Positions 1-64,000 of a stretch of DNA of 64,000 nt are shown one piece after another. This DNA is from a virus (taxonomy: Duplodnaviria > Caudoviricetes), in IMG/VR virus record IMGVR_UViG_3300025018_000001, one strand, 5' to 3'. Position 1 is the first letter of the stretch, and the number at the start of each line of letters is the position of its first letter. A program made the position numbers and the translations under genes. The notes under the pieces were generated by a model that saw nothing but the letters and a program-made list of their open reading frames with translations, was not told where the DNA came from and searched no databases.

Positions 1-175
1 CATATAATAATGCACTCTCTTCTGCAGTACCTGTACTACCAATAGTCATACCATTAACTTGTGTTAGTTTAGAGTAGCTATTAGTTGACTTACTTTGTGT
101 CCACCCCCGTACAGTAATACTATCGGAGGCTATTTCTATTACATCAGGTAAAATTTTAACAGCAATAACACTCAT
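1..175 (-). CDS. Proteasome-beta/HslV-like Ntn-hydrolase, N-terminal part (runs off the window edge)
   Basis: Not in ORF track. ATG at 175, RBS GGAG upstream. MSVIAVKILPDVIEIASDSITVRGWTQSKSTNSYSKLTQVNGMTIGSTGTAEESALLY: N-terminal Ser, ASDS, conserved Lys and G-x-x-G pattern of Ntn proteases. Confidence 0.55.
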   Translation of the reverse strand, partial: MSVIAVKILPDVIEIASDSITVRGWTQSKSTNSYSKLTQVNGMTIGSTGTAEESALLY

Positions 176-191
176 ATTTGCTCCTTATAAA

Positions 192-725
192 TCATAAGTT
201 AAGTAAGTCGGTATAAATCTCATCTGAAGAACGGATAAGTTTATAAGGTATTTTATATTCTTCAAATATCTCAAGCATAGCATCATTAACACTACTACGA
301 AAAGTGTCATCAGTATCCCTAACACCATCAACTACGTTCCAAGAAAAGAAGTTGGGATCTAATAAGTATATAGCCTTGTAATATTTTTTAATATGTTCTG
401 ATAAGTAGTTAGCTTGTAGTAAACTAATCCAATCTGGTTTACCCACCACCCTACCGTAACATACAGAGTCTAATACACTTCTGTCTACAATTATATAGTC
501 ATACCTATCCATCTTTTCGATTTCTTTTGTAACTTGTTTAGTAGATATCCATGCTTGAGTCCTATCATCCGCCTCCCTATTTATAGGAAAAGGGCTTTCT
601 CTAGCTAGTTCATTAATTATAGCTACATTCTTACCTAGTTTCTTTAAGAACGTAGCTATACTATAAACTATAGTTGTTTTACCACACCCATGTGTGGCAC
701 TCACAGCAATAATTTTTTTGTCCAT
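192..725 (-). CDS. AAA_28/NadR-Ttd14-like P-loop nucleotide kinase/ATPase
   Basis: Walker A-like ATHGCGKTT, ELAR, IIVDRS, GVRD motifs. Confidence 0.75.
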   Translation of the reverse strand: MDKKIIAVSATHGCGKTTIVYSIATFLKKLGKNVAIINELARESPFPINREADDRTQAWISTKQVTKEIEKMDRYDYIIVDRSVLDSVCYGRVVGKPDWISLLQANYLSEHIKKYYKAIYLLDPNFFSWNVVDGVRDTDDTFRSSVNDAMLEIFEEYKIPYKLIRSSDEIYTDLLNL

Positions 726-749
726 ATAAACTCCTTGTAATACAATAAA

Positions 750-929
750 TCAGTTTACACTACTTTTCATATCAAGTAGTTTCCATAATTCAATATAACA
801 TTCATTTTCATAAAAATTACATTCCTTATCTGAACACCAGACAGTCTGACTTTTTAGATCGTAGTTACCGTGGTCACTACCACATAAAGGGCACTTTGGT
901 ATATCTTCTGTAGTATAAGTTGTAGTCAT
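750..929 (-). CDS. Small Cys-rich (zinc-ribbon) hypothetical protein, 59 aa
   Basis: Manually translated MTTTYTTEDIPKCPLCGSDHG...WCSDKEC...SVN*, AAGGA RBS. Confidence 0.7.
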   Translation of the reverse strand: MTTTYTTEDIPKCPLCGSDHGNYDLKSQTVWCSDKECNFYENECYIELWKLLDMKSSVN

Positions 930-938
930 AAATTATCC

Positions 939-1277
939 TTAATTAGAATGCCCCATAGTTCTGGAGTATTTTTGTCTTCTTTCCTGTATTACCTTATCTC
1001 TTTTTCTAATACTACCAAGAAATTTTTGTGCACACCTAGCACAACAGAAATCTTTTGTTTGATATATAAAAGAAAAGGGCTGGCGATACTCTTTCACAAC
1101 CAGGGTTATCCACAAGAAGTCATTATCATCCGCGTAAAGGTCATTTTGGCCTTTTTTCGCATACTCATCTGTAGCATGGTAGCGTTCTAGTTCAAGGTCT
1201 TTTCGTTCATGCCTCTTCATAGATACATTACAATTATCACACACATACTTATCTGTCTTATAGGTTAGCTTACTCAT
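939..1277 (-). CDS. Hypothetical protein (CxxC...CCxxC)
   Basis: ORF track, RBS, fits operon. Confidence 0.7.
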   Translation of the reverse strand: MSKLTYKTDKYVCDNCNVSMKRHERKDLELERYHATDEYAKKGQNDLYADDNDFLWITLVVKEYRQPFSFIYQTKDFCCARCAQKFLGSIRKRDKVIQERRQKYSRTMGHSN

Positions 1278-1302
1278 GGATAACTCCAGTATAATTCTTT
1301 AA

Positions 1303-1482
1303 TTAAGCTTGGTCAAACTGTACATTTTCAGATGCACATTTAGTGCATGTAAAAACTTCACCAAAAGTCTTATGACCGTCTGCCTCTTCAAACCCACAAT
1401 CCATACAAACGGCTTTGATTTTTACTTCTTTCTTTTTAGCTGTCTCTTTATTTTGTTTTAGTCTTCCGTTAGTACTATACAT
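1303..1482 (-). CDS. Small zinc-ribbon hypothetical protein, 59 aa
   Basis: Manually translated MYSTNGRL...VCMDCG...FTCTKCASENVQFDQA*, GGAGG RBS. Confidence 0.7.
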   Translation of the reverse strand: MYSTNGRLKQNKETAKKKEVKIKAVCMDCGFEEADGHKTFGEVFTCTKCASENVQFDQA

Positions 1483-1484
1483 TA

Positions 1485-2000
1485 TTAACCTCCGTTATTT
1501 AGTAGTAAAGGGTCTTCAGGCATAAAATCAAAGAAAGCTGGATCTTGAGACACTAAATAAGGGGCAGATACGTCTAAGCATCTGACATTTTCAGACGCCA
1601 AGTATTTATATTTTGGATCTTTCCCCCATATGCGTAATCTCTCAGTGATAATCTTCCTTCCAAGACCTTGCTGTATCATATTATTAAACTGTCTCTGATA
1701 CTTATATCTTATGTACCGTATGTAACCACTACGCATAAATTCCCAGATAATTTCATCTTTTTTATCAAGCATACTATCTGCTGTAGTTATAACTATATAA
1801 CGATACCCTGCAAATAGGTCGTACAATTTTTGCATTGCATAGCTATAATCAAGTGGGTCTATACCTATAATAACAATACCTAATTCACCCACCTCAAAAC
1901 AATCAGGTAAGTTACTACCTAATGGTACCCGCTTATGGGGTACCATGAAGGTAGTTAACATTATAGAAATCTCAGTTGGTAGTTCTTCTAAACTATACAT
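1485..2000 (-). CDS. Hypothetical protein
   Basis: ORF track, start overlaps stop of upstream ATPase gene. Confidence 0.75.
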   Translation of the reverse strand: MYSLEELPTEISIMLTTFMVPHKRVPLGSNLPDCFEVGELGIVIIGIDPLDYSYAMQKLYDLFAGYRYIVITTADSMLDKKDEIIWEFMRSGYIRYIRYKYQRQFNNMIQQGLGRKIITERLRIWGKDPKYKYLASENVRCLDVSAPYLVSQDPAFFDFMPEDPLLLNNGG

Positions 2001-3936
2001 TAGCTATTTCCTTTAAATTCCCTTTAGTGTCGCTTTCCAAGTAAGTAGGTGCCTTGCTTGGTTTTTTAGTAAACTTAAAAGTAACTCCACCTTTAGCTGT
2101 AGTAACTGTAACTATAGTATTAATAGCTGTAACACCCTTCAACAACTGTACGGCTAAAGGGGTAGATATATATCGCTCAATCGCTCTTTTCAAAGGACGG
2201 GCGCCATATTCTTTAGTAATACCTTTCTCGTATATGAACTCACAAACCTTTTTATCAAATAGTATTTCGATATCTTTATACTTAGTTTTGTTACTCTGAA
2301 GATTAGTATTCAATTTAAAAAGTTCTATATCAATAATTCTAAAATAATCCTCTTTAGTAAGGTCGTTAAAATAAATTACTTCGTCTAATCTATTTAAGAA
2401 TTCTGGTTTAAATTTTTGCTTTAAAGCCTTCTCTATTGCACGCTCTTTTTTATCCTCAGTAACTACACTAACGTCACCAAAGCCAATGGTTTTAGATATA
2501 CTAGCAATATTTTCAACACCTACGTTAGAGGTCATAATAATTACAGTGTCTTTAAATGATACCTTAGTACCTTTATTGTCTGTAAGTCGCCCCTCCTCTA
2601 ATACCTGTAAAAGTAGTTGATATATTTTAGAAGACGCTTTCTCAATCTCATCAAACACTACTACGCTAAAGGGATTTTCAATAATAGCATTAGTTAATAA
2701 GCCACCATTTTCATAGCCTTGATAACCATTAGGGGAACCAATTAACTTAGAATACTCGTGGTCTGCGGAATACTCTGAGCAGTCTATAGTAATTAAGTTA
2801 TCCCTATCCTTTATCAACTCATTGGCTAATATTTTACCAGTTAAACTCTTACCACAACCTGTAGAGCCAGCGAATAAGAAAGAACCTATAGGTTTTACAG
2901 GGTCTTTTAAACCAACACTTGCTCTTTGTATTGCTTCAGTTAAGCTGTTAACTACCTTATCCTGCCCTATTAGGGACACCTTCATGTTAGTAGCTAAATT
3001 TAATAGGTCTTCCTCAGGAACGTCAGCAAAGACTTTCTTCTTCTTGTCCACTTTGTTTGCAAATTGGTCCATAGCGGTAGCTCCTGAAGACATAGTTTTT
3101 TTTCCGGTACCACAGTCAGTACACTCTGACTGTTTCTTATCCTTATTAGAAAGCTCTTGTGCATTTTCATAAGTTAAAAATGTATTACAAGAATGACATA
3201 TATCATATAACTCTTTCATCAACAGAGGGGGCGACACTCTGGCAGGTACACCCATATTCTCAAGGGTCTGAAAAAGGACTTCAAAATCTTCAATGCATAA
3301 TGTTACAATAAATGTATTAAAACTAACACTGCTATGAAAAAAGCGATTACCAATTAGTTTTGCTAAATCCTTTTCTTTAAACACTTTAACTGAAACATAC
3401 CTACCTATACGCTTCCACCACTTATCTTTAGTATCATAAACAGGGACATCACTAACTTTTTCTATAGGGTTACCTTGCGCGTCAACAAAACCATCTACCA
3501 GTTCTTGGTCCGGTGTTACACCCATTTCAGGTATGTAATCCCATAAAGGATTATCAGCCAAAGCTATAGTATCCTCTGGGTCTGTAATCAAAGATTTTAA
3601 TTTTAAAATATGATTTTTATTAATAATAATATTGTCATAAGCAAGGCTAGGATTTTTATCCATAATGGCATTGATTATACTATTACGAAGCTCATGAAAA
3701 TCTAAAGTAGACGCAAGAACTTCTTCACTTATCTTATGAAGTATCTGATTAATATTGGCTACACATGTAGCAATTAAGTAGTCGTCAAACAAAATTTTAG
3801 CTACTAACCCATCATCCTTAGCAAAAAAGGCTAATTTATCTTCTATATCTTCTTCTTTGATTTCAAGAATGAGTAGATTAAATTCAATCAAGTCACAGAA
3901 AACTTCATGTACTTCATAATTAACATTGTCAGTCAT
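1993..3936 (-). CDS. ClpA/ClpB-type AAA+ ATPase with only the D2 module and a novel N-terminal half
   Basis: GSTGCGKS Walker A, VVVFDEIEKA Walker B, IIMTSN, PEFLNRLD, YGARPLKR sensor 2. Confidence 0.88.
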   Translation of the reverse strand: MTDNVNYEVHEVFCDLIEFNLLILEIKEEDIEDKLAFFAKDDGLVAKILFDDYLIATCVANINQILHKISEEVLASTLDFHELRNSIINAIMDKNPSLAYDNIIINKNHILKLKSLITDPEDTIALADNPLWDYIPEMGVTPDQELVDGFVDAQGNPIEKVSDVPVYDTKDKWWKRIGRYVSVKVFKEKDLAKLIGNRFFHSSVSFNTFIVTLCIEDFEVLFQTLENMGVPARVSPPLLMKELYDICHSCNTFLTYENAQELSNKDKKQSECTDCGTGKKTMSSGATAMDQFANKVDKKKKVFADVPEEDLLNLATNMKVSLIGQDKVVNSLTEAIQRASVGLKDPVKPIGSFLFAGSTGCGKSLTGKILANELIKDRDNLITIDCSEYSADHEYSKLIGSPNGYQGYENGGLLTNAIIENPFSVVVFDEIEKASSKIYQLLLQVLEEGRLTDNKGTKVSFKDTVIIMTSNVGVENIASISKTIGFGDVSVVTEDKKERAIEKALKQKFKPEFLNRLDEVIYFNDLTKEDYFRIIDIELFKLNTNLQSNKTKYKDIEILFDKKVCEFIYEKGITKEYGARPLKRAIERYISTPLAVQLLKGVTAINTIVTVTTAKGGVTFKFTKKPSKAPTYLESDTKGNLKEIANV

Positions 3937-3950
3937 TAATAATGCCTCAC

Positions 3951-4871
3951 TTATTTAGAATTTAAAAATGTTACCATGTCGAGAGCGTCTGAGTATAACA
4001 TAGTATCTAGTGATTCTGGTATGCTGCTTTCTCTTGTAGCATAAAATTCTTTGGCTGCTTCTTCAAAAGAAACATTCTTTGCAGAAAGCCTAGTATTAAT
4101 TGCTACTTTTTGTACCATAGTCAAAGCGTGTTCTGCACCTTTTTCTGAGCTAGGTGTATTAGGAGTACTGGGCATAGACCCTGGCACTGCTGTCATTTTA
4201 GGTAACACACTTGGTCCACTTGGTACACTTGGTACACTTGGTACACTTGGTACACTACCACTTGTGGGTGTTAACACTTTAGCTACTTCCTCTGCAACTG
4301 ATTCTATAGCTGTATTACTCATACCACCTGGAACATTTGGAGTACTTTGCTTGCCTGTTGGTGGTGTCGGTGGTGTAGATGAAAAAGATGGTGGAGTATC
4401 CACCGATGCCGTTGCCCCCATTGGGAAAGCGGTACCTGTTGTAGAATTAGGCATTGCTGTCTTTGGCATAGACGGAGTAAATGATGTACTCGTTGAACTA
4501 TCTGATTCATCATCATCCCCTTCCTCAAGAAATAAGCCTACGCCCCAGTTTCTGGCGGCACTTTTTATAGCCTTTGAAGTTGCTGATTTAAAAACATTAC
4601 CTAAGTCAACACCTCTAAATTTTTTAGCTGAGCCAAACCCATCTTGTTTTGCTAATACTCTACCTTCATCATCATATACTCTAAGTGATGCCAGTACTAA
4701 TACTTCGTCATCAATTACCTTATGTTCTAAAATTTCTAATCCCCAATTACAATTGAAAGCTTTGTTCAACCTATCAAGTACATATTTTGTTTTAACATAC
4801 TTAAACCCCTGTCCTGGTTTTTGGTCAACTTTCAAGTCTTCGTATAATTTATCTATAACATGTTGTTCCAT
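3951..4871 (-). CDS. Rad52/Rad22 (Sak-like) ssDNA annealing protein with Pro/Ser/Thr-rich linker
   Basis: Y V..RLN.AF...W, DGFGS, N.FKSA.S.AIK.AA..WGVG motifs. Confidence 0.85.
   Translation of the reverse strand: MEQHVIDKLYEDLKVDQKPGQGFKYVKTKYVLDRLNKAFNCNWGLEILEHKVIDDEVLVLASLRVYDDEGRVLAKQDGFGSAKKFRGVDLGNVFKSATSKAIKSAARNWGVGLFLEEGDDDESDSSTSTSFTPSMPKTAMPNSTTGTAFPMGATASVDTPPSFSSTPPTPPTGKQSTPNVPGGMSNTAIESVAEEVAKVLTPTSGSVPSVPSVPSVPSGPSVLPKMTAVPGSMPSTPNTPSSEKGAEHALTMVQKVAINTRLSAKNVSFEEAAKEFYATRESSIPESLDTMLYSDALDMVTFLNSK
4208..4256. repeat. 9-bp tandem repeat (CACTTGGTA) x5 plus partial copy, encoding (VPS)n in the Rad52-like linker
   Basis: Read directly from sequence. Confidence 0.95.
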
Positions 4872-4906
4872 AATAACTCCTTTTGGTTAAATTTCAATTA
4901 TGGTTA

Positions 4907-4935
4907 ATTATAACTCACTAGTTTGTGTTTGTCAA
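4907..4935 (-). promoter_or_regulatory. Consensus sigma70 promoter for the Rad52/Clp operon
   Basis: TTGACA-N17-TATAAT. Confidence 0.85.
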
Positions 4936-4938
4936 CCA

Positions 4939-5097
4939 TTAATCAGTCTTTCTACTTGGATGTTTCTTTTTTCTACAATAAATAGTTTTATCTTTAACTA
5001 CTTTTGTTTGTGTATTATACTCTAAAAATTCTTTACGTGCAAGCTTTTTTATTAACTTTGTTCTTCTTTTTACTAAGTCATCCTTTTTGTTTGACAC
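4939..5097 (-). CDS. Small basic protein with ArfA-like motif (alternative ribosome-rescue factor-like), 52 aa
   Basis: Not in track. GTG start: VSNKKDDLVKRRTKLIKKLARKEFLEYNTQTKVVKDKTIYCRKKKHPSRKTD*; KVVKxKxxYxRKxKH resembles the ArfA core. Confidence 0.5.
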   Translation of the reverse strand: MSNKKDDLVKRRTKLIKKLARKEFLEYNTQTKVVKDKTIYCRKKKHPSRKTD

Positions 5098-5103
5098 GGC
5101 ATA

Positions 5104-5268
5104 CTACCCCCAAAATGTTCCAGGTATAAGCTCACAGTCAAAGTAATCCTTCAAGATATAAATATCTCTTTCAGAAAGGCCAGCATCTTTAATTTCATTC
5201 ACTAATAAGCTTATACGCTTTTTTATTATTTTTAATTTTTCAATTTCTTTTTTATCTTGTTTATCCAC
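5104..5268 (-). CDS. Hypothetical protein, 54 aa, ends in TAG in frame with the ArfA-like ORF
   Basis: Not in track. AGGAG RBS, GTG start, VDKQDKKEIEKLK...LIPGTFWG*. Confidence 0.6.
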   Translation of the reverse strand: MDKQDKKEIEKLKIIKKRISLLVNEIKDAGLSERDIYILKDYFDCELIPGTFWG

Positions 5269-5304
5269 ATATACTCCTATAATTGAAATTAAAAAACTAC
5301 ACTA

Positions 5305-5505
5305 CTAAAAGCTAGTGGTGTAGTTTTCCTCTGTAGAGTTCTGTATAAACTCGTCTGGGTCAATGAGCTTGTAGCTTATAACCTTATTACCATCTTCATC
5401 AAAAGCATCCACAAAAAGAAAAGCGGACTCGAATGCATCTTCCGACGAAAAATATATTGCTTCAGGTCCATCTTCGGACGATGCAACAAAGTAAACGGCC
5501 TCCAT
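5305..5505 (-). CDS. Acidic hypothetical protein
   Basis: ORF track, AGGAG RBS, TAG TAG double stop. Confidence 0.7.
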   Translation of the reverse strand: MEAVYFVASSEDGPEAIYFSSEDAFESAFLFVDAFDEDGNKVISYKLIDPDEFIQNSTEENYTTSF

Positions 5506-5570
5506 AAATATCTCCTGTATAAATTTTTAAACTGAATACTACCTCTATTGTATACAAGAAACATTATTAG

Positions 5571-6290
5571 TTATTTTGCTGTAGCCATTACATTGTCTAC
5601 TACTTGTTCATACCCAGGCCAATTATCTACACCACTGCCTTCTAAAGCTATAAGAAAATTATTGTTTTTAATTAACATAGCATATTCTTCTTTTGATATA
5701 GTTACTGATTTTGATGCTAACCATTGCCTTAATCCAGCTAACATATAGGAAAAATCATCAAAAAATAAAACCCCGTACACATTTTCGTTATATGGATACC
5801 TTATAGACATTACAGGTAAACCTATACTAACAGCATATTGCTGACTTGAAGGGCTATCATCTATAAATAAATCAGCATCTTGCAACAAAGGGTGTTTATC
5901 ATCAACTGTATGAAGTTCATCAAAGAATATATTATGTTTATTAAGCCAAGCTTTAGTTGCTGCCTTAGATTTATATGTTCTATGAGAAGCTATTTTAACA
6001 TAGAAGCCAGAATTATGCAACATATTTGTCAGCTTACCCGCGCCTTCAAAACAACCAAACTCCTCTTGACGCATATGTACCGCGTCAATAGTCTGTTGAA
6101 AAATATGATCATCCATAAAACCCTCACCAAAATTCCAGCTATTCGTACTTCCTGGGAAGGGTATATCCGGGTTTATCTTTATAAGTTCTTCATACCAAGC
6201 AGGTGCCATAGACCATAGAATACCATCAATATCTACAACCGCTATTCTTTTATACATAGTGTCTCTTTGGAAAAAATCTTTTTTAACCAT
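5571..6290 (-). CDS. HAD-superfamily 5'(3')-deoxyribonucleotidase (NT5C-like)
   Basis: VVDIDG motif I, FIDDSP motif IV. Confidence 0.8.
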   Translation of the reverse strand: MVKKDFFQRDTMYKRIAVVDIDGILWSMAPAWYEELIKINPDIPFPGSTNSWNFGEGFMDDHIFQQTIDAVHMRQEEFGCFEGAGKLTNMLHNSGFYVKIASHRTYKSKAATKAWLNKHNIFFDELHTVDDKHPLLQDADLFIDDSPSSQQYAVSIGLPVMSIRYPYNENVYGVLFFDDFSYMLAGLRQWLASKSVTISKEEYAMLIKNNNFLIALEGSGVDNWPGYEQVVDNVMATAK

Positions 6291-6326
6291 GTTAGTAATC
6301 CTTTATTTTTCTTTTTAGTTTATATA

Positions 6327-6413
6327 CGGATAGAGAGGGATTTGAACCCTCGGTGGCTTTTATACCACACTTGTTTAGCAGACAAGCACCATAGGCCTCT
6401 CGGTCATCTATCC
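6327..6413 (-). tRNA. tRNA-Ser(GCT)
   Basis: Cloverleaf, anticodon arm CTTGT-CT GCT AA-ACAAG, long variable arm, GGTTCAAATCC T-arm. Confidence 0.95.
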
Positions 6414-6418
6414 TTAAA

Positions 6419-6604
6419 TTAGGAATTAGTAGATAGTAGTTCTGGTATAATAGTACTAGTTACTAAGCTTTTGTTTTTAACGCCAGAGTACATCTCTCTC
6501 AATAATGACATCTTAGCGTGACGTCGCTCATCAAACGTTACTTCTGATACTGGTTTCTTAAACATTCTGGCTGCCAATGATTTATAAAAGTCATATTCTT
6601 CCAT
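6419..6604 (-). CDS. Mini-protein resembling the DNA polymerase A fingers (helix N-O, motif B) segment
   Basis: DFYKSLAARMFKKPVSEVTFDERRHAKMSLLREMY aligns with PolA DLHTVNAARIYEVPYDKVTPEQRKASKAISFGLAY. Confidence 0.6.
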   Translation of the reverse strand: MEEYDFYKSLAARMFKKPVSEVTFDERRHAKMSLLREMYSGVKNKSLVTSTIIPELLSTNS

Positions 6605-6615
6605 TAATTATTACC

Positions 6616-6918
6616 TCAGTATTTAATTTTATGTGCCTTTTTGTGGCACTTACTACATATGGTTACTAAATTTTTAGCTGGCTCGTTCCATGGGTATTTC
6701 CTGGTGTACTTTAAGTGATGAAGGTGTAGCATTGTTTCTGTGTCGCCACACTCTTTACATTTCCAACCATCTCTTTCAAATATCTTAAGTCTTTTCTTTT
6801 GCCATTTTGGGTGTTGCAAAGCTAAAGCATACTGCTCTTTAGTGAGTTTGACATAGGGTTTTCCTATAACTTTGGCTTGGGCTTTCTTTTTTATTTGTTT
6901 GGTCTTTGGTTTTTTCAT
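6616..6918 (-). CDS. HNH endonuclease
   Basis: RD.W.CKECG, LHLHH, NLVTICSKCH. Confidence 0.88.
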   Translation of the reverse strand: MKKPKTKQIKKKAQAKVIGKPYVKLTKEQYALALQHPKWQKKRLKIFERDGWKCKECGDTETMLHLHHLKYTRKYPWNEPAKNLVTICSKCHKKAHKIKY

Positions 6919-6922
6919 ATAC

Positions 6923-7225
6923 TTAGTACACTCTTAAACTATTATTATAGATTTCAAATACGCCAGAGTTACCTGTTCTCAAATGTACAATTGTAAACTC
7001 ATCGCCCTCGTAAACCCATTCTTGGCCAAAGGCCGTAAAAGTTGTACAACTATTACCATCAATAACATCATTATACTCTGGTGCTACGTGTATTTTGTAG
7101 TCATCTAATTTCCAATGATAAAATTCATTAATATAAATAGAGTGAGTATTATTATACATAGTGTCACAATTAAAATATCTCATTAATTCTTCTCTAGCCG
7201 TGAAGTAGTCATAAAATAATTTCAT
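6923..7225 (-). CDS. Hypothetical protein
   Basis: ORF track, GGAGG RBS. Confidence 0.7.
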   Translation of the reverse strand: MKLFYDYFTAREELMRYFNCDTMYNNTHSIYINEFYHWKLDDYKIHVAPEYNDVIDGNSCTTFTAFGQEWVYEGDEFTIVHLRTGNSGVFEIYNNSLRVY

Positions 7226-7235
7226 ACAGACCTCC

Positions 7236-7631
7236 TTATAAAAGTTTTAAATCCCCTGTTATTTTATCAATATCTTCACTAACCCAAGGACCTATACCGA
7301 CACAAGTGTATGTGGGTACACCACCAAATTCTGTTCGACCAGCGTCTCTTATTAAAGCACAAGGAATACAAGCTTCTTTAGACCTAATGTATATATCCAT
7401 GAGAGCCTCTTCACTATCCACACTTACAACAATTTTGGTAAAGGAGCTATCCAACCAATGTTTTATAGGATCTGGTGCAAAAATAGGGTCTACATCATCA
7501 TCTCTTATTGCTTGATTTATGTCAAGCTCAGCAAGTATTACAGCTAAACTTGCATGGGCGCCTTGCGCAATCATCTTACCTTTACGCATATTTAAATCTT
7601 TACGCATAACAATAACTTGTTTTGTTTCCAT
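7236..7631 (-). CDS. pth2: Peptidyl-tRNA hydrolase, Pth2 (archaeal/eukaryotic) family
   Basis: KQVIVMRKDL.M.KGKMIAQGAHA, KIVV, IRDAGRTE, TCVGIGP: full Pth2 signature. Confidence 0.93.
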   Translation of the reverse strand: METKQVIVMRKDLNMRKGKMIAQGAHASLAVILAELDINQAIRDDDVDPIFAPDPIKHWLDSSFTKIVVSVDSEEALMDIYIRSKEACIPCALIRDAGRTEFGGVPTYTCVGIGPWVSEDIDKITGDLKLL

Positions 7632-7852
7632 TAAAAAATCTCCATACGTATTGTAGCATCAGAAACAAATGCTTCTGAGTATTTGTGACCCATTGTTCTT
7701 GTATAAACCATATCTATATCTATAGAATGTTCTGCACAACGTATGCCTGACTTCTCTTTAAAGTCTTCTAAGATTCTAGATACTTCTTTTGCTATCTCAC
7801 TTTCTGCTTCTTTTTTCATTTTAGAAAGTTCTTTTACTGTTATGTCGTACAT
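7631..7852 (-). CDS. Hypothetical protein (start revised to MYDITV so it does not overlap the tRNA)
   Basis: AAGGAG RBS immediately after the tRNA 3' end. Confidence 0.7.
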   Translation of the reverse strand: MYDITVKELSKMKKEAESEIAKEVSRILEDFKEKSGIRCAEHSIDIDMVYTRTMGHKYSEAFVSDATIRMEIF

Positions 7853-7864
7853 ATTAACTCCTTT

Positions 7865-7936
7865 TGCCTCCAGAGGGAATCGAACCCCCGTCACACTATT
7901 TTAGAGGTAGTTGTTCCACCATTGAACTATGAAGGC
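7865..7936 (-). tRNA. Amber suppressor tRNA, anticodon CUA
   Basis: GCCTTCA/TGGAGGC acceptor, GTTC/GAAC D-stem, ACTAC-CT CTA AA-ATAGT anticodon arm (C.A mismatch at 31-39), GGGGG-TTCGATT-CCCTC T-arm, A73. Confidence 0.88.
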
Positions 7937-7948
7937 TTCTAATTTAAA

Positions 7949-7982
7949 TAGAGCCGTACATAAATAGTTAGGTACGGCTCTA
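7949..7982 (-). terminator. 11-bp hairpin between the Pth2-like gene and the suppressor tRNA (weak terminator or processing signal)
   Basis: TAGAGCCGTAC-N12-GTACGGCTCTA followed by TTTAAATT. Confidence 0.55.
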
Positions 7983-7986
7983 AGTT

Positions 7987-8289
7987 TTATAATAAAGACA
8001 TGTTAGCAAAATAATCGTTACTGCCTAGGCTTGCTATAGCAGTAAGTTGATTGTTAAAATCAGGCTCTTTAAAACTTGTATAATGGATCTTACCATGTTT
8101 AAGAAGCGCTGTCAAGGATTTTAATTCATCCTCATCATTTACTTTTAAGTACACTAAAGTACCATTAGACCAATGAGTATTATTTTTTAACAAATACTCG
8201 GCTAAGGCGTGGCCAGCTTGGACCGCTTGCTGGGATTTAGATAAATCTTTTCTTGTAACTACATATAACTTATCCTGCATTTGCAACAA
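7987..8289 (-). CDS. Pth2-like protein (PTRHD1-type divergent peptidyl-tRNA hydrolase)
   Basis: LYVVTRKDL...QAVQAGHA, LVYLKV.DEDEL, F.EPD...TAIA. Confidence 0.8.
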   Translation of the reverse strand: MLQMQDKLYVVTRKDLSKSQQAVQAGHALAEYLLKNNTHWSNGTLVYLKVNDEDELKSLTALLKHGKIHYTSFKEPDFNNQLTAIASLGSNDYFANMSLL

Positions 8290-8590
8290 GCTCCTGCTTT
8301 TTAAGATTTTCCCAATGAAGGATGATAGGTTTCATAATCCTATCTACGTAGTACGTGTCAGGCTTGTTATCGTCTGCACACTTACGTTCTATTTCCTCCA
8401 TAGATCTACCTCTTATCAAACAGTAAGCTATGTGGTGGTGCCTATAATCATATCGTAGATCATCTAATCCAGCTACTACACCGTAAAGAGAACCCTTACG
8501 TTTAGATTTTTTATTTCTAATCTCTACCGCTGCTTCTTTTAATGCTACTTTTAGTTCTTTTAATGTTTCTATTTTAGTATTAATTTTCAT
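8270..8590 (-). CDS. Hypothetical basic protein (YRHHHIAYCLIRGR motif), coupled to the Pth2-like gene
   Basis: ORF track, GGAG RBS, overlaps next start. Confidence 0.75.
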   Translation of the reverse strand: MKINTKIETLKELKVALKEAAVEIRNKKSKRKGSLYGVVAGLDDLRYDYRHHHIAYCLIRGRSMEEIERKCADDNKPDTYYVDRIMKPIILHWENLKKQELVANAG

Positions 8591-8657
8591 AATTTTTTCT
8601 CCGTATTTATTTATTAGTATAGTAATAATAGTAGTAACAATTATAGTACCAATAAAT

Positions 8658-8699
8658 TTACGGTGACCTAACTACCTAGACGAATCCTGATTTTGTCAT
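8658..8699 (-). promoter_or_regulatory. Leader uORF MTKSGFV-(TAG)-VVRSP-(TAA) with internal amber codon
   Basis: AAAGGAGG-GACT-ATG ACA AAA TCA GGA TTC GTC TAG GTA GTT AGG TCA CCG TAA, followed by AU-rich hairpin 8609-8657. Confidence 0.65.
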
Positions 8700-8712
8700 A
8701 GTCCCTCCTTTG

Positions 8713-8961
8713 TTAATTGTATTTAGTTTGTACTATCTCCGCATCAGTGAAAACATGGGTATCTTTATCAGCACATACCCACAGGGGAAAACTTTCCCCA
8801 CTATTATCATGTAAGTGAAGACCACATAACTCACCATTTTTTATTTGCACCCATTTATACATGTAATGCTTCTTCCTGCGTACAGCACCTATAAAGTGGA
8901 ATACTTTGAGAACATCAAATTCACGTATCTCATTCCCTTTCTTATCTAGAACCTTCTTCAT
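8713..8961 (-). CDS. Hypothetical protein (DKKGNEIREFD, YopX-like motif)
   Basis: ORF track. Confidence 0.65.
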   Translation of the reverse strand: MKKVLDKKGNEIREFDVLKVFHFIGAVRRKKHYMYKWVQIKNGELCGLHLHDNSGESFPLWVCADKDTHVFTDAEIVQTKYN

Positions 8962-8970
8962 GCTTAGACC

Positions 8971-9153
8971 TTACTTCTCTTCTTTAGGGCCACTAGTATC
9001 AGTAGTGTATCTACTTACTCTATCGTGACAAACTATACAGTGTACAAGCCCTTCAAAATTGTCAATTATATTGGAGTCTCTATATACACCGCCGCAACCA
9101 TTTTCACAGGGTCTATCTAGTCTATCCTTTACGTTGTTAAAAGGTTTAATCAA
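8971..9153 (-). CDS. Small Cys-rich hypothetical protein
   Basis: CENGC...CIVC, AGGAG RBS. Confidence 0.6.
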   Translation of the reverse strand: MIKPFNNVKDRLDRPCENGCGGVYRDSNIIDNFEGLVHCIVCHDRVSRYTTDTSGPKEEK

Positions 9154-9179
9154 AGTAAATCTCCTAGTTGTTAAATAAA

Positions 9180-9770
9180 TTAAATAGTATCCCTATTAAG
9201 GACTACTGCCAATACACCTTTAGAATCATAAATATGAGTACTATTCAAAACAGTTTCTAAATTATAATCATATTTAGCAAATAAGTCAAGCCACCATTGC
9301 TTAGAATGTATCTGAATGTGTGTTTTGTCATTCTTGCTTACTTCTAAAACAAAATCCTCCCCTTCAATAGCTGCTACAGGTATACGTACAATAATAGTAT
9401 TAGCTACTGTAATACTACCTAATAAACTATGCAGAGCATCTTCTGGTATATGTTCTAATACATCTAAGAATAAAACAACATCAAACATTCCTGACAATAG
9501 GCCAGGGTCATAGTGGTGCAGTAAGTTAGCTAAATTATAATGCTTTTTACCAAACTCTACAGCCCAGTGACTTATATCTGTGCCTTCACAATATACATAT
9601 CTCTCAGTTAATTCATATATTAAACCGCCAGTAGCGGCACCGTAGTCTAAAACGCATTTATGTTTTAAATAAGGTAATAAATCATCAGCTAAACCAGAGA
9701 ACTTCTTCTCACGGTAGTCATCATAATTACTGATGGTACTTTTTACATAATAGTTTTTATCAAAAGGCAT
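9180..9770 (-). CDS. Class I SAM-dependent methyltransferase (start revised to MPFDK)
   Basis: VLDYGAATG, GTDIS, FDVV..LDVLEH. Confidence 0.88.
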   Translation of the reverse strand: MPFDKNYYVKSTISNYDDYREKKFSGLADDLLPYLKHKCVLDYGAATGGLIYELTERYVYCEGTDISHWAVEFGKKHYNLANLLHHYDPGLLSGMFDVVLFLDVLEHIPEDALHSLLGSITVANTIIVRIPVAAIEGEDFVLEVSKNDKTHIQIHSKQWWLDLFAKYDYNLETVLNSTHIYDSKGVLAVVLNRDTI

Positions 9771-9780
9771 AGTATAATCC

Positions 9781-10707
9781 TTAAATAAATTTAAAATGCT
9801 CACAAGGTAAAATCACTTGCTCTATCAAATCATTGTGCTCATTAAAAAAACATTTTCCTTCTTGGCATAAATTAGTAGCAAAAGCTTTTGGTGGGCTTAG
9901 CCAATGTCTAGTTATGTCTTCTATAGCGCACATTCTAAAATTTGGGTTAAACTTTCTATCTATCAATGGATTAGCTGAACAATGATACACAAAGCCGTCA
10001 GTATTTACGAACGGTTTCAAAAGGCCCATCCAACAACGGTTAGGTACTGTATATTTCTTCTGTTGAAAAAAGAAACCTGGGTATTTATTTAAAAAAGGTT
10101 TTATAGCCTCAGTTGCAGCATCAATGTCATCTATCGACAGACAGTTTGGCACCACCCTAACATAACTTGCGTTGTACTTATTATAATAGTCAGCAATTTT
10201 AATTAGCTTTTCCTCAGAAGAAAGTTCAGTCCAGACGTATGAAAATCCTAATGTTACATTACTTGGTATATCTATAGTAATATCTTCTACGTAGTCTAAA
10301 CAATTTAAACTAATTCTAAGCCACTCTAACTTGGTTAAGTTCTCTTGTGAAATATTAATTAACTTAACCCCGTTTGTTATCATACCTATATTATACCCTA
10401 AGCTAAATGAAAAGTCAATAGCTTCATTTATATATGAGTACATTGTTGGATCTCCGCCGCCGGTAAACTCTACTGTCTGTGCACCTAGGCCTTTAAAATC
10501 TTTTAATATTTGCTTACACTGTTCTAATGTGAGTGTATTACCCTCACGTGCTTTTACTGAGCACATAGTACAATTTAAGTTACAGGTATCAGTAGGGGCG
10601 AGTTGTATAGATATTGGCTTAAAGATACCATTTTGCATCTCCTGAAGCCTATCAAGATTGTGTAGTAGTTTTGTTTGGGTACTAGTATATAATTTCTCTT
10701 TACTCAT
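9781..10707 (-). CDS. Radical SAM protein with SPASM/twitch-type C-terminus
   Basis: CNLNCTMC, FTGGGDP, ITNG, C..G....VNTDG.VY.C. Confidence 0.92.
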   Translation of the reverse strand: MSKEKLYTSTQTKLLHNLDRLQEMQNGIFKPISIQLAPTDTCNLNCTMCSVKAREGNTLTLEQCKQILKDFKGLGAQTVEFTGGGDPTMYSYINEAIDFSFSLGYNIGMITNGVKLINISQENLTKLEWLRISLNCLDYVEDITIDIPSNVTLGFSYVWTELSSEEKLIKIADYYNKYNASYVRVVPNCLSIDDIDAATEAIKPFLNKYPGFFFQQKKYTVPNRCWMGLLKPFVNTDGFVYHCSANPLIDRKFNPNFRMCAIEDITRHWLSPPKAFATNLCQEGKCFFNEHNDLIEQVILPCEHFKFI

Positions 10708-11431
10708 AAGTATAGTCCTCTATTATTAGGTCTGTATTCCATTTTAGATTAGCAAAAGCCTTGTCATGCCATTCATGACTACAACAAGTTCCCATATCTC
10801 TACCTCTATGGTTTGTTCTAGAGTAAGAAGGGAAGATTTCATACAGATTATTTTTTTTACAACAAGCAGCTATTGCCCAATCCCAACCATAAGAATTAAA
10901 ATACTTTAGTGCAAGCTCATCATTAAACCAATGGTGTTTAAATACACCCTCAATGTTATCTTTAAAAGCACACCAACCTAAGCCTGTGAATGTACCACAT
11001 CTAGTTAATAACTTACTAGGCTCACTAGGGTTACTATCATAATTAAATAAACCATAACTATTGAAGGTTAAGGGTTTATCTCTAAAAGTTCTTTCATAGT
11101 AATCAGCAAGTTTTAATGCGTCAGGTGAGATGAATATATCATCATCCATATGACAATTAAATGTACTACCTGCATTAAAAGCCATAGCAATAGCTGCAAA
11201 CTGATTTAATCTATGATTTTTTCTAGTAGTATTAATAGTAACAGTCATTGAAGCAAAGCCATAATTATTTTCTAGTACTTTTTTTATCTCGTTAGTTTTT
11301 TCAGATGGGTCAACACTTATAAAGAAATGCCAATCTTTTGGATTACATTTAGCAATGTCTAGTAAGGTTTCTTTTAAGTAGTCAGGTCTATTGTATGCAG
11401 TCATACTTATTGTTTTCATAGTAGACTCCAA
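10700..11431 (-). CDS. GT-A glycosyltransferase, GT13/GnT-I-like
   Basis: AYNRPDYL, MDDDI, FTGLGW, WDW, SRT..G mirror the GnT-I motifs. Confidence 0.75.
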   Translation of the reverse strand: MESTMKTISMTAYNRPDYLKETLLDIAKCNPKDWHFFISVDPSEKTNEIKKVLENNYGFASMTVTINTTRKNHRLNQFAAIAMAFNAGSTFNCHMDDDIFISPDALKLADYYERTFRDKPLTFNSYGLFNYDSNPSEPSKLLTRCGTFTGLGWCAFKDNIEGVFKHHWFNDELALKYFNSYGWDWAIAACCKKNNLYEIFPSYSRTNHRGRDMGTCCSHEWHDKAFANLKWNTDLIIEDYTYE

Positions 11432-11830
11432 TTATAAATATTTTCTATATTCTGGGGTTGTTATACACAAGTGCTTAAACATATACCTTGCTATGGTTGT
11501 AGATATATCTTCTACTACAAGCTGTGTAACCTCCTCACGGGACTCGAAACGACAGTTAGTATTTATCTTACCAAATATTTCTTCCCCATTAAGACTACAC
11601 TTGTATAGAATAATTTCACCTACGGATGCCCAATTTTGTGAAACTGTTACGGCAATGTCTATGACAGTGTTAGATATTTTAAATGAATCAATTGTAGATT
11701 TCTGTGCTTTTTGTACAAACTCATGATATAAACGAATACTGTCGTCTGTTGGGGCTTTATGCTCAGTTATTGTTCTAGCATAAGGTACTGCAGTTTCTCT
11801 AACTGTTCCTGTATGATAAGTGTCAAACAT
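11432..11830 (-). CDS. Hypothetical protein
   Basis: ORF track, AAGGAG RBS. Confidence 0.7.
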   Translation of the reverse strand: MFDTYHTGTVRETAVPYARTITEHKAPTDDSIRLYHEFVQKAQKSTIDSFKISNTVIDIAVTVSQNWASVGEIILYKCSLNGEEIFGKINTNCRFESREEVTQLVVEDISTTIARYMFKHLCITTPEYRKYL

Positions 11831-11862
11831 ATAATTCTCCTTTAATTCTTTAGATAATGCTT

Positions 11863-12303
11863 TTATTCACACCAGTCTTTTACTTTTGTCCCTCCATTAT
11901 ACTTAACTGCCAGGCCTTTGTCAAGTAAAATTTCAGCTAAGTTGCCTTCTGATGTAATAACATCTGCAACGATTCTAAAATACTTGCCTCGGCGTGTATT
12001 AAGTAAAGATAGGTATTTGGTATCTCTTAAAGTAACATATACAAGTTCTTTGGCTTCTATAGCTAAATGACGCTCTTTGTCACACTTACCATGTATCTCA
12101 GGTGTATCTATACCATAAACCCTTATGCTTATCTCTTTACCCAAAATGTCCGGTACATCGTCTATATTAACAGTAATAGTGTCACCATCATAATTTCTAA
12201 CCACATGTACAGCATGAAAATCTCCATACGTTTTATCTGTAGCTTGAGCGTTGGTATAGCTTAGTAGTAATATTGTTGTTAGTAAAACTAATAATCTATT
12301 CAT
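11863..12303 (-). CDS. Thermonuclease (SNase family) with signal peptide
   Basis: YDGDT, IRVYGIDTPE, KYFRIVA, GLA; hydrophobic N-terminus. Confidence 0.9.
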   Translation of the reverse strand: MNRLLVLLTTILLLSYTNAQATDKTYGDFHAVHVVRNYDGDTITVNIDDVPDILGKEISIRVYGIDTPEIHGKCDKERHLAIEAKELVYVTLRDTKYLSLLNTRRGKYFRIVADVITSEGNLAEILLDKGLAVKYNGGTKVKDWCE

Positions 12304-12310
12304 ATAAAGC

Positions 12311-12883
12311 CTATTGTAAACGTATAAAATTAGGAGTAGAAAACTTTAGATCCACTTCTCCTATGTCTAGGTGACAGTGCGTATGATGGTTATAAACAGT
12401 ACCAGTGTTTTCTGATAATCTAATACCTGTTAAGTCAAGCTTATATTTCCTAGCTACTGTTCTAAGTTCACTAATTAATACATCATTAACCCTAAAAACT
12501 GTACCTGGAATTATTTGAGATACTCTTAAACAATATATTAAAAATCTTTCAGCATCAAACACACCTCTTTTCAATTTTGTACCTGGGATATCCCACATGT
12601 CTGTGGATTGTCTTCCAGCGGTGCTGTTAGTTTCAAAAGTATAATATCCTTTATCCACTGATATAAACTGTTTATGACTAGCACCAGGATGCCTATCATC
12701 TACGTTTTTATACGTAGAAAAGTCATAGTAACAAGCAACCCTATCTTTTCTGTCTGGGAAATCAAAATATATACTAGCATCAACCAACCATAGGGCTATA
12801 AATCTATTAGCCTCAATGTATCTGTAATCTATATGTCCTATACAACTTTGATACGCCGAATCTCTACAACCTATTACTTTCAT
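12311..12883 (-). CDS. Putative zinc metallopeptidase of LAS type (M15/M74-like), possible murein hydrolase
   Basis: SHKQFISVD (H-x6-D) and HHTHCHLD (HxH). Confidence 0.45.
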   Translation of the reverse strand: MKVIGCRDSAYQSCIGHIDYRYIEANRFIALWLVDASIYFDFPDRKDRVACYYDFSTYKNVDDRHPGASHKQFISVDKGYYTFETNSTAGRQSTDMWDIPGTKLKRGVFDAERFLIYCLRVSQIIPGTVFRVNDVLISELRTVARKYKLDLTGIRLSENTGTVYNHHTHCHLDIGEVDLKFSTPNFIRLQ

Positions 12884-13212
12884 GTTCCTACCACCCTTGC
12901 AATAGTAAAATGTGGAGAACCGTATTGGTCAACAAGCATTTCGTCAGGTCCTAATATTTTCATTTTATAACGCCAACTTTTTATATTGGGGTGATCAGTA
13001 GGTAGTATTAAATGCCCTTGTTCAGGTGCCAGTGTTATCTCTTGTGTTTTTATAATCTTAGAACCATCAGGCCATTCATACCAATGTACAGTAATTTTAT
13101 TTTCTACGCCAGAAGGGTTATCCAAAACAAAGGCTACCCATTGTGGTTTATCATCCTTTATATTTGGGTCTTTTGGGCGACTTGCAAAATAAGGTATCTG
13201 AAATATTTTCAT
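12880..13212 (-). CDS. Hypothetical protein
   Basis: ORF track, AAGGAG RBS. Confidence 0.7.
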   Translation of the reverse strand: MKIFQIPYFASRPKDPNIKDDKPQWVAFVLDNPSGVENKITVHWYEWPDGSKIIKTQEITLAPEQGHLILPTDHPNIKSWRYKMKILGPDEMLVDQYGSPHFTIARVVGT

Positions 13213-13265
13213 TTATTTTCTCCTTTAAATTTTAATTAGTCTTATTATATACAAGACACTTTATT

Positions 13266-13337
13266 AGCGGATACTCGGACTCGAACCGAGATCTTAAGCT
13301 TGGAAGGCTTCAATGCTAACCATTACACCATACCCGC
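13266..13337 (-). tRNA. tRNA-Gly(TCC)
   Basis: GAAGC-CT TCC AA-GCTTA, cloverleaf. Confidence 0.95.
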
Positions 13338-13340
13338 ATT

Positions 13341-13423
13341 CGGAGAGCGTAGGATTTGAACCCACGGGGCTTTCGCCCTTCAGTTTTCAAGACTGATGTC
13401 ATAAGCCACTCGACCAGCTCTCC
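13341..13423 (-). tRNA. tRNA-Ser(TGA)
   Basis: TCAGT-CT TGA AA-ACTGA, long variable arm. Confidence 0.95.
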
Positions 13424-13430
13424 TGTTGTT

Positions 13431-13514
13431 TGGATGCGGTAGGACTCGAACCTACGAAGACCCTAAGGCCGGGAGATTTACAGTCTCCAGCAATTGCCAC
13501 TATGCGACACATCC
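13431..13514 (-). tRNA. tRNA-Tyr(GTA)
   Basis: GGAGA-CT GTA AA-TCTCC, long variable arm. Confidence 0.95.
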
Positions 13515-13521
13515 ATGTATT

Positions 13522-13595
13522 TGGTGCTAGAGGGATTTGAACCCTCGCTGCCGACGTGAAAGGCCGGTGTCCTAACCTAGCTAGACGATAGCACC
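13522..13595 (-). tRNA. tRNA-Glu(TTC)
   Basis: CCGGC-CT TTC AC-GTCGG. Confidence 0.95.
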
Positions 13596-13600
13596 ATGTG

Positions 13601-13673
13601 TTGACCCAGAGAGACTTGAACTCTCGACCTCGGAGTTAAAAGCTCCTTGCTCTACCAACTGAGCTATGGATCA
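13601..13673 (-). tRNA. tRNA-Lys(TTT)
   Basis: GGAG-CT TTT AA-CTCC, TGATCCA/TGGGTCA acceptor. Confidence 0.93.
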
Positions 13674-13679
13674 TTAATT

Positions 13680-13751
13680 TGGACTCGGATGGGATTGAAC
13701 CACCGACGCTCGCCTCTTCAGGGCGACGCTCTACGACTGAGCTACAAGTCC
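13680..13751 (-). tRNA. tRNA-Phe(GAA)
   Basis: TCGCC-CT GAA GA-GGCGA. Confidence 0.95.
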
Positions 13752-13757
13752 AGTGTT

Positions 13758-13830
13758 TAGTTCCAACTGGCATCGAACCAATGTCTCACGATTATCAGTC
13801 GTGTGCTCTAACCAACTGAGCTATGGAACC
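13758..13830 (-). tRNA. tRNA-Ile(GAT)
   Basis: CACGA-CT GAT AA-TCGTG. Confidence 0.95.
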
Positions 13831-13841
13831 ACTAAAAACTA

Positions 13842-14042
13842 TTAAGATATTAATGCTAATTGTTGTCTAATATATCTCATAAATATTATTGCCTTTTCTC
13901 TTGCGGGAAAAGTAGCCTCACCACAATCTACTATAGGCACAGTAAATATAAAATCGGTGTCTTCAACGTGATAGTGAAGATAACCAGCCCTATAGAAATC
14001 AAAACAAACGTACCTATCCTTAACTAATTCTTTAATGTTCAT
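13842..14042 (-). CDS. Small phage hypothetical protein inside the tRNA array (start revised to MNIKEL)
   Basis: AAGGAG RBS after the tRNA; the track start lies within the tRNA. Confidence 0.75.
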   Translation of the reverse strand: MNIKELVKDRYVCFDFYRAGYLHYHVEDTDFIFTVPIVDCGEATFPAREKAIIFMRYIRQQLALIS

Positions 14043-14062
14043 AAATTCTCCTTTAAGTTGTG

Positions 14063-14134
14063 TAGGTAAAGTAGGGGTTGAACCTACGACTTCTAGCATA
14101 TGAGGCTAGCGTTCTACCACTGAACTATTTACCC
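14063..14134 (-). tRNA. tRNA(CAT), elongator Met or Ile2
   Basis: CTAGC-CT CAT AT-GCTAG; lacks initiator GGG/CCC stem. Confidence 0.9.
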
Positions 14135-14140
14135 TTTTTA

Positions 14141-14182
14141 AAACAAAAAAGGCGACTTAGAGTGTTATCCCTAGTCGCCTTT
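14141..14182 (-). terminator. Intrinsic terminator directly upstream of the tRNA array (attenuator)
   Basis: GGCGACTAG-GGATAACACT-CTAAGTCGCC-TTTTTTGTTTT ending 6 nt before the first tRNA. Confidence 0.85.
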
Positions 14183-14206
14183 AGTATATATTTATACTTA
14201 GTTCAA

Positions 14207-14281
14207 CTAGACATAGCAGTACATTCCCTCAATTTTTGAGGAGCCATAAAAGAAAATCTTTTCATAGTTTGTACTAATCAT
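14207..14281 (-). promoter_or_regulatory. Attenuator leader peptide MISTNYEKIFFYGSSKIEGMYCYV-(TAG)
   Basis: Manually translated; AGGT RBS 8 nt upstream; the stop region CTAGTTG can pair with CGACTAG of the terminator 5' arm. Confidence 0.75.
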
Positions 14282-14373
14282 AGTTGTTTACCTAATTTAA
14301 GTTTATTATTACTGCTTATAATATGTATAAGCGAGATATATTATTAATACTACTCCAAGACCACCTAGCAATC

Positions 14374-14679
14374 TTACATAAAAATTACTGAAATAGGGCC
14401 AGGAGCTGCTGGTGCCAAAAAATCCACTGATACGTCCTCTATAATGGAGGGTTCAGACTCGTTAGCTGCGTCATCAATTGCTACAATAGAGAATGTATAA
14501 GTACCATCAAGTGCCGGAGCAATGTTGTTAAGTACGAACTCTATATTACCATCAGCATCAGTAACTAATTCATCCAACAAAAATAGCTTACTATCTGCAG
14601 GATCAGGTCCCCAGGATAGTTTGTATGAAACTACATCTGTTGATGTAGACGGAGCAAAAACTAATTTAACTGTATTCAT
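14374..14679 (-). CDS. Fibronectin type III/Ig-like protein
   Basis: YKLSW, GTYTFSIVAID.AANES, P.APG. Confidence 0.75.
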   Translation of the reverse strand: MNTVKLVFAPSTSTDVVSYKLSWGPDPADSKLFLLDELVTDADGNIEFVLNNIAPALDGTYTFSIVAIDDAANESEPSIIEDVSVDFLAPAAPGPISVIFM

Positions 14680-14730
14680 TATTATTCTCCTTACTATTTA
14701 TTTTTAATTATACAATATTATCTAGGTTAG

Positions 14731-15492
14731 TTAATTAGTAGTATGGCAGTTAGTACATGCTATGCGTTTTTCAGCATGTTTTTTATGGCTTTCACTTACC
14801 CAACTCTTAGAGGAGTGGCAGTTATTACATAAATTTTGCCATGGCATCTCTTTAAAACCTGTTGGATTAACTTCACCTGTAGGTGGTACTGGTGTGTTAT
14901 CCTCATCATTACTACCTATTAAATCACCAGAACCTACCCTTACATGACACTCTAAACAGCCCTGATGTACTAAATAATCTTCAGCTTTAAACCCAGGTGT
15001 AGCGTGTGGGTAATGACAAGTTTTACATTTAATTATGTCACCCTTAAGTAATACTGCTATACCAGTACCTGAAGTAATTTCATTACCACTCATAGGGTCT
15101 TTTACAAAACCCCCATTACCATCAGACACTTTACGTCCAACAGGCTGAAAATCATATTGAGAACATATAAATCTATCCGAAACTACTACAGCATCCTTAC
15201 CATTATGGCAAGGCGTACATGCAGTTATTCCTTCTCTCTTAACTCTATTACCATGGTTAACACCATGAGCATTACCTGGAGAAGGTAAAAATTCAACTAC
15301 TGGTGGCTCAGGGTCTGGGCATACTATCGGATCTGGACATATAGTTGGATCTTCACAAGGTGTACATAGTGGTGGACTATCCAGAGTAAGTGTTTGTCCC
15401 TCTTCAGCACTAAACCATACCTTATCAGCAGCACTAGCTATTGATAAACATAAAAGTGTTAATACAAAAGCGATGCCAATGATCTTCTTCAT
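14731..15492 (-). CDS. Secreted multiheme (5x CxxCH) c-type cytochrome
   Basis: Sec signal peptide MKKIIGIAFVLTLLCLSIASA; CTPCH, CKTCH, CLECH, CNNCH, CTNCH; extra His as distal ligands. Confidence 0.92.
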   Translation of the reverse strand: MKKIIGIAFVLTLLCLSIASAADKVWFSAEEGQTLTLDSPPLCTPCEDPTICPDPIVCPDPEPPVVEFLPSPGNAHGVNHGNRVKREGITACTPCHNGKDAVVVSDRFICSQYDFQPVGRKVSDGNGGFVKDPMSGNEITSGTGIAVLLKGDIIKCKTCHYPHATPGFKAEDYLVHQGCLECHVRVGSGDLIGSNDEDNTPVPPTGEVNPTGFKEMPWQNLCNNCHSSKSWVSESHKKHAEKRIACTNCHTTN

Positions 15493-15526
15493 TTTTTTTT
15501 ATCCTTTAATTTAAGTTAGTAAAACA

Positions 15527-15555
15527 ATTATACTACATTATTTAAACACTGTCAA
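15527..15555 (-). promoter_or_regulatory. Consensus sigma70 promoter of the cytochrome gene
   Basis: TTGACA-N17-TATAAT. Confidence 0.85.
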
Positions 15556-15559
15556 TAAA

Positions 15560-16441
15560 TTAAATCTGAATAAATGGTTTATTAAGGTTATCCTCACTAC
15601 AAATAAGCTGAGGAGTTTGCTCAAATCTGCGCTTTCTTAAAAGTTCTTCTGCTTTATCACGTAAAGTTTTCAAATCAATTGTTGGATTTTGTAGTAGTAA
15701 TCCTTGTACTACGTAAGATAAAGCTCCCTGATACCTATTAGTAAAGTAAGCATCAGCAGATGTTTGGTCGTCACTACAACCAGTTATAATAGAAATATTA
15801 TGTTTACTATAACTAGGTGGGCTTATAGGTATAATAGGCTCTGGTTGAAATAGGAAGTCAAAAAAGTTTTTATTTAAATCATCCTCGCCAAAAGATGATG
15901 TTGGATCAAATAAATCTTTTGTTAAAGTTGCGTCCGATACACGGGACATTAAATCTAAAGGTGTAGGAATTTGTTTTACTAACCTATCTTTAGGTATAGC
16001 AGCTCTGTCAATAGAACCACTATGACATGCATCTACAACCATAGCTATATGGTGATTATCTTTCAATTTTTTCATTAACCTGGCTATCTGGTTATCCAAA
16101 ATGTAGTTACCTTCCCAATTAAAGTCAACTGGGCACATAAGTTCATCCATAGAGTCAGGTTCATAGTTATCTTCCGAGTAATCTTGTGTAGGAATTTGTG
16201 CTCCATGACCTGAGTAGTAGAACATTTTATTCTCAGCATCATTTGTTATCAACCATTCCATTCTTTCCATTATATTATCTTTTGTAGCACGCTCATCTAA
16301 TATTAATCTTATCTGGTTTGCAGGAACTTTATAAATCTTAACTAATATATCCCGCATTATGATAACATCGTTAACACAACCGTTGAGTGGGCAATCAGGG
16401 TATTTATTAATACCTACAAGAACTGCACTAAAATTAGACAT
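15560..16441 (-). CDS. Caspase-family protease (Peptidase C14, metacaspase-like)
   Basis: VGINKY, L.GCVND, YYSGHG, VDACHSG, GCSDDQTSAD, GALS. Confidence 0.93.
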   Translation of the reverse strand: MSNFSAVLVGINKYPDCPLNGCVNDVIIMRDILVKIYKVPANQIRLILDERATKDNIMERMEWLITNDAENKMFYYSGHGAQIPTQDYSEDNYEPDSMDELMCPVDFNWEGNYILDNQIARLMKKLKDNHHIAMVVDACHSGSIDRAAIPKDRLVKQIPTPLDLMSRVSDATLTKDLFDPTSSFGEDDLNKNFFDFLFQPEPIIPISPPSYSKHNISIITGCSDDQTSADAYFTNRYQGALSYVVQGLLLQNPTIDLKTLRDKAEELLRKRRFEQTPQLICSEDNLNKPFIQI

Positions 16442-16456
16442 CTAATTTCTCCTTAT

Positions 16457-16966
16457 TTAAATATTTTTATTTCTTCTTAAACCTAATTCTTTAAACGCAC
16501 TTTTAAATCCACCTTTTCTGTAACCATTCCAAGCAACCCAGCCAAATAAACGTAGTACAAACCAAGCAGCGTCATTTAGGAAAAATCTACCATTTACATA
16601 TGTGTTTATAGCACGTATTTGTCTATCAAAAAAAGATCGTTTTTCTCTATTAAAAACTTTATTATTATTGACGTCTAGTAAATAACCATACTGATAGCCA
16701 AAGTCATGAAAAATACTACCTATAAGTAATATACCGACTGGATCTAGAATAGGCCAAAAGACTCTTGGTACTGATGCGCCATCAAAAGTAAAACCTTTTG
16801 GTATAAATAAAGTAGTATTCAACCAAGGTATATATAATGTATAGTCAACATCAATAATCCACATACGTCTACTAAAAGCATGTTTAACCTTTTTAAGCCA
16901 GGGTAGCCCACGTGTGGGTATACGTAAAGGACTAAATGAAGGCATCCTTATAGTGGTATCTATCAT
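16457..16966 (-). CDS. DUF1353-family protein
   Basis: IPKGF.FDGASVPR, FHDFGY, D. Confidence 0.85.
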   Translation of the reverse strand: MIDTTIRMPSFSPLRIPTRGLPWLKKVKHAFSRRMWIIDVDYTLYIPWLNTTLFIPKGFTFDGASVPRVFWPILDPVGILLIGSIFHDFGYQYGYLLDVNNNKVFNREKRSFFDRQIRAINTYVNGRFFLNDAAWFVLRLFGWVAWNGYRKGGFKSAFKELGLRRNKNI

Positions 16967-17148
16967 TTTATATCCCCTTTCTTAAAAGATACACTCATGT
17001 TAGTAGAAGAAATATTTCTATGTATCTGTGTATTAAATTCTTTTACATTATTTGGTGACTTGCCATGAAGCCTAAAAAGAAACATAATTGTAATAGAAGC
17101 TAAAGCAAGTACATGAAGTCCTTTACAAAAAATTACCATAATATCCAT
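16963..17148 (-). CDS. Small single-TM hypothetical protein
   Basis: ORF track, hydrophobic N-terminus. Confidence 0.55.
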   Translation of the reverse strand: MDIMVIFCKGLHVLALASITIMFLFRLHGKSPNNVKEFNTQIHRNISSTNMSVSFKKGDIK

Positions 17149-17394
17149 AGAAGTTACCTGAGTATATATTAATTATAATTAGGAGCCTAATGGCCCCTCC
17201 CTTACATCCACAAGAGTGACCCTTAATTCACCTTTTTATAATCTGATATAGATACCCAACTGTACGAAAAACCGTTTCTACTTGTAATATTTAAGTTACT
17301 ACAATAAAATAGGAAATCCAAACACCAGTTTTTTGTTAATGTGTATAAGGTTTCTAGATCAGTAATAAAGCACTGAGGGTCAAGTTTTTTCACA

Positions 17395-17736
17395 CTAATC
17401 TTCCCTAGGAGCTTTATTTCTTAAAGCTTCTTTTTTTAACTCTGTTCTTGAGTCTAAAAATCTTGTATAAAGTTTATACATAAAAAATAGAATTATACCT
17501 GATTTACCTGTACTAGTTAAAGCAGTTAAGTCAGGCATATTACTAGCATGTACTGAGGCTACAACATCTTGTACGGTTGTTGCATATTTAGCCATATCCT
17601 CTGGTGATACAATCTTAGTAACATCACCACCTAAAACTTCTTTTAGTAGATACAAACCTCCTAATAATACACCTGCTAAAGATTGTCCTTCTAAGGATTG
17701 ATAGGCTGGTTTTACATCTGGAATCTCTTTTGCCAT
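17395..17736 (-). CDS. Membrane protein (holin-like candidate)
   Basis: Two hydrophobic segments and basic C-terminus. Confidence 0.55.
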   Translation of the reverse strand: MAKEIPDVKPAYQSLEGQSLAGVLLGGLYLLKEVLGGDVTKIVSPEDMAKYATTVQDVVASVHASNMPDLTALTSTGKSGIILFFMYKLYTRFLDSRTELKKEALRNKAPRED

Positions 17737-17752
17737 AATGTGTGTCTCCTAT

Positions 17753-18298
17753 TTAAAGTACTACTACTGCGATACTTAATATTTTAATAGCTAAACCTAG
17801 TACATTGGCCACTAAAGTCAAAGTTGTATTAACTTTAGTATTTGAATTAGCATCTATTAGAATACTAATTTTTTTAGATGCCTCAACAGCTTGTCTATCG
17901 AAACTCTCAAATAACATTTTTGTATCTGCATCAAAAGCATTTTCATGTGCTTTAACTACACTACGTGCTGCAATGTAGCTATTTTTAGTCATATCCCACA
18001 TGGTACTAACGTCATACATATTAAAATTAGTTGTATCTAACCTAAGCAACATATCATACTTCATAAGTAGTAATTTTATTGTTGCGTCTACATCTATAAG
18101 TCTGTCCCACTCTAATGGTGTGAATATTTTATTTTCTTCTTGTTTAAAGTTTAATAAATTTTTAACCTGTACGTAAGAGTCACTGAGAGAAATAACTTCT
18201 AGCTGTAAAGTTGTGCTATCTATAGGAGGCTGTGCTTGCGTAGCACAACCCCCTATAAGCAAAATTGTTAAAAGTATACTAAAGAACAATTTTTTCAT
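17753..18298 (-). CDS. Lipoprotein
   Basis: Lipobox LIGGC after signal peptide; hydrophobic C-terminus. Confidence 0.75.
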   Translation of the reverse strand: MKKLFFSILLTILLIGGCATQAQPPIDSTTLQLEVISLSDSYVQVKNLLNFKQEENKIFTPLEWDRLIDVDATIKLLLMKYDMLLRLDTTNFNMYDVSTMWDMTKNSYIAARSVVKAHENAFDADTKMLFESFDRQAVEASKKISILIDANSNTKVNTTLTLVANVLGLAIKILSIAVVVL

Positions 18299-18314
18299 GT
18301 GTACTCCCGTTCAG

Positions 18315-18905
18315 TTAATCTGTAGCAACTATGTCTCCTTCTAATGAAGCGGCACCCTCTAAAGCAGCGTCACCATTATTAGTCTTATAACTATCGGTAT
18401 TAGTGGTATTATAAGAGTCATGCACACCTGCACCATTAATGCCCGTCTTAGCAACATCAGCTAAATTGTTTGATTGTACAATACCTAAAGCTATGCCACC
18501 TATTCCTAGTATTGTGCTTCCCATTTTTCTTACAGAATCTCCAACAGACTCCGGCGCCTCAATCTTATTCAAGGCTACTGTAGGTTTAGTAGCGTCGCCT
18601 AGAGTTTTTGTTGTTTGCCACTTATCTTCTAATACCATTACCATGATCGGTGCAATAACATCATCAGATGTATCCGGTGTTTTCGCAACCGCTTGCATTA
18701 CGTTGCCAGTCAAAGTCAACATTTTTTCTTCATGTTTTCGCTGGGCTTCTTCCCGCTTGGTTGTTTCTTTTTCTGCCATCAGTTGTAACGTGATGTTCTG
18801 CTCTTTCACGGCTTGGGCGTAGTCACCATAACCGATAGTACATCCTGTAAAAGACATACATAAGAGTAATGCCACTGCTGTTAAAACCAATTTGTTGATT
18901 TTCAT
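18315..18905 (-). CDS. Lipoprotein with coiled coil
   Basis: Lipobox SFTGC. Confidence 0.75.
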   Translation of the reverse strand: MKINKLVLTAVALLLCMSFTGCTIGYGDYAQAVKEQNITLQLMAEKETTKREEAQRKHEEKMLTLTGNVMQAVAKTPDTSDDVIAPIMVMVLEDKWQTTKTLGDATKPTVALNKIEAPESVGDSVRKMGSTILGIGGIALGIVQSNNLADVAKTGINGAGVHDSYNTTNTDSYKTNNGDAALEGAASLEGDIVATD

Positions 18906-18984
18906 AATTCTTGCTCTCCTAAATAAGCATTGACGATTGGACTAATTGCTCTCCTGTAATAGTGTAGTCAGTTTATTAGTAAAT

Positions 18985-19024
18985 ATAAAACCCCTGACTA
19001 ATACAAGATTAGTAGGGGTTTTAT
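18985..19024. terminator. Intrinsic, probably bidirectional terminator
   Basis: ATAAAACCCCT(G)ACTAAT-ACAAG-ATTAGTAGGGGTTTTAT. Confidence 0.85.
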
Positions 19025-19038
19025 CTAAAAAATTATAT

Positions 19039-19632
19039 TTATTTTAGGCTGAAAAGATTAATAAACTTAGTATAAAATTCTAGTGGTGTATGTGGGTCTA
19101 ACCAACCAGATATTATACCTCCTTTATTTAAACATAGTTTAGCTGCTGCCACCATATCCTCAATTTCAGGTAAGGTGTCCTCATCTATATGTTTATAGAA
19201 ATCCATAAATATAAAATCATATTTATTCTTTGTACGCAACATGAATTTCAAACCGTCTTGATTCACTATTTCATGTCTTTCTGGGTCATATACGGACCAT
19301 TTTTCTAATTTATTATCAAGTAATTTTATAGTATCGTTATGTGAATTTATTACATCTTTACGTAATTCTACAGTAGTTAATGATTTAACTTGTGGATATG
19401 TTAAAATACATCTTGAAGCTACACCTAAACCTAAACCTATTTCTAAACAACGTCCTCTAGGTTTATCCCCTAACTGTTCCATATAAACTGTGTATTCACT
19501 TTCCAAAGCCCATAGGTTGTGCCCTGGTCCCACCTCTAAAAATAGTTCTCCGTGCATTTCATAAACAGTAACATTACCATGATTACTCACGACCTTTCCG
19601 TCCTTAAAATAAATACCTGTTGCTGTCTGCAT
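19039..19632 (-). CDS. Spermidine-synthase-like SAM-fold methyltransferase
   Basis: CLEIGLGLG, LTTVE, QDGL, YDFIFMD. Confidence 0.75.
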   Translation of the reverse strand: MQTATGIYFKDGKVVSNHGNVTVYEMHGELFLEVGPGHNLWALESEYTVYMEQLGDKPRGRCLEIGLGLGVASRCILTYPQVKSLTTVELRKDVINSHNDTIKLLDNKLEKWSVYDPERHEIVNQDGLKFMLRTKNKYDFIFMDFYKHIDEDTLPEIEDMVAAAKLCLNKGGIISGWLDPHTPLEFYTKFINLFSLK

Positions 19633-19674
19633 TGTATCCTCCAGATGTGTGTTTACTCCATTAGCTAGTATAAA

Positions 19675-20148
19675 TTACAAAATTACATCTCCCTGCTGTT
19701 GGTCTTCTTGTTGTTCGTAAACAGCTAGGGTCAACTCTGTTAATTTAGATGCCCAATTAGGGTCATCAGCATTTTTTTGGAGTTCTGCTGCAAAATCTTC
19801 TACATCGTGTCCAACTAATTTTAATTTTCCCTTTTCATTAAATACAATATGATTAAGTTCATGTGAAATTATTCTCTTCCTATCCTGTTCAGAAGCATAC
19901 TGCCAAGCTAGTGCGTCAATAATAACTATACAGTCATAACCCTCTGGAATACCGTCATCAGTTGTAAAGAATTTTACCTTTTCATTAGCTAATTCTACAG
20001 AGGCTAATGTAATATTACCTTTGTACACCCGCTTTTTAGTATCAAAAATAAGTTTAAAATTTAAACCTTCCAACCAGTTAAACTCGGTGTTTAAAACGTT
20101 GGCAAAGGTGGTCTCTAAAAGCTCGTCGGAATCAAGGTATCTGTTCAT
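19675..20148 (-). CDS. Putative phage metallopeptidase
   Basis: HELNH and GHDVEDF motifs. Confidence 0.8.
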   Translation of the reverse strand: MNRYLDSDELLETTFANVLNTEFNWLEGLNFKLIFDTKKRVYKGNITLASVELANEKVKFFTTDDGIPEGYDCIVIIDALAWQYASEQDRKRIISHELNHIVFNEKGKLKLVGHDVEDFAAELQKNADDPNWASKLTELTLAVYEQQEDQQQGDVIL

Positions 20149-20212
20149 TGTAATTCTCCTAAATGTAAATTAATAATAGCTAACACTATGTTAGCATTTT
20201 TAAACTTCATAC

Positions 20213-20241
20213 ATTATACAACAACTGTATAAATAATGCAA
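20213..20241 (-). promoter_or_regulatory. Sigma70-type promoter
   Basis: TTGCAT-N17-TATAAT. Confidence 0.7.
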
Positions 20242-20247
20242 CTATTT

Positions 20248-20499
20248 TTATATTTCTTGTAAAGGTTTCACTGTACCATATGGCGCACCGTCATCCCAAT
20301 GATATTCTACATCAGGAAAAACGCTACCAAATTTACGACGCATATAATCAAAACCTTTACCATTCCATTTACCTATATAAAAGTTTCTAGCTTTACATAA
20401 ATAGGTCATGCCTACAACTAACTCTTCTCTAGGTATCCAATTGTCGAATGGGATGTGCCTAAAATATAACTCACGTATTTCTTCTTCTGTAAATTCCAT
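20248..20499 (-). CDS. Hypothetical protein
   Basis: ORF track, GGAG RBS. Confidence 0.7.
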   Translation of the reverse strand: MEFTEEEIRELYFRHIPFDNWIPREELVVGMTYLCKARNFYIGKWNGKGFDYMRRKFGSVFPDVEYHWDDGAPYGTVKPLQEI

Positions 20500-20502
20500 A
20501 AA

Positions 20503-20853
20503 TCACTCCACAAACATTTTAAACTCACCTGTGTTTTCATCTACAGCATAGAAAACCTTAGTAGCTCCTTCATAGTAGCCAATACATCTCCGCTCAATCC
20601 TAAATGATTCCTGTGACCCTGGCACTACTGATGCAGTATTACGAATAAAGTATGCAGCCTTACCAGTTAGATCCCATCTTCGTGTATCAAATAATAATGA
20701 TAGTTGTTTAATCTGTATTTTTGGTACCTCACGCCACTCGTGTGTATCTTCAGTCATTCTGCTACCGTCATACAACAGTACTTCCCAACCTCTCTGCATA
20801 ATGTTATTCCCCTTATTTCCCTTTATTATACTATAAATTACTATGTGTGTCAA
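20503..20853 (-). CDS. Hypothetical protein (true start possibly MQRG)
   Basis: ORF track. Confidence 0.65.
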   Translation of the reverse strand: MTHIVIYSIIKGNKGNNIMQRGWEVLLYDGSRMTEDTHEWREVPKIQIKQLSLLFDTRRWDLTGKAAYFIRNTASVVPGSQESFRIERRCIGYYEGATKVFYAVDENTGEFKMFVE

Positions 20854-20858
20854 TCATT

Positions 20859-21047
20859 TTATTCACTTAATAATTTATGACCACAAAAAGGACAAAATTT
20901 AATAGGTATTCCATAATTATGAGTTTTATGAAATGTTCCTTCATCTGATATTTCCATCCATGCTATTATTATACCATAGTTAGAATATTTTTGAAACAAA
21001 AAAGGGTGGTCTATAATAACATTTTTAAAATCTTCGCAACATTCCAT
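20859..21047 (-). CDS. Small Cys-rich hypothetical protein
   Basis: MECC...FCPFCG. Confidence 0.65.
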   Translation of the reverse strand: MECCEDFKNVIIDHPFLFQKYSNYGIIIAWMEISDEGTFHKTHNYGIPIKFCPFCGHKLLSE

Positions 21048-21054
21048 AAAAAAT

Positions 21055-21079
21055 AAGGGCCTACAAACAGTAGGCCCTT
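21055..21079 (-). terminator. Intrinsic terminator after dnaK
   Basis: AAGGGCCTAC-TGTTT-GTAGGCCCTT-ATTTTTT. Confidence 0.85.
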
Positions 21080-21112
21080 CCTCCTTAAATTAAGTTTTAG
21101 GTGGGTGTCTAC

Positions 21113-22972
21113 TTAATTAGAAGCAGATGCTTCCTCTTCAGGTGGCACTGGAGGCGTATCCATAGGAGGTGCCTGTGCATAAATCTTTTCTGCCACGGGA
21201 TGAAAAGTAGCATTTAATTCTTCTACCTTCTGATTTAGTTCTTCCACAGAAGTAGTTGTTGTAAGAATCTCACGAAGTTCCTTAATTTTAGTTTCTATAG
21301 ACTCCTTTTCTTCATCAGATACTTTATCACTACTCTCCTTTAAAGTTTTCTCCATTTGATAGGCAGTGTTCTCTGCTTGATTTTTTGCTTCAATCAAGCT
21401 ACGTTTAGCCTTATCAGCCTCAGCATGTTCTGCTGCTTCATCAACCATACGAGCAATATCTTCTTTAGACAATCCTGAAGAGGACTCTATCTTAATAGAC
21501 TGCTCTTTACCTGTACCTAAATCCTTAGCAGCTACTGTTAAAATACCGTTAGCATCAATATTGAAACTAACTTCTATTTGTGGTACACCACGTGGGGCTG
21601 GGGGTATACCAACTAAATCAAACCTACCTAAAGTTTTGTTATCCTGAGCCATCTCTCGCTCCCCTTGAATAACATGTATTGACACTGCATTTTGATTATC
21701 TGCAGCAGTACTAAATACTTGCGTCCTTAACACAGGTATAGATGTGTTCTTTTCTATAACTTTAGTAGCAATACCCCCAAGAGTCTCAATACTAAATGAC
21801 AGAGCGGTCACATCAAGCAACAGAACATCTGTTGTAACACCAGCTATAATACTTGCTTGGATAGCAGCTCCCTGAGCAACAACCTCATCGGGATTAACAG
21901 ATTTATTTACTTTCTTACCGAAGAAGTCTTCAACCGCTTTCTGTATAGCAGGTATACGAGTAGAACCACCTACTAAAATTACTTCATCAATATCCTTAAT
22001 ATCAACTCCTGAGTCCCGTAATACCGTTTTACAAGGCACTAAAATTCTTTCTACTAGATGAGCTGTCATAGCGTCAAACTTAGACCTAGATAATTTCATA
22101 GTTAAATGCTTAGGGCCAGAGGCTGTAGCAGTTATAAAAGGCAGATTAATAGTAGTCTCCGAGGATGAAGATAATTCCTTCTTAGCCGATTCAGCTTCAT
22201 CTTTTAATCTCTGTAAAGCCATATTATCTTTTGACAGGTCAATGCCTTCTGATTTTTTAAACTCATCTACTAACCAGTTAACAATAATTTGGTCAAAATC
22301 TGTGCCCCCCAGAAAACTATCACCACTAGTTGCTTTAGTCTCTACAACCCCTCCACCTAACTCAAGTAAACTTACGTCATGTGTACCCGCGCCAGTGTCA
22401 ACGATTAAAACCTTTTCTTCCTTCTTGCCCTCAAAACCATAAGCTAGTGCAGCTGAAGTTGGTTCTGAAATAATACGTTTAACATCTAGTCCTGCAATTT
22501 TTCCTGCGTCCTTTGTTGCTTGCCTCTGTGCATCCGTGAAATAAGCAGGTACAGTAATAACCGCTTCTGTAACAGCTTCGCCTAAGTAATCTTCAGCGTA
22601 TTTCTTCATTTCAGCTAAAACAGCTGCTGATATCTCTACTGGAGAAAGCGTTTTACCAGCTACATCAATAAGCACCTCACCATTAGTACCTTCCTTCAAC
22701 TTAAAAGGTGCGGTTTTTGCAAAATCTTGCACTTCTTTATCTTTATAGAGTCTTCCTATAAGCCGTTTTGCTTCGTAAATAGTTCTTTCAGCATTAGTGG
22801 CTGCTTGTCGCTTAGCTGCACCGCCTACTAGTTTACCTTCATCAGTGAAAGCAACTACTGATGGAGTTGTTCTATTTCCATCACTATTTACTATGATCTT
22901 TGAAGACCCATTCTCCATAACTGATACAACCGAAAAACCGGTTCCAAGGTCAATGCCTACAATCTTTCCCAT
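21113..22972 (-). CDS. dnaK: Hsp70 chaperone DnaK
   Basis: [33 protein letters not shown]. Confidence 0.98.
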
Positions 22973-23002
22973 TCTAAACTCTCCTTTAAATTTGTTAATT
23001 AT

Positions 23003-23572
23003 TTATACTACCTTAAACTTATTCCAAATATTTAAATCATAATCAGCTGGGGTTTTCCCTGCTTCCTGTGCTAAAGTAAGCACTATTTTTTCTAATGTCA
23101 AGTATAATTTTTTATTACTTGGTGTATTTTTAGGTACTTCATATCCTAGTAATTTCAAATGTTTCAACATATGTGTGTCAAGACCTGCATAGGGTGCATT
23201 TTCTCTACTATGTATCAAGAAACACCTAGCAGTTTTCATACCTATACCATAGATACTTTCCAAGTCTTCAGATGTACAGGTCTTTAAATTTAACCCTGCT
23301 CTAGCTAACTGTGATAAAGTGCGTGCTTTTATATTGTGACACCCTGTTTTATTAGCTGCTAGAAAGTCAGCAAGCTGTTCAGTGGTGTAATGCATTATAG
23401 CGTCAAACGGTGGTAATGTCATACCGAAACTTTGCCAAAAACTAACCATATTATTTGTACATTCAGCAGCGCGGGTGCCATTTTTTCCCGCCGCTAGAAC
23501 CCAAAATATAATTCGTTCTTCAAGCTCAAAGTCTGTTAAGTTATAGTTAGTTATATTAGCAGCATCTATCAT
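23003..23572 (-). CDS. HhH-GPD-superfamily DNA glycosylase-like protein
   Basis: LESIYGIGMKTA HhH motif, LDTHML. Confidence 0.75.
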   Translation of the reverse strand: MIDAANITNYNLTDFELEERIIFWVLAAGKNGTRAAECTNNMVSFWQSFGMTLPPFDAIMHYTTEQLADFLAANKTGCHNIKARTLSQLARAGLNLKTCTSEDLESIYGIGMKTARCFLIHSRENAPYAGLDTHMLKHLKLLGYEVPKNTPSNKKLYLTLEKIVLTLAQEAGKTPADYDLNIWNKFKVV

Positions 23573-23629
23573 AATTTCTCCTTGTTTATTTAACCATCAT
23601 TATTATATAGCATGAATTATATACCACCA

Positions 23630-23657
23630 ATTATAACACATATCGCAAGATAGTCAA
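23630..23657 (-). promoter_or_regulatory. Sigma70-type promoter for the glycosylase-dnaK unit
   Basis: TTGACT-N16-TATAAT with extended TG. Confidence 0.7.
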
Positions 23658-23683
23658 GATAAAAATAAAGGAGTATAAATATT

Positions 23684-25846
23684 ATGGCAGATTATTATGT
23701 GGACTTCACCAGGGGTACTAATGGTACTGGAACTGCAGCGGCCCCATGGAATGTGTTTACCTCAACACAAAATGCAGGTGTTTCCGCTGGAGATAAGGTA
23801 TGGTTCAGACGTTGTACTGTGGCAGTCAATACTAAGGTTATTGCATTTAAAGCAGGTACTGATAACTTAAATAGAATTACTTATATAGGATGGCCTCTAG
23901 TGGGTGATGAATTTTATGATAGTAGAGAACCCACTTTACAAGCTGCTTGGGATGTTGATGGTGCTTTATGGACAATGCAATCTAATAATTCAACAACAGT
24001 ATCAGTCGCAGCAGTAGACAGTAATATTAATATACATAGATTTGATGTTTACTCAGAGTATGCTGGTAATACCACCCAAACTTGCTTTAAGATGGATGGT
24101 TTAAGTAACATTACACTGAATAATTGTAGGTCAGGTATGTACGCAGTACCTCTTAATACCTCTTATACAGCAGGACAATTCTATATAAATAATAGCAGTA
24201 ATATTAAAGTAAACAATTCTTATATAAATGGGCAATCACAAGGAAACACTGTTACTTCCAACCGGGAGCACACACTAACTATACTAAATAGTGATGTTGT
24301 ATTTACAAACTGTGATTTTATTCATGGTAGTTCAGCGGCTACTGTATGGACACAAAACTACATGTCTGCATATAGAGCCGGGTCTTTCATTCAAAACTCT
24401 AATATAAGTTTTTATGGCTGCGATTGGAAGGATCAGTTTAACATGTCAATGAGTGTGCAAGTAGTTACAGGCCCAGCACATGTTTATTATTTTGAAAATT
24501 CCCAAGTAACTATATCAGGTTGTACATATCAATCTATGAACACTGTCGGTCTACAAAGTTTAGTAGCTTATGAAAATGGTTATGGTTGGTTACCTTTCTT
24601 TAGATTTATGGGTGCCCTAACCAATGTAAATATAGCTAGTACTGATTTCTCTTCAATTACCCATAAATCTAATCCTTTGATGGTTGATGAAAATGCAAAT
24701 TTAGTTATGACCAACTGTACTTGGGATGTACTTACAGGTTTTACACAAAATGTACTTATGGGTCTATATAATGTCGGTACAATAAGTATAGATGGTGTTA
24801 CATTAACATTACCAACAGCCACGCAAGAAAATTGGAACTATTATAATTGGTTTGCCTACATAAAAGACTGGGAGGCCATTACTGACTCGGCACGTTGTAG
24901 TTTTACTAATATTACTGGATCTGGTCACTTACTCGACGTAAGTTGGGAGGCTAGTGATAAACTAACTCTTACATTAACTCCTGCAAATAGTAATATATTT
25001 GGAGTAGGCCCTTTAGTAGTTTCTCATATAGCCAATATAATAGCCGATGACTGCTCATTAAATAGTTTTATTTTTTATAATAAAATATATGTGACTAATC
25101 AAGTCGTCCCAGGAGGGTCAGCACCAACAAATACTGTAAGATGTAACAACTGTAGTTTTTATAATAAGCCCATAGTACTACACGAAAGTTATGCGGCATA
25201 TATTAAAGCCACCTTATACGGCTGTGTTGGTACAGGCACCAATATAATAGACGTTAAAACAGCATTAGCATACACATCAGACATAAAAGCTCTAAGAACT
25301 AGAGGTTTTATAGGTACCGGTAATTTGAGTGCTACAGGCGAAAATGTGTTACTACAAGTACTTAATAGTTATAATGGGGGTGTATCTTCTTATACAAATA
25401 ATATAATGAGTATATCTTCATCTAGTGTAGCTAGAGCAGGTGGTGCTGGTTATACCAACGCTATATCCAAACTCAATGCTAATGGGGTTAAACTCAGATA
25501 CCCAGCTATAGGTGAGGATTCCATTTGGGTATATTTCCCGACTGCTGGTAACTACGTAGTAACTGCTTATATGTGTTACGAGAGTATTTCAGGGGCGTTT
25601 ATTCAGGGAGATATAGATCTTGGTCTAGAAATAATGGACTCTTATTCATATCCTTTTAGGGGAGGTACCCTAAGTGAAGATGTTCTAAGTGTATGGACAG
25701 GTATAAGTGGCGCTACAAATATAACGGTATCTGATGTTGTTACTATACCTAAGCCTCAATACTGTCCTATATTTTTAAATATATACCCCTCACTTCCTGG
25801 GCAAATTATATACTTTGATCCTAAAATATTAATAACTGCTGTATAA
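23684..25846 (+). CDS. Large beta-helix (pectin-lyase-like) virion/tail protein
   Basis: YYVD...G.GT...PW start, repeated Asn/Cys-ladder strands, AAAGGAG RBS. Confidence 0.7.
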   Translation: MADYYVDFTRGTNGTGTAAAPWNVFTSTQNAGVSAGDKVWFRRCTVAVNTKVIAFKAGTDNLNRITYIGWPLVGDEFYDSREPTLQAAWDVDGALWTMQSNNSTTVSVAAVDSNINIHRFDVYSEYAGNTTQTCFKMDGLSNITLNNCRSGMYAVPLNTSYTAGQFYINNSSNIKVNNSYINGQSQGNTVTSNREHTLTILNSDVVFTNCDFIHGSSAATVWTQNYMSAYRAGSFIQNSNISFYGCDWKDQFNMSMSVQVVTGPAHVYYFENSQVTISGCTYQSMNTVGLQSLVAYENGYGWLPFFRFMGALTNVNIASTDFSSITHKSNPLMVDENANLVMTNCTWDVLTGFTQNVLMGLYNVGTISIDGVTLTLPTATQENWNYYNWFAYIKDWEAITDSARCSFTNITGSGHLLDVSWEASDKLTLTLTPANSNIFGVGPLVVSHIANIIADDCSLNSFIFYNKIYVTNQVVPGGSAPTNTVRCNNCSFYNKPIVLHESYAAYIKATLYGCVGTGTNIIDVKTALAYTSDIKALRTRGFIGTGNLSATGENVLLQVLNSYNGGVSSYTNNIMSISSSSVARAGGAGYTNAISKLNANGVKLRYPAIGEDSIWVYFPTAGNYVVTAYMCYESISGAFIQGDIDLGLEIMDSYSYPFRGGTLSEDVLSVWTGISGATNITVSDVVTIPKPQYCPIFLNIYPSLPGQIIYFDPKILITAV

Positions 25847-25847
25847 T

Positions 25848-27032
25848 ATGGTAATTCATGCTTCATATCCAGTTTACTATACTCCTGATAGTACTAATAG
25901 TGGTATAGTAAACGTATATGGTCCTATAGTTCATGGGCCAACTACTTCTGGTTTTGTTGGTCCACAATTACCTGCAGGTGGTGTAGGTGCGTACTTTCCA
26001 GACGCTACAATTAACCCTATAGTGTACCTGGAACCACTTATGGGTGGGTATACTACAGGGCCAACCATAATTCCAGAGCTTTCTAAAGATTTTATACCTA
26101 GTATACAATATATTAGTGAATCAATACAAAGTACAAACAACGAGGCAGTACAACCACTAGGCTTTACATACTTTGTATATGTAGAACAAAACGTATACAC
26201 AATAGCTATTAACTTATCTGCATTTGTAAATGTAATATCTATAGAAGATATAGTAGGTTATATAACACCAACACAACAGTCCCTAGATGATTTATCAAGT
26301 TTTATTAGAAGTTCTACAAACAGTAATGAAAGTTTTGAAGCAGGTATTGGTGTTGTTGTTCCACAACTATTATTTCAAATATTTACTAAAGGTGAATTTA
26401 TTTATGCAGCCGTACAAAAAGGTATAGAGATATTTGATGTTCACACAGGTAATTCTTTATATCTAAAAGATGTTCCTTATACACGAATTAAAACCTTATG
26501 GGGTAATGATACTACTTTATACTTTGGTGGTATTGGCGGAATTTTCTCAATAGATTATGCAGATCTTCACGCCGATTTGGAAAACTCAGTTATCAGCAAT
26601 AGTTTCTCATTAAAATCAAATGTAGTAAATTATATACATGGTAGCGGTAATTCATTATTAGTATCAACAACCTCAGGAGTAGAGTATTTTAACTGGTCAG
26701 GAAATCCTGTAATTAAAAGTAGGGCTTATATAGAAAATGTTAGTAAATGTTTCTTAGTAGACGACTCAGCTTATTATATAACTAATACTACTATATCAGG
26801 GGAAACTACCTGGACGTTAAATAAAAAATATAATCTAATAACAGATTGGACCTTACCTACAGCTACATATAGTAATGGTGATACATTCACATTAAGTACT
26901 GCATTAACTGATATATTCGTAACAAAAGGGACTGCAGCGGCTGGTGGTAATACTATATTTTGTGCAACTACTAGCGGTATCTATGTTATAGACGAAGATA
27001 CAAATAATAAAGCAATATATTACACGAGGTAA
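25848..27032 (+). CDS. Putative structural protein with beta-propeller-like C-terminus
   Basis: ORF track, operon position. Confidence 0.6.
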   Translation: MVIHASYPVYYTPDSTNSGIVNVYGPIVHGPTTSGFVGPQLPAGGVGAYFPDATINPIVYLEPLMGGYTTGPTIIPELSKDFIPSIQYISESIQSTNNEAVQPLGFTYFVYVEQNVYTIAINLSAFVNVISIEDIVGYITPTQQSLDDLSSFIRSSTNSNESFEAGIGVVVPQLLFQIFTKGEFIYAAVQKGIEIFDVHTGNSLYLKDVPYTRIKTLWGNDTTLYFGGIGGIFSIDYADLHADLENSVISNSFSLKSNVVNYIHGSGNSLLVSTTSGVEYFNWSGNPVIKSRAYIENVSKCFLVDDSAYYITNTTISGETTWTLNKKYNLITDWTLPTATYSNGDTFTLSTALTDIFVTKGTAAAGGNTIFCATTSGIYVIDEDTNNKAIYYTR

Positions 27033-27034
27033 TA

Positions 27035-29017
27035 ATGGCCGATATAATGAATTGGGACAAGACTAAAATATTAAAGTTCAGTATAGACAATACCTTGATA
27101 GACGAAGAACTTACTGATTTTCCTGTACTTCTAAATATAAGTGAGACTGCAGGGATAAATAGGTTTGACTGTTCGCCTTTATTCAATAACTTAATGGATG
27201 CGACCGGTAAAGATGATACTTCTAACTATAGTCTTATACTTAATTTTGAAAATGGTTTTGTAGATCTTTCTGAACAAGAACTGCTTATTTCCTCTGGTGG
27301 TACTCCTGGGTTAACTTCCGGCATATCAAAATTCGGTAACAAAGCTTTATCACTGAATGGGGCTTCTTGGCTAATAGTAAACATGACTGATGCGTTAGTG
27401 CCAGGAACGGGTGATTTTACCATTCATAGTTGGTACTACGTAAGTGCTATTACAACTTACATACCCTTCTTTTACTTAGGATTTTACACTCTAGGTATAT
27501 TTTTATATTACAATGGAGGGAAACTAACATGTATTGTAAATGGTACGATTATAAATGACACTACTGTAGCATTACCTTTAAGCAGTTGGTTCCATATAGC
27601 TTTAGTAATTAGTTCATCCATGATAATGATATTTCTAAACGGGGTACAACAAGGCACTGCTTACGGACCTTACATGAGTGGTATAGTTCCAACTAATCCC
27701 TTGTTAATAGGTAAAGATGAGGGGTATGCTAATTCATATTTCACAGGTTATATAGATGAATTTATTATTGTAAAAGGGGAAGCTTTGTGGACAACAAACT
27801 TTACGCCACCCTCAACAGGTATAAACCCTGCTAAACTAGAAATTAAAAAAATAGCAGCCATCTACCCAAGTGTACAAGAACATTGGGTAGATGGTGTTTT
27901 AAAGAACTACATACACGGTAGTACAGATGAATTATTCTGTGAAATAGAAAGTTATAGTTCAACAAATAAATCAATACAATTGTGGGTTAAAGTACCTAAA
28001 GTATTAGTAGACCAACCAACAGATATATTATTATATTATGATATAACTCAAGAAGATAACAACGACTATGTGGGGTTTACTAAGGAATACCCAGCCACAC
28101 AAGTTTGGACAAATAACTATGCAGCTGTTTACCATATGGCACAAATACCCCAAGCTGGCCTAACTAGTACACTGGATTCAACAAGTAATGCCAATCATGG
28201 TGTACCTTATTCACTTCTTACTACAGATAGAGTTGCTGGTTTAATAGGCTATGCTATAAATTTTGATGGTGCAAATGATCATATTAACGTGCCTAATCAT
28301 ACTTCATTAATGTTAACAGGCAGCTTGACTATGGAAGCCTTTGCAAAAGTTTTGGATAACGGTACTGCTAGAGGTTTAATGCTGAAGGGTGTAATATCTA
28401 GCTGGGGTGATTACCATTTATCAAGATCAGGAGTAGATGATAAAAGTATGTTTGTACTTAATAAAAGCTCTTCTAGTGATAATGGTACAGGTAGAATAAC
28501 AGGGGGTCCTATATATAAAGATGAGTGGTTCAGTCTTAGCGCAGTATATGACAAGTCATCTCAGTATTTATTTACAGATGGTATTGTGACTGCGTCTGGG
28601 ACTTTTACCTCAGACGTTACTACAGATACTAACTCCTTATTTTTAGGTAGGTCCTATAATGCTTATTTTTATGGTCCTATACAAAGTTTAATATTGTCTA
28701 ACACAGCTAGAAGTGCTGCTTGGATAAAAGCAGGAAGTTATATGCAAAGAGATGCGCTAATAAATATAGATTTAGGTAAACGATATAAGATATCTGGGCA
28801 TGTAGCAGCTTTTGGTTCCCCTGTAAGAAGAACTATTTTTCTATATGATAGGGTGTCAGGAGTATTACTAGATAAGATTATTTCCGATGATGCTGGTTAT
28901 TACACTTTATATGCAAATACAGGTGACAGGTATAACGTAGTATGCTTAGATGATGACACAGGTATGGATTTAAGTGATATACTTATAAGCAAAATAGTTC
29001 CAGTGGAGGTAGTATAG
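27035..29017 (+). CDS. DUF2341 plus two LamG/concanavalin-A-like domain tail protein
   Basis: DFPVLL, GTGDFTI..W, WFHIA, GYIDEF, LWVKVP, YHM, AWIKA motifs. Confidence 0.82.
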   Translation: MADIMNWDKTKILKFSIDNTLIDEELTDFPVLLNISETAGINRFDCSPLFNNLMDATGKDDTSNYSLILNFENGFVDLSEQELLISSGGTPGLTSGISKFGNKALSLNGASWLIVNMTDALVPGTGDFTIHSWYYVSAITTYIPFFYLGFYTLGIFLYYNGGKLTCIVNGTIINDTTVALPLSSWFHIALVISSSMIMIFLNGVQQGTAYGPYMSGIVPTNPLLIGKDEGYANSYFTGYIDEFIIVKGEALWTTNFTPPSTGINPAKLEIKKIAAIYPSVQEHWVDGVLKNYIHGSTDELFCEIESYSSTNKSIQLWVKVPKVLVDQPTDILLYYDITQEDNNDYVGFTKEYPATQVWTNNYAAVYHMAQIPQAGLTSTLDSTSNANHGVPYSLLTTDRVAGLIGYAINFDGANDHINVPNHTSLMLTGSLTMEAFAKVLDNGTARGLMLKGVISSWGDYHLSRSGVDDKSMFVLNKSSSSDNGTGRITGGPIYKDEWFSLSAVYDKSSQYLFTDGIVTASGTFTSDVTTDTNSLFLGRSYNAYFYGPIQSLILSNTARSAAWIKAGSYMQRDALINIDLGKRYKISGHVAAFGSPVRRTIFLYDRVSGVLLDKIISDDAGYYTLYANTGDRYNVVCLDDDTGMDLSDILISKIVPVEVV

Positions 29018-29018
29018 T

Positions 29019-29357
29019 ATGGAATGGGTGCCAGGACTGTCAGGCGAAAATTTAGATATTGTATTTTCAGAAGAAGATATTAGGGAAATACGCACTGAAT
29101 ATAACTTTGACTTTTTACAAAGCCCCGATAGTGTTTATATACTAAAGGATGCTAATGTATTTTCATCTATATATGCAGACCCAGACGCCTCATTAACTAA
29201 TGGTAGTTTTTATATAGGAACGAATAAAAGCCTGACAATAGTAAAAGTTACTAATGGTCAGGCTTTTATAAAAGATTACTATAGTAATACAATTTCAGGT
29301 TCCACAGGTGCAGCACTCATAAATGACACTGCTGTGGATGTGGTGGTTAATTTTTAA
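29019..29357 (+). CDS. Hypothetical (structural cassette)
   Basis: ORF track. Confidence 0.65.
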   Translation: MEWVPGLSGENLDIVFSEEDIREIRTEYNFDFLQSPDSVYILKDANVFSSIYADPDASLTNGSFYIGTNKSLTIVKVTNGQAFIKDYYSNTISGSTGAALINDTAVDVVVNF

Positions 29358-29581
29358 CCTAGCAACCAGCTAAAGAAACTTCCTGATTCTTTTGGCATAT
29401 CTTCAGGATTTCTATTAGCCCTCTCTATTGCATCATTTATTTGGTCTATTGTAAATAGTGCAGGAACTTCATTTCCATCTACCCTAATAATGTATGAAGG
29501 GTAATAAGAAGGACAGCTGCCAAATTTACGGTCCATATTATCAACTTGCTCCTCCATATAAATCTTAGAATCTACTTTCAT
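29354..29581 (-). CDS. Hypothetical protein
   Basis: ORF track, GAGG RBS. Confidence 0.7.
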   Translation of the reverse strand: MKVDSKIYMEEQVDNMDRKFGSCPSYYPSYIIRVDGNEVPALFTIDQINDAIERANRNPEDMPKESGSFFSWLLG

Positions 29582-29591
29582 AATTACCTCG

Positions 29592-30632
29592 TTAATTATA
29601 TTTGGCTACAATTTTAGCAATAGCTTTCAAGTCATTCTCGAAATCAGGTGCTATATAAACAACTTTTTCCAAAGAACCATAATGAGTTTCTAAGCAATTA
29701 ATTAAAAGTTCCTTAATTTTGGCCTCATTAGGTTTGTACTGAAGAGTACTTTTAGCATATAATTCCTCCAGCTGCTTTTCTTTACTTTCAAAATAATCTG
29801 ATATTTGCTGTAGTGTCCACTCACCCCGCCGTATAGATTTAAGTTGTTCGTTATTCCTCTGTAAGTCTATGTCATGTTCAACTAGTATTTGTTCACATTC
29901 AGAAAGTAATCTTACTATGTGATAAGAAAATTTAGAATCATAGCCTAAAATCTTACTACCTATAGCTCTTTTACCAGCAAGCGAAAATAAGTTATTATAA
30001 TTCTTTAGTTGATCGTCTGTTAAATAACCTAAAAAAGACTTTCCTCTATTTGCAAGTTCAAATTCTACATCATGTATATCTGTAGATTTAGGTATAGCAA
30101 ATTCAATCTCATAGTCAATTAACTCTTGTAAACCTTTTGGGTCTTTTATATTCATCTTATGCATCTGTGAATAAGCGTATCCTTTAAACTTATGAAAGGC
30201 ACCTCTATGCAAAAATAACTTCCTATTCTCTCTTACAAGTTCACTAATAGCAGTACTATGTAAAATACATGTCCTAGGCACAAACAAGGAATCAATCATA
30301 TTGGGATTATTATCCATACATAATTGGAAATATTTAACAATACTAAAAATAGAGAAGTCATACTCCTTATCAGAAGAAGCATCTTTTATATGGTGTTGCT
30401 GCCATTGGTCAAACCTGGGTGAGGGTTTTCCAAAACCAGCTATATCACCAGCTAAATGTGGAAATACTTGGTCTTTTGGTGGTAGACAAAAACCATAAAT
30501 GTCAATATCACTACCTAAATTTGCAACACCATAAGCCACCGACCCCATATAGGTAGCATACATAACATTATCAAGTAAAAACTTAGGTGCTGTAAGTTTA
30601 CCTAGCTTATTTAATTTCTTTAATAACTCCAT
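29592..30632 (-). CDS. Pol-beta-superfamily nucleotidyltransferase (Nuc-transf/RlaP family), start revised to MELL
   Basis: GSVAYG...SDID..G, NPN.ID.LF, K..YH.VRL. Confidence 0.88.
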   Translation of the reverse strand: MELLKKLNKLGKLTAPKFLLDNVMYATYMGSVAYGVANLGSDIDIYGFCLPPKDQVFPHLAGDIAGFGKPSPRFDQWQQHHIKDASSDKEYDFSIFSIVKYFQLCMDNNPNMIDSLFVPRTCILHSTAISELVRENRKLFLHRGAFHKFKGYAYSQMHKMNIKDPKGLQELIDYEIEFAIPKSTDIHDVEFELANRGKSFLGYLTDDQLKNYNNLFSLAGKRAIGSKILGYDSKFSYHIVRLLSECEQILVEHDIDLQRNNEQLKSIRRGEWTLQQISDYFESKEKQLEELYAKSTLQYKPNEAKIKELLINCLETHYGSLEKVVYIAPDFENDLKAIAKIVAKYN

Positions 30633-30702
30633 AAGACCTCCAAAAACAAGAGTTCTAAACAAACATAGTTTAGAACTCTAATTACTTTAGCATAGTAAAA
30701 TT

Positions 30703-31065
30703 TTACTTCTTACTTTTATTAAAATTGAAACCACGTTTAACTTCTTTAACTTCTTCTTTAGCTGGTTTAGGTTCCACCTTAACTTCCTCAACCTTAACTT
30801 CTTCAACAACAGGCTCTACTACAGTCTCTACTACAGGTTCAACAACCTCTGGTACTACTTGTTCAGCAGTACTGATCATTAAGTCAGCTTCTTTTATTGA
30901 TGTTTCAATGTAAGGTTTCATAGCAGTCATAATTTTTTTAGCATAACTTCTTGACTTAGCTACAGAACCAAGATCATCATCTTCACACCATTTATTGCCA
31001 AGTGTTTCAAACTCTTTTACATACGTCATAATTTCTTTAAAAATTTTCTTAGATACTTTTTCCAT
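30703..31065 (-). CDS. Hypothetical protein with Glu/Val/Pro low-complexity tail
   Basis: EVVEPVVETVVEPVVEE. Confidence 0.7.
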   Translation of the reverse strand: MEKVSKKIFKEIMTYVKEFETLGNKWCEDDDLGSVAKSRSYAKKIMTAMKPYIETSIKEADLMISTAEQVVPEVVEPVVETVVEPVVEEVKVEEVKVEPKPAKEEVKEVKRGFNFNKSKK

Positions 31066-31085
31066 GATGGCTCCTTATATTTATT

Positions 31086-31376
31086 TTAGTCAGTCACATT
31101 AGCTCTGAAATTAGCCAAGCAATCTGGGGTCACACTTTGGCTAACGGCTTGTACGTAAGCATTCTTAGATGCCTCTTTTTGGGTCTTTTTATATTCTTTC
31201 CTTGTCCTTATATTATAGGGTACATAAATAGCTTCCATTTTATTAGGCTTTTTAACCTTTTCAGGGGCATACGAAAATAGCTCACATAATCTAGATTTAT
31301 TTTGAGCAACTTTATTACCTTTGACTAAACATATAATACCATCCGTATTTTCACAAACTTTACATCTTACTTTCAT
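31086..31376 (-). CDS. Hypothetical protein
   Basis: ORF track, AAGGAG RBS. Confidence 0.7.
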   Translation of the reverse strand: MKVRCKVCENTDGIICLVKGNKVAQNKSRLCELFSYAPEKVKKPNKMEAIYVPYNIRTRKEYKKTQKEASKNAYVQAVSQSVTPDCLANFRANVTD

Positions 31377-31392
31377 AATATCTCTCCTTTAG

Positions 31393-31776
31393 TTACCAAG
31401 AAACACACATATCTCTTATTTCATCTGTACAACCCCAGTAGTCAATATCAATTTTTCCCATATCTACATCCCTAGAATCACACTCAACCTTAAACCCTTT
31501 AGCTCTTAGCTCTTTCTTTATAGCATCCATATAACTACTATTTAGTGTACATACATCTAAGTAAGAACCACCATATGTAATATGCCGTATCCCAGAAGAG
31601 GCTGCTTTTTTAATATCCTTATCTAGATTTTTTCTAATGTGTTCTGATAAACTAGTAGCTTGCATTTTCAATACATTCTGATGCTGTTCTTCTTTTTTCT
31701 TCTTTTCGGCCCAACGTTTTTTATTTATAGCCTCAGTGGTTTTGTTTGTTAATCTTTGAGCACTTTTTGCATCCAT
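31393..31776 (-). CDS. Hypothetical protein
   Basis: ORF track. Confidence 0.7.
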   Translation of the reverse strand: MDAKSAQRLTNKTTEAINKKRWAEKKKKEEQHQNVLKMQATSLSEHIRKNLDKDIKKAASSGIRHITYGGSYLDVCTLNSSYMDAIKKELRAKGFKVECDSRDVDMGKIDIDYWGCTDEIRDMCVSW

Positions 31777-31788
31777 ATAGTTACCTCG

Positions 31789-32022
31789 CTAGTTAAGATA
31801 AAAAAATTCACAACAAGGGTACTTTCTTCCCTTGTCGTCTAAAGGTTCTTCCCAATTAGATGGATCTGAGTTTTCATGATCACCGTCTTTAGGTTCCATA
31901 TTACAACTACATCCTCTCGGTACACAATCATCACAATAAAAGTCATTTGTTTCTGGACCTTCATGGCTTGGCATATATACCCAAACTGCTATTCTACCAC
32001 AATCACAATAGTCTGTCATCAT
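31789..32022 (-). CDS. Cys-rich hypothetical protein
   Basis: CDCG, CDDCVPRGCSC, PCCE. Confidence 0.7.
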   Translation of the reverse strand: MMTDYCDCGRIAVWVYMPSHEGPETNDFYCDDCVPRGCSCNMEPKDGDHENSDPSNWEEPLDDKGRKYPCCEFFYLN

Positions 32023-32729
32023 TTATTTACCTCTATATAGTAACAATCTGGAAAATTATACATAGTGCACCTTCTTCTTATAGTAGCCCTTGAAACACCA
32101 AAACATTTTGCAGCCTCTAAGGTAGATGTAAAATATAAGTCATGCACTATACATTTTGTACTATGTGATGGTGGTGCGCCCTTTATATCTTTATTCCAAG
32201 GAATGTTACCTTTTTTAAAATCTACTAAGCCAAGTTTTAACCTATCTTTTAGAGTTAGCTTTTTGCCATATAAGTAATTTTTAATTCCGAGCTTTTTACC
32301 TTTCTTAGCCTTACTAATGTTTATTTTTTCCTCTTTAGTACGTGGAATATTTTTATTCCATGAGGGTTTACCTTTGAGCTTGGCCTTTATCATATCCATA
32401 ACTTCTTTAGGATGTTTTTTACCATACATGTGGTTATCTCTACCATAAAATGTTGGAGGGTTTCCACCACCTTCTGTAATATTATAACAATTAGTATCCT
32501 CTAAAAGTTCATCAGTAATAAAGTTCTTTTCAAAAGCATAAGCACTGGCTTCATCATAAAACAAAGCTAGTGTTTCTCGTGTAAAATTATTACGTCCATA
32601 CTTTTTTATAGCTTGAAGTATAAGTTTACCAGAACCTAAATACAAAGTAGATTTTTTACTATTCACTTTATGTACACCAATATAGTATTTGTTATTAATA
32701 AGATTTGTTGTTTTATATACTAACCACAT
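32019..32729 (-). mobile_element. Free-standing GIY-YIG homing endonuclease with NUMOD3-type repeats
   Basis: LVY.TTN..N.KYYIG, YN..EGG, N.MYGKKH repeats. Confidence 0.9.
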
Positions 32730-33683
32730 TTAAAAGCTATCCTTAAATTTTGACAGTAGAAACATACCACAACTAGCTGCTATTTCAGCACCTGGTGATA
32801 TCTGAACCTTTATATTTTTATGTTTTTCATATAAGGTATCTATAATACTATCAAAGTTTTTAGACTCTGTAAAAGTTGTACCATCACACTTATTGAATCG
32901 TAAAAGACGCAACTCAATATTATCAAATACATCTAACAAACCTAATAAATAGGTTATGTCAATATCAGAATCGTTCACGCCATCAAAAAACATATGATGT
33001 AGTATAACAGTTATACCTTGTTGTTCTAGTTCTTTAAAATATTGTATGGCACTATATACATCTACTGTATGGGGTATCAACTCTTTTCTAGTACCTTCAA
33101 AAGCACTATGTACGGAATAGAAAATTCTAAAAGGTTGTCTATCAGTACCTTTTACATAATTACGTTTAGGATTTAGATGCATAGCCCAAACACTGTTAGA
33201 TAAAGCTTTTATATAATCAATCTCAGTTGTAGGTATTTTAGGTAAAGTAGTAGCTATGTCAACACCATCTATACCTAAAGACATATCAAATCCTTGTATA
33301 TAACTTGCTATATCTTCAGTTGCATTATATACTAACTCTGTGTCTAAAAAACCATCTCCCATACCCATCCAAGAAAGCTTGGTGTACATCTGTCTTAATT
33401 CAGGTCTTACTGTTAGCTCACTATTTAGTGCTTCTACTACGTTTAAAGCTATAGCTTCTGCGGATAAACGATGATAAGGGCATTTTTTAACTGTTAGGTA
33501 ACAAAACTTACAACCTACAGGACAACCCACAGAGCTACTTATAAATATATTATATTTGTTACCTATATTACCATAACCACCACACCCCACCTCTCCTGGA
33601 GGGGTGGTTTTTATTGCTGTCTCTGAGCCGTCATCATGTACATATTTAGCCACCTGCCCGTTTTTGGTTCTGTATACTTCCAT
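32730..33683 (-). CDS. RlmN/Cfr-like radical SAM RNA methyltransferase
   Basis: ISSSVGCPVGCKFC, WMGMGD, S.H, C-terminal IAASCG (catalytic Cys). Confidence 0.8.
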   Translation of the reverse strand: MEVYRTKNGQVAKYVHDDGSETAIKTTPPGEVGCGGYGNIGNKYNIFISSSVGCPVGCKFCYLTVKKCPYHRLSAEAIALNVVEALNSELTVRPELRQMYTKLSWMGMGDGFLDTELVYNATEDIASYIQGFDMSLGIDGVDIATTLPKIPTTEIDYIKALSNSVWAMHLNPKRNYVKGTDRQPFRIFYSVHSAFEGTRKELIPHTVDVYSAIQYFKELEQQGITVILHHMFFDGVNDSDIDITYLLGLLDVFDNIELRLLRFNKCDGTTFTESKNFDSIIDTLYEKHKNIKVQISPGAEIAASCGMFLLSKFKDSF

Positions 33684-33691
33684 AAACCCTC

Positions 33692-34108
33692 CTACATTTT
33701 TTGTATAATAGCACTAACTAATTTACCATCGACAGAGGCACCAAAATGATTTTTTACAATTTTAACCGCTTGCATTTTATTACTAAGTGCAGAAAAATCT
33801 ATAGTGGTTATAAAAGACAACAACTCTTCCTTTGAAATCTGCTTGGGTAAATAGGTGTCAATTAAAGGTTTTAAAGTACTTACTGATGTAGGCACTAACT
33901 CTAGTAGTTTATCTTCACCTGCTACAATTAACTTTAATACGCGAATAGCTTGGTCATCTGATAAAACACTGCCTATGTATTCCTTACCATCTTTGGTACC
34001 TTTAAGTCTAGAAAATTCACCTAAGATATATTTTAAATCATTCGTATTGTCACTATGGGTTTTCATGGCTGTATGTAAGTCTTCTTTAAGTCTATCATGT
34101 AAAATCAT
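33692..34108 (-). CDS. GatB/YqeY-domain protein
   Basis: L...LK.DL..AMK, YLPKQ, MQAV..VK..FG..VDGK. Confidence 0.85.
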   Translation of the reverse strand: MILHDRLKEDLHTAMKTHSDNTNDLKYILGEFSRLKGTKDGKEYIGSVLSDDQAIRVLKLIVAGEDKLLELVPTSVSTLKPLIDTYLPKQISKEELLSFITTIDFSALSNKMQAVKIVKNHFGASVDGKLVSAIIQKM

Positions 34109-34127
34109 TTTGGTACCTCCTTGGATA

Positions 34128-34877
34128 CTATTTTAAAACATATCTTTTACTTTGGTCTACATCGAAGTAGTAACGATTACTACCTTCCAAAAATTTATGG
34201 AAGTTAAAAATACCTGTCTTACGATCATACACCATAAGCCAAGCATATACTGGCTTTTCACCACGTATAACCTCTGTTATCATTTTTTTGGCGTAAAGTA
34301 ATTGACGTATAGTAGCATCTTTATCCTCAGAGTTTTTTGCTTCTACAATATGAATACTTTTAGCCCCCTCATAACAACCATCTACTTCTATTTGTACTTT
34401 TTCTACATCAAAGTCCATTTTCCCCAACTTAAATTTAAAAGATGCACGCCTTTTATTTCGTAGGGTCAACGAAACCTTTTCACCAAAACAATCATCCAAT
34501 ATACTATTATAGTGAGCCAAATCCAAGGCCATAGACTCTGTTTTAGACCCCTTAGCGAACCTATCTATAGTAAGTAATCCTTCCATTTTCTTAATTGGAT
34601 ACACACGCATACCAGAAATATCTGGGATTGGTATAAATGGGTTTTCTTTTGTAAGTCTATATTTACCATTTTTAATAGCAAGTACAGAGATATTATTATC
34701 TCGCATAATAGGTGGTTGTTTACTTTTGTTATCCATCTTAGCTAGTAACCTTGATTCTTCTCCTGTAATTTCCTTTAGTGTATCGGAAGTAACGTCAAGG
34801 TAACCATAAGTATTCACATGTTTAACTACATCCAACTGTTCAAAAATACCATTCCATGCCTGTCTAAATTTACTCAT
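34128..34877 (-). CDS. PD-(D/E)XK type II restriction-endonuclease-like protein (DUF6997/DUF6996-like)
   Basis: QIEVDGCYEG...IVEAK, IRQL.Y; adjacent to dam. Confidence 0.7.
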   Translation of the reverse strand: MSKFRQAWNGIFEQLDVVKHVNTYGYLDVTSDTLKEITGEESRLLAKMDNKSKQPPIMRDNNISVLAIKNGKYRLTKENPFIPIPDISGMRVYPIKKMEGLLTIDRFAKGSKTESMALDLAHYNSILDDCFGEKVSLTLRNKRRASFKFKLGKMDFDVEKVQIEVDGCYEGAKSIHIVEAKNSEDKDATIRQLLYAKKMITEVIRGEKPVYAWLMVYDRKTGIFNFHKFLEGSNRYYFDVDQSKRYVLK

Positions 34878-34892
34878 TAAGTTATTCTCCTT

Positions 34893-35732
34893 TTATAAAA
34901 ATAAACCTGTACAACTTCCCTTGTAGTTTCTTATTAGAACTTCTCCTTTATCTTTTCTAGATTTAGCTGATGCACCTACACTGTGATAAACATCTATTGA
35001 ATTTATTTCAAAATCTTTGAATAAGTCTCTAGTTAAAGGTGTATCAGAATTAGATAGCAAAAACTTTGCACCTTGAGCGTCAACCAACTTACAGTAGTCA
35101 ACTATGCGCTCTTGGTCCTGTACTCCAAAACCAGCCGAAGTATAATTTGCAAAATTGGCTGTGTCCGAGTATGGTATATACGGTGGGTCAAGATAAATAA
35201 ATGTGTCTTTATTTACATAGTTTAAAGTCTCATAAAAATCAACATTTAAAATTAACGTTTTACGTAATATTTTAGAGACGCTTAAAATATGTTCTTCTTG
35301 GGGAAAAGTAACTTTGTCATACTTACCATACGGAGTGTTCATTTTTCCTTTGCTATTACTCCTCCATATACCGTTAAAGGCCGTTTTATTGAGATATAAA
35401 AAACGAGCTGCCCTACTTAAACATGATTTTTCATCACGCCAATCAATATCTCTATCTGTGGCTCTAACGATATAATACTCTTCTTCAGAAACTATAAAAA
35501 GTTTTGTTAAATTTAACAACTCTATAGGGTTATCTCTTATTTGTGTATAAAAATTTATAAGCTCCCTGTTAGCATCATTAATGATACCTATATTTGGATT
35601 TATGTAAAAAAATAATGCACCTCCTCCAATGAATGGCTCTATGTAATTTGTATATTCCAAAGGTACATATAGAGATAAGTATCTTATAAGTTTAGTTTTA
35701 CCTCCTACCCATTTTAATAACGGTTTAGGCAT
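34893..35732 (-). CDS. dam: DNA adenine methyltransferase, Dam/D12 class (start revised to MPKP)
   Basis: KWVGGK, EPF.GGG, FLYLNK, YLDPPY, LSNS. Confidence 0.95.
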   Translation of the reverse strand: MPKPLLKWVGGKTKLIRYLSLYVPLEYTNYIEPFIGGGALFFYINPNIGIINDANRELINFYTQIRDNPIELLNLTKLFIVSEEEYYIVRATDRDIDWRDEKSCLSRAARFLYLNKTAFNGIWRSNSKGKMNTPYGKYDKVTFPQEEHILSVSKILRKTLILNVDFYETLNYVNKDTFIYLDPPYIPYSDTANFANYTSAGFGVQDQERIVDYCKLVDAQGAKFLLSNSDTPLTRDLFKDFEINSIDVYHSVGASAKSRKDKGEVLIRNYKGSCTGLFL

Positions 35733-36493
35733 TAAAGTCCTCCACATTGTTTAGTTAAATCTTTATGACATATATTACATAATAGTATATGACCAGCAGA
35801 ACTTATTGCATTAGTACCGTATTTGGCCACTTCCAGTGTATGATGCAATTCTACAACATCGCAAGTAGTACCACATTTTTCACAATAGTTATAACCTACC
35901 GCATCTAATTGAAGCTGCTTAAGATGTGTTGTTTGGCACGATCTGGCTTGTTCTTTATCAGAAGTACTTAGGTTAAGTATCGACTCTGGATCTACTAACG
36001 TGGTATTAAAATTGTAAACTTTACAAGATTGTTTGCATTTATCAGAACAATACATATTAGCATAACCACTTGGTGTTTTTATAAAGTTTTTTATTTCTTC
36101 AACTATAGGTGTATATAACTCTTTACAGTGATAACAGTTAATAACTACAAAATCACCCAATAAAGTAGCAGCGTATCCAGGATCTTTATCATTGATTTTT
36201 TCTATAAAATAAGGATTAGTGCATAAAGATCTATTATTAATTTTATTATTAGCATATTTTTTGTCCCTATTCTTTTCAAGATAGTTCTTGTCATATATAA
36301 TTCGTGTAGGTATACGTGAGTCTCTATAAGTTTTTAAACAACTTTTACAATTAGAAACAAGTTTGGTTAAAGAATCCTTACGTATCCCAAAAGCTTCCTT
36401 ATTCTGCACTTTACCACATTTCGAGCATTTTTTATATCCTCGTGCAAGTAAGGCTAAACGTAGCATTTTTTCATATTTTGATATACCAGCCAT
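35732..36493 (-). mobile_element. Zinc-binding HNH homing endonuclease-like protein
   Basis: CSKC, CKSC, CEKCG..ELHH, LLC..CH. Confidence 0.8.
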
Positions 36494-36506
36494 AAAATTA
36501 CCTACT

Positions 36507-36536
36507 AGGCAAGGTATAACTAGTTATACCTTGCCT
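36507..36536. repeat. Perfect 30-bp palindrome
   Basis: AGGCAAGGTATAACT|AGTTATACCTTGCCT. Confidence 0.95.
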
Positions 36537-36547
36537 TAAAATATTTT

Positions 36548-36727
36548 TTATTCTTTTACTGAAAGTTTTCTAAACTCTTTGCCTAACTTTTCAAGGGTTA
36601 GAGTGGCTTTACGTACACGAGCACCGGCTGACTTATTATTCTTATCAGCCCATTTTTCAGCATCTTCATTAATCTCCGCCATAATTCCCATCATCTCTTC
36701 CAAAACAACTTTTGATGTTCTTTCCAT
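36548..36727 (-). CDS. Histone H1-like protein Hc1 family, 59 aa
   Basis: Not in track. MERTSK...KNNKSAGARVRKATLTLEKLGKEFRKLSVKE*; NK.AG.R.RK....LEK..KEFRK is the Hc1 signature. Confidence 0.8.
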   Translation of the reverse strand: MERTSKVVLEEMMGIMAEINEDAEKWADKNNKSAGARVRKATLTLEKLGKEFRKLSVKE

Positions 36728-36752
36728 TTGTAACCTCTTAATTTATTTTATT

Positions 36753-39323
36753 TTAACTACACCTTGAGTAAGTACATCCTTCTGAAATACATTTTATGCA
36801 CCCCTCTGTAAACATTAAACTATTTTCACCACATTTAGGACATTTATTCTCATCTCCAGTTAATTCATAGGTGCCAACATACTTACCTAAAACTCTAGAG
36901 ATAGCAGTACTAAAATCAGATATACTGCCATTTGTCTTCTTAAGTTGTTCCACAATGTATCTAGGTAGAGCACCATGACGTAAAGCCAAACTTAAGAGTC
37001 TTGTCATACCTTTCTGACCGTCAGTCATTAATATAGAAGCTAAATCCTTATAAATTACGGGAGACCTTCTAATAACTACATCCAATTCGTATCTTCCTTT
37101 ACCTTGTTTGCGTATTATACCATTGTTACAAGTTTTTGGCAAGTATAAATCTTCAGAGTTACCACAAAAAATCTCGTAAGGTTTCCCATCAAGTAATCCT
37201 ACAAGTACCGTCCACATTTCCCCCTTTATAGATGTATAGTAAATGTCACAAGGTAGTTCAGCAGGTCTTTTAGGTGCACAATTAGGCACTATACCTAAAG
37301 GCCTGTCTAATTCAGAGCAACCTCCGGGTTGTTTCTTTTCAAAATTAGCTTCACTGGTTTTTGGGTCTTCGAAAAGTAGAATACCTTCACGAGAACCATC
37401 AACATAAACAGATACTGCCCGCACACCATGATTAAATGCCTCCATATAAATATTTTCTACGTCTTTAATAGTAGATGTAGCTGGTAAATTATATGTGCAA
37501 CTGATTGCAGCGTCTACCCATCTGTATATTCCAGCCATTAATTTAATTTTTTGTAGTGGATCTATATAATGTGCTGGCTTAAAAAACCCTTTAGGTAGAT
37601 TTCTATTAATAATGTCGGCTAATTTAAGACCTATAGCACCATCTTCATCTAACACTGACCCAGGAAAAGCACTTAATAATTGATAGTCATAAGAATCAGC
37701 ATTCAATTTATCCAGTACATAGTTTTTTATTTTATCTGGTATAATAAAATAATGTATATATTTACCTTTGTCAATTGCACGGGTTCTTCTCCAATAATAA
37801 GGGCCTGGGAAAGGTTCTACCCCAGATGAAAAGCAAGGTATTGGAAATGTACTGGACAATGATCCAGTAGGTGCTACTGACATATGTGCCATATTACGCA
37901 TATACTTTACAGCACTATAATCCCCATCAAATAACTCATCTACTACATTTTTAAAATAAGTGGACCCCATAAAAGCCTTTGTATCTGAGACTAAATTAAA
38001 AGCTGGAGCATTCCCCTTCTCTTTACCTAAAGCCATAGATGCTTTAAATACTGCACAAGAGTAATGTTTAAAAAACTCGCCCACATTGGCTATAGCCTCA
38101 TCGGAATCATAAGCTAAATCTTGCTTAAGAAGCCAACCATGAATATTTGTTATACCCATTCCTATTTCTCTAGTTTGTTCCAGAATCCAAGCTTGTTCTT
38201 TCAATGGAGAAAGTTTATTACGCGCTTCATAAGTAATAACATTATCGGACATACGTACCATATATGGTACTATATAAGCTAATTCTTGTGCATACTCCTC
38301 CGCGTTAGTCGAGAACATAGCATTATTCGGTGAAAGAAGATTACATACTCCATAGGGAGGTAAACTTTTTTCAGAGCACGCATTAGTACTAATTATTTTA
38401 AATCGTTTATCACCTGTGTCTAAAAATATTTGATGTACCATAGACCCTTCTCGTAATAGATCTATATATTGTACTCCTGGCTCAGCGTGCTTAAATGCTT
38501 GTTCCGCTATTAAATCAAATAACTCCTTAGCAGGAACAAATTTAGATATTCGTTCATACTTACTACCTTCTTCGAAATCAAAGTACAACTCCCAAGAAGC
38601 ATCTGCCTTAACAGCTTCAATAAATTTATTAGATATTTGAACAGATATATTTGCATTCTCAAGAATACCTTTTTCTGACTTTGCTCTGATAAATTCATAT
38701 ATGTCTGGGTGATGAACCTTAAGACTTACAAGTATAGCAGGTTTCCTACCTTTCTGTCCGACCCATTCTCCATTGTCTACTAACTTACAAATCCAAGGAA
38801 CAGCTCCTGTAGACTCTTCAGCAGCGTTATTAACAGGGGCACCTCTAGGACGTAGCGCAGATGAATCAAAACCCAATCCCTGTCTAAAAGCTGCGCATTT
38901 CATAATATCATAGTCACATTTAGAAATACTTTCCAAACTATCTTCTGCTAAAGGTAATGTGGTACAATTTAATAGTGATTTTAAGCTTGTAGCACCTACA
39001 CCAGCTAATACACTACCTCCTGGTCTAAACCACCCTGACCACATTAAGGCAAACCACAGAGCACAATATTTTTCTTGTAACTCTTCCGTTTCCTCCATAG
39101 CTGCCAAACCGGAAGCTACACGCTGAAAAACATCTGCTGGCGTCTCTATTCTAGCATAAGGAGTATCAGTATCTGTAATTACTTTACCATCTGCATCCCA
39201 CTTTGTACAATACTTTGTGTCAAACATCTTATGCGCATACTCATCATGTGTAAAATAATCTCTACTAGAAATAGTCTTCACATTCTCATATTTTATTACT
39301 TCAAAAATTTCATCTGATAACAT
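36753..39323 (-). CDS. nrdJ: Class II (B12-dependent) ribonucleotide reductase with TSCPD/Zn-ribbon C-terminus
   Basis: PGG..L, LLNC, TNACSE, CNL, APTGS, SGVEP, GSREG. Confidence 0.93.
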   Translation of the reverse strand: MLSDEIFEVIKYENVKTISSRDYFTHDEYAHKMFDTKYCTKWDADGKVITDTDTPYARIETPADVFQRVASGLAAMEETEELQEKYCALWFALMWSGWFRPGGSVLAGVGATSLKSLLNCTTLPLAEDSLESISKCDYDIMKCAAFRQGLGFDSSALRPRGAPVNNAAEESTGAVPWICKLVDNGEWVGQKGRKPAILVSLKVHHPDIYEFIRAKSEKGILENANISVQISNKFIEAVKADASWELYFDFEEGSKYERISKFVPAKELFDLIAEQAFKHAEPGVQYIDLLREGSMVHQIFLDTGDKRFKIISTNACSEKSLPPYGVCNLLSPNNAMFSTNAEEYAQELAYIVPYMVRMSDNVITYEARNKLSPLKEQAWILEQTREIGMGITNIHGWLLKQDLAYDSDEAIANVGEFFKHYSCAVFKASMALGKEKGNAPAFNLVSDTKAFMGSTYFKNVVDELFDGDYSAVKYMRNMAHMSVAPTGSLSSTFPIPCFSSGVEPFPGPYYWRRTRAIDKGKYIHYFIIPDKIKNYVLDKLNADSYDYQLLSAFPGSVLDEDGAIGLKLADIINRNLPKGFFKPAHYIDPLQKIKLMAGIYRWVDAAISCTYNLPATSTIKDVENIYMEAFNHGVRAVSVYVDGSREGILLFEDPKTSEANFEKKQPGGCSELDRPLGIVPNCAPKRPAELPCDIYYTSIKGEMWTVLVGLLDGKPYEIFCGNSEDLYLPKTCNNGIIRKQGKGRYELDVVIRRSPVIYKDLASILMTDGQKGMTRLLSLALRHGALPRYIVEQLKKTNGSISDFSTAISRVLGKYVGTYELTGDENKCPKCGENSLMFTEGCIKCISEGCTYSRCS

Positions 39324-39335
39324 AGTTACTCCTTA

Positions 39336-39827
39336 TTATCTTATTATCTTGGCATTGCCTACGAATTCATTGACGCCGGTGGAGCCGAAACCGCCCCTGT
39401 CTTCATTTTCTAGCGAGTCAACTTCTACCCAGTTTACATTTGGTTGCTTAAGTACTAATCTACATTGACAAATACGGTCATCTATACTTATTTTTGTATC
39501 TCTCATAGCTAAAGCGGGCATCTTAACTATATCACCATCACCACTATAACTTTCATCTAATACCCCTACAGAGTTTACCTGTATAATACCAAAATTTTTA
39601 AACGTACTTCCTCTAGGTGCAATATGCATTTCATAACCTGCAGGAACTTCAACAGAAATACCTAAATTTATGAATCTAAAATCACCTGCTTTTAAATCTA
39701 GTTCTTCGGCACATCTTAAGTCTGTCCAATCCCCTATGTTAATATTCTGAACCTTTGTTATATCCTTACTATGGTACTTAACTTTCATGTCTAATGGACC
39801 ATGACTACACCCACAAGCTTTATTCAT
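39336..39827 (-). CDS. dut: Trimeric dUTPase
   Basis: DL, PRGS, GVLDESY.G, RICQ, RGGFGSTG. Confidence 0.95.
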   Translation of the reverse strand: MNKACGCSHGPLDMKVKYHSKDITKVQNINIGDWTDLRCAEELDLKAGDFRFINLGISVEVPAGYEMHIAPRGSTFKNFGIIQVNSVGVLDESYSGDGDIVKMPALAMRDTKISIDDRICQCRLVLKQPNVNWVEVDSLENEDRGGFGSTGVNEFVGNAKIIR

Positions 39828-39829
39828 TA

Positions 39830-40072
39830 TTAATCCTCCACTAAAGTTTCAACATATAGATATTTTTCTCCTGCTTTACATCCTAAAATAACGAACGGAC
39901 TTGTGTTCGTACTAGAATTCTCCCTACCTCTATCAAAATAGAATAAAGCACACCAATTACCACACAACCTGCCACCATATTTTTCTGAGTATGGACAAGC
40001 ACCATTTAAAAAGAATGTTTCTTTTTCTTTTAAAGATGCTAATGCAGTTTCCTCATTTCTATAAACTTTCAT
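39830..40072 (-). CDS. Hypothetical protein
   Basis: ORF track. Confidence 0.7.
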   Translation of the reverse strand: MKVYRNEETALASLKEKETFFLNGACPYSEKYGGRLCGNWCALFYFDRGRENSSTNTSPFVILGCKAGEKYLYVETLVED

Positions 40073-40082
40073 AAGCTCACCT

Positions 40083-40499
40083 CTAATTAGTTTTCTCTAT
40101 AAAATTAGCATAAAACTGGGCGCCAATCCACGAAGAACTTTTAGGCACAAAACTGACAACACATATTGGGTCATCTAATTCTGCTCCTTGTTGTTTAACA
40201 AAAATATAGTTTAAATGTATAAAAAAATCTAGGCTTTCGTCATAGAAATTTTTAATTTCCATTTTCATAACATTTTCTAAATATTCAAGACTGACCCCCG
40301 TGAACCTATAGTCCTTAAGTAAGCTTATAGTAGTCTGGTCAGTGAATCCACACAAGTGTGAGTGGTTGTATAAAAGAAGCTCACCACCAATGTCGTCTAT
40401 TATAACATCTTCAGAATATTTAGTCAACAAAACTTTTATATTATTTCCTATAGTAACCATATTCATTTCCTTAATCTTGTTTAGCAGTACATTTATCAC
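40083..40499 (-). CDS. Hypothetical protein
   Basis: ORF track. Confidence 0.6.
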   Translation of the reverse strand: MINVLLNKIKEMNMVTIGNNIKVLLTKYSEDVIIDDIGGELLLYNHSHLCGFTDQTTISLLKDYRFTGVSLEYLENVMKMEIKNFYDESLDFFIHLNYIFVKQQGAELDDPICVVSFVPKSSSWIGAQFYANFIEKTN

Positions 40500-42405
40500 A
40501 TACTAGTCTAGTACCATAATGGTCGTCCGCCTCAAATCTCATTATATTGTGTTCACATTTTTTACCACTTGCATCCTTTTCTTCACATTCATGCTTTATC
40601 CAACAAGGGCCTATTACTGGTGCAGTACGCATGGGCATAACAGGAAAATAATGATTAAAGGCGTCATCCACAGAACTTACAACTATCTTAGCCACCTCAT
40701 CTGCATGAGTTATAGGTGCCTCTACAACAATCTCATCATGTACCGACAATAACAAACGTGCACCAACATCTAATTGTTCTAAACGTTCAACACATAATAC
40801 CATTGCTAATTTAATAGTATCACTGTCGGAACCCTGAATCTTATGATTTTTAGCAGCACGTTCTACCCCACCTATTATCTTCTTCCTTGCTGGGTCACTC
40901 ATAGGTGGTATATTGTAAAAACGGTGTCTACCTGTAATAGTAGTACTACTATGTGTACGTACTGCGTCCTTTGCTGCTTTAGTAAGCCAAGTATTCAAAA
41001 CATTATTGATTCTAAAATATTTATCAATAAGCTTTTGAGCTGTATCCTTAGGTATACCTAAACGTTTACCCAAACCAACAGCAGAAATACCATAAGCAAG
41101 TCCAAATGAAATAGCTTTGGAGGCTTTACGTTGTTCAGGAGTAACCTTATCATATGGCACTTCATAAATTCTAGCAGCGTTTACTGTATGTAAATCTAAA
41201 CCTTTCTCATATGTGTCTAAAAAGTTAGGCTCTCCTGACATAGCACCCATAATAACTAATTCTGCAGAGTTCTGATCCACAGTTATTAAACACATTTTAT
41301 CGTCTGCTATAAAACAAGATCTAAACTTTTGCTTTCCTGGTATATTCTGTAAATTAGGGTTGTTAGAAGACATCCTTCCTGTCGATACCATCTGCTTAAA
41401 CTGTGTATGTAATCTTCCTGTTTTAGGGTGTATACGCTCAATTAAAGCTTCACCATAAGTATTTACTAACTTGGCATTTTGTCTGTAAGATAATAAATCA
41501 TCTACAACTTTATGACCAGAATATTTTTTTAACGCCTCGTTTGCAGTGGACTCAACCTTAATACCAAGTTTGTTTAAGGCTGCCTTAAGTTGAACAGGGC
41601 TTGCAATATTAACTGTTGGTACACCAAATAACGATAACTGGTCTTGTGTGACTTGTAAGCTATCCTCAATATTCTTTTTGAACCCTTCAAGCTCACTAGC
41701 AAATTCATCCATCATAAGACGCCACTTTGTTACATCTAATTTTACACCATTTAATTCCATCTCACACAGTGGTTTTATAAAAGCCATTTCTAGTGCTAGT
41801 ACCTCTTGCAAATTGTACTTCTCTATTCTTTGCATTTGCATACTACGTATTATATCTAATACACAAACATCATTTGCGGCATATGCAACCTGTTTGTCAG
41901 TAAATTCTTGGTCATAAACTTCAAAAGTCCCACGAGGTTCTTTATTCATAACCATTCCTAAGTACTTTTCTACTAATTTAGCTAAACTAAAACCAGATAC
42001 TTGCACACCTAGATACATAAGAATTTCTGCTAGCATTGTATCATAAACATTTTCAATATAAAAACCATACTGAGACTTTAAAACTTTCATGTCATAGCTA
42101 GCATTTTGAAGTATCTTTAATTGCTTTTTACTTGTTAAAATTTTCTTAAATAAACTACCATGAATAGTAATCCCAGGTAAGTCACTTCTTACATCAAATA
42201 CGTAAGCCATATTAGGCACACCTATTTGCAATAGGGTAGTCTTACATCTAAAGGGGTCTAAAGATGTGCCCTCGGTATCTACCTCCAATATTGGCTGGGT
42301 ATATAAAAAATCGAGTACCTCTCTAGCTCTAGCTTCATCTTTTATATATTCATAGTTTGGTGTAGGTAGTTCAGGTAACTCAACAAATGCTTCTAAATTA
42401 TTCAT
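40471..42405 (-). CDS. polA: Family A DNA polymerase (3'-5' exonuclease plus polymerase, no 5'-3' exonuclease)
   Basis: DTE, N..YD, YAAND; GRMSS.NPNLQNIP, D.NSAE, R...K...FG..YG, SVHDE. Confidence 0.97.
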   Translation of the reverse strand: MNNLEAFVELPELPTPNYEYIKDEARAREVLDFLYTQPILEVDTEGTSLDPFRCKTTLLQIGVPNMAYVFDVRSDLPGITIHGSLFKKILTSKKQLKILQNASYDMKVLKSQYGFYIENVYDTMLAEILMYLGVQVSGFSLAKLVEKYLGMVMNKEPRGTFEVYDQEFTDKQVAYAANDVCVLDIIRSMQMQRIEKYNLQEVLALEMAFIKPLCEMELNGVKLDVTKWRLMMDEFASELEGFKKNIEDSLQVTQDQLSLFGVPTVNIASPVQLKAALNKLGIKVESTANEALKKYSGHKVVDDLLSYRQNAKLVNTYGEALIERIHPKTGRLHTQFKQMVSTGRMSSNNPNLQNIPGKQKFRSCFIADDKMCLITVDQNSAELVIMGAMSGEPNFLDTYEKGLDLHTVNAARIYEVPYDKVTPEQRKASKAISFGLAYGISAVGLGKRLGIPKDTAQKLIDKYFRINNVLNTWLTKAAKDAVRTHSSTTITGRHRFYNIPPMSDPARKKIIGGVERAAKNHKIQGSDSDTIKLAMVLCVERLEQLDVGARLLLSVHDEIVVEAPITHADEVAKIVVSSVDDAFNHYFPVMPMRTAPVIGPCWIKHECEEKDASGKKCEHNIMRFEADDHYGTRLVCDKCTAKQD

Positions 42406-42406
42406 T

Positions 42407-43471
42407 CTAACTCCCTAATAAAGTTACTACTTTAAACATTATATTATAAAACATGTGTTCTGCAGGTTTACCTGTAAGATAGATTGGTGTTGTTAATTGT
42501 GATAAAGCGTTTGAAATATTCTTACCACTAGTTAAGTTGCTTCGTTTTAGACAGCCCACAAAAAAGCCGCATACAGCAATACGTATACTCTCTACGGGGT
42601 ATTTCTTGGCTAACTTCTCAAACAATACACAGGATTCTTTAAAATCTCGTTTAATTAATGTCTTACATAGATGTATAGTTTCTGCATCATCTTCATCTAA
42701 GATAATACCTGTTAGTAACTCTTTAACATTAGTTAAATTCCAAGAACCTTCTGTTATTACAGAGTCTAAACAATTAAGCGCTTTTCTAGGTACACCAAAA
42801 GATAAGTCACAAATATACTTTAATACATCAATGTCATAGTTTACCCCTTCAAATTGAGCTACGTTTTCTAACATTTGCATTATCTCTTCAGGAGATAAAG
42901 GTTTCAGATGCAATATCTTACACCTATCTAGAAACGGATCGTCATCCGTATTTTTACTTGTTAGTTTCTCTGGCTCATTAGTACAAAATATAATATACAC
43001 ATGTGAGTAACAATCTTCCATACGCTTTAGTAATAAAGCTTGTGCTGCTGGAGATAATCTATGCGCTTCATCAAATATTAGAACTTTATGTTTAGAGCTA
43101 AATGGTGAAGAGGATAAATTCTCAACTAACCCATCTACGGCGTCTTTACCGTTGTTACTACCTACATTTATTTCATTAACATCCATACTATTTGAATTTA
43201 AAATAGCGGTACAAGAAGAACAAGTAAGACATGGTACTGTATCTTTAGAATTTTCACAATTTAAACTCAGTGCTAAAATCCTAGCTAAAGTAGTCTTACC
43301 TAAACCAGCATCACCTGTTAGTAATAAAATATGAGGTAGTGTACCTTTTATAAGATAATTACTGACCAATGTTTTAACAGAAGGACTTCCTAAAAATTCT
43401 TCTACTGTACAAGGCCTGTACACAGTTAAAAAACCATTTGCGCCTGTCCTTGTTTCTCTTCTTATTAACAT
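42407..43471 (-). CDS. dnaX: Clamp-loader subunit, DNA polymerase III gamma/tau-like
   Basis: YRP, G..G.GKTT.ARILA..LNC, PC..C..C, DEAH.LS..A...LLK. Confidence 0.9.
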   Translation of the reverse strand: MLIRRETRTGANGFLTVYRPCTVEEFLGSPSVKTLVSNYLIKGTLPHILLLTGDAGLGKTTLARILALSLNCENSKDTVPCLTCSSCTAILNSNSMDVNEINVGSNNGKDAVDGLVENLSSSPFSSKHKVLIFDEAHRLSPAAQALLLKRMEDCYSHVYIIFCTNEPEKLTSKNTDDDPFLDRCKILHLKPLSPEEIMQMLENVAQFEGVNYDIDVLKYICDLSFGVPRKALNCLDSVITEGSWNLTNVKELLTGIILDEDDAETIHLCKTLIKRDFKESCVLFEKLAKKYPVESIRIAVCGFFVGCLKRSNLTSGKNISNALSQLTTPIYLTGKPAEHMFYNIMFKVVTLLGS

Positions 43472-43905
43472 AAGTACTCCTTTCGATTTAAATATAATTC
43501 AGTTAAGATACCTCTACCTGAGGTAGTTTTAAATTGTTTAAACCCCAAATCTTTGTTAGTACAAAAAGAATTAGGTATCATACGCATACAAGGTATATCT
43601 GATATAAAGCTTCCAATATAAACAGCGTCATCAGCAGTATAATTGTATTTGCGTAAAATTTCAAGTAAAATATCACGTTTATTTTTTGGTGCCCAGTAAA
43701 AAGGTATATATTTTCTTGTACAGAGATTATAATTAACATTGTTGTCGGCAGATAAGAACACAAACTGGTAGTCGGACTTCAACTTGTTTATAGCTTCAAA
43801 GTCACCAATGTAAAAATCCTTAAACAGTGTTATACCTATGTTATCAATTCTGCTACATCCAGAAGTAATAACTCCATCTATTTCTGAAATTATTATTTTT
43901 GTCAT
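43465..43905 (-). CDS. KdsC-like HAD phosphatase (degenerate motif I)
   Basis: ISEIDGVIT, F..GDF.AI, YIGS..SD..CM, GRG...E. Confidence 0.7.
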   Translation of the reverse strand: MTKIIISEIDGVITSGCSRIDNIGITLFKDFYIGDFEAINKLKSDYQFVFLSADNNVNYNLCTRKYIPFYWAPKNKRDILLEILRKYNYTADDAVYIGSFISDIPCMRMIPNSFCTNKDLGFKQFKTTSGRGILTELYLNRKEYLC

Positions 43906-44462
43906 TTTTTACCTACTATTAATATGTCATTTGGGATATTTAGTATACTACTGGTGGGTGTCTTAATAAAATGTTTAACTGTACAACCTGAATTATTTAT
44001 AATAGCCCTCCAAAGCCCTGAAGATCTGTGTCTACAAGAGTCCTCTGTATACGAGGATTGTAAGTCACCAGTAATTATCATAAAACCACCAGACTTTAAA
44101 TAAGTGCACAAATTTTCTAGAGCCTTCTGCCACATAAAGTCATTTAATTCATAAGATAGAGTGCTTAATACATGTATTACGTCATACTGTCCTATAAATG
44201 GGCCTATGCTTTCATAAAGTTCTTTATCGAGTATGTCATAATTGTACACATCAATAAATTTATTAACACAAGGTGGGTTCTTATCTAAACTCGTAACCAA
44301 AGTAGCCTGTACAGTATTTAAATAAAAGTCAACCCAATATTCCTCTGTAGTTGTATCCAGTACACACAAATCATCGAGGTGGGTACCACAATATTTATAC
44401 AACATTTTAAATATATAGTTCTCTATTAGATTATTGTAGTAGTTACTGAACCATCTATTCAT
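43902..44462 (-). CDS. Divergent class I methyltransferase-like protein
   Basis: VLD, YDVI....LSY, LKSGG. Confidence 0.55.
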   Translation of the reverse strand: MNRWFSNYYNNLIENYIFKMLYKYCGTHLDDLCVLDTTTEEYWVDFYLNTVQATLVTSLDKNPPCVNKFIDVYNYDILDKELYESIGPFIGQYDVIHVLSTLSYELNDFMWQKALENLCTYLKSGGFMIITGDLQSSYTEDSCRHRSSGLWRAIINNSGCTVKHFIKTPTSSILNIPNDILIVGKK

Positions 44463-44633
44463 TTAATCTCCCAATATATTAGCATAGAATTATAATTAAA
44501 GCAACAAAAATTTACTTGTGTAGAACAATTATTTAAATTGCAGTTAAAAACGCTTATAATGCCCCGTAGTAGAGTTTTAATACTAAAGATATGTCAGTAC
44601 ACCTTTTTTAATAAAACACCTATAAAAGACACG

Positions 44634-44667
44634 TGAGGTACCTATACGTTATGCATAGAGTACCTCA
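44634..44667. terminator. Hairpin, possible terminator
   Basis: TGAGGTAC...GTACCTCA arms with inner CTAT/ATAG. Confidence 0.45.
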
Positions 44668-44673
44668 TTTACT

Positions 44674-45180
44674 TTACTTAATAACTTTAAGAATAAAGTT
44701 AGAATGTACACTTAAAGTACTAATTAATTTTAAGCCTACTTCAGAACACAGTTCTTGTAACCATTTAGTGTTAAAAATAACGTAATGAAAATTTCCTGGG
44801 TAGTCTTGACCTCCAAAAATATGATAAGACACAAATTTAGCATCTTTATTATCTTTGTAGTGCTCAGCAACCCACTCCATATCTGGTGTACGTATTTCCA
44901 AAGTTCCTCCTAATTTTAAGACCCTGTACCATTCAGTTAACAAGGTTAGAGTTTTACTTATTGGAAAATGTTCTATAATATCACTAGCTAATAGGTAGTC
45001 AAAATAATTATCTTCAAACGGAAGTACTTCTGCAGAGCTGACTACATCAACTACACTTAAATCTGAACGTTCATCTAAATTTATACATTTAAATCCTTCG
45101 GGATATTCTGTAAATGTCCTGTCACCACAACCAATATTCAATGTCTTTTTCAAATTAACCTCTAATAAATTAAATTTCAA
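44674..45180 (-). CDS. Class I SAM methyltransferase (type 11)
   Basis: LNIGCG, IEH, W.RVLK.GG.L.I.TPD. Confidence 0.88.
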   Translation of the reverse strand: MKFNLLEVNLKKTLNIGCGDRTFTEYPEGFKCINLDERSDLSVVDVVSSAEVLPFEDNYFDYLLASDIIEHFPISKTLTLLTEWYRVLKLGGTLEIRTPDMEWVAEHYKDNKDAKFVSYHIFGGQDYPGNFHYVIFNTKWLQELCSEVGLKLISTLSVHSNFILKVIK

Positions 45181-46291
45181 CTGCTTCTATAAAGATCTTT
45201 CCTATAATGTCATCAGAGAAATTACTTATAAGCTCCTTCTTTAATTGGTCACCTCTACGTTTTGCTGTTAACTTATCTTCAAATACACATTGTGCTAAAG
45301 ATGCCCCATGTGTTGGGGATGCTTCTGCCCAGTTCATCGACCCTAAGTACCATGGGGAGAAAGGCATACCTGACACAGGTGTTTCTACGTAGTTAACTAA
45401 GTAACTATTATGACTATTTAAGTACTGTAAAACACCACCATAACCTGTCACTATAACTGGATTACCTGCGGCCCCAGCATTAGCCGTACTCATTCCCCAA
45501 CCTTCTGCCCTGTCTAAAGCTATATAACAATCACACCTTTTATGTAGTGCAGTTATTTCCTCTTCACTCAACAAATCTAAAATCAAATAGATTGGTGGGT
45601 ACTTAGGTAGTACAATCATCTGTTTCATACGTTTAATAGTTGCTCGAATTGCATCTCTGTCTGCATCAGCGTAGCTACTACCGTATGTTTTTAAAACTAG
45701 CGCAACATTTTCATCATTCTGAAAAGCCGACCAATATGCTTTTATAGTGGCCAAAGGATTTTTACGTTCAGTCCATTGATTAATATTATAAAACAAAAAG
45801 GTATCTTTGTCAGGTATGTTTAATATATTACTACAATCTTCATTTTTTGTAAAGTTAAAAGTGTCCACCACATGTGGTACTACATAAATAGGTATAGTAA
45901 CACCACTACTTTCAAATACTTCCTTATTCCATGAACAAGGTACAAAAACTTTGTCTACATTGGTGTTTATATATTTAGGCCATTCTGGATGTAAATGGTC
46001 TGTCTCCCACACAGTGTACCCTATATTTATTTTATCTTCCTCACGGTAACGTTCCCAGAATTCTGGAGTTGTATGTATAATAACAGTGTCATACTCAATA
46101 TCTTTATTAAGCAACTCAGAAATAATTGAAGAAGCCTCTCCTAAATCTGGTCTAGCTTCCTCAAAAGATATGGGCGCTATTGTTAAAGGCACACCTAATT
46201 TATGTAATGCAAGTATGTAGCCTCTAGCCGCTTTAGCGTAACCAGAATTATCAAGACATGGTGCTATATACTTTATCCCTTGTATCCCCAT
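45170..46291 (-). CDS. GT-B glycosyltransferase (GT4-like)
   Basis: TVWET, ERKN, RAEGWG, EA..GNPVI.T.YGG. Confidence 0.88.
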   Translation of the reverse strand: MGIQGIKYIAPCLDNSGYAKAARGYILALHKLGVPLTIAPISFEEARPDLGEASSIISELLNKDIEYDTVIIHTTPEFWERYREEDKINIGYTVWETDHLHPEWPKYINTNVDKVFVPCSWNKEVFESSGVTIPIYVVPHVVDTFNFTKNEDCSNILNIPDKDTFLFYNINQWTERKNPLATIKAYWSAFQNDENVALVLKTYGSSYADADRDAIRATIKRMKQMIVLPKYPPIYLILDLLSEEEITALHKRCDCYIALDRAEGWGMSTANAGAAGNPVIVTGYGGVLQYLNSHNSYLVNYVETPVSGMPFSPWYLGSMNWAEASPTHGASLAQCVFEDKLTAKRRGDQLKKELISNFSDDIIGKIFIEAVEI

Positions 46292-46688
46292 ATAAATTCT
46301 CCTTTAAATCATTATTGTAATATAAACGTATTACGTCGTCTGTAGGTGACACTATATCAGAAAAACATAATTCATATAAAGGCCAGATCTCTACCTGCTC
46401 GTCAGTCTTAGAAACGGCCTTTTGTATAGCTGTTGTCTGTATTGTGAAGAAGTGCACATTAAAATTAACATTGTCAGTAAAGTTATCTACTAACAACCAA
46501 TTATATAATAGTAAACCGCACTCCTCCTCACATTCACGTATCATAGCTGCATAAGGTGTTTCATCTACTTCTATTTTACCACCCACACCATTTAACTTTC
46601 CTATTTGCAGCTCAGGTCTTCGTTTACGTATCAGTAAAACATTGTCGTATGTTTCATCAAAAATTACACCAACTACGTATTGTTGCAT
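46251..46688 (-). CDS. NUDIX hydrolase
   Basis: GGKIE.DET...A..RE..EE.G. Confidence 0.92.
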   Translation of the reverse strand: MQQYVVGVIFDETYDNVLLIRKRRPELQIGKLNGVGGKIEVDETPYAAMIRECEEECGLLLYNWLLVDNFTDNVNFNVHFFTIQTTAIQKAVSKTDEQVEIWPLYELCFSDIVSPTDDVIRLYYNNDLKENLYGDTRDKVYSTMS

Positions 46689-47167
46689 ATTATCTCCTTT
46701 CTTTTGTAAATTCTAAAATCAAGTATACCACTAATTCTACTACTTTGCAACTCCCAAATATTTAAATCTATGTCTTGCCAATAAATATCTCCGACATGTT
46801 CAGCATTGATCCTAGTAATATCTAATACATGCGCATAAGAAAGATAGGCATTAAATATTTCTGACCCACCAATTACATATATTTTATCGTATACACTAAA
46901 ATTAGTAATAACATCTTCTAAATTATTAAATTTGTAAGCCCTACAGCCAGTACTATAGTTTAAGTCACGTGTTAGTACAATATTAGGCCTATTGGGTAGT
47001 GGCTGCACAGATAAAGACTCCCACGTCTTTCTGCCCATAACTATTGGGTAACCTGTAGTTACTTCTTTAAACCTCTTTATATCTTCTGAGTAATGCCATG
47101 GTATACTATTATTACAACCCATTACATTGTTGTTAGCTATAGCTAATATAAATATAACTTGTGTCAT
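46673..47167 (-). CDS. folA: Dihydrofolate reductase
   Basis: IPW...ED..RFK..T, MGRKTWES, PLPNR.N, IGG. Confidence 0.95.
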   Translation of the reverse strand: MTQVIFILAIANNNVMGCNNSIPWHYSEDIKRFKEVTTGYPIVMGRKTWESLSVQPLPNRPNIVLTRDLNYSTGCRAYKFNNLEDVITNFSVYDKIYVIGGSEIFNAYLSYAHVLDITRINAEHVGDIYWQDIDLNIWELQSSRISGILDFRIYKRKEIICNNT

Positions 47168-47176
47168 AAGTATCTC

Positions 47177-48028
47177 TTACACACTAAAAGGAAAGTTGAT
47201 TCCTGGATGACAGTTGTAGCCTTCAACTATAAAATCATTAGCAGTTACCCAAGTTTCCAAGTCTTTTAAAGTTTTTATATCTGGATTAATCTTTATTTTA
47301 GGTAGAGGTAGAGGCTCACGCTTTAATTGAACATCCTGAATCAAGTTTAGTTGATTTTCATATATATGAGCATTTATAATTTTATGAAAAGCTTTAGCTG
47401 GTTTAAGCCCAGTTATTTGGGCCATAACCATTAAGAACCATGCTACTTGTAGATGATTGAAAACTAAACCTAATGGGACATCACAGGAACGTTGATAAGA
47501 TGTTAGGTATAACTCTCCATCTAAGATACTAAAGGTATGGGTATGCATACACGAGTTAAGACACGCCCTATCTCTCTCGCCTGGATTCATAAAAGTCATT
47601 ATTTCACTACGATTATCTATTCCCTGTTTTAAATCATTATACACATTTAGTAATTGGTCTATCTTATTACCTTCAGGTGTTATCCATCCTCTGCCTTGGG
47701 CGCCATAACATCTACCCATATCGTCCTCACCTTTCCTCCAAGGATTAGCTAACCAAGCTTCATTATCGTTTGCATTAGCTGTCCATGTGTTACACCCTAT
47801 TGCCCTAAATTGTGCTGCACTTGTATATCCACGTAAGTATCCTAACATCTCTGAAATAGCTTGCTTCCAAAAAACCTTTCTGGTAGTTAGCATAGGGAAC
47901 TCTCCCTCACTAACATCATATTCGAAAGAAGCATCTATAACTGTTAGGCACCTATTACCAGTACGAATATTATCTACCCATTTACCTTCACTGACTATTC
48001 TATTACATAGGTCCAAATACTGTTTCAT
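47177..48028 (-). CDS. thyA: Thymidylate synthase
   Basis: [29 protein letters not shown]. Confidence 0.96.
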
Positions 48029-48049
48029 AATTATACTCCTTAAATTACT

Positions 48050-48080
48050 TCAGAGGACAAGTAGTTTACTTGCCCCCTGA
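48050..48080. terminator. Imperfect hairpin between the glycosyltransferase and thyA
   Basis: TCAGAGGACAAGTA-GTT-TACTTGCCCCCTGA. Confidence 0.4.
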
Positions 48081-48098
48081 ATAATATGACTACTTATT

Positions 48099-49367
48099 TT
48101 ATAGTTGTTCTAAATTTATAGCTTTGGTTTTTGGCTTACTACTTACTCTAGAAGACAATTTAGCAGCTTCCTGGTCAAAAATATTTAACCACTGAGTAGC
48201 AATTTTACCTGACCACTGCATATCTGACTTAACCCACTCATAAGCATTATCAGCTTTAGCCTTTGCTTCTGTATAATTATCATACACATAACACATTTTA
48301 GCTACTAAATCATCTACATCAACCAAAGGCCGGGGGATATCATTATCATTAGGTAAGGTAGTCCATAAACTTAAATTATTACCACTACCCACCAAGTAAC
48401 CACGCTCTTTTGTAATAAGTTCTTCCATTGCAGTATTATTAGGCATGATAGTTGGAGTTTTACAAGCCATAGCCTCTAACCAACCTATACCAAAACCCTC
48501 ACCCAGGGTAGTACTTATTACACAATCACAGCTATTATAGAGGTAGTTAATAACGTCTACAGGAAAGCCCTGATTAGGCTCCATCTTATCCGGTAATACC
48601 ACATCTCTACCTAGTTGCATATCCATCTCCGTAAGTAGTTTAGGAATGTTCCAACCCTGGTCTACACCGCACATGTGTAAGTATAGCATTGATTCGGGTA
48701 CATACTTCTTAAACTCCTTGAACGCTTGGATAGTTCTAGGGATATCTTTTCTCTGCTGATTTCTATTTATATTCATAAATATAAAGCGGTCCTTACCAAT
48801 AGAAAAGTAAGATTCCCTAAATTTAGCAACTTCTTCAGTAGGTAGGGGTTTAAATATATTCATATCTACCCCATGGTAAATTATATCTATATCTGGCTGT
48901 TTACCTCTTACGTGTTTCAAATAAGCTTGTTTTCCAAAGTTAGTATAAGCTACTAACCTATCTACGGGGAGTAAGTTAGGGTACCATTCAGCACGTAGTA
49001 CACTGTCAATAGGGTAGTACATAATAGTTTTAAACGGCTTTACTCTTTTTGCTTTCAAATGCTTAATTAGTTCGGGTAAAAAGTCAACTATAAAGGTATC
49101 CTGCAATACCCAGAGTATGTCAAAGTCATGCTCTAAAGCAAAGTAACAAAATTTACGTCTTCCGTAAGGGTCACCGGCTTGATGATCCATTGCTGGCCAA
49201 ATTCTGTAAGGTAGTGTGTGTGGTGTACCATGATAGTTAATACCGAAAATATCAATATCATACCTACCACTAGCATGTAATTGGGCTAGTATGTTTCTAC
49301 TTACAGTACCAAACCCTGTTGCTACGGTTGGACTATCCGCGTATACTAAAATTTTTGTCTTTTGCAT
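48099..49367 (-). CDS. GT-B glycosyltransferase (GT4-like)
   Basis: TGFG.V, HGVD...F, NRNQ.RK, GEGFG...LEAMAC. Confidence 0.9.
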   Translation of the reverse strand: MQKTKILVYADSPTVATGFGTVSRNILAQLHASGRYDIDIFGINYHGTPHTLPYRIWPAMDHQAGDPYGRRKFCYFALEHDFDILWVLQDTFIVDFLPELIKHLKAKRVKPFKTIMYYPIDSVLRAEWYPNLLPVDRLVAYTNFGKQAYLKHVRGKQPDIDIIYHGVDMNIFKPLPTEEVAKFRESYFSIGKDRFIFMNINRNQQRKDIPRTIQAFKEFKKYVPESMLYLHMCGVDQGWNIPKLLTEMDMQLGRDVVLPDKMEPNQGFPVDVINYLYNSCDCVISTTLGEGFGIGWLEAMACKTPTIMPNNTAMEELITKERGYLVGSGNNLSLWTTLPNDNDIPRPLVDVDDLVAKMCYVYDNYTEAKAKADNAYEWVKSDMQWSGKIATQWLNIFDQEAAKLSSRVSSKPKTKAINLEQL

Positions 49368-49372
49368 AATTC

Positions 49373-50557
49373 TTAATCCTCTTTGGTTTTTGTTTTCTTA
49401 GCCTTAATCTTTTTTGTAGCAAGAAAGGCGCCATTAAAGTTTGTCTCACTTATATCATCCATTACGGGTAGTATACTTGGATTTTTTTCAAGATACTTTT
49501 TTAGCTTTGTAGGTGATACTGTAACCAATGTTGCAAAGTCTTCTACAGGGATGAAGGTGCTTAGTTTTGCTGCGTTATACGAAGTCCTTGAATTCTGTCG
49601 CATAACCATCTCTTGCTCGCCAGAAACAACCGACTTCTCCTGTATCTTAATCTTTTCTATAAGTACATTTGCAATTTCCTTTTCACGTAGTTCTAGAATC
49701 TTCTGGCTTGCTCTAACAGATTCCCACTCAGTGACTAATTCTTCATCTGGTAGAGTTTGTACATTTAGGAAAGAGAACTCTTTCTTAACACAAAGCTCCT
49801 GATATTTCTCACACACATTAGTATAATCACACCAAGCACATAAAAAGTTGATTGAGGGTTTAGCTTCTTCTCTTGTTAAAGCTGAGATTTCTGCATGTAC
49901 GGCATTTAAGTACTGCTCAAATTCCTCAAGCTCTTCATCAGTCCTATACGTGTAAACTAAATCACCAGAACGTAGCATATCCAAACAAAGTATTACTCTA
50001 CTATATTGGGGATATAACTTTCTAGCTACTAGATTATACATTGATAACTGAATGTCGGAACTTAACTTATTCGCATCCGGTACTGTTTTAGATGTCTTGT
50101 AATCCACAATTAATAAAGTAGTTGGATTGACTTCTACTGCTTTATCAATAGCACCAATCAACTCCACTCCACCGTTAGTAGTGATAACCTGTGTATTTGG
50201 AAATCCAAATCTATCCTCTATACCCACAATTTTATCACCAATCTTAAAAATTTTAAGCTTAGCTTTAATTATATCTTTACCGACTAGATGATCTCCGTAA
50301 TCTTCTATACCATGTTTAACAGAAGCCTTATCATAATAAGCTAGTAATTCTTTAATTTGTGTGGCACTAAATTTTTTAATATCTTGCTCTTTCATGATAC
50401 GACCAGCTTTTTCTAAAGTATCATGGCAAGCAAGCCCTAACTTAAATACAGGGTTAGATAGTTTTTCTAAGTGCTCTTCATATGAGTACCAATATCTAAG
50501 TTTACATTGTAGAAACGTATTTATTCTTGTGGCACTTAATTTAACAATTTTCTTCAC
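49373..50557 (-). CDS. PD-(D/E)XK exonuclease (RecB/Cas4-like), start revised to GTG
   Basis: LSAT....F.QC, G.ID, IVDYKT, QL..Y, C.WCDY. Confidence 0.88.
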   Translation of the reverse strand: MKKIVKLSATRINTFLQCKLRYWYSYEEHLEKLSNPVFKLGLACHDTLEKAGRIMKEQDIKKFSATQIKELLAYYDKASVKHGIEDYGDHLVGKDIIKAKLKIFKIGDKIVGIEDRFGFPNTQVITTNGGVELIGAIDKAVEVNPTTLLIVDYKTSKTVPDANKLSSDIQLSMYNLVARKLYPQYSRVILCLDMLRSGDLVYTYRTDEELEEFEQYLNAVHAEISALTREEAKPSINFLCAWCDYTNVCEKYQELCVKKEFSFLNVQTLPDEELVTEWESVRASQKILELREKEIANVLIEKIKIQEKSVVSGEQEMVMRQNSRTSYNAAKLSTFIPVEDFATLVTVSPTKLKKYLEKNPSILPVMDDISETNFNGAFLATKKIKAKKTKTKED

Positions 50558-51074
50558 TTTTTCCCTCCATATAAAGATAGCCATAATCTCTAGCATATCT
50601 ATATTTATATTTATTTAAAACTGTATCAGCATAACAAAATAGTTGTGCTTGTGCATCAATCATATCATTATCTTTTTTAAATGTCAAGTTTTCTATATCT
50701 AATAAATAGCATACGAAATTAAATAGGTCTTCTTTATTAGGTGATGCAAAGTAAGACTTGACAGTAGTATTTGTAATTATGTAAGGTTCAATACCTAGTG
50801 TTTTTATACAGGTGAGTTTGGCTACCCCAGCAAACTCACTAAGTATTTTTAGAGTTCCTACATTAATACCAGAAAAAGTATCCTCCTGGACTATAAAGTC
50901 AGGGGCTAAGTCTATAAGTAACTGCTCTAATAAATTACTAAATAGTAATAATCTTTCAGACCTAGTAGATTTAGGGCTAGTACAAATAACACCCTTTTTA
51001 AAAGTCATACCATCTGAAGTAAAACACCAACCTGTAGAGGAGGCAGAAACATCTATACTTAAAATTTTACACAT
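50541..51074 (-). CDS. ruvC: RuvC-like Holliday junction resolvase
   Basis: LSID....TGW, V.ED, D..DA. Confidence 0.8.
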
Positions 51075-51843
51075 TGCTAACTTCTTTAAGTACTTTCAAT
51101 TGTTCCGGGGTAACTTTGTCAATTGATGGAAGTACTAAGTGCAATTGTACAAATACATTACCATTAGGTCCTCCATTTTTACCAATACCTCCCTTACCCA
51201 TGAACCTCAACACTGACCCATGTGTGGCGCCATTAGGTATAGCTACATCAATCTCTTTCTCTACAATTACCCTCCCAGAGTCACAAGAGGTGCACTTTGT
51301 TTTAACAGTAAAGCCTCGGCCTGAGCAATGTTTGCAAGGTACTTGTGTCATCATACGCACATTAAACTGCATAACGATTTGTTCTGTACTGCCCATACCA
51401 TTACATACATTACATGTGGTACGTTCTGACGCGCCTGTGCCCGCACATTTTTGACAAGGGTCTGCCAGAGTAAACTTAATATTTTTAGTAGCCCCTGATA
51501 GTATATCATATATAGATACAGGTACTTTTATATTTACATCTTGTCCAGGCGTTGGGAAGTTTTGCCTATTATGCTGACCACCCATACCAAAATGGTTTTT
51601 AAAAAAATCATTAATATCAAAGTCACTAAAACCAGACCTAGGATTATCATGTTGGTTTCTTTTCTGGGGGTCAGATAAAATCTGGTAAGCGTCATTTATT
51701 TCTTTAAATTTAGTATCATCACCATTATTCTTATCTGGGTGATGTAGTAAAGCTAACTTTCTGAACGCTTTCTTTATTTCTTCATCTGTAGCATTAGGGG
51801 TGACACCTAAAACTTTATAGTAGTCTTTCATTTTAATCCTCAA
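51067..51843 (-). CDS. dnaJ: DnaJ co-chaperone
   Basis: DYY..LG, HPD, four CxxCxG motifs. Confidence 0.95.
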
Positions 51844-52195
51844 GCATAGTTACAACTTTACCGTCAATAGCTACAAAGTCATCTACAATTTTAAAACTTA
51901 TTGGGCAAAATAGTTGATTATCCGCTAGAGCTGGATATTTTTTAACGCCAAAAAGAACTTTAGTAATAGTAGATACATAGAATATGTTATCACTAAAAAT
52001 AGTAAAGTCTCCATCTTCTTCAGTAAAGAATGTAGGGTCTAAATCATAATAACTACCTTTACAAGGTAATTTAAAAGAGTACATTTCTTCACTAATATGG
52101 ATCTTAAAATTATTAGCTGGTAACATGGCTAAGGTAGGCATTGCGTATATAGCATCAGTTTCCTGTAAACCCATCCCATTTTCATTTTCGTTCAT
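51833..52195 (-). CDS. Hypothetical protein
   Basis: ORF track. Confidence 0.7.
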
Positions 52196-52210
52196 TTAGA
52201 TCTCCTTTAA

Positions 52211-52522
52211 TTAGTATAAAACAATAAAATTATCAACAACTACATTTGTCCAGTATGCTTTTGAAGGTCCTTGGCAGTATTTACATTTAGTGTCATAAGA
52301 TGTCTCTTCTATATGCCCAAATAATTTTATATACGTACCATTAGGTAATTCTGCCAACGCTTCAGCAATTTTACCCCATGCCCCTATTTTAACATATTGA
52401 AATTTATCATCAATAGGTAAAGCCAGTTTACATTTGTAATTTGTTATATCACTATATATGCTGACTTCTCTGTAAGAGATTTTACCTACTAATTTTACAA
52501 TATTCTCACCTGATATATTCAT
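52211..52522 (-). CDS. ssb: Single-stranded DNA-binding protein (OB fold, no acidic tail)
   Basis: N.V.LVG, I.AWGK.AE, G.I....Y. Confidence 0.75.
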   Translation of the reverse strand: MNISGENIVKLVGKISYREVSIYSDITNYKCKLALPIDDKFQYVKIGAWGKIAEALAELPNGTYIKLFGHIEETSYDTKCKYCQGPSKAYWTNVVVDNFIVLY

Positions 52523-53558
52523 CTAGATACCTATAAATTTCGTCTGTTGTCAATTCTGCTGGCCCATCTGTCTCTTTTTTAACAGAAGGAGTGATGTCAA
52601 TGTCTACTACAGGTATGCCCTCTTTTGTAAGAGCTTCAACCCCTAACTTTGCACCACCTCTACCAGCTTTATCAGCATCATACATTATAATAACTCCTTT
52701 AAGTGCATAAATTTTCAACAACTGCACTTGTCCTGGGCTAAGAAAAGAACCCATAGTACAAACTACGTTGTAAATACCATAGTCGTACATGCGCCAAACG
52801 GACTTAAAACCTTCTACAACTATTATAGGTGTTATATTACCATATAGTTTAGCATTTTGCAAGTTATAAAGAACTAGATCTTTAACAAAACCAGTAGTTA
52901 TTATATATTTAAAAGAATCGTCTGGTGGGTTCATCCTTGTATCTTTTAATGAGTAGGCTTTTAATGCACCATCAACATCTCTGATTGGTATTATATCCCT
53001 AAGAATACCAAACTCATCTGTTAAGCCACCAGCAACTTCAAAATAATCTAAGGTAGTATTGCTAAAATTATCTTGTCTAATCATAACCTGCGAACGTAAT
53101 GGCCTGTAAGATATTAAATGATCTTCAGATACATATGCGGGCTGCTGTGAAGTTGCATAACTTTTAATAAACGCATCTCTATCTTTAGAAAATAATCTAT
53201 CAACTTTAAAATTATTAGATAAAACACTATCACCTACAAGATCTTGAAGATATTTTACTGCTTCTTTAAAATCAATTTTAAGTACCCCTTTTATAAGACC
53301 TATTATGTCATAACCATAGGTTTCCTGACATTTAGAGGTAAAACAAAGCCATGTCCTGGTTTGTTTATTTAACCTAAAAGCACTCCTATTATCGCCACCA
53401 TGCACTGCACAAGATGCTCTAATTTGTTTAGCATTTTCATTTGTTATTTTAAAGCCTAGAGAATGTAATAAAAGATGTAGGTCTACACTTTCTTTTAGTA
53501 GTTGTATATCTGTATTATCATAAGAGCGTGTTGTGTTCTGCAAAGCTATCACCTCCAT
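52506..53558 (-). CDS. dnaG: DNA primase (Zn finger plus TOPRIM)
   Basis: C..H.GDN, W.CF, IPI, LYN, VVEG..S, YDAD.AG. Confidence 0.92.
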   Translation of the reverse strand: MEVIALQNTTRSYDNTDIQLLKESVDLHLLLHSLGFKITNENAKQIRASCAVHGGDNRSAFRLNKQTRTWLCFTSKCQETYGYDIIGLIKGVLKIDFKEAVKYLQDLVGDSVLSNNFKVDRLFSKDRDAFIKSYATSQQPAYVSEDHLISYRPLRSQVMIRQDNFSNTTLDYFEVAGGLTDEFGILRDIIPIRDVDGALKAYSLKDTRMNPPDDSFKYIITTGFVKDLVLYNLQNAKLYGNITPIIVVEGFKSVWRMYDYGIYNVVCTMGSFLSPGQVQLLKIYALKGVIIMYDADKAGRGGAKLGVEALTKEGIPVVDIDITPSVKKETDGPAELTTDEIYRYLDEYIR

Positions 53559-54987
53559 TTTGATTACTACCTAAATCTAATTTTAAATCACTTAAATAGT
53601 CAAATGTTTCTACTTGATTTTCTTGACTTACTTCAACGATTCTAAGCTTAGTCTTTTTAAATTTAAAGCCTATGCCCCACTCACCAGTAGTACCACCACG
53701 ACGCGTATCACGAATACATAGTCCGTAATGCCCAGCTATATCTAAATCTACTGCTTCTTCTTCAGCTTTTTTCAAATCCCTAAGGCCCCAAAAAGCTACG
53801 ATATCTCCATATCTAGCTACTCTATCAGAGTCAGCTACATCCCCTGTTCTATTTACTTGTACTGCTGCTAAGAACGGAATATCTAACTGGCCGGATAAAT
53901 CCTTTAAGCGTGTTGTTACATCACCTAAAATTTGGTATTCTTTCCTACCTGCTTCCACACTGGAAGATTCTGGCTCTTTTATGTAGTCAAAAACAGCTAA
54001 CTTAATATCTTCTTTGAACTTATATTTTTTGTAGAGTGCTGTTATCTTTTCTAAATTATATCCAGGTAAGTAATGATGAAACAACTTACTTTTCTTTAGA
54101 TATTTAGCTGCTTCTTGTATACGTCTAAATACTTCTTTATCATTTCTAAAGCCACCATGTTTGATAGTTCTCTCCTGTACACCACTAATGATTGCTAGTA
54201 CCCGGTCACGCCATTCTTTAAAGGTCATTTCTGTGTCCACGTATAGTGTGGGTAGTCCATCATTAACCGCTACATGAGTAGCTATATTAGTAAGCACAGT
54301 AGACTTACCCATTTTCTTCCTTGCTGCTACAATCATTAATGTTCCAGGAATTAAACCATCAATAACCTTATCGAGTATAGGGAAGCCTGTTGAAATACCA
54401 ATAACAGGTATATGATCATCCATAATACTTTCTATGTATTCATCTAAACCATCTGATATGTGCTTAGGTTCTGCTATAGCTTCACTATGAATAGATAAAG
54501 ATATTAAGTCAGCCTGTACGCCATTAATCAAGTCATCACTAGATACAGAAGCTAACGAAGACGCATTTGCTAAAACGCTATCTGTGTGTAAATTTAACTT
54601 ACTGAATAACTTATATTTTGTACTATCATCTATCAATTTTGTAATTAAATTTGGTAAGTCTTTATCCGGTACTGGTACATTTAATATAGCGTCAATAAAT
54701 GCCTCGCTACAGGTATCTTCAAAATTTAAATCTATTGAAGTTTTAGTTAGTAAAAGTTTACTACATTTCGAGTACCCTGCTTTATTCAATAAACATAAAA
54801 TAGAGAAGAACGCTCTAGACTCAGGTGCAAGGAAATCAGTCTCTTCCACTCTAGCTAGTACATTAAAAAAGTTATCTTCACTATGAGACATAGCAGAAAG
54901 AATACCTCGTTCATTATAAGCATCACAAAAAGTATGCGCAGATTTATCAATACTCTTACTTATAGTGCTTTCTTTGGTATAATTCAT
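53518..54987 (-). CDS. dnaB: Replicative DnaB-like helicase
   Basis: STGF..LD..I.G, ARKKMGKS, EM, FDY, QVNR. Confidence 0.93.
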   Translation of the reverse strand: MNYTKESTISKSIDKSAHTFCDAYNERGILSAMSHSEDNFFNVLARVEETDFLAPESRAFFSILCLLNKAGYSKCSKLLLTKTSIDLNFEDTCSEAFIDAILNVPVPDKDLPNLITKLIDDSTKYKLFSKLNLHTDSVLANASSLASVSSDDLINGVQADLISLSIHSEAIAEPKHISDGLDEYIESIMDDHIPVIGISTGFPILDKVIDGLIPGTLMIVAARKKMGKSTVLTNIATHVAVNDGLPTLYVDTEMTFKEWRDRVLAIISGVQERTIKHGGFRNDKEVFRRIQEAAKYLKKSKLFHHYLPGYNLEKITALYKKYKFKEDIKLAVFDYIKEPESSSVEAGRKEYQILGDVTTRLKDLSGQLDIPFLAAVQVNRTGDVADSDRVARYGDIVAFWGLRDLKKAEEEAVDLDIAGHYGLCIRDTRRGGTTGEWGIGFKFKKTKLRIVEVSQENQVETFDYLSDLKLDLGSNQNGGDSFAEHNTLL

Positions 54988-55411
54988 TCTCTCTCCTTGT
55001 TAATTCGCGTTTAAACGCTGCAATAAGTTCCATAATGGTTTTATCTACACCATCTAAAAGAACTAACTCATCTTGTAAAGCATCAATTTCATCTTGTAAA
55101 GTATTTAGTACTTGGTTAGTATATACTAAAGAGGCTCTTGCATCTTTTTTAGTTTTGAACTCTTTTATAATGGCAGGGGTTATTAAACCAAATAAAACAC
55201 CTTCTAATATGCGTTCTTTTCTAGTTATCTCAGCCCTAGTAATATTATATTGTGACTTAAAGTACACTAAGTATTGTGATAAAGCAATAACACCTTTACT
55301 TATAAACATATCGTCTGTCTGTTCTAAGGTACGTACATCGTATGAAAATATGTCCTCTATTAAAGAATTCTCTGGTTTACTTTTTTGAAATAACAATAAC
55401 CCCTCATCCAT
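54956..55411 (-). CDS. Coiled-coil hypothetical protein (possibly UvsY-like mediator)
   Basis: Helical composition and position near recA; family call weak. Confidence 0.5.
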   Translation of the reverse strand: MDEGLLLFQKSKPENSLIEDIFSYDVRTLEQTDDMFISKGVIALSQYLVYFKSQYNITRAEITRKERILEGVLFGLITPAIIKEFKTKKDARASLVYTNQVLNTLQDEIDALQDELVLLDGVDKTIMELIAAFKRELTRRENELYQRKHYK

Positions 55412-55663
55412 TTATGATACCTCATTGTCGTCTTTTTTATTTTCTTCTGTAACGTAAAAGCCAGTACAAAAATAATCGAAGTCGTACTGCTTGGTTTCAT
55501 AGTTAAAAAAATGATACCAGTCTGTCTTCATACCTATCTGTCTACAATACTGACTTAAGTCGCAGTACTTAATGTCACCTGTTGCAGTTCCATCTTTTAA
55601 AGGACACCAGTCTGCACAGTCCTTTCCATGTCTCTTTGGATTTACATTTATAAGATTAAACAT
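55412..55663 (-). CDS. Hypothetical Cys-containing protein
   Basis: ORF track. Confidence 0.55.
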   Translation of the reverse strand: MFNLINVNPKRHGKDCADWCPLKDGTATGDIKYCDLSQYCRQIGMKTDWYHFFNYETKQYDFDYFCTGFYVTEENKKDDNEVS

Positions 55664-56000
55664 TCATCGCCTCATATATTCTGTTTAGTACAAGTTCATT
55701 GTCTATGCTGTCTATTGTATCAAATAACAACACTAAAGTCAAGTCATTTTCTTCACAATACTCAACTTTTAGACTATCTCTCCTCTTTTGGGCATAAAAA
55801 TTAGAGACGTCACCATGAAAGTGTTTAACAAACTCAGTATGTTGACGTCCCTGACATTCAAATAATAGCCCTAACTCCTTAATATAGAAATCAAAAAATA
55901 ACTGAGTATTTTTAAATCTAACATAATACTCTTTCTCAATATAAGTAAATTGAAATTCTTCTTTTAATATATTATATACATCATCAGCTATTTTACTCAT
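55656..56000 (-). CDS. Small PD-(D/E)XK/Vsr-like endonuclease (DUF559-like)
   Basis: FDFYI......E..G.QH, RD..K..YC. Confidence 0.75.
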   Translation of the reverse strand: MSKIADDVYNILKEEFQFTYIEKEYYVRFKNTQLFFDFYIKELGLLFECQGRQHTEFVKHFHGDVSNFYAQKRRDSLKVEYCEENDLTLVLLFDTIDSIDNELVLNRIYEAMNV

Positions 56001-56002
56001 AA

Positions 56003-57103
56003 CTACGCCGTAACTTCTCTAGCTTTATCGTACTCCGCTTGCGCTTTGTAGTATACATCTAAACCAAGTAATACAGTAATTTCCTCTTTTATTAGTAGGA
56101 AAATATCTGGGTTGTCCTCAAAAAACTTTCTTACTCCGTTGTCACCTTGACCTATATTTTCATCGGAGTATTTGTACCAACTACCCGCTTTAGTCAAAAT
56201 ACCTAAATCAGTGGCTATTTTAATAACTTCCCCAGTCATGTCATAACCAACACCATATATTAGGTCTGTCTCGGATTTAACGAAAGGGCACGCCAATTTA
56301 TTTTTAATAGTTTCAAACTCTGTTTTATGCCCAATAACTTTACCTTTTGAATCAACTATTCTATTTGCTTTTGCTCCTATACCAGATACTCTAATCCTGC
56401 CTGTAGAATAAAAAGGAAGTGCATCCCCACCAGTAGTGGTCTCCGGGTTACCATACCCACCTATTTTATTACGTGTTTGATTTATAAATATAACACACGT
56501 ATCTGTCTCAGCAGCTATAGGTACAAACCTAAGAGTAGTTTTACTCATCAGTCTAGCTAATAAAGCTATATTATTATCTTCTAACTCTGAGTCAGCTGCT
56601 ACCTTTGGTATGAGTGATGTAACAGAATCAATAACTATTAGATCTACACTTCCAGTTTTCATAAGTGTTTCAGCAACACCTAAGTTATCCTCCCCTGTAT
56701 ACAGCTCAACTACATGAAGTTTAGCAGTATCAACACCCATACTACTAAATAGTCTTGGGTCAGCACTATGTTCTGCGTCAACGAAAACACAATTCATACC
56801 TCTACGTTGTGCCTCTGCTATAATTGACATAGCTAGTGTGGTTTTTCCTGCACTTGGTGGACCGTAAATTTCATATATACGCCCTTTAGCTACACCACCT
56901 CTATCTAAAGCAGCATCTAACCCTATACTACGTGTAGAAATAGTGTTTATCACTAAAGGTTTATCACACATATATTGTAAAACGCTACCATGTTTTTTAT
57001 TAATAGCCTTTATAGCAATATCAAATGAAGATGTTTTGCCTCCAGTACTTGCCCCAACCTCTGAAGCAGACTCTTTTAATTCTTTTGTTTTTTTAATCGC
57101 CAT
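56003..57103 (-). CDS. recA: RecA recombinase
   Basis: EIYGPPSAGKTT, DAEH, VIDSV, INQ.R, TTGG.AL.FY. Confidence 0.97.
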   Translation of the reverse strand: MAIKKTKELKESASEVGASTGGKTSSFDIAIKAINKKHGSVLQYMCDKPLVINTISTRSIGLDAALDRGGVAKGRIYEIYGPPSAGKTTLAMSIIAEAQRRGMNCVFVDAEHSADPRLFSSMGVDTAKLHVVELYTGEDNLGVAETLMKTGSVDLIVIDSVTSLIPKVAADSELEDNNIALLARLMSKTTLRFVPIAAETDTCVIFINQTRNKIGGYGNPETTTGGDALPFYSTGRIRVSGIGAKANRIVDSKGKVIGHKTEFETIKNKLACPFVKSETDLIYGVGYDMTGEVIKIATDLGILTKAGSWYKYSDENIGQGDNGVRKFFEDNPDIFLLIKEEITVLLGLDVYYKAQAEYDKAREVTA

Positions 57104-57668
57104 GTACTCTCCTTAAATTTTCAAAATTAAACCCTGTGTATTCATTATCCTTTAACTCATCCGCTTCTACCATTTTTTCCATTCTGTATGCATTAAGTAT
57201 TTCTACATTACTATTTAACATACTTATAACTTTATCAGTTATCCATTTACATTTATCACTACCAAAAACCCAAGTACCTATAGGTAAGGTTAGGTCTAAT
57301 TCAGATTCATACACAAATAGGGCGTTAATAATATTAGCACAGTCCTGTATACCATCCTCAAAGGAACACTTAAGCTCTAGCTGTCTATTACTTATAAACC
57401 TTGTAAATAAAGTTCTATCTTTTTGCCTATTAGCTACTAGTGCACAAACATCATTGTGATAGTAGTCCATTAAATTATAAAAGAAATTAACCAACTCGTC
57501 AAGATTTTTTATTTGTCTAGGCCTTGCCTTATTTGCTACTTTGTATCCCAACGATTTTAAAAAGTTTACACATGCCACTTCAACTTCTTTCTCAGGTAGT
57601 TTATCATTTAAAAAACTTGGTGCATCTAACTGTTTTACTTTAGAGATTAAAATATCTAAATTTTTCAT
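57093..57668 (-). CDS. Hypothetical protein
   Basis: ORF track. Confidence 0.7.
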   Translation of the reverse strand: MKNLDILISKVKQLDAPSFLNDKLPEKEVEVACVNFLKSLGYKVANKARPRQIKNLDELVNFFYNLMDYYHNDVCALVANRQKDRTLFTRFISNRQLELKCSFEDGIQDCANIINALFVYESELDLTLPIGTWVFGSDKCKWITDKVISMLNSNVEILNAYRMEKMVEADELKDNEYTGFNFENLRRVHGD

Positions 57669-58801
57669 TAATGTCGCCTAACAGGAGTTATTAAAGCCTT
57701 CTGATTACTAAACTGTGCTGAGTCAAATATTACAGCACTTGTATCATTAGAAAACTGCATAATGACTAAATCATCCATTATAGCTGTTAGAGTCTGTAAT
57801 AGATAGGTACCGTTAAGATCAACTATAAAATCACCTGTAAACTTAATGTCTTCGCTATATTCTGCATCAGCAAAATCATTCTTTAATGATAACTTATTAT
57901 TAACTAAAGTTATGGTTAGTCTACTATGATCTTCTTGATCAAGTGACGGAAGTACTGGTGCTAAACTACTTAATAGTATATTCTTATTTAGTGTAATTGT
58001 ATGAGTAAAATTCTCAAAAGCTTTTGTATAGTCTGGGTACTCCTCACCTAGTATTAATTGACCATGTAGTACAGTATTACTAAATTTAGCTTTTATTTTA
58101 CCGTTGTCTATACAAAAGAATACGGTACTATCTGTGTCTAATACACGTTTTAATGCGTTAACAAAACTATAGGTAAGTGTAAAACTACCCTCAAAAAACT
58201 TACTAGTGTTAGGTGTTTTATACTCAGATAGTTTTTGTGCGTCAGTACCTGCAAAATATACATAGTCTTTATCGAAATTTATATTTATACCTTGTAAAAA
58301 ATTACGTATTGATGAGGGATTAACAGCATACATAACTTTAGACAAAGCTAAACGTAGAGTAGCTGCATTAATTTCAAATAAACTTTGTGTAAAAGGTGAT
58401 GGTATTGCAATTTTTTGTGGTGGATATAAACGTAATTTTAATTTATGAGCTGTTTTTTTATTGTTAGCCGCAAGGCTATCAATTGTAACAGATAGGTCAT
58501 TCTTAAGTGCTTTGAATTTAACTATCTTAGCTCCCACACCCTCGGATAGATAGGGGAATGCAAAAAGAAAAGAACTAAGTTTGCCATATAATATAGCATT
58601 AACGCCTACCGTTTTTACGTCACATTTAGGCACTACATGCGTTAGAGATACTAATTTATTACTACAAAGTAGCACTAATTCTCCGGTATCTCTAATGTCC
58701 ATAAACAATTGTCCGTCTGTGTCCTCAGAAGTAGCTTTAGCTACAGCACTAAATAATTTCATGGCTTTCTGAAGAGACAGTAAATCTACACTAAATTCCA
58801 T
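57668..58801 (-). CDS. dnaN: Sliding clamp, DNA polymerase III beta-like
   Basis: L.GI, GTD..KL, EYPDY, N..YL, LI.PVR; about 377 aa. Confidence 0.88.
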   Translation of the reverse strand: MEFSVDLLSLQKAMKLFSAVAKATSEDTDGQLFMDIRDTGELVLLCSNKLVSLTHVVPKCDVKTVGVNAILYGKLSSFLFAFPYLSEGVGAKIVKFKALKNDLSVTIDSLAANNKKTAHKLKLRLYPPQKIAIPSPFTQSLFEINAATLRLALSKVMYAVNPSSIRNFLQGININFDKDYVYFAGTDAQKLSEYKTPNTSKFFEGSFTLTYSFVNALKRVLDTDSTVFFCIDNGKIKAKFSNTVLHGQLILGEEYPDYTKAFENFTHTITLNKNILLSSLAPVLPSLDQEDHSRLTITLVNNKLSLKNDFADAEYSEDIKFTGDFIVDLNGTYLLQTLTAIMDDLVIMQFSNDTSAVIFDSAQFSNQKALITPVRRH

Positions 58802-58845
58802 AATAACTCCTTTTAGTTAATGTTAAAATACTAAATTGTCTGTAT

Positions 58846-58874
58846 AGTATAAGGTATATTTATTGAAATGTCAA
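58846..58874 (-). promoter_or_regulatory. Sigma70-type promoter heading the replication operon
   Basis: TTGACA-N17-TATACT. Confidence 0.8.
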
Positions 58875-61646
58875 CTATAAAATTAGTTGCGGGGTGATAT
58901 TACTTAAAATAAAATCATTGTGAAGAGAGTCACCAACACCTATTATAAAGTAAGCACTTCTAAATGGCACTTCTAAGTAGTAGAAACCATTATTATCTGT
59001 TATAGATGATCCTAGTAAATCACCAGAATTTTGGTCATATACTAAAACCCTTGTGATGTACGTCTTATTATATATTGTAGTGTAACCTCTCACAAAATAA
59101 TTACTAAATTCTATTAGTTCATCTTTTAAACTTCTGTTCATAAATAGCACAGAGTCGCTAGATATTTGATGCTTGAAAAAAAATACTTCCGATATTTTAC
59201 CAGTTATGCCTGTCTCTAGGTCACCAAGAATCACAGACGTTTCATTTGTACGTACTCCTTCGGCTGTCTTGAATAAAAAGCGGGTATCGGAATCACCTAG
59301 TAAAGCGTTTAAGTCCGTAAAATTACTAGACACACCTAAAGTATAAGATAGCCAGTCAGAGGATAACGTATAATCAGGTAATTCTAAAATATGTGTAATA
59401 TTATTATACCTATACTCCATAGCTAATACATTATTATTACGCGATGAACGTCTGAAAAAAGAGCAATTTTCATTTGTATAGAAATTTGAAATATAAAAAG
59501 AGGTGACCCCACCGGTATTAGACACTCCTTGGGTATTATTAAGAATAATTTTAGTATAAGTTTTTGTGGTTGACCCCACGGAGTAACCATTATACCAGGC
59601 GCCATCATAATAATAAGTATATTTTGTAGTTGTGCCATCATTATATATACGTATCTTACCTGAGAAATAATCTACAACACTACCTATATTAACCCCCCAT
59701 TTTGTTGTAAAAGTTCCTGGGGCTACTTGTTGTATATAAATATATGAAAGGTTATTTGAACGTGTAACACTGAATAGATACTCATTTACTTCCCCAACAA
59801 AGTGTAACCTGACCCTTATGGCCCAATCATCACTTAAGTTCCCGCCAGTGACATCAAAATCAAAAGAGAAATCAAAGTCATCACCCACGTAATAGTTAGT
59901 TGTAATTCTATTATCTAGATTAGTATCGAATTTAATTCTATTCCCATCTAATGTAGCACCACCTAATAAAATAGTCCACAAATAAGGGTCTAGTGGATCA
60001 CCTATAGGTCCAGAAAAATCATCACTTAAACTATCACGGGTTAGTAAGGGTGTTTGTTGATAGTATAAAGACATTGAAGTTTTAGAATATAAACCTTTGG
60101 TCATAATAATATTACCATCATCTATAGTACCGAATATAAGTGCTTGTGAAGTATAACCATAGTTATATCTATGATTAGTACCTAGATCTGCCGTACTAGT
60201 TAAACTATTAAATTTTATGGCATAGCTTCCTAAATTGTCAGAAGTTATAGATACATTATTTAATGCTAACACAGGTGAGTTAATATCTGTGGAGTTAACA
60301 TAACCAAATGAGGGATTAAAGTGGTGTACAGAACTAAACTTATCTTTCCAAACTAGCTGAGAGGGTATTATAGGATTTTCAAGCTTTACCGAGTCCACGC
60401 GTAGAATACAATATTGACTACTTAACACGCCGCTATATAGTAAAGTGTATAAATTACTAAACTCTTTGTATACAAATATACCTGATATATTAGTAAGGTC
60501 GTAAGTACCCTGTAAATTAAACTCAGAAAATAAATGAAAATCAGTGAAGGTTTTACCATCCTCAGAAGAAGCATAATACATTGTGCCTCCACCAGAGACA
60601 TTAACTTTTATCCATACGTAATATAAACCATTCTCAAAGTAGGCGAAATTTATATTTATAGTGCTTATAACAACATCTATGTCAATAGTGGTTTCATGAA
60701 GAAGACCTTGGCGGTTTACCCAAGATATACCATCACTAGACTCAGCATATAATATGGAATAATAATAAGTGTTACCTATACCCACACCACTATACCACAT
60801 TTTATATACAGAACCTTCTGCTATTACACAGGGTGATTGTTTACCGTTACGGGTGTCATAAAAACTAGTGCTATCTAAACCAGTGCACTCTATAAAATTA
60901 TACCAAACTTTACCATCTAAAGATTCACAGTAGAAAATTCTATGCCCCAAAGTGGAGTTAGCATTATTACCAGAATACCACATCTTAAAGACATCATTCT
61001 CAAGAAGTACTGTTCCAGCAGTTTTATATATTCTAGTTTCTGTAGGTACATCATCTACACATATGGTAAAGTTAGTAAAATTTATTAAATCTAAGGATTC
61101 ACAATAATAAATAGCACCGTGCCAGTAACCACCTACAACTACCTTACCCATATACCATAATAAATATTTTCCATTATGTTTTATAATACTAATAGGTTCT
61201 CCGCCGTAAGTATCGTAAACGCTGTAAGATCCGGAAGGTATTAGGGGGTATATAGCTAAGTCACCAGCTTCTGAAATATATGAAACATTACTTTCTTTAG
61301 TTACATCATAATAAAAATAAAAAACATTTGTATAAGTGGAAGAAACTTCTAGAGGTAGAAACCAGAACAATGCTTTCTCAGTGACATGATCCCACATATC
61401 TAATTCAGCATATAACTGTTTCTCTTCCCCATCTACTATTTGCGAAAAAGCTACTTTTTTTCTGCTAGCGTAACTACTACCCGCTATTGCCATATGATTA
61501 AATACGTGACAGATATCTGTTTTTGAGAAACCAGATTGATTGGATAATCTAAAAAGTATAGGTACAATTTCAGTACAAACCCCCACCCTTTCTATTGGTA
61601 CAGTAAATTGTAATCTATTGGAATTCTCCCAGCCTGATAAACTCAT
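58875..61646 (-). CDS. Large tail/adhesin protein: DUF2341-like N-terminus, 5-bladed glycoside-hydrolase-like propeller, lectin-like domains
   Basis: Five repeats of V/I...G.Y.MWYSG plus Y.ES.DG..W Asp boxes. Confidence 0.75.
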   Translation of the reverse strand: MSLSGWENSNRLQFTVPIERVGVCTEIVPILFRLSNQSGFSKTDICHVFNHMAIAGSSYASRKKVAFSQIVDGEEKQLYAELDMWDHVTEKALFWFLPLEVSSTYTNVFYFYYDVTKESNVSYISEAGDLAIYPLIPSGSYSVYDTYGGEPISIIKHNGKYLLWYMGKVVVGGYWHGAIYYCESLDLINFTNFTICVDDVPTETRIYKTAGTVLLENDVFKMWYSGNNANSTLGHRIFYCESLDGKVWYNFIECTGLDSTSFYDTRNGKQSPCVIAEGSVYKMWYSGVGIGNTYYYSILYAESSDGISWVNRQGLLHETTIDIDVVISTININFAYFENGLYYVWIKVNVSGGGTMYYASSEDGKTFTDFHLFSEFNLQGTYDLTNISGIFVYKEFSNLYTLLYSGVLSSQYCILRVDSVKLENPIIPSQLVWKDKFSSVHHFNPSFGYVNSTDINSPVLALNNVSITSDNLGSYAIKFNSLTSTADLGTNHRYNYGYTSQALIFGTIDDGNIIMTKGLYSKTSMSLYYQQTPLLTRDSLSDDFSGPIGDPLDPYLWTILLGGATLDGNRIKFDTNLDNRITTNYYVGDDFDFSFDFDVTGGNLSDDWAIRVRLHFVGEVNEYLFSVTRSNNLSYIYIQQVAPGTFTTKWGVNIGSVVDYFSGKIRIYNDGTTTKYTYYYDGAWYNGYSVGSTTKTYTKIILNNTQGVSNTGGVTSFYISNFYTNENCSFFRRSSRNNNVLAMEYRYNNITHILELPDYTLSSDWLSYTLGVSSNFTDLNALLGDSDTRFLFKTAEGVRTNETSVILGDLETGITGKISEVFFFKHQISSDSVLFMNRSLKDELIEFSNYFVRGYTTIYNKTYITRVLVYDQNSGDLLGSSITDNNGFYYLEVPFRSAYFIIGVGDSLHNDFILSNITPQLIL

Positions 61647-61657
61647 TGTTATACCTC

Positions 61658-62032
61658 TTATATAATAGGTGTGGGTACTACGCTTTTGGCCACTATATGG
61701 TTATAGTCAGAGTTATCTGACAAACTTACAATAAAACAAGTACCACTAGTAGTAATAGGAAGTGTAAAAACACCACTTTGATTATTTGATATACATTGCC
61801 CCACTAACCTAAATGATTCACTATCATAGGCGTATATAATAGCTTCTTTAGGCGTACCTTCTAAAGTTACGTCACCGTAAAAATAGTGAGTATTTAAAGT
61901 TATTTTAACCGGTGTATTAAATTTGTGCAGTATTGACACAGTATAGTCTGCAATATATATTGCATTAGTACCTACAAGGGGTGTACTCTCAAGTACACCT
62001 ATACTATAATCTGCTATCCTAATTTCAGTCAT
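61658..62032 (-). CDS. Small structural protein with carboxypeptidase-regulatory-like module
   Basis: Shares G.V...I..YD...G......S...G.F motif with the C-termini of 27035 and 58875 proteins. Confidence 0.6.
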   Translation of the reverse strand: MTEIRIADYSIGVLESTPLVGTNAIYIADYTVSILHKFNTPVKITLNTHYFYGDVTLEGTPKEAIIYAYDSESFRLVGQCISNNQSGVFTLPITTSGTCFIVSLSDNSDYNHIVAKSVVPTPII

Positions 62033-62034
62033 AG

Positions 62035-63684
62035 TTACCCAGAAATAGTTGTAAAACCGAACTCATTTGCCGTTATGAATGTGTCTTTCCAGTCTTCTAA
62101 AGAGTCTGGTGTTACATCCTGGATAAAACTTAGCATACTGTATTTAGTTGTAGGTAGTATTGAACCACTGTTAGTTGTATTACTACCACTAACCATAGTA
62201 GATGTCAAGTATAAGTCAACGCCCATATCTTTTTTTGCTATTATGTCACTACTTAGTGCCAGTATATTAGTTATACCTGAAGGCACTGATAACATATAAG
62301 TATCTGTACTACCTAGACTACTAGAGTAAATATATTTAGAGCCAGCCTCTTCAAGTAGTTGCCATTCAATGTATAACTTAGGTGAGTTAACGTGGTAAGA
62401 ATCATTATTGGCTTCGTAAGCAGTATAACCTACCCTTATATAAGAATAGTTGGTGTCTACATAATGTAGGTCTATTACAGCCAAAATACTATTATTGTTT
62501 TGTTGCCAATCAGGTAAATCAACTAGTTCTTGTAGTGATGCTTTTATATCTCTATTTGCTATATTGCCCTGCTGAGGTATTTTTGTTTTATTATAAGTAA
62601 ACTTTCTACTTAACAGGTCAGCACTAGAGGTAATTTGCGTAACAGGTGTACCAGACTTTTCAAAAAAAATTAGCTGCTCATTTATATCATCCTCACTAAT
62701 TATCTCAGTAGGGTTTACTAGTAAGTAAGCATTAGTAATTTTGGCATTTTTAGGTATATTAATATTTGAGAACCTGAACCAGTAGTAACAACTTCTAGTG
62801 TTTGTGTCCATATATATTGAAGCTACACTAGGAACCATGACCGATGTATTATTGAATACCCAGTCCGCACCAGAACCATTTCTTACGTAACTACCATCAT
62901 CTGCACCACTGTATTCATAATAGGTACTATTATAAGTTTGGGTGTTAATAGGGTATACTGTATTAGTAATAATACTAGCATTACTAGTACCAGAGTAAGT
63001 TGCTTCAGGAAGGAATTGTTGTGAACTTCCACCAGTTAATACGGGTAAAGTAGAAACGGTACAGTTACCTAAAAATGTATTATTCTTTGTACCTAAAGTG
63101 TTTAAAATATACAAATCTTCTATGTATGCAAAGTCATCAGAAGATAAGGAGCTTACATTTTTACCTATTTTAATATTATTGACTAGGTGTGGTGTAGTAG
63201 TTATGGTGTTTAAAGAGGTTAAACTTAGTATAGCTACCTCATTTATATGAATATCCAATGTGCCCTGTGTATCACTAAACTTAATTTTAATCTCTATATA
63301 GGCCCATTTATTTAATATGAAGCCTTGGTTAAATCCGTAGTTATTGTATATATCATCAGTATACCAATATATACCTGAGGCCATAATAACTATTCTACTT
63401 TGTATGTCATTATTATAACAAAAATATATAGTAAACTGGTCAGTTACATCTTTTACACGCACTAATGCAAAACCAATTACAAGTTCATCGTAGGCATCAT
63501 CCAGATTTTGTTGTATAAAATCATCCTCTGGTTCAGAGTAGGAACATTCCAAGGCTAATACATTACCTCCTCTTCGGCCAAAAGATCCCTCTTTCACATA
63601 CATACTACAATTAGCAGTGCGCTCTTGCCATTTAAGTGGTAAGTGTAAGTAATTTTTAAAACTATCAAAAAATAAAAGAGACAT
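62035..63684 (-). CDS. Structural protein with LamG-like and DNRLRE/CBM96-like domains
   Basis: W.YIEIK...G.....INE, YI.DLY, RFSNINIPKNAKITNAYL. Confidence 0.65.
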   Translation of the reverse strand: MSLLFFDSFKNYLHLPLKWQERTANCSMYVKEGSFGRRGGNVLALECSYSEPEDDFIQQNLDDAYDELVIGFALVRVKDVTDQFTIYFCYNNDIQSRIVIMASGIYWYTDDIYNNYGFNQGFILNKWAYIEIKIKFSDTQGTLDIHINEVAILSLTSLNTITTTPHLVNNIKIGKNVSSLSSDDFAYIEDLYILNTLGTKNNTFLGNCTVSTLPVLTGGSSQQFLPEATYSGTSNASIITNTVYPINTQTYNSTYYEYSGADDGSYVRNGSGADWVFNNTSVMVPSVASIYMDTNTRSCYYWFRFSNINIPKNAKITNAYLLVNPTEIISEDDINEQLIFFEKSGTPVTQITSSADLLSRKFTYNKTKIPQQGNIANRDIKASLQELVDLPDWQQNNNSILAVIDLHYVDTNYSYIRVGYTAYEANNDSYHVNSPKLYIEWQLLEEAGSKYIYSSSLGSTDTYMLSVPSGITNILALSSDIIAKKDMGVDLYLTSTMVSGSNTTNSGSILPTTKYSMLSFIQDVTPDSLEDWKDTFITANEFGFTTISG

Positions 63685-63687
63685 AAA

Positions 63688-64000
63688 TTATTCCTTCCAA
63701 AAATCTTCTGCTTGAATATGTGTCCAGTTCATATTATTATATGAACCTGGTGATACATAAGTAGGGTCATCGAATTTAAAGTGTATATTAGTAGCTGTAG
63801 GTGCTTCATAAGCCTTACCTACTATAAGCGCAGTTAGATTATTAGTATCCTTATACAATTTAGGTGTAATATACGCATCCAAAAGCTTAAAATTATTTAA
63901 TATTCCTGTTATTGTAGCTTTACAGGAAAGTGACCAATGATTAATCCTTTTAACTTTTATATTAGCTTGTAGATCAGTTGAAGGGAAGGTGGTGGCAATT
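63688..64000 (-). CDS. 3' end of a gene truncated by the window edge
   Basis: Frame stays open from 63882 to the window end. Confidence 0.7.
   Translation of the reverse strand, partial: IATTFPSTDLQANIKVKRINHWSLSCKATITGILNNFKLLDAYITPKLYKDTNNLTALIVGKAYEAPTATNIHFKFDDPTYVSPGSYNNMNWTHIQAEDFWKE

Follow-up and report, generated by a model that had tools for sequence, protein, structure and literature searches.

A candidate leader-peptide attenuator, rich in the amino acids of the downstream tRNAs, precedes a tRNA operon in a giant phage

Leader-peptide attenuators of enterobacteria can sense more than one amino acid: the ilvGMEDA leader senses isoleucine, valine and leucine and the thr leader threonine and isoleucine, while trpL, hisL, leuL and pheL each sense a single one. 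In E. coli, attenuation through the pheM leader also controls pheST, that is, phenylalanyl-tRNA synthetase. For decades two explanations have competed for why phages carry tRNA genes: codon compensation and evasion of defences that cleave tRNAs. To our knowledge, almost nothing is known of the regulation of phage tRNA genes. Leaders of the pheL type have been discussed (PMC3082878), and phage tRNAs have been described as countering tRNA-targeting defences, a reason why the supply of tRNAs for Lys, Tyr and other amino acids matters (PMC10264068, PMC11464382, PMC11555353). None of these last three papers was returned by literature searches on leader-peptide or attenuator control, and the novelty proposed here lies in regulation. 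We found no description of leader-peptide attenuation of tRNA genes in the published literature.

The window analysed here is the whole stretch of 64,000 nucleotides taken from the virus record IMGVR_UViG_3300025018_000001 (Caudoviricetes), and the features of the locus are all on its minus strand. A 24-codon ORF at 14207..14281 reads MISTNYEKIFFYGSSKIEGMYCYV-TAG, as a first-pass annotation of this DNA had stated (14281->14207). A Shine-Dalgarno-like AGGT, a weak site, lies 8 nt 5′ of its ATG (14290..14293); ribosome-binding site, start codon and short ORF thus all stand upstream of the tRNA genes. The intrinsic terminator claimed to separate the two is also present: a hairpin and U-tract at 14182->14140 (dG -18.6, z -5.1), with T6GT4 after the hairpin. 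Five A residues lie between the end of the U-tract (14140) and the start of the first tRNA (14134). ARAGORN and Infernal both recover the eight tRNAs already listed in that annotation. The first of these, tRNA-Met (14062..14134, 71.8 bits), has the anticodon CAT and no initiator features; it is a non-initiator tRNA, the candidates being elongator Met or Ile2. The seven others (Ile-GAT, Phe-GAA, Lys-TTT, Glu-TTC, Tyr-GTA, Ser-TGA and Gly-TCC) are tightly packed at 13266..13831. They do not form a single array with tRNA-Met as had been supposed, since a 66-codon protein gene with a strong Shine-Dalgarno site, orf66 (13842..14042), splits tRNA-Met from the other seven. The genes downstream of the terminator are therefore eight tRNAs and a small ORF, not the biosynthetic or synthetase genes found behind described attenuators, and the point of novelty is the control of tRNA genes rather than of genes of these two kinds. 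Elsewhere in the window, no leader-like element precedes the tRNA-Ser(GCT) at 6413, and a terminator-like hairpin (about 7980-7950) lies before a suppressor tRNA. We read the locus, with moderate confidence, as a ribosome-mediated (leader-peptide) transcription attenuator of the trp type controlling the phage tRNA operon.

The module of leader ORF, terminator and antiterminator is found directly before tRNA arrays in two diverged relatives: L004, whose DnaK is 82% identical to that of the window phage, and L021, from a 228-kb contig. The three are related giant phages which keep the leader-terminator-tRNA arrangement. The homologous ORFs (L004:19784-19855 and L021:4425-4505; 23 and 26 codons) have Shine-Dalgarno sites, AAGGA in L004 and AGGA in L021, 8-9 nt 5′ of the aligned ATG, and end with an in-frame TAG in a conserved TCTAG. 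An open frame as long as these arises in 12-13% of shuffles, and the same frame is required for both ends besides. The leader peptides themselves, MNKNYSKGFISYKEEKSSMGWFI in L004 and MTNEKSESFKMYESYSIESKQRDSFV in L021, have diverged. The gene upstream of the leader differs in L004, the module being kept with the array instead, and relatives without an array (L005, L006 and L036) are also without the module. Neither L004 nor L021 carries orf66. Over 13200-14700, L008 and L010 are exact copies of the window and add nothing to the comparison.

The composition of the leader peptide is unusual and agrees with the original description. Residues 6-21 contain all eight amino acids of the array and no others, and 20 of the 24 residues of the whole leader belong to this set, which accounts for 0.447 of the phage proteome (binomial P = 1e-4). 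This leader alone among 474 small ORFs attains 20/24; at least 20 are reached in 3 of 127,858 24-codon spans in the six frames of the whole window, and no other 24-codon stretch in these frames matches the leader's 20/24 composition. The remaining five frames of the leader DNA place 6-14 residues in the set, and mononucleotide shuffles give P = 1.5e-4. The relatives behave similarly: L004 has 20/23 residues in the set (P = 3e-5; shuffles, 5e-5) and L021 20/26 (P = 9e-4; shuffles, 2e-4), and only 10 of the 125,970 possible sets of eight amino acids equal the set defined by the window's tRNAs in their coverage of these two leaders. All three leaders are thus enriched, in the one frame and above shuffles, in codons of the tRNAs that would be sensed. 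None of their 73 residues is Leu, Ala, Pro or His; Asn is frequent, and tRNA-Asn occurs in none of the arrays. The L021 phage has at least 8 further tRNAs elsewhere (Leu, Gln, Arg, Thr, Pro, Asn and two Met), whose amino acids are scarce in its leader; none of these scattered genes lies behind a terminator and no leader-like element precedes them. Judged by these other tRNAs at the level of sequence, the match of the leader is specific to its array.

The match extends to the level of codons. Under strict wobble, 16/23 codons of the window leader are strictly cognate to an array tRNA (15/22 in L004, 16/25 in L021; background 0.33), and to this extent the claim that the leader holds cognate codons for the array stands; it does not extend to AGT, TCC and GGC, which the array's Ser and Gly tRNAs cannot read. 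ATA, which makes up 54% of the phage's Ile codons, is absent from the six Ile codons of the leaders (0/6), and this avoidance fits tRNA-Ile(GAT) because that tRNA cannot read ATA. The codons are not arranged in tandem runs: there are doublets only (FF, SS, EE), and the eight families are interleaved. Co-variation of leader and array among the relatives, whose absence had been named as grounds for refutation, is weak. L004 has no tRNA-Ile in its array but keeps two Ile codons in its leader; in L021 the array is without Met, Lys and Gly tRNAs, and of these its leader omits only Gly, having three Lys codons and one internal Met. The attenuator proposed in the first-pass annotation has fared well in its parts, with ORF, Shine-Dalgarno site, terminator, antiterminator and composition kept in both relatives, and poorly in this co-variation.

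This poor co-variation is what would be expected of a translation-coupled attenuator that is not codon-specific, in which the leader would report general translation capacity and its bias would stem from RNA structure and history. The hairpins within the ORF force codons, and the CCUC/GAGG arms of one of them (hairpin B, below) give Ser, Glu and Gly; the leader's codons for these three amino acids are partly fixed in this way. A 96%-identical variant from wastewater also speaks for it. The variant alters five residues (I2T, S3C, I9N, K16N and I17Y; plus one synonymous change in one of three runs), four of which leave the set, so that its leader has 16/24 and no Ile codon any more, and it keeps the ORF and most base pairs. 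Most of the changes fall in the loops of hairpins, the pattern expected were RNA structure to be the stronger constraint; the variant was read from contigs, probably of DNA, and is silent on expression. Against such a loss of codon specificity, the bias is confined to one frame and exceeds nucleotide shuffles in all three leaders, the array's own set beats almost any other set of eight amino acids, ATA is avoided as tRNA-Ile(GAT) would demand, and amino acids carried by tRNAs elsewhere in the phage show no enrichment. We consider this alternative unlikely, and prefer a codon-matched attenuator.

The RNA can be divided into four segments with alternative partners. Segment 1 (14270..14286), which contains the start codon, forms the 5′ strand of a long-range stem in minimum-free-energy folds; the 3′ strand is segment 2 (14204..14223), which contains the stop codon and has two alternative partners, segments 1 and 3. 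Segment 3 (14169..14182) is the 5′ arm of the terminator and resembles segment 1 (CGACUAGG vs CAACUAUG), and segment 4 (14140..14162) comprises the 3′ arm and the U-tract, TTTTTTGTTTT; the homologous terminator of L021 was also called by a pattern scan. Two hairpins are predicted within the ORF: hairpin A (14244..14267), with a hairpin in the equivalent place in L004 and L021, and hairpin B (14226..14242), whose CCUC/GAGG stem appears with its arms swapped in L004 (GAGG...CCUC) and as CUCU...AGAG in L021. The predicted folds also include a small AU hairpin (14183..14198) that caps the antiterminator.

Folding of the full-length RNAs of the window, L004 and L021 gives z-scores of -6.2, -5.2 and -5.6, and in each case the fold consists of the long-range stem between start and stop regions together with the terminator. 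When the 3′ arm of the terminator is withheld, all three RNAs are predicted to pair the stop region with the 5′ arm (dG -16.4, -17.6 and -18.8); in the window this pairing with CGACUAG is the antiterminator that had been proposed. In all three phages the terminator arm pairs best with a segment that overlaps the stop codon, and this stop segment in turn pairs best, upstream, with one that overlaps the ATG. Changes in these pairings are compensated: CAAC/GUUG in the window, CGAC/GUCG in L004 and ACAAACGA/UCGUUUGU/GGAAACGA in L021. All three are thus predicted to form 1:2, 2:3 and 3:4 pairings as mutually exclusive alternatives, the ORF ending in or next to segment 2. This comparison rests on single-sequence folds of the three RNAs; a consensus from MAFFT and RNAalifold recovers the terminator and hairpin B and nothing else, because the MAFFT alignment is not structure-aware. 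Since the lowest-energy fold buries the start codon in the 1:2 stem, translation would need ribosomes to load co-transcriptionally. The pairing of the start-codon region with the stop-codon region had not been noted in the first-pass annotation.

Folds of this strength, conserved at z -5 to -6, with compensated stems, a hairpin B that flips its orientation and a close variant whose substitutions lie mainly in loops, could also belong to a structured leader RNA that is not translated. Here the closing stem of a three-way junction would compete with an antiterminator, with a ligand, protein or tRNA as the trigger, and the ORF would play no part. A search of the window against Rfam (gathering threshold and E <= 10) returned tRNAs only, and no T-box or riboswitch model matched. 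The best match other than a tRNA (the antisense of tRNA-Met aside) had E = 0.1 and came from resemblance to a terminator; the sub-threshold matches to trpB and STnc40 were dismissed, terminator shape explaining them. Loops and junctions differ among the three sequences, unlike ligand pockets. The Shine-Dalgarno site, ATG, frame and open ORF, on the other hand, are kept in three diverged sequences, and the bias in composition belongs to one frame. We regard an untranslated RNA switch as improbable.

How the leader is transcribed bears on a further alternative. A weak sigma-70-like candidate promoter, TTAATA-N18-TATTAT, lies upstream of the leader (14318..14347); its 9/12 matches are at chance level in this AT-rich DNA, and a promoter there is purely presumptive, read-through from the upstream gene being equally possible. 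An equivalent 9/12 site precedes the L021 leader. A T4-type late promoter motif, TATAAATA at 14196->14189, between ORF and terminator, was rejected as it is not enriched (24 found in the window against 19.6 expected). Between the terminator and the first tRNA we found no promoter-like site. The U-tract ends 3-11 nt from the first tRNA in the three phages, and the first tRNA would therefore be made by read-through alone; a separate promoter in this interval, which had been named as a possible refutation, does not fit there. Promoter-like sites (11/12 and 12/12) do occur inside the L021 array, part of which may thus be expressed outside the control of the switch.

The thin promoter evidence for a separate leader transcript would suit an ordinary terminator of the upstream transcription unit, whose leaky read-through feeds the tRNAs and whose ORF is either a micro-protein gene or a chance frame. 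Terminators are also found just before tRNA genes elsewhere, as with the suppressor tRNA mentioned above. Such a terminator would nevertheless lie ~190 nt past the upstream stop codon; the upstream gene is a different one in L004, where the unit of leader, terminator and tRNAs is kept; ORF and composition are conserved and the peptide sequence is not; and the alternative pairings fall at start and stop codons in all three phages. We give this explanation as little credence as an untranslated switch.

The stop codon raises another point. All three leaders end in TAG, a codon that provides 11 of the 71 stops in the window, and each of the phages carries a suppressor tRNA with a CTA anticodon, located in the window, L007 and L021. 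Amber suppression might thus exert control, read-through of the leader TAG repositioning the ribosome and altering termination; in L004 a gap of 4 nt separates the next in-frame stop from the terminator stem downstream. This next stop is, however, placed very differently in the three phages, and TAG lies within the conserved CUAG pairing motif, which supplies a structural reason for its conservation. The genes show no TAG recoding: the genetic code is standard, and reading TAG as Gln merges no ORFs. Control by amber suppression seems very unlikely to us.

The ORF, the ribosome-binding site, the terminator, the alternative pairings, the match in composition and the conservation of all of these are present in the DNA as read and folded here. 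From them we infer translation, stalling, termination efficiency and a physiological trigger. In a leader empty of ribosomes, segments 1 and 2 would pair, as would segments 3 and 4, and transcription would stop. A fast ribosome that reaches the stop codon would cover segment 2, leaving segments 3 and 4 to pair, again with a stop. A ribosome lingering early in the ORF would mask segment 1, and segment 2, now free, would capture segment 3, so that no terminator forms and RNA polymerase continues into tRNA-Met, orf66 and the other seven tRNAs. The tRNAs would probably be made mainly when ribosomes read the matching codons slowly. Because the leader is written in the array's codons, the switch would measure the decoding speed of exactly these; it would act as negative feedback on tRNA supply and could also answer loss of tRNAs to host defences. 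The "on-demand counter-defence" triggered by anticodon nucleases, as first suggested, is pure conjecture, plain supply-and-demand feedback explaining the same anatomy.

A wider proposal can be made only tentatively: phage tRNA operons gated by codon-matched attenuators may form an unpublished and widespread viral class. The 24-codon leader described here would be an eight-channel meter of decoding speed, switched on when any matching host tRNA is scarce, including when it is cut by defence nucleases, and so a built-in sensor of attack on translation. Searches for further members of the family gave the following. None was found in IMG/VR with two flanking proteins, in metagenome, viral and genome collections with the terminator pattern, or with the tRNA-Lys pattern and a profile of a caspase-like protein. 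A nuclease profile led to L021 in the viral collection and to 80 loci in the metagenome collection, none of which has the module. Among homologues of the upstream Ig-like protein, L116 and L119 are arranged differently, L121 and L122 end before the leader, and L118 and L120 have no tRNA genes. The DnaK-carrying "moraphages" (PMC12619734), with Bacteroidota hosts, are a different lineage and were set aside. If the proposed mechanism is true, the phage monitors decoding of exactly the array's codons and adjusts its tRNA supply, and attenuation reaches beyond metabolism into the translational machinery of a virus. It would provide testable predictions as to which host tRNAs limit infection and, ready-made in nature, a sensor of translation speed with several inputs.

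Phages in culture that have cassettes of a similar kind, the Caulobacter phage phiCbK (NC_019405) among them, would open the idea to experiment. GenBank annotates terminators directly before its tRNA blocks. The 45-aa gp335 precedes a block of Pro, Pro, Lys, Lys, Leu x3 and Ser x2, and P, K, L and S make up 23/44 of its residues (background 0.24, P = 5e-5). The block of Phe, Val, Ile, Ile, Val, Gln and Gln stands behind a 32-aa ORF with modest enrichment (P about 0.01). Both phages place a mini-ORF and a terminator before tRNA blocks, a likeness of ORF and terminator; the sequences are unrelated, and phiCbK is GC-rich.

T-box riboswitches likewise set read-through of a terminator by tRNA status, through the choice between antiterminator and terminator. 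They bind uncharged tRNA directly and involve no translation, whereas the phage leader keeps an ORF and a Shine-Dalgarno site instead. Closer in what it controls is pheST, where a leader-peptide attenuator acts on a component of the decoding machinery and responds to the supply of charged tRNA; it concerns a synthetase rather than tRNAs, a single amino acid, and a bacterium rather than a virus. In many respects the phage leader resembles those of ilvGMEDA, thr and trpL. Like them, it combines a ribosome-binding site and short ORF with an intrinsic terminator that no promoter follows. The four segments, with their predicted 1:2, 2:3 and 3:4 alternatives, are also shared, as are the place of the stop codon, within segment 2 or beside it, and the enrichment in codons whose decoding would be sensed, with a peptide sequence that is itself unimportant. 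It differs from the enterobacterial attenuators in that eight codon families, scattered through the leader, take the place of one to three in tandem runs, that the start codon lies in segment 1 with the whole ORF inside the loop of the 1:2 stem, and that phage tRNA genes, not biosynthetic genes, would be under its control.

The module lies on the minus strand of a phage of about 264 kb (GC 34%, standard genetic code) from aquifer and cold-spring metagenomes, which encodes DnaK, a ClpB-like ATPase, PolA and ribonucleotide reductase. The gene upstream, for a 101-aa Ig-like protein, ends at 14374 and is separated by a 92-nt spacer from AGGT, a Shine-Dalgarno-like motif followed after 8 nt by the ATG (14281) of a 24-codon leader ORF, MISTNYEKIFFYGSSKIEGMYCYV, which terminates with TAG at 14209-14207. 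Next come a small AU hairpin (14198-14183) and a GC-rich terminator hairpin of 14 pairs (14182-14148; dG -18.6, z -5.1) running into TTTTTTGTTTT. Five A residues then lead to a tRNA(CAT) starting at 14134, the first of the array Met-CAT, Ile-GAT, Phe-GAA, Lys-TTT, Glu-TTC, Tyr-GTA, Ser-TGA, Gly-TCC, on which ARAGORN and Infernal agree. All three components described in the first-pass annotation, ORF, intrinsic terminator and eight tRNAs, are therefore present. The array is discontinuous: a 66-codon ORF, orf66 (13842-14042, minus strand), with a strong ribosome-binding site (Shine-Dalgarno), parts tRNA-Met from the remaining seven tRNAs. This protein gene within the tRNA operon is not present in L004 or L021, the two related phages described below.

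The leader is indeed written in the amino acids of the array, as had been proposed. These eight amino acids provide 20 of its 24 residues and make up 0.447 of residues in the long ORFs of the window (binomial P = 1e-4 against this background). It is the only one of 474 window ORFs of 18–35 codons to reach at least 20/24, and just 3 of 127,858 sliding 24-codon windows in six frames contain at least 20 such residues. Since the five remaining frames of the leader DNA hold only 6–14, and only 0.015% of trials in which mononucleotides inside the ORF were shuffled reach the observed score, the bias cannot be put down to AT-richness or to local nucleotide composition.

Two independent phages with the same module were found through the neighbours of DnaK and nuclease homologues. 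L004 (IMG/VR 3300028549, 161 kb; on one contig with L007, L020 and L022) has a DnaK 82% identical. Its leader (ATG at 19784, MNKNYSKGFISYKEEKSSMGWFI-TAG) and terminator are followed by tRNA-Met, Phe, Lys and Glu, a degenerate Tyr-like gene, then Ser and Gly. In L021 (IMG/VR 3300035698, 228 kb), the leader (4425-4505, MTNEKSESFKMYESYSIESKQRDSFV-TAG) and terminator precede tRNA-Ile, Phe, Glu and Ser, a nuclease gene and finally Tyr. Of the L004 genes at 20004-20075 and 20386-20470, the tRNA-Phe (59 bits by Infernal) was missed by ARAGORN, and the Tyr-like gene, with a GTA anticodon, was detected by neither tool and so may be decaying.

Conservation in the DNA alignment covers the Shine-Dalgarno site, the ATG, the stop codon with its surrounding TCTAG, and the terminator; it does not extend to the ORF interior. 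As an open frame of leader length arises in just 12–13% of shuffles and ATG and TAG must also share a frame, retention of the ORF in two additional, diverged sequences is unlikely by chance. The gene upstream is a different one in L004, which ties the module to the tRNAs; relatives L005, L006 and L036 have neither array nor module. The window carries an insertion/deletion block (11863-16441) comprising a multihaem cytochrome, the Ig-like gene, leader, tRNAs and two small genes. It is flanked by genes for a caspase-like peptidase and a staphylococcal-nuclease-like protein, which adjoin in L005 (17051-18394), L006 and L036 (900-1820).

The composition match recurs in both homologues: the same eight amino acids, defined by the array of the window, account for 20/23 residues in the L004 leader (P = 3e-5; by shuffling, 5e-5) and 20/26 in that of L021 (P = 9e-4; by shuffling, 2e-4). 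Of the 125,970 possible eight-amino-acid sets, only 10 account equally well for the 47 residues that these two leaders have besides their initiators. Leu, the commonest residue of the proteome, Ala, Pro and His do not occur among the 73 residues of the three leaders. Codons cognate to array anticodons under strict wobble number 16/23 (window), 15/22 (L004) and 16/25 (L021), against a background of 0.33. ATA, which tRNA-Ile(GAT) cannot read, represents 54% of the phage's Ile codons but none of the six in the leaders. Outside its array, the L021 phage encodes at least eight further tRNAs at dispersed sites (Leu, Gln, Arg, Thr, Pro, Asn, two Met); the L021 leader seldom uses the corresponding amino acids, and no terminator stands before any of these tRNAs. 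A tRNA-model match spanning 147 nt in this phage (G002:C1:53562-53708, equivalent to L123:12063-12209) could be a tRNA interrupted by an intron or in some other way.

When the 3′ arm of the terminator is withheld, the predicted folds of all three sequences pair the stop region with the terminator 5′ arm (dG -16.4 for the window, -17.6 for L004, -18.8 for L021), in agreement with the antiterminator of the first-pass annotation. Beyond that proposal, the full-length RNAs (z-scores -6.2, -5.2 and -5.6, respectively) are predicted to pair the start-codon region with the stop-codon region, in a long stem around two in-ORF hairpins. Four segments are involved: 1 at the ATG, 2 at the stop codon, and 3 and 4, which form the terminator arms. 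Segment 1 resembles segment 3, and both compete for segment 2; the segment sequences are compensated across the three phages: CAACUAUGAU, GUCUAGUUG and CGACUAGG for segments 1 to 3 of the window, AACGAC, CUAGUCGUU and GGCGACUAG for L004, and GACAAACGA, UCGUUUGUC(UAG) and (CUAGG)GAAACGA for L021. In an unbiased duplex scan, the best partner of the terminator arm is the stop codon, and that of the stop-codon segment is the start codon, in 3/3 phages. The modelled topology is of the trp type, 1:2, 2:3, 3:4. Nothing in Rfam, T-box and riboswitch models included, fits the RNA; a ligand-binding aptamer is argued against because loops and junctions are not conserved.

The terminator would form with no ribosome on the leader, and equally with a ribosome already at the stop codon. 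A ribosome held within approximately the first nine codons would mask segment 1, leaving segment 2 free to capture segment 3, and polymerase would read on. As the U-tract lies only 3–11 nt from the first tRNA, expression of this tRNA would depend entirely on read-through. More array transcripts would be made when the array's codons are decoded slowly, a negative feedback. The usual trigger could be AT-rich phage codons mismatched to the host tRNA pool or, as first suggested, host tRNAs damaged by defence nucleases (background in PMC10264068, PMC11464382 and PMC11555353); the sequence fits either. The original observation is confirmed, and strengthened by the two independent homologues and the conserved four-segment switch, and attenuation is the best explanation of the module, one we regard as moderately probable.

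Co-variation between leader and array, expected from the first-pass annotation, is poor. L004 has no tRNA-Ile, yet its leader contains Ile; in the L021 array there is no tRNA for Met, Lys or Gly, and its leader omits only Gly of the three; Asn is frequent in the leaders and no array includes tRNA-Asn. Leader codons are scattered rather than tandem, and hairpin B, inside the ORF (14226-14242, minus strand), limits the choice of some codons for Ser, Glu and Gly. The stretch 14063-14320 (leader, terminator and tRNA-Met) has a 96%-identical variant on short contigs from wastewater, far from the aquifer and cold-spring source, in runs X22, X23 and X25, whose libraries are labelled RNA-Seq and flagged as probably DNA. 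The variant's ORF is intact and carries I2T, S3C, I9N, K16N and I17Y, with a further synonymous substitution in one run; most changes fall in hairpin loops or strengthen a pair. Only 16/24 residues still belong to the set, and none of the three Ile codons is left, so codon identity is not under tight constraint in that lineage unless the array there is different. Given this loose co-variation, an eight-tRNA sensor serving as on-demand counter-defence is partly contradicted, and is plausible but unproven.

The L021 array also contains near-perfect and perfect sigma-70 promoter matches (11/12 and 12/12) before tRNA-Glu (4740-4767) and tRNA-Tyr (5374-5402), the latter in the 3′ end of the nuclease gene. 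Phages of this lineage thus seem to use host-type promoters, and only tRNA-Ile and tRNA-Phe would strictly depend on the switch in L021.

Several neighbouring features were observed. A hydrophobic, transmembrane-like stretch, LLGGLGVVLIIYLAYTYYKQ, with three tandem stops at its end (14309-14371, minus strand), spans the Ig-like gene's stop codon in the -1 frame, overlapping at a run of five T; a same-frame counterpart, LLKGLGLILILYIVYKYCI, is kept in L021 (4338-4403). A programmed frameshift may use it to append a membrane anchor, or it may be a short ORF in its own right. An amber-suppressor tRNA with a CTA anticodon is kept throughout the lineage (7865-7936, minus strand, in the window; L007:12648-12721; L021:9812-9888; L035; L036), and a terminator-like hairpin, GAGCCGTAC...GTACGGCTC, then TATTT (7950-7980, minus strand), stands about 13 nt before it in the window. 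TAG is still a stop, ending 11/71 window ORFs and all three leaders, and reading it as sense merges no ORFs. Upstream of Pth2-like genes and the suppressor tRNA, a second mini-ORF, MTKSGFV-TAG (8676-8699, minus strand), has a strong ribosome-binding site and no GC-rich terminator after it; since it starts like the L021 leader (MT.K.S) and ends, like the leaders, in FV-TAG, it looks like a truncated leader paralogue. A secreted multihaem cytochrome c with several CxxCH motifs (14731-15492, minus strand; conserved at L021:3392-4003), together with nearest DnaK homologues from Desulfobulbales, hints at a Desulfobacterota host.

Terminators placed immediately ahead of tRNA blocks are annotated in the GenBank record of the Caulobacter phage phiCbK. 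The 45-aa gp335 of this phage, upstream of a Pro, Pro, Lys, Lys, Leu x3, Ser x2 block, has 23/44 P/K/L/S residues (background 0.24, P = 5e-5), and for a 32-aa ORF ahead of Phe, Val, Ile, Ile, Val, Gln, Gln the enrichment is modest (P ~0.01). No description of leader-peptide attenuation of tRNA genes, phage or bacterial, was found in the literature searched. Among characterised systems, the multivalent ilv and thr leaders and the pheST leader come closest. In contrast to these, the target here would be the tRNA genes of a virus, eight codon families are sampled, and the start codon is placed inside segment 1.

Follow-up and report, generated by a model that had tools for sequence, protein, structure and literature searches.

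A predicted exported pentahaem cytochrome c encoded in the genome of a groundwater jumbo phage

Introduction

Why would a bacteriophage carry a gene for an apparently exported cytochrome c with five haem-binding motifs, is the gene truly its own, and what could the protein do in an infected cell? Electron-transport auxiliary genes are well known in cyanophages, and reports of such genes in phages of sulfur and ammonia oxidisers are beginning to appear; all of these are copies of host genes. In contrast, the locus considered here encodes a member of a multihaem cytochrome family that is seemingly confined to phages, from aquifers and similar habitats. If these proteins indeed bind haem and carry electrons, viruses would be directly part of electron transfer in subsurface habitats, in the periplasm and possibly outside the cell, with a bearing on the cycling of iron, sulfur and carbon. 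The gene lies in a stretch of 64,000 nucleotides that was analysed as a whole and is referred to below as the window. A sequence-only reading of the window had proposed that the gene encodes a secreted pentahaem cytochrome c that is expressed early from its own consensus promoter, depends on the host for haem attachment, is rare among phages, and reroutes electron flow or masks a cytochrome receptor during infection.

The Cytochrome Gene Resides in a Jumbo Phage Genome

The window comes from the genome of a groundwater jumbo phage that measures about 264 kb. Its genes include those for a family A DNA polymerase, a ribonucleotide reductase, a DnaB-like helicase, a baseplate-wedge-like protein and a Lon-like protease, together with 10 tRNA genes, one of which has a CUA anticodon. 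No close relative was found among GenBank phages, the polymerase of the window being at most 32% identical to that of any of them.

A cytochrome gene in such surroundings could be the product of a misassembly, in which host DNA was joined to phage DNA, or a decaying and non-functional remnant, yet nothing was seen that favours either of these, and several independent observations render them exceedingly improbable. ENA, JGI and Logan assemblies contain more than 20 contigs that encode the identical protein (P0001), two of them 264,359 and 156,767 bp long, and its neighbours are always the same, so the gene order is shared by differing samples and different assemblers. The locus is present in at least 10 aquifer metagenome runs and in one cold-spring run. 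In a comparison of contigs from four runs, one contig of 99.9 kb spans positions 11000-19000 of the window entirely, and short contigs from the three other aquifer runs tile this interval at even depth, run across the gene at both of its borders and show no differences. The GC content is uniform (0.33-0.37), and the GC3 of the cytochrome gene (0.19, against 0.19-0.25 in the neighbouring genes) fits the phage as well. A syntenic homologue is present in a 228-kb IMG/VR phage (L023). The reading frame is intact, and its motifs are conserved throughout the family. The many concordant contigs, the bridged borders and the uniform composition thus lead to a rejection of the chimera hypothesis, and the earlier assignment of the gene to a phage stands. 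An auxiliary metabolic gene (AMG) is expected to have phage genes on both sides within a bona fide phage genome, and this is the arrangement found here.

An array of eight tRNA genes (13266..14134, minus strand) lies just downstream of the cytochrome gene. Over part of this array (13400-13936) the depth is raised several-fold in all four runs compared; many short contigs continue from here into unrelated sequence, and the excess is therefore attributed to tRNA look-alikes from other organisms.

A Precursor with Five Haem Motifs

The cytochrome coding sequence occupies positions 14731..15492 of the minus strand and encodes a precursor of 253 amino acids, position 14731 being the last base of the TAA stop codon (14733-14731). 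The precursor begins with a signal peptide, assigned by eye to residues 1-21 (15430..15492, minus strand) and consisting of MKK, about 15 hydrophobic residues and an ASA|AD site, a form typical of Sec signal peptides. A comparable hydrophobic leader is found in the alignment at the N-terminus of all family members. Residues 22-41 (15370..15429, minus strand) form a conserved mature N-terminal segment with the pattern D-x-V-W-F ... G-x-x-L ... P-P, which can be aligned in P0001, P0003, P0004, P0006, P0010 and L023 and for which AlphaFold2 predicts short strands with a pLDDT of about 76-84. This segment is followed by a Cys/Pro-rich linker (residues 42-64, 15301..15369, minus strand; translation and alignment) with cysteines at positions 43, 46, 52 and 58, which varies in length among the relatives and is missing from P0003 and P0004.

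The remainder of the protein carries the haem motifs. The three-haem core (residues 65-190, 14923..15300, minus strand), which is delimited by invariant columns in an alignment of 15 members, contains the distal histidines 76 and 80, a CxxCH at 92, Cys110, a CxxCH-x-P-H at 156-163, His176 and a CxxCH at 179. An acidic, Pro-rich interdomain linker (residues 191-215, 14848..14922, minus strand), seen in the alignment and modelled by AlphaFold2 with a pLDDT below 50, connects the core to a C-terminal two-haem module (residues 216-253, 14734..14847, minus strand) with CxxCH motifs at 222 and 246 and histidines at 236 and 239. The five CxxCH motifs thus start at residues 92, 156, 179, 222 and 246, and of 20,000 shuffled versions of the mature sequence only 8 contained two or more such motifs. 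The protein has 11 histidines, five of which are the proximal ligands within CxxCH and six of which lie outside (76, 80, 163, 176, 236 and 239), making bis-His ligation possible for all five haems. A multihaem c-type cytochrome is recognised from its sequence by two or more CxxCH motifs, an export signal and a distal ligand for each haem, and all of these are present, the export signal as judged by eye. The translation bears out the anatomy first described for this gene, with its signal peptide, its linker as originally quoted (residues 43-64), five CxxCH motifs and spare histidines.

A Perfect Promoter Precedes the Gene

The gene is preceded by a sigma-70-type promoter (15527..15555, minus strand) that a sequence scan found to match the consensus at 12 of 12 positions, with TTGACA at 15555-15550, a spacer of 17 nt and TATAAT at 15532-15527. 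It starts 5 nt past the stop codon of the upstream gene. A Shine-Dalgarno-like AAAGGA (15502..15507, minus strand), read from the sequence, lies 9-10 nt before the ATG. The window contains four copies of the exact TTGACA-N17-TATAAT pattern (4907-4935, 11896-11924, 15527-15555 and 20825-20853), every one of them on the minus, coding strand, where shuffled sequence would be expected to yield 0.03. The promoter noted upstream of the cytochrome gene is therefore far from a chance match and belongs to a class that this genome uses. The copy at 11896-11924 sits within the 3' end of an SNase-like gene. Near-consensus promoters (11/12) are also found upstream of the homologues in the phage loci L001 and L017. 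Early expression, as previously proposed, would be in keeping with the type of promoter, and the consensus -35 and -10 elements together with the Shine-Dalgarno site suggest a host that may use canonical sigma-70 and Shine-Dalgarno signals.

Directly downstream, and in the same orientation, lies a gene for an Ig/fn3-like protein of 101 amino acids (14374..14679, minus strand), identified as an open reading frame and by domain search. No terminator-like hairpin was found between the two genes, and they are therefore probably co-transcribed. The adjacency of the cytochrome and Ig-like genes recurs in the syntenic phage L023, where the Ig-like neighbour is 72% identical. An fn3 gene also neighbours the cytochrome in the locus L013, and was considered as a shared partner, but it has no detectable homology with the Ig/fn3-like gene of the window (E 0.7). 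Directly upstream of the cytochrome gene, a caspase-like Peptidase_C14 gene encodes 293 amino acids (15560-16441, minus strand; Pfam E 6.4e-23); it is missing from the L023 locus.

A Rare Family with a Strictly Conserved Three-Haem Core

An exhaustive HMMER search of 1.84 billion representative proteins returned only 20 matches at E below 1e-3, and word-indexed searches of 5.8 billion clusters, using both the sequence and the family profile, added two further members. The family has 8 loci among 2.9 million IMG/VR contigs, and tblastn of 50,697 GenBank phage records gave no match; the impression that such genes are rare in phages is thus well founded. Nor did any relative turn up when 185,579 species genomes were scanned twice with short patterns, by which absence is not proven. 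No description of the family was found in searches of the full-text literature.

The family alignment comprises 15 members that are 29-61% identical to the protein of the window. In all 15, the residues H76, H80, C92-x-x-C-H96, C110, G119, D132, C156-x-x-C-H160 and C179-x-x-C-H183 are invariant, and H176 is nearly so. These invariant columns define the conserved unit of the family as a three-haem core of about 125 residues together with its distal histidines. Such strict conservation of haem ligands over deep divergence indicates selection for haem binding, and the persistence of haem motifs and distal histidines among relatives this distant lends support to the proposal of an exported multihaem c-type cytochrome. 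The invariant Cys110, which lies outside the haem motifs in a C-S-Q-Y/F motif, is also kept in those members that lack linker cysteines as a possible partner.

Around this core, the family is modular. A five-haem clade (the window protein, P0002, the L017 protein, P0003 and P0004) combines the core with the acidic Pro-rich linker and the two-haem module, and conserves all five CxxCH motifs. The two-haem module is doubled in P0006, giving seven haems, and is absent from the three-haem relatives. It recurs, in repeated form, in P0018, a MAG-encoded multihaem cytochrome of 522 amino acids, and this is the only link of the family to a presumably cellular protein.

Comparison with curated families places the protein near several multihaem cytochromes and clearly within none of them. 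Its best-scoring Pfam model is Cytochrome_C7 (PF14522), at 24.0 bits against a cut-off of 24.8. Paired_CXXCH_1 reaches 21.2 against a cut-off of 20.6 with the Pfam model (PF09699), which describes a generic motif of 41 positions, and 18.2 against 25.2 with the NCBIfam model (TIGR01905). The DmsE/MtrA model (TIGR03508) gives 19.4 bits against a cut-off of 192.2, and the phage protein has five haems and not ten; the GSU2203 decahaem model (NF041028) gives 25.2 bits against 325, over the C-terminal module only; the c7 model NF043011 gives 14.3 against 120; and the CctA and TmcA models of NCBIfam score far under their cut-offs. No PHROG matches the cytochrome. The sole family signals come from multihaem cytochrome models, Cytochrome_C7 and Paired_CXXCH_1 matching in the three-haem core and DmsE/MtrA and GSU2203 in the two-haem module. 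Judged by its sequence, the cytochrome falls outside c7, DmsE/MtrA and GSU2203 and has no clear place in any other curated family tested, its two Paired_CXXCH_1 scores lying on either side of the respective cut-offs.

The family profile matches the MtrA chain 6r2q_A with an E value of 2e-6 over the CxxCH-x-P-H ... CxxCH unit; a single-sequence search of PDB sequences gave nothing significant. The nearest neighbours according to a protein language model are all c7, c3 and paired-CXXCH clusters, which serves as a lead only. An AlphaFold2 model built from an alignment of 15 sequences has a mean pLDDT of 67.7; it had no usable match in a Foldseek search of the PDB or among AFDB clusters, and no Z of 2 or more in a VIA-align comparison with 48,161 chains. 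For proteins of this class, models that lack haem are not informative.

The Relatives Are Found among Phage Genes

Every relative with a three-haem core and a readable neighbourhood is found among phage genes. There are 12 such neighbourhoods, with L001 and L017 counted separately and the locus of the window included. Some of these are jumbo phages like the one considered here. The five-haem protein P0002, with loci L001 and L017, is encoded on phage contigs of 152-236 kb that also carry Thg1, UDG, a phage metallopeptidase and tRNAs, and the three-haem protein of L023 on the 228-kb phage that is syntenic with the window. In each of the four jumbo-phage loci, no more than about 1.3 kb separates the cytochrome gene from phage tRNA genes. 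The five-haem P0003 (L012) comes from a smaller phage contig with a Tad2-like gene downstream, and the five-haem P0004 (L013) follows a tail-fibre gene and precedes membrane proteins, with a DNA polymerase fragment nearby. The contig of the seven-haem P0006 carries RecA and SbcCD-like genes. The remaining relatives have three haems: P0007 (L014) is encoded between a P22-type portal gene and the scaffold and capsid genes; the gene for P0009 (L016) has a 4-bp overlap with the end of a portal gene; P0019 is placed between a GH19 endolysin block and the portal gene of a podophage with a P22-type portal, an arrangement also found for P0024 (L030 and L031); and the L024 gene is situated between a GH108 endolysin and the integrase of a high-GC, lambda-like temperate phage.

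The tRNA region, the flanks of portal or terminase genes and of endolysins, and the place next to an integrase are typical positions for cargo genes ("morons"). The family seems, by these neighbourhoods, to be restricted so far to phage contexts, namely to jumbo phages, podophages and a temperate siphophage. Members are often found at most about 2.5 kb from endolysin or other lysis genes: a lytic-transglycosylase-like gene, recognised by eye, in L012, GH108 in L024, and GH19 in L030, L031 and the contig of P0019. This proximity may reflect a hot spot for cargo or a functional link.

Two further candidates for shared partners did not withstand scrutiny. Both the window and L001 have radical-SAM genes close to the cytochrome, but those of one are unrelated to those of the other, and lookalikes of DUF1353, recognised by eye in L012 and L013, could not be confirmed as such (BLASTP E 0.039 and 0.31; hhalign probability 2.7%). 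A DUF1353 gene does occur near the cytochrome in three contexts (window 16457-16966, minus strand; L023 7363-7866; and the contig of P0019). In the last of these, a podophage, it immediately follows a GH19 endolysin gene; the PHROGs label for this family is tail assembly chaperone.

Module Exchange at a Syntenic Locus

The L023 phage allows the cytochrome to be compared with its neighbours over a shared gene order, which runs through genes for a spermine-synthase-like protein, lipoproteins, DUF1353, the cytochrome, the Ig-like protein, tRNAs, SNase, radical SAM and a methyltransferase. The flanking proteins of the two phages are 43-88% identical, with a median near 70%; the cytochromes are 42% identical, placing the gene among the most divergent of its block, and the protein of L023 has three haems. 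A maximum-likelihood tree of the core groups the L023 protein with the seven-haem P0006 (support 99/98) and sets the five five-haem proteins together on one side of a branch (support 78/87). The window and L023 proteins are rejected as sisters by an AU test (p = 0.015), for a group that was named only once the tree was known. The two proteins nevertheless resemble one another closely in their mature N-terminal segment, at about 14 of the 20 positions of residues 22-41 as counted by eye. Divergent cytochromes within syntenic blocks, taken together with the tree, thus suggest an exchange or replacement of modules among phage cytochromes at this locus, as opposed to a single recent capture from a host.

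Similarities to Known Cytochromes

Within the family, P0002 and the proteins of L001 and L017, from 152-236-kb phages of groundwater and sediment, are 59-64% identical to the protein of the window and have the same architecture of signal peptide, Cys/Pro repeats, three-haem core, Pro-rich linker and two-haem module; their genes likewise have a promoter of their own, in this case near-consensus, and a location in a tRNA region. They differ in their flanking genes, in longer Cys-rich repeats, and in a charged N-terminal segment that takes the place of D-x-V-W-F.

Among cellular cytochromes, the MtrA/DmsE decahaem and NrfB-like pentahaem modules resemble the phage protein in being Sec-exported chains of haems that are all bis-His ligated, as is predicted for the phage protein. 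They share with it the CxxCH-x-P-H that is followed by a CxxCH some 15-20 residues further on. However, the phage protein has five haems and not ten, the similarity is limited to stretches of about 35 residues, the N-terminal segment and the linker are different, no association with a porin gene is seen, and the family is found in phages only. The c7/PpcA proteins (PF14522, NF043011), three-haem carriers of Geobacter and Desulfuromonas, share a three-haem core and two distal histidines just before the first CxxCH, and, if the phage protein is a small soluble periplasmic carrier, that property as well. The c7 proteins have a length of about 70 residues, whereas the phage core has about 125, with other spacing and an extra two-haem module. 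In its presumed function, the protein can be likened to small periplasmic multihaem carriers such as c7/PpcA, STC, NrfB and the MtrA modules.

Cytochromes c have been found in phages before. Sulfur phages carry the c-type cytochrome SoxD as an auxiliary gene (PMC8190135), and a host-like multihaem cytochrome of the NapC/NirT family is present in amoC-phages (bioRxiv 10.64898/2026.06.18.733297). Like the protein considered here, these are phage-borne c-type cytochromes, found in jumbo phages among others, and are presumed helpers that need maturation by the host. They are, in contrast, close copies of host genes that group with their host homologues, whereas the core of the present family is without a detectable cellular relative. 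By its sequences, the family looks like a lineage that has been evolving within phages. As small, modular and apparently fast-evolving proteins, its members lend themselves to work on the construction of minimal haem wires.

Electron Carrier, Envelope Effector or Catalyst

The notion that the protein, the product of a true jumbo-phage accessory gene, is a periplasmic electron carrier to which haem is attached by the host system is the one we hold with moderate confidence. According to this notion, the sigma-70 RNA polymerase of the host would transcribe the gene from its consensus promoter, Sec would export the precursor, and host cytochrome c maturation (System I or II) would attach the five haems in the periplasm, leaving a mature protein of about 230 amino acids. 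This would be a small, soluble, bis-His multihaem carrier composed of the three-haem core and the two-haem tail, and could join the periplasmic electron-transfer chain of the infected cell, such that respiration would be sustained or redirected during phage replication. From the observed gene, its motifs and promoter, its residence in phages, the conservation of its haem ligands and the restriction of its family to phage contexts, we infer export, haem loading by the host, a periplasmic location, a carrier role and a benefit to the phage. A reliance on the host for haem attachment is suggested by a search of three records of related jumbo phages (58-89% complete), which revealed no gene of the CcmC/CcmF/CcsA family, so the dependence on host maturation that had been proposed for this cytochrome is a fair expectation.

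The identity of that host is a different matter. Desulfobacterota, Geobacter and Shewanella had been offered as a clue to it, and this clue fails because the family has no detectable cellular relatives. A lead was also sought in the J-like tail protein of L024; it matched only distant prophage proteins (26-37% identity) of Brucella and Rhodobacter and was uninformative. The same lack of cellular relatives bears on the function. An AMG is expected to have a homologue in host metabolism, and no cellular relative of the core was found among 1.84 billion representative proteins or 185,579 species genomes. The protein may therefore have a role specific to phages, as an alternative to the simple reinforcement of a host pathway. 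The findings suggest that phages keep electron-carrying proteins of their own for the periplasm of the host. Counting against a plain carrier role are Cys110 and the conserved N-terminal segment, neither of which it explains.

The N-terminal segment could have its explanation in a protein that acts on the host envelope, docking on a periplasmic or outer-membrane cytochrome conduit, perhaps via this segment, and blocking or remodelling it, for instance to exclude superinfecting phages that use the conduit as a receptor. The confinement of the family to phages, with a core that has no detectable cellular homologue, would fit such an effector, as would the conserved mature N-terminus and the location beside tail-fibre, lysis or integrase genes, which is the usual place of exclusion and conversion genes; these cargo positions are, however, equally typical of metabolic morons. 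The rank of the cytochrome among the most divergent proteins of its block (42% against a median near 70%) and the presence of a different subclade at the syntenic L023 locus form a pattern typical of proteins in host-phage conflict. Five covalently bound haems would nevertheless make a costly plug, and the strict conservation of their ligands argues that redox chemistry itself is selected, so that we regard an envelope effector of this kind as quite unlikely. Cys110, in turn, is the residue from which a catalytic function could be argued, that of an enzyme that would reduce or oxidise some small substrate in the periplasm (sulfur compounds, peroxide or metals) with one haem that is ligated by Cys110 or left open. 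His/Cys-ligated haems occur in the sulfur-oxidising cytochromes TsdA, SoxA and DsrJ, and a catalytic haem is possible in the phage protein because Cys110 is invariant in 15/15, even where linker cysteines are missing as disulfide partners; the candidate axial ligands, moreover, outnumber the haems. Yet the six spare histidines are enough for bis-His ligation of five haems, no similarity to any catalytic cytochrome family rises above threshold, and there is no substrate-binding domain. Catalysis is accordingly an improbable role.

A broader proposal would unite several of these elements: the exported multihaem cytochromes would have evolved as a family in phages and would not be borrowed host genes, their modules (the three-haem core, the two-haem tail and an N-terminal docking segment) would be exchanged among phages, and the protein would wire into, or block, a periplasmic or outer-membrane electron conduit of the host. 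As a whole this is unlikely; the protein would then be a dedicated viral redox effector, possibly one that serves superinfection exclusion or the control of the energy state of the infected cell.

Other Features of the Surrounding Genome

Some neighbouring features deserve mention in their own right. The tRNA with the CUA anticodon, an amber suppressor that ARAGORN labels 'Pyl', is located at 7865-7936 of the window (minus strand) and is kept at L023 14421-14497. Most open reading frames of the window are intact under code 11, and at least one neighbouring gene (12311-12883) ends in TAG. Finally, an HSP70/MreB-like protein of 619 amino acids (21113-22972, minus strand) has a full-length match to PHROG 22485, a group of unknown function (E 2e-237), and is a conserved protein with an actin/HSP70 fold in this group of phages.
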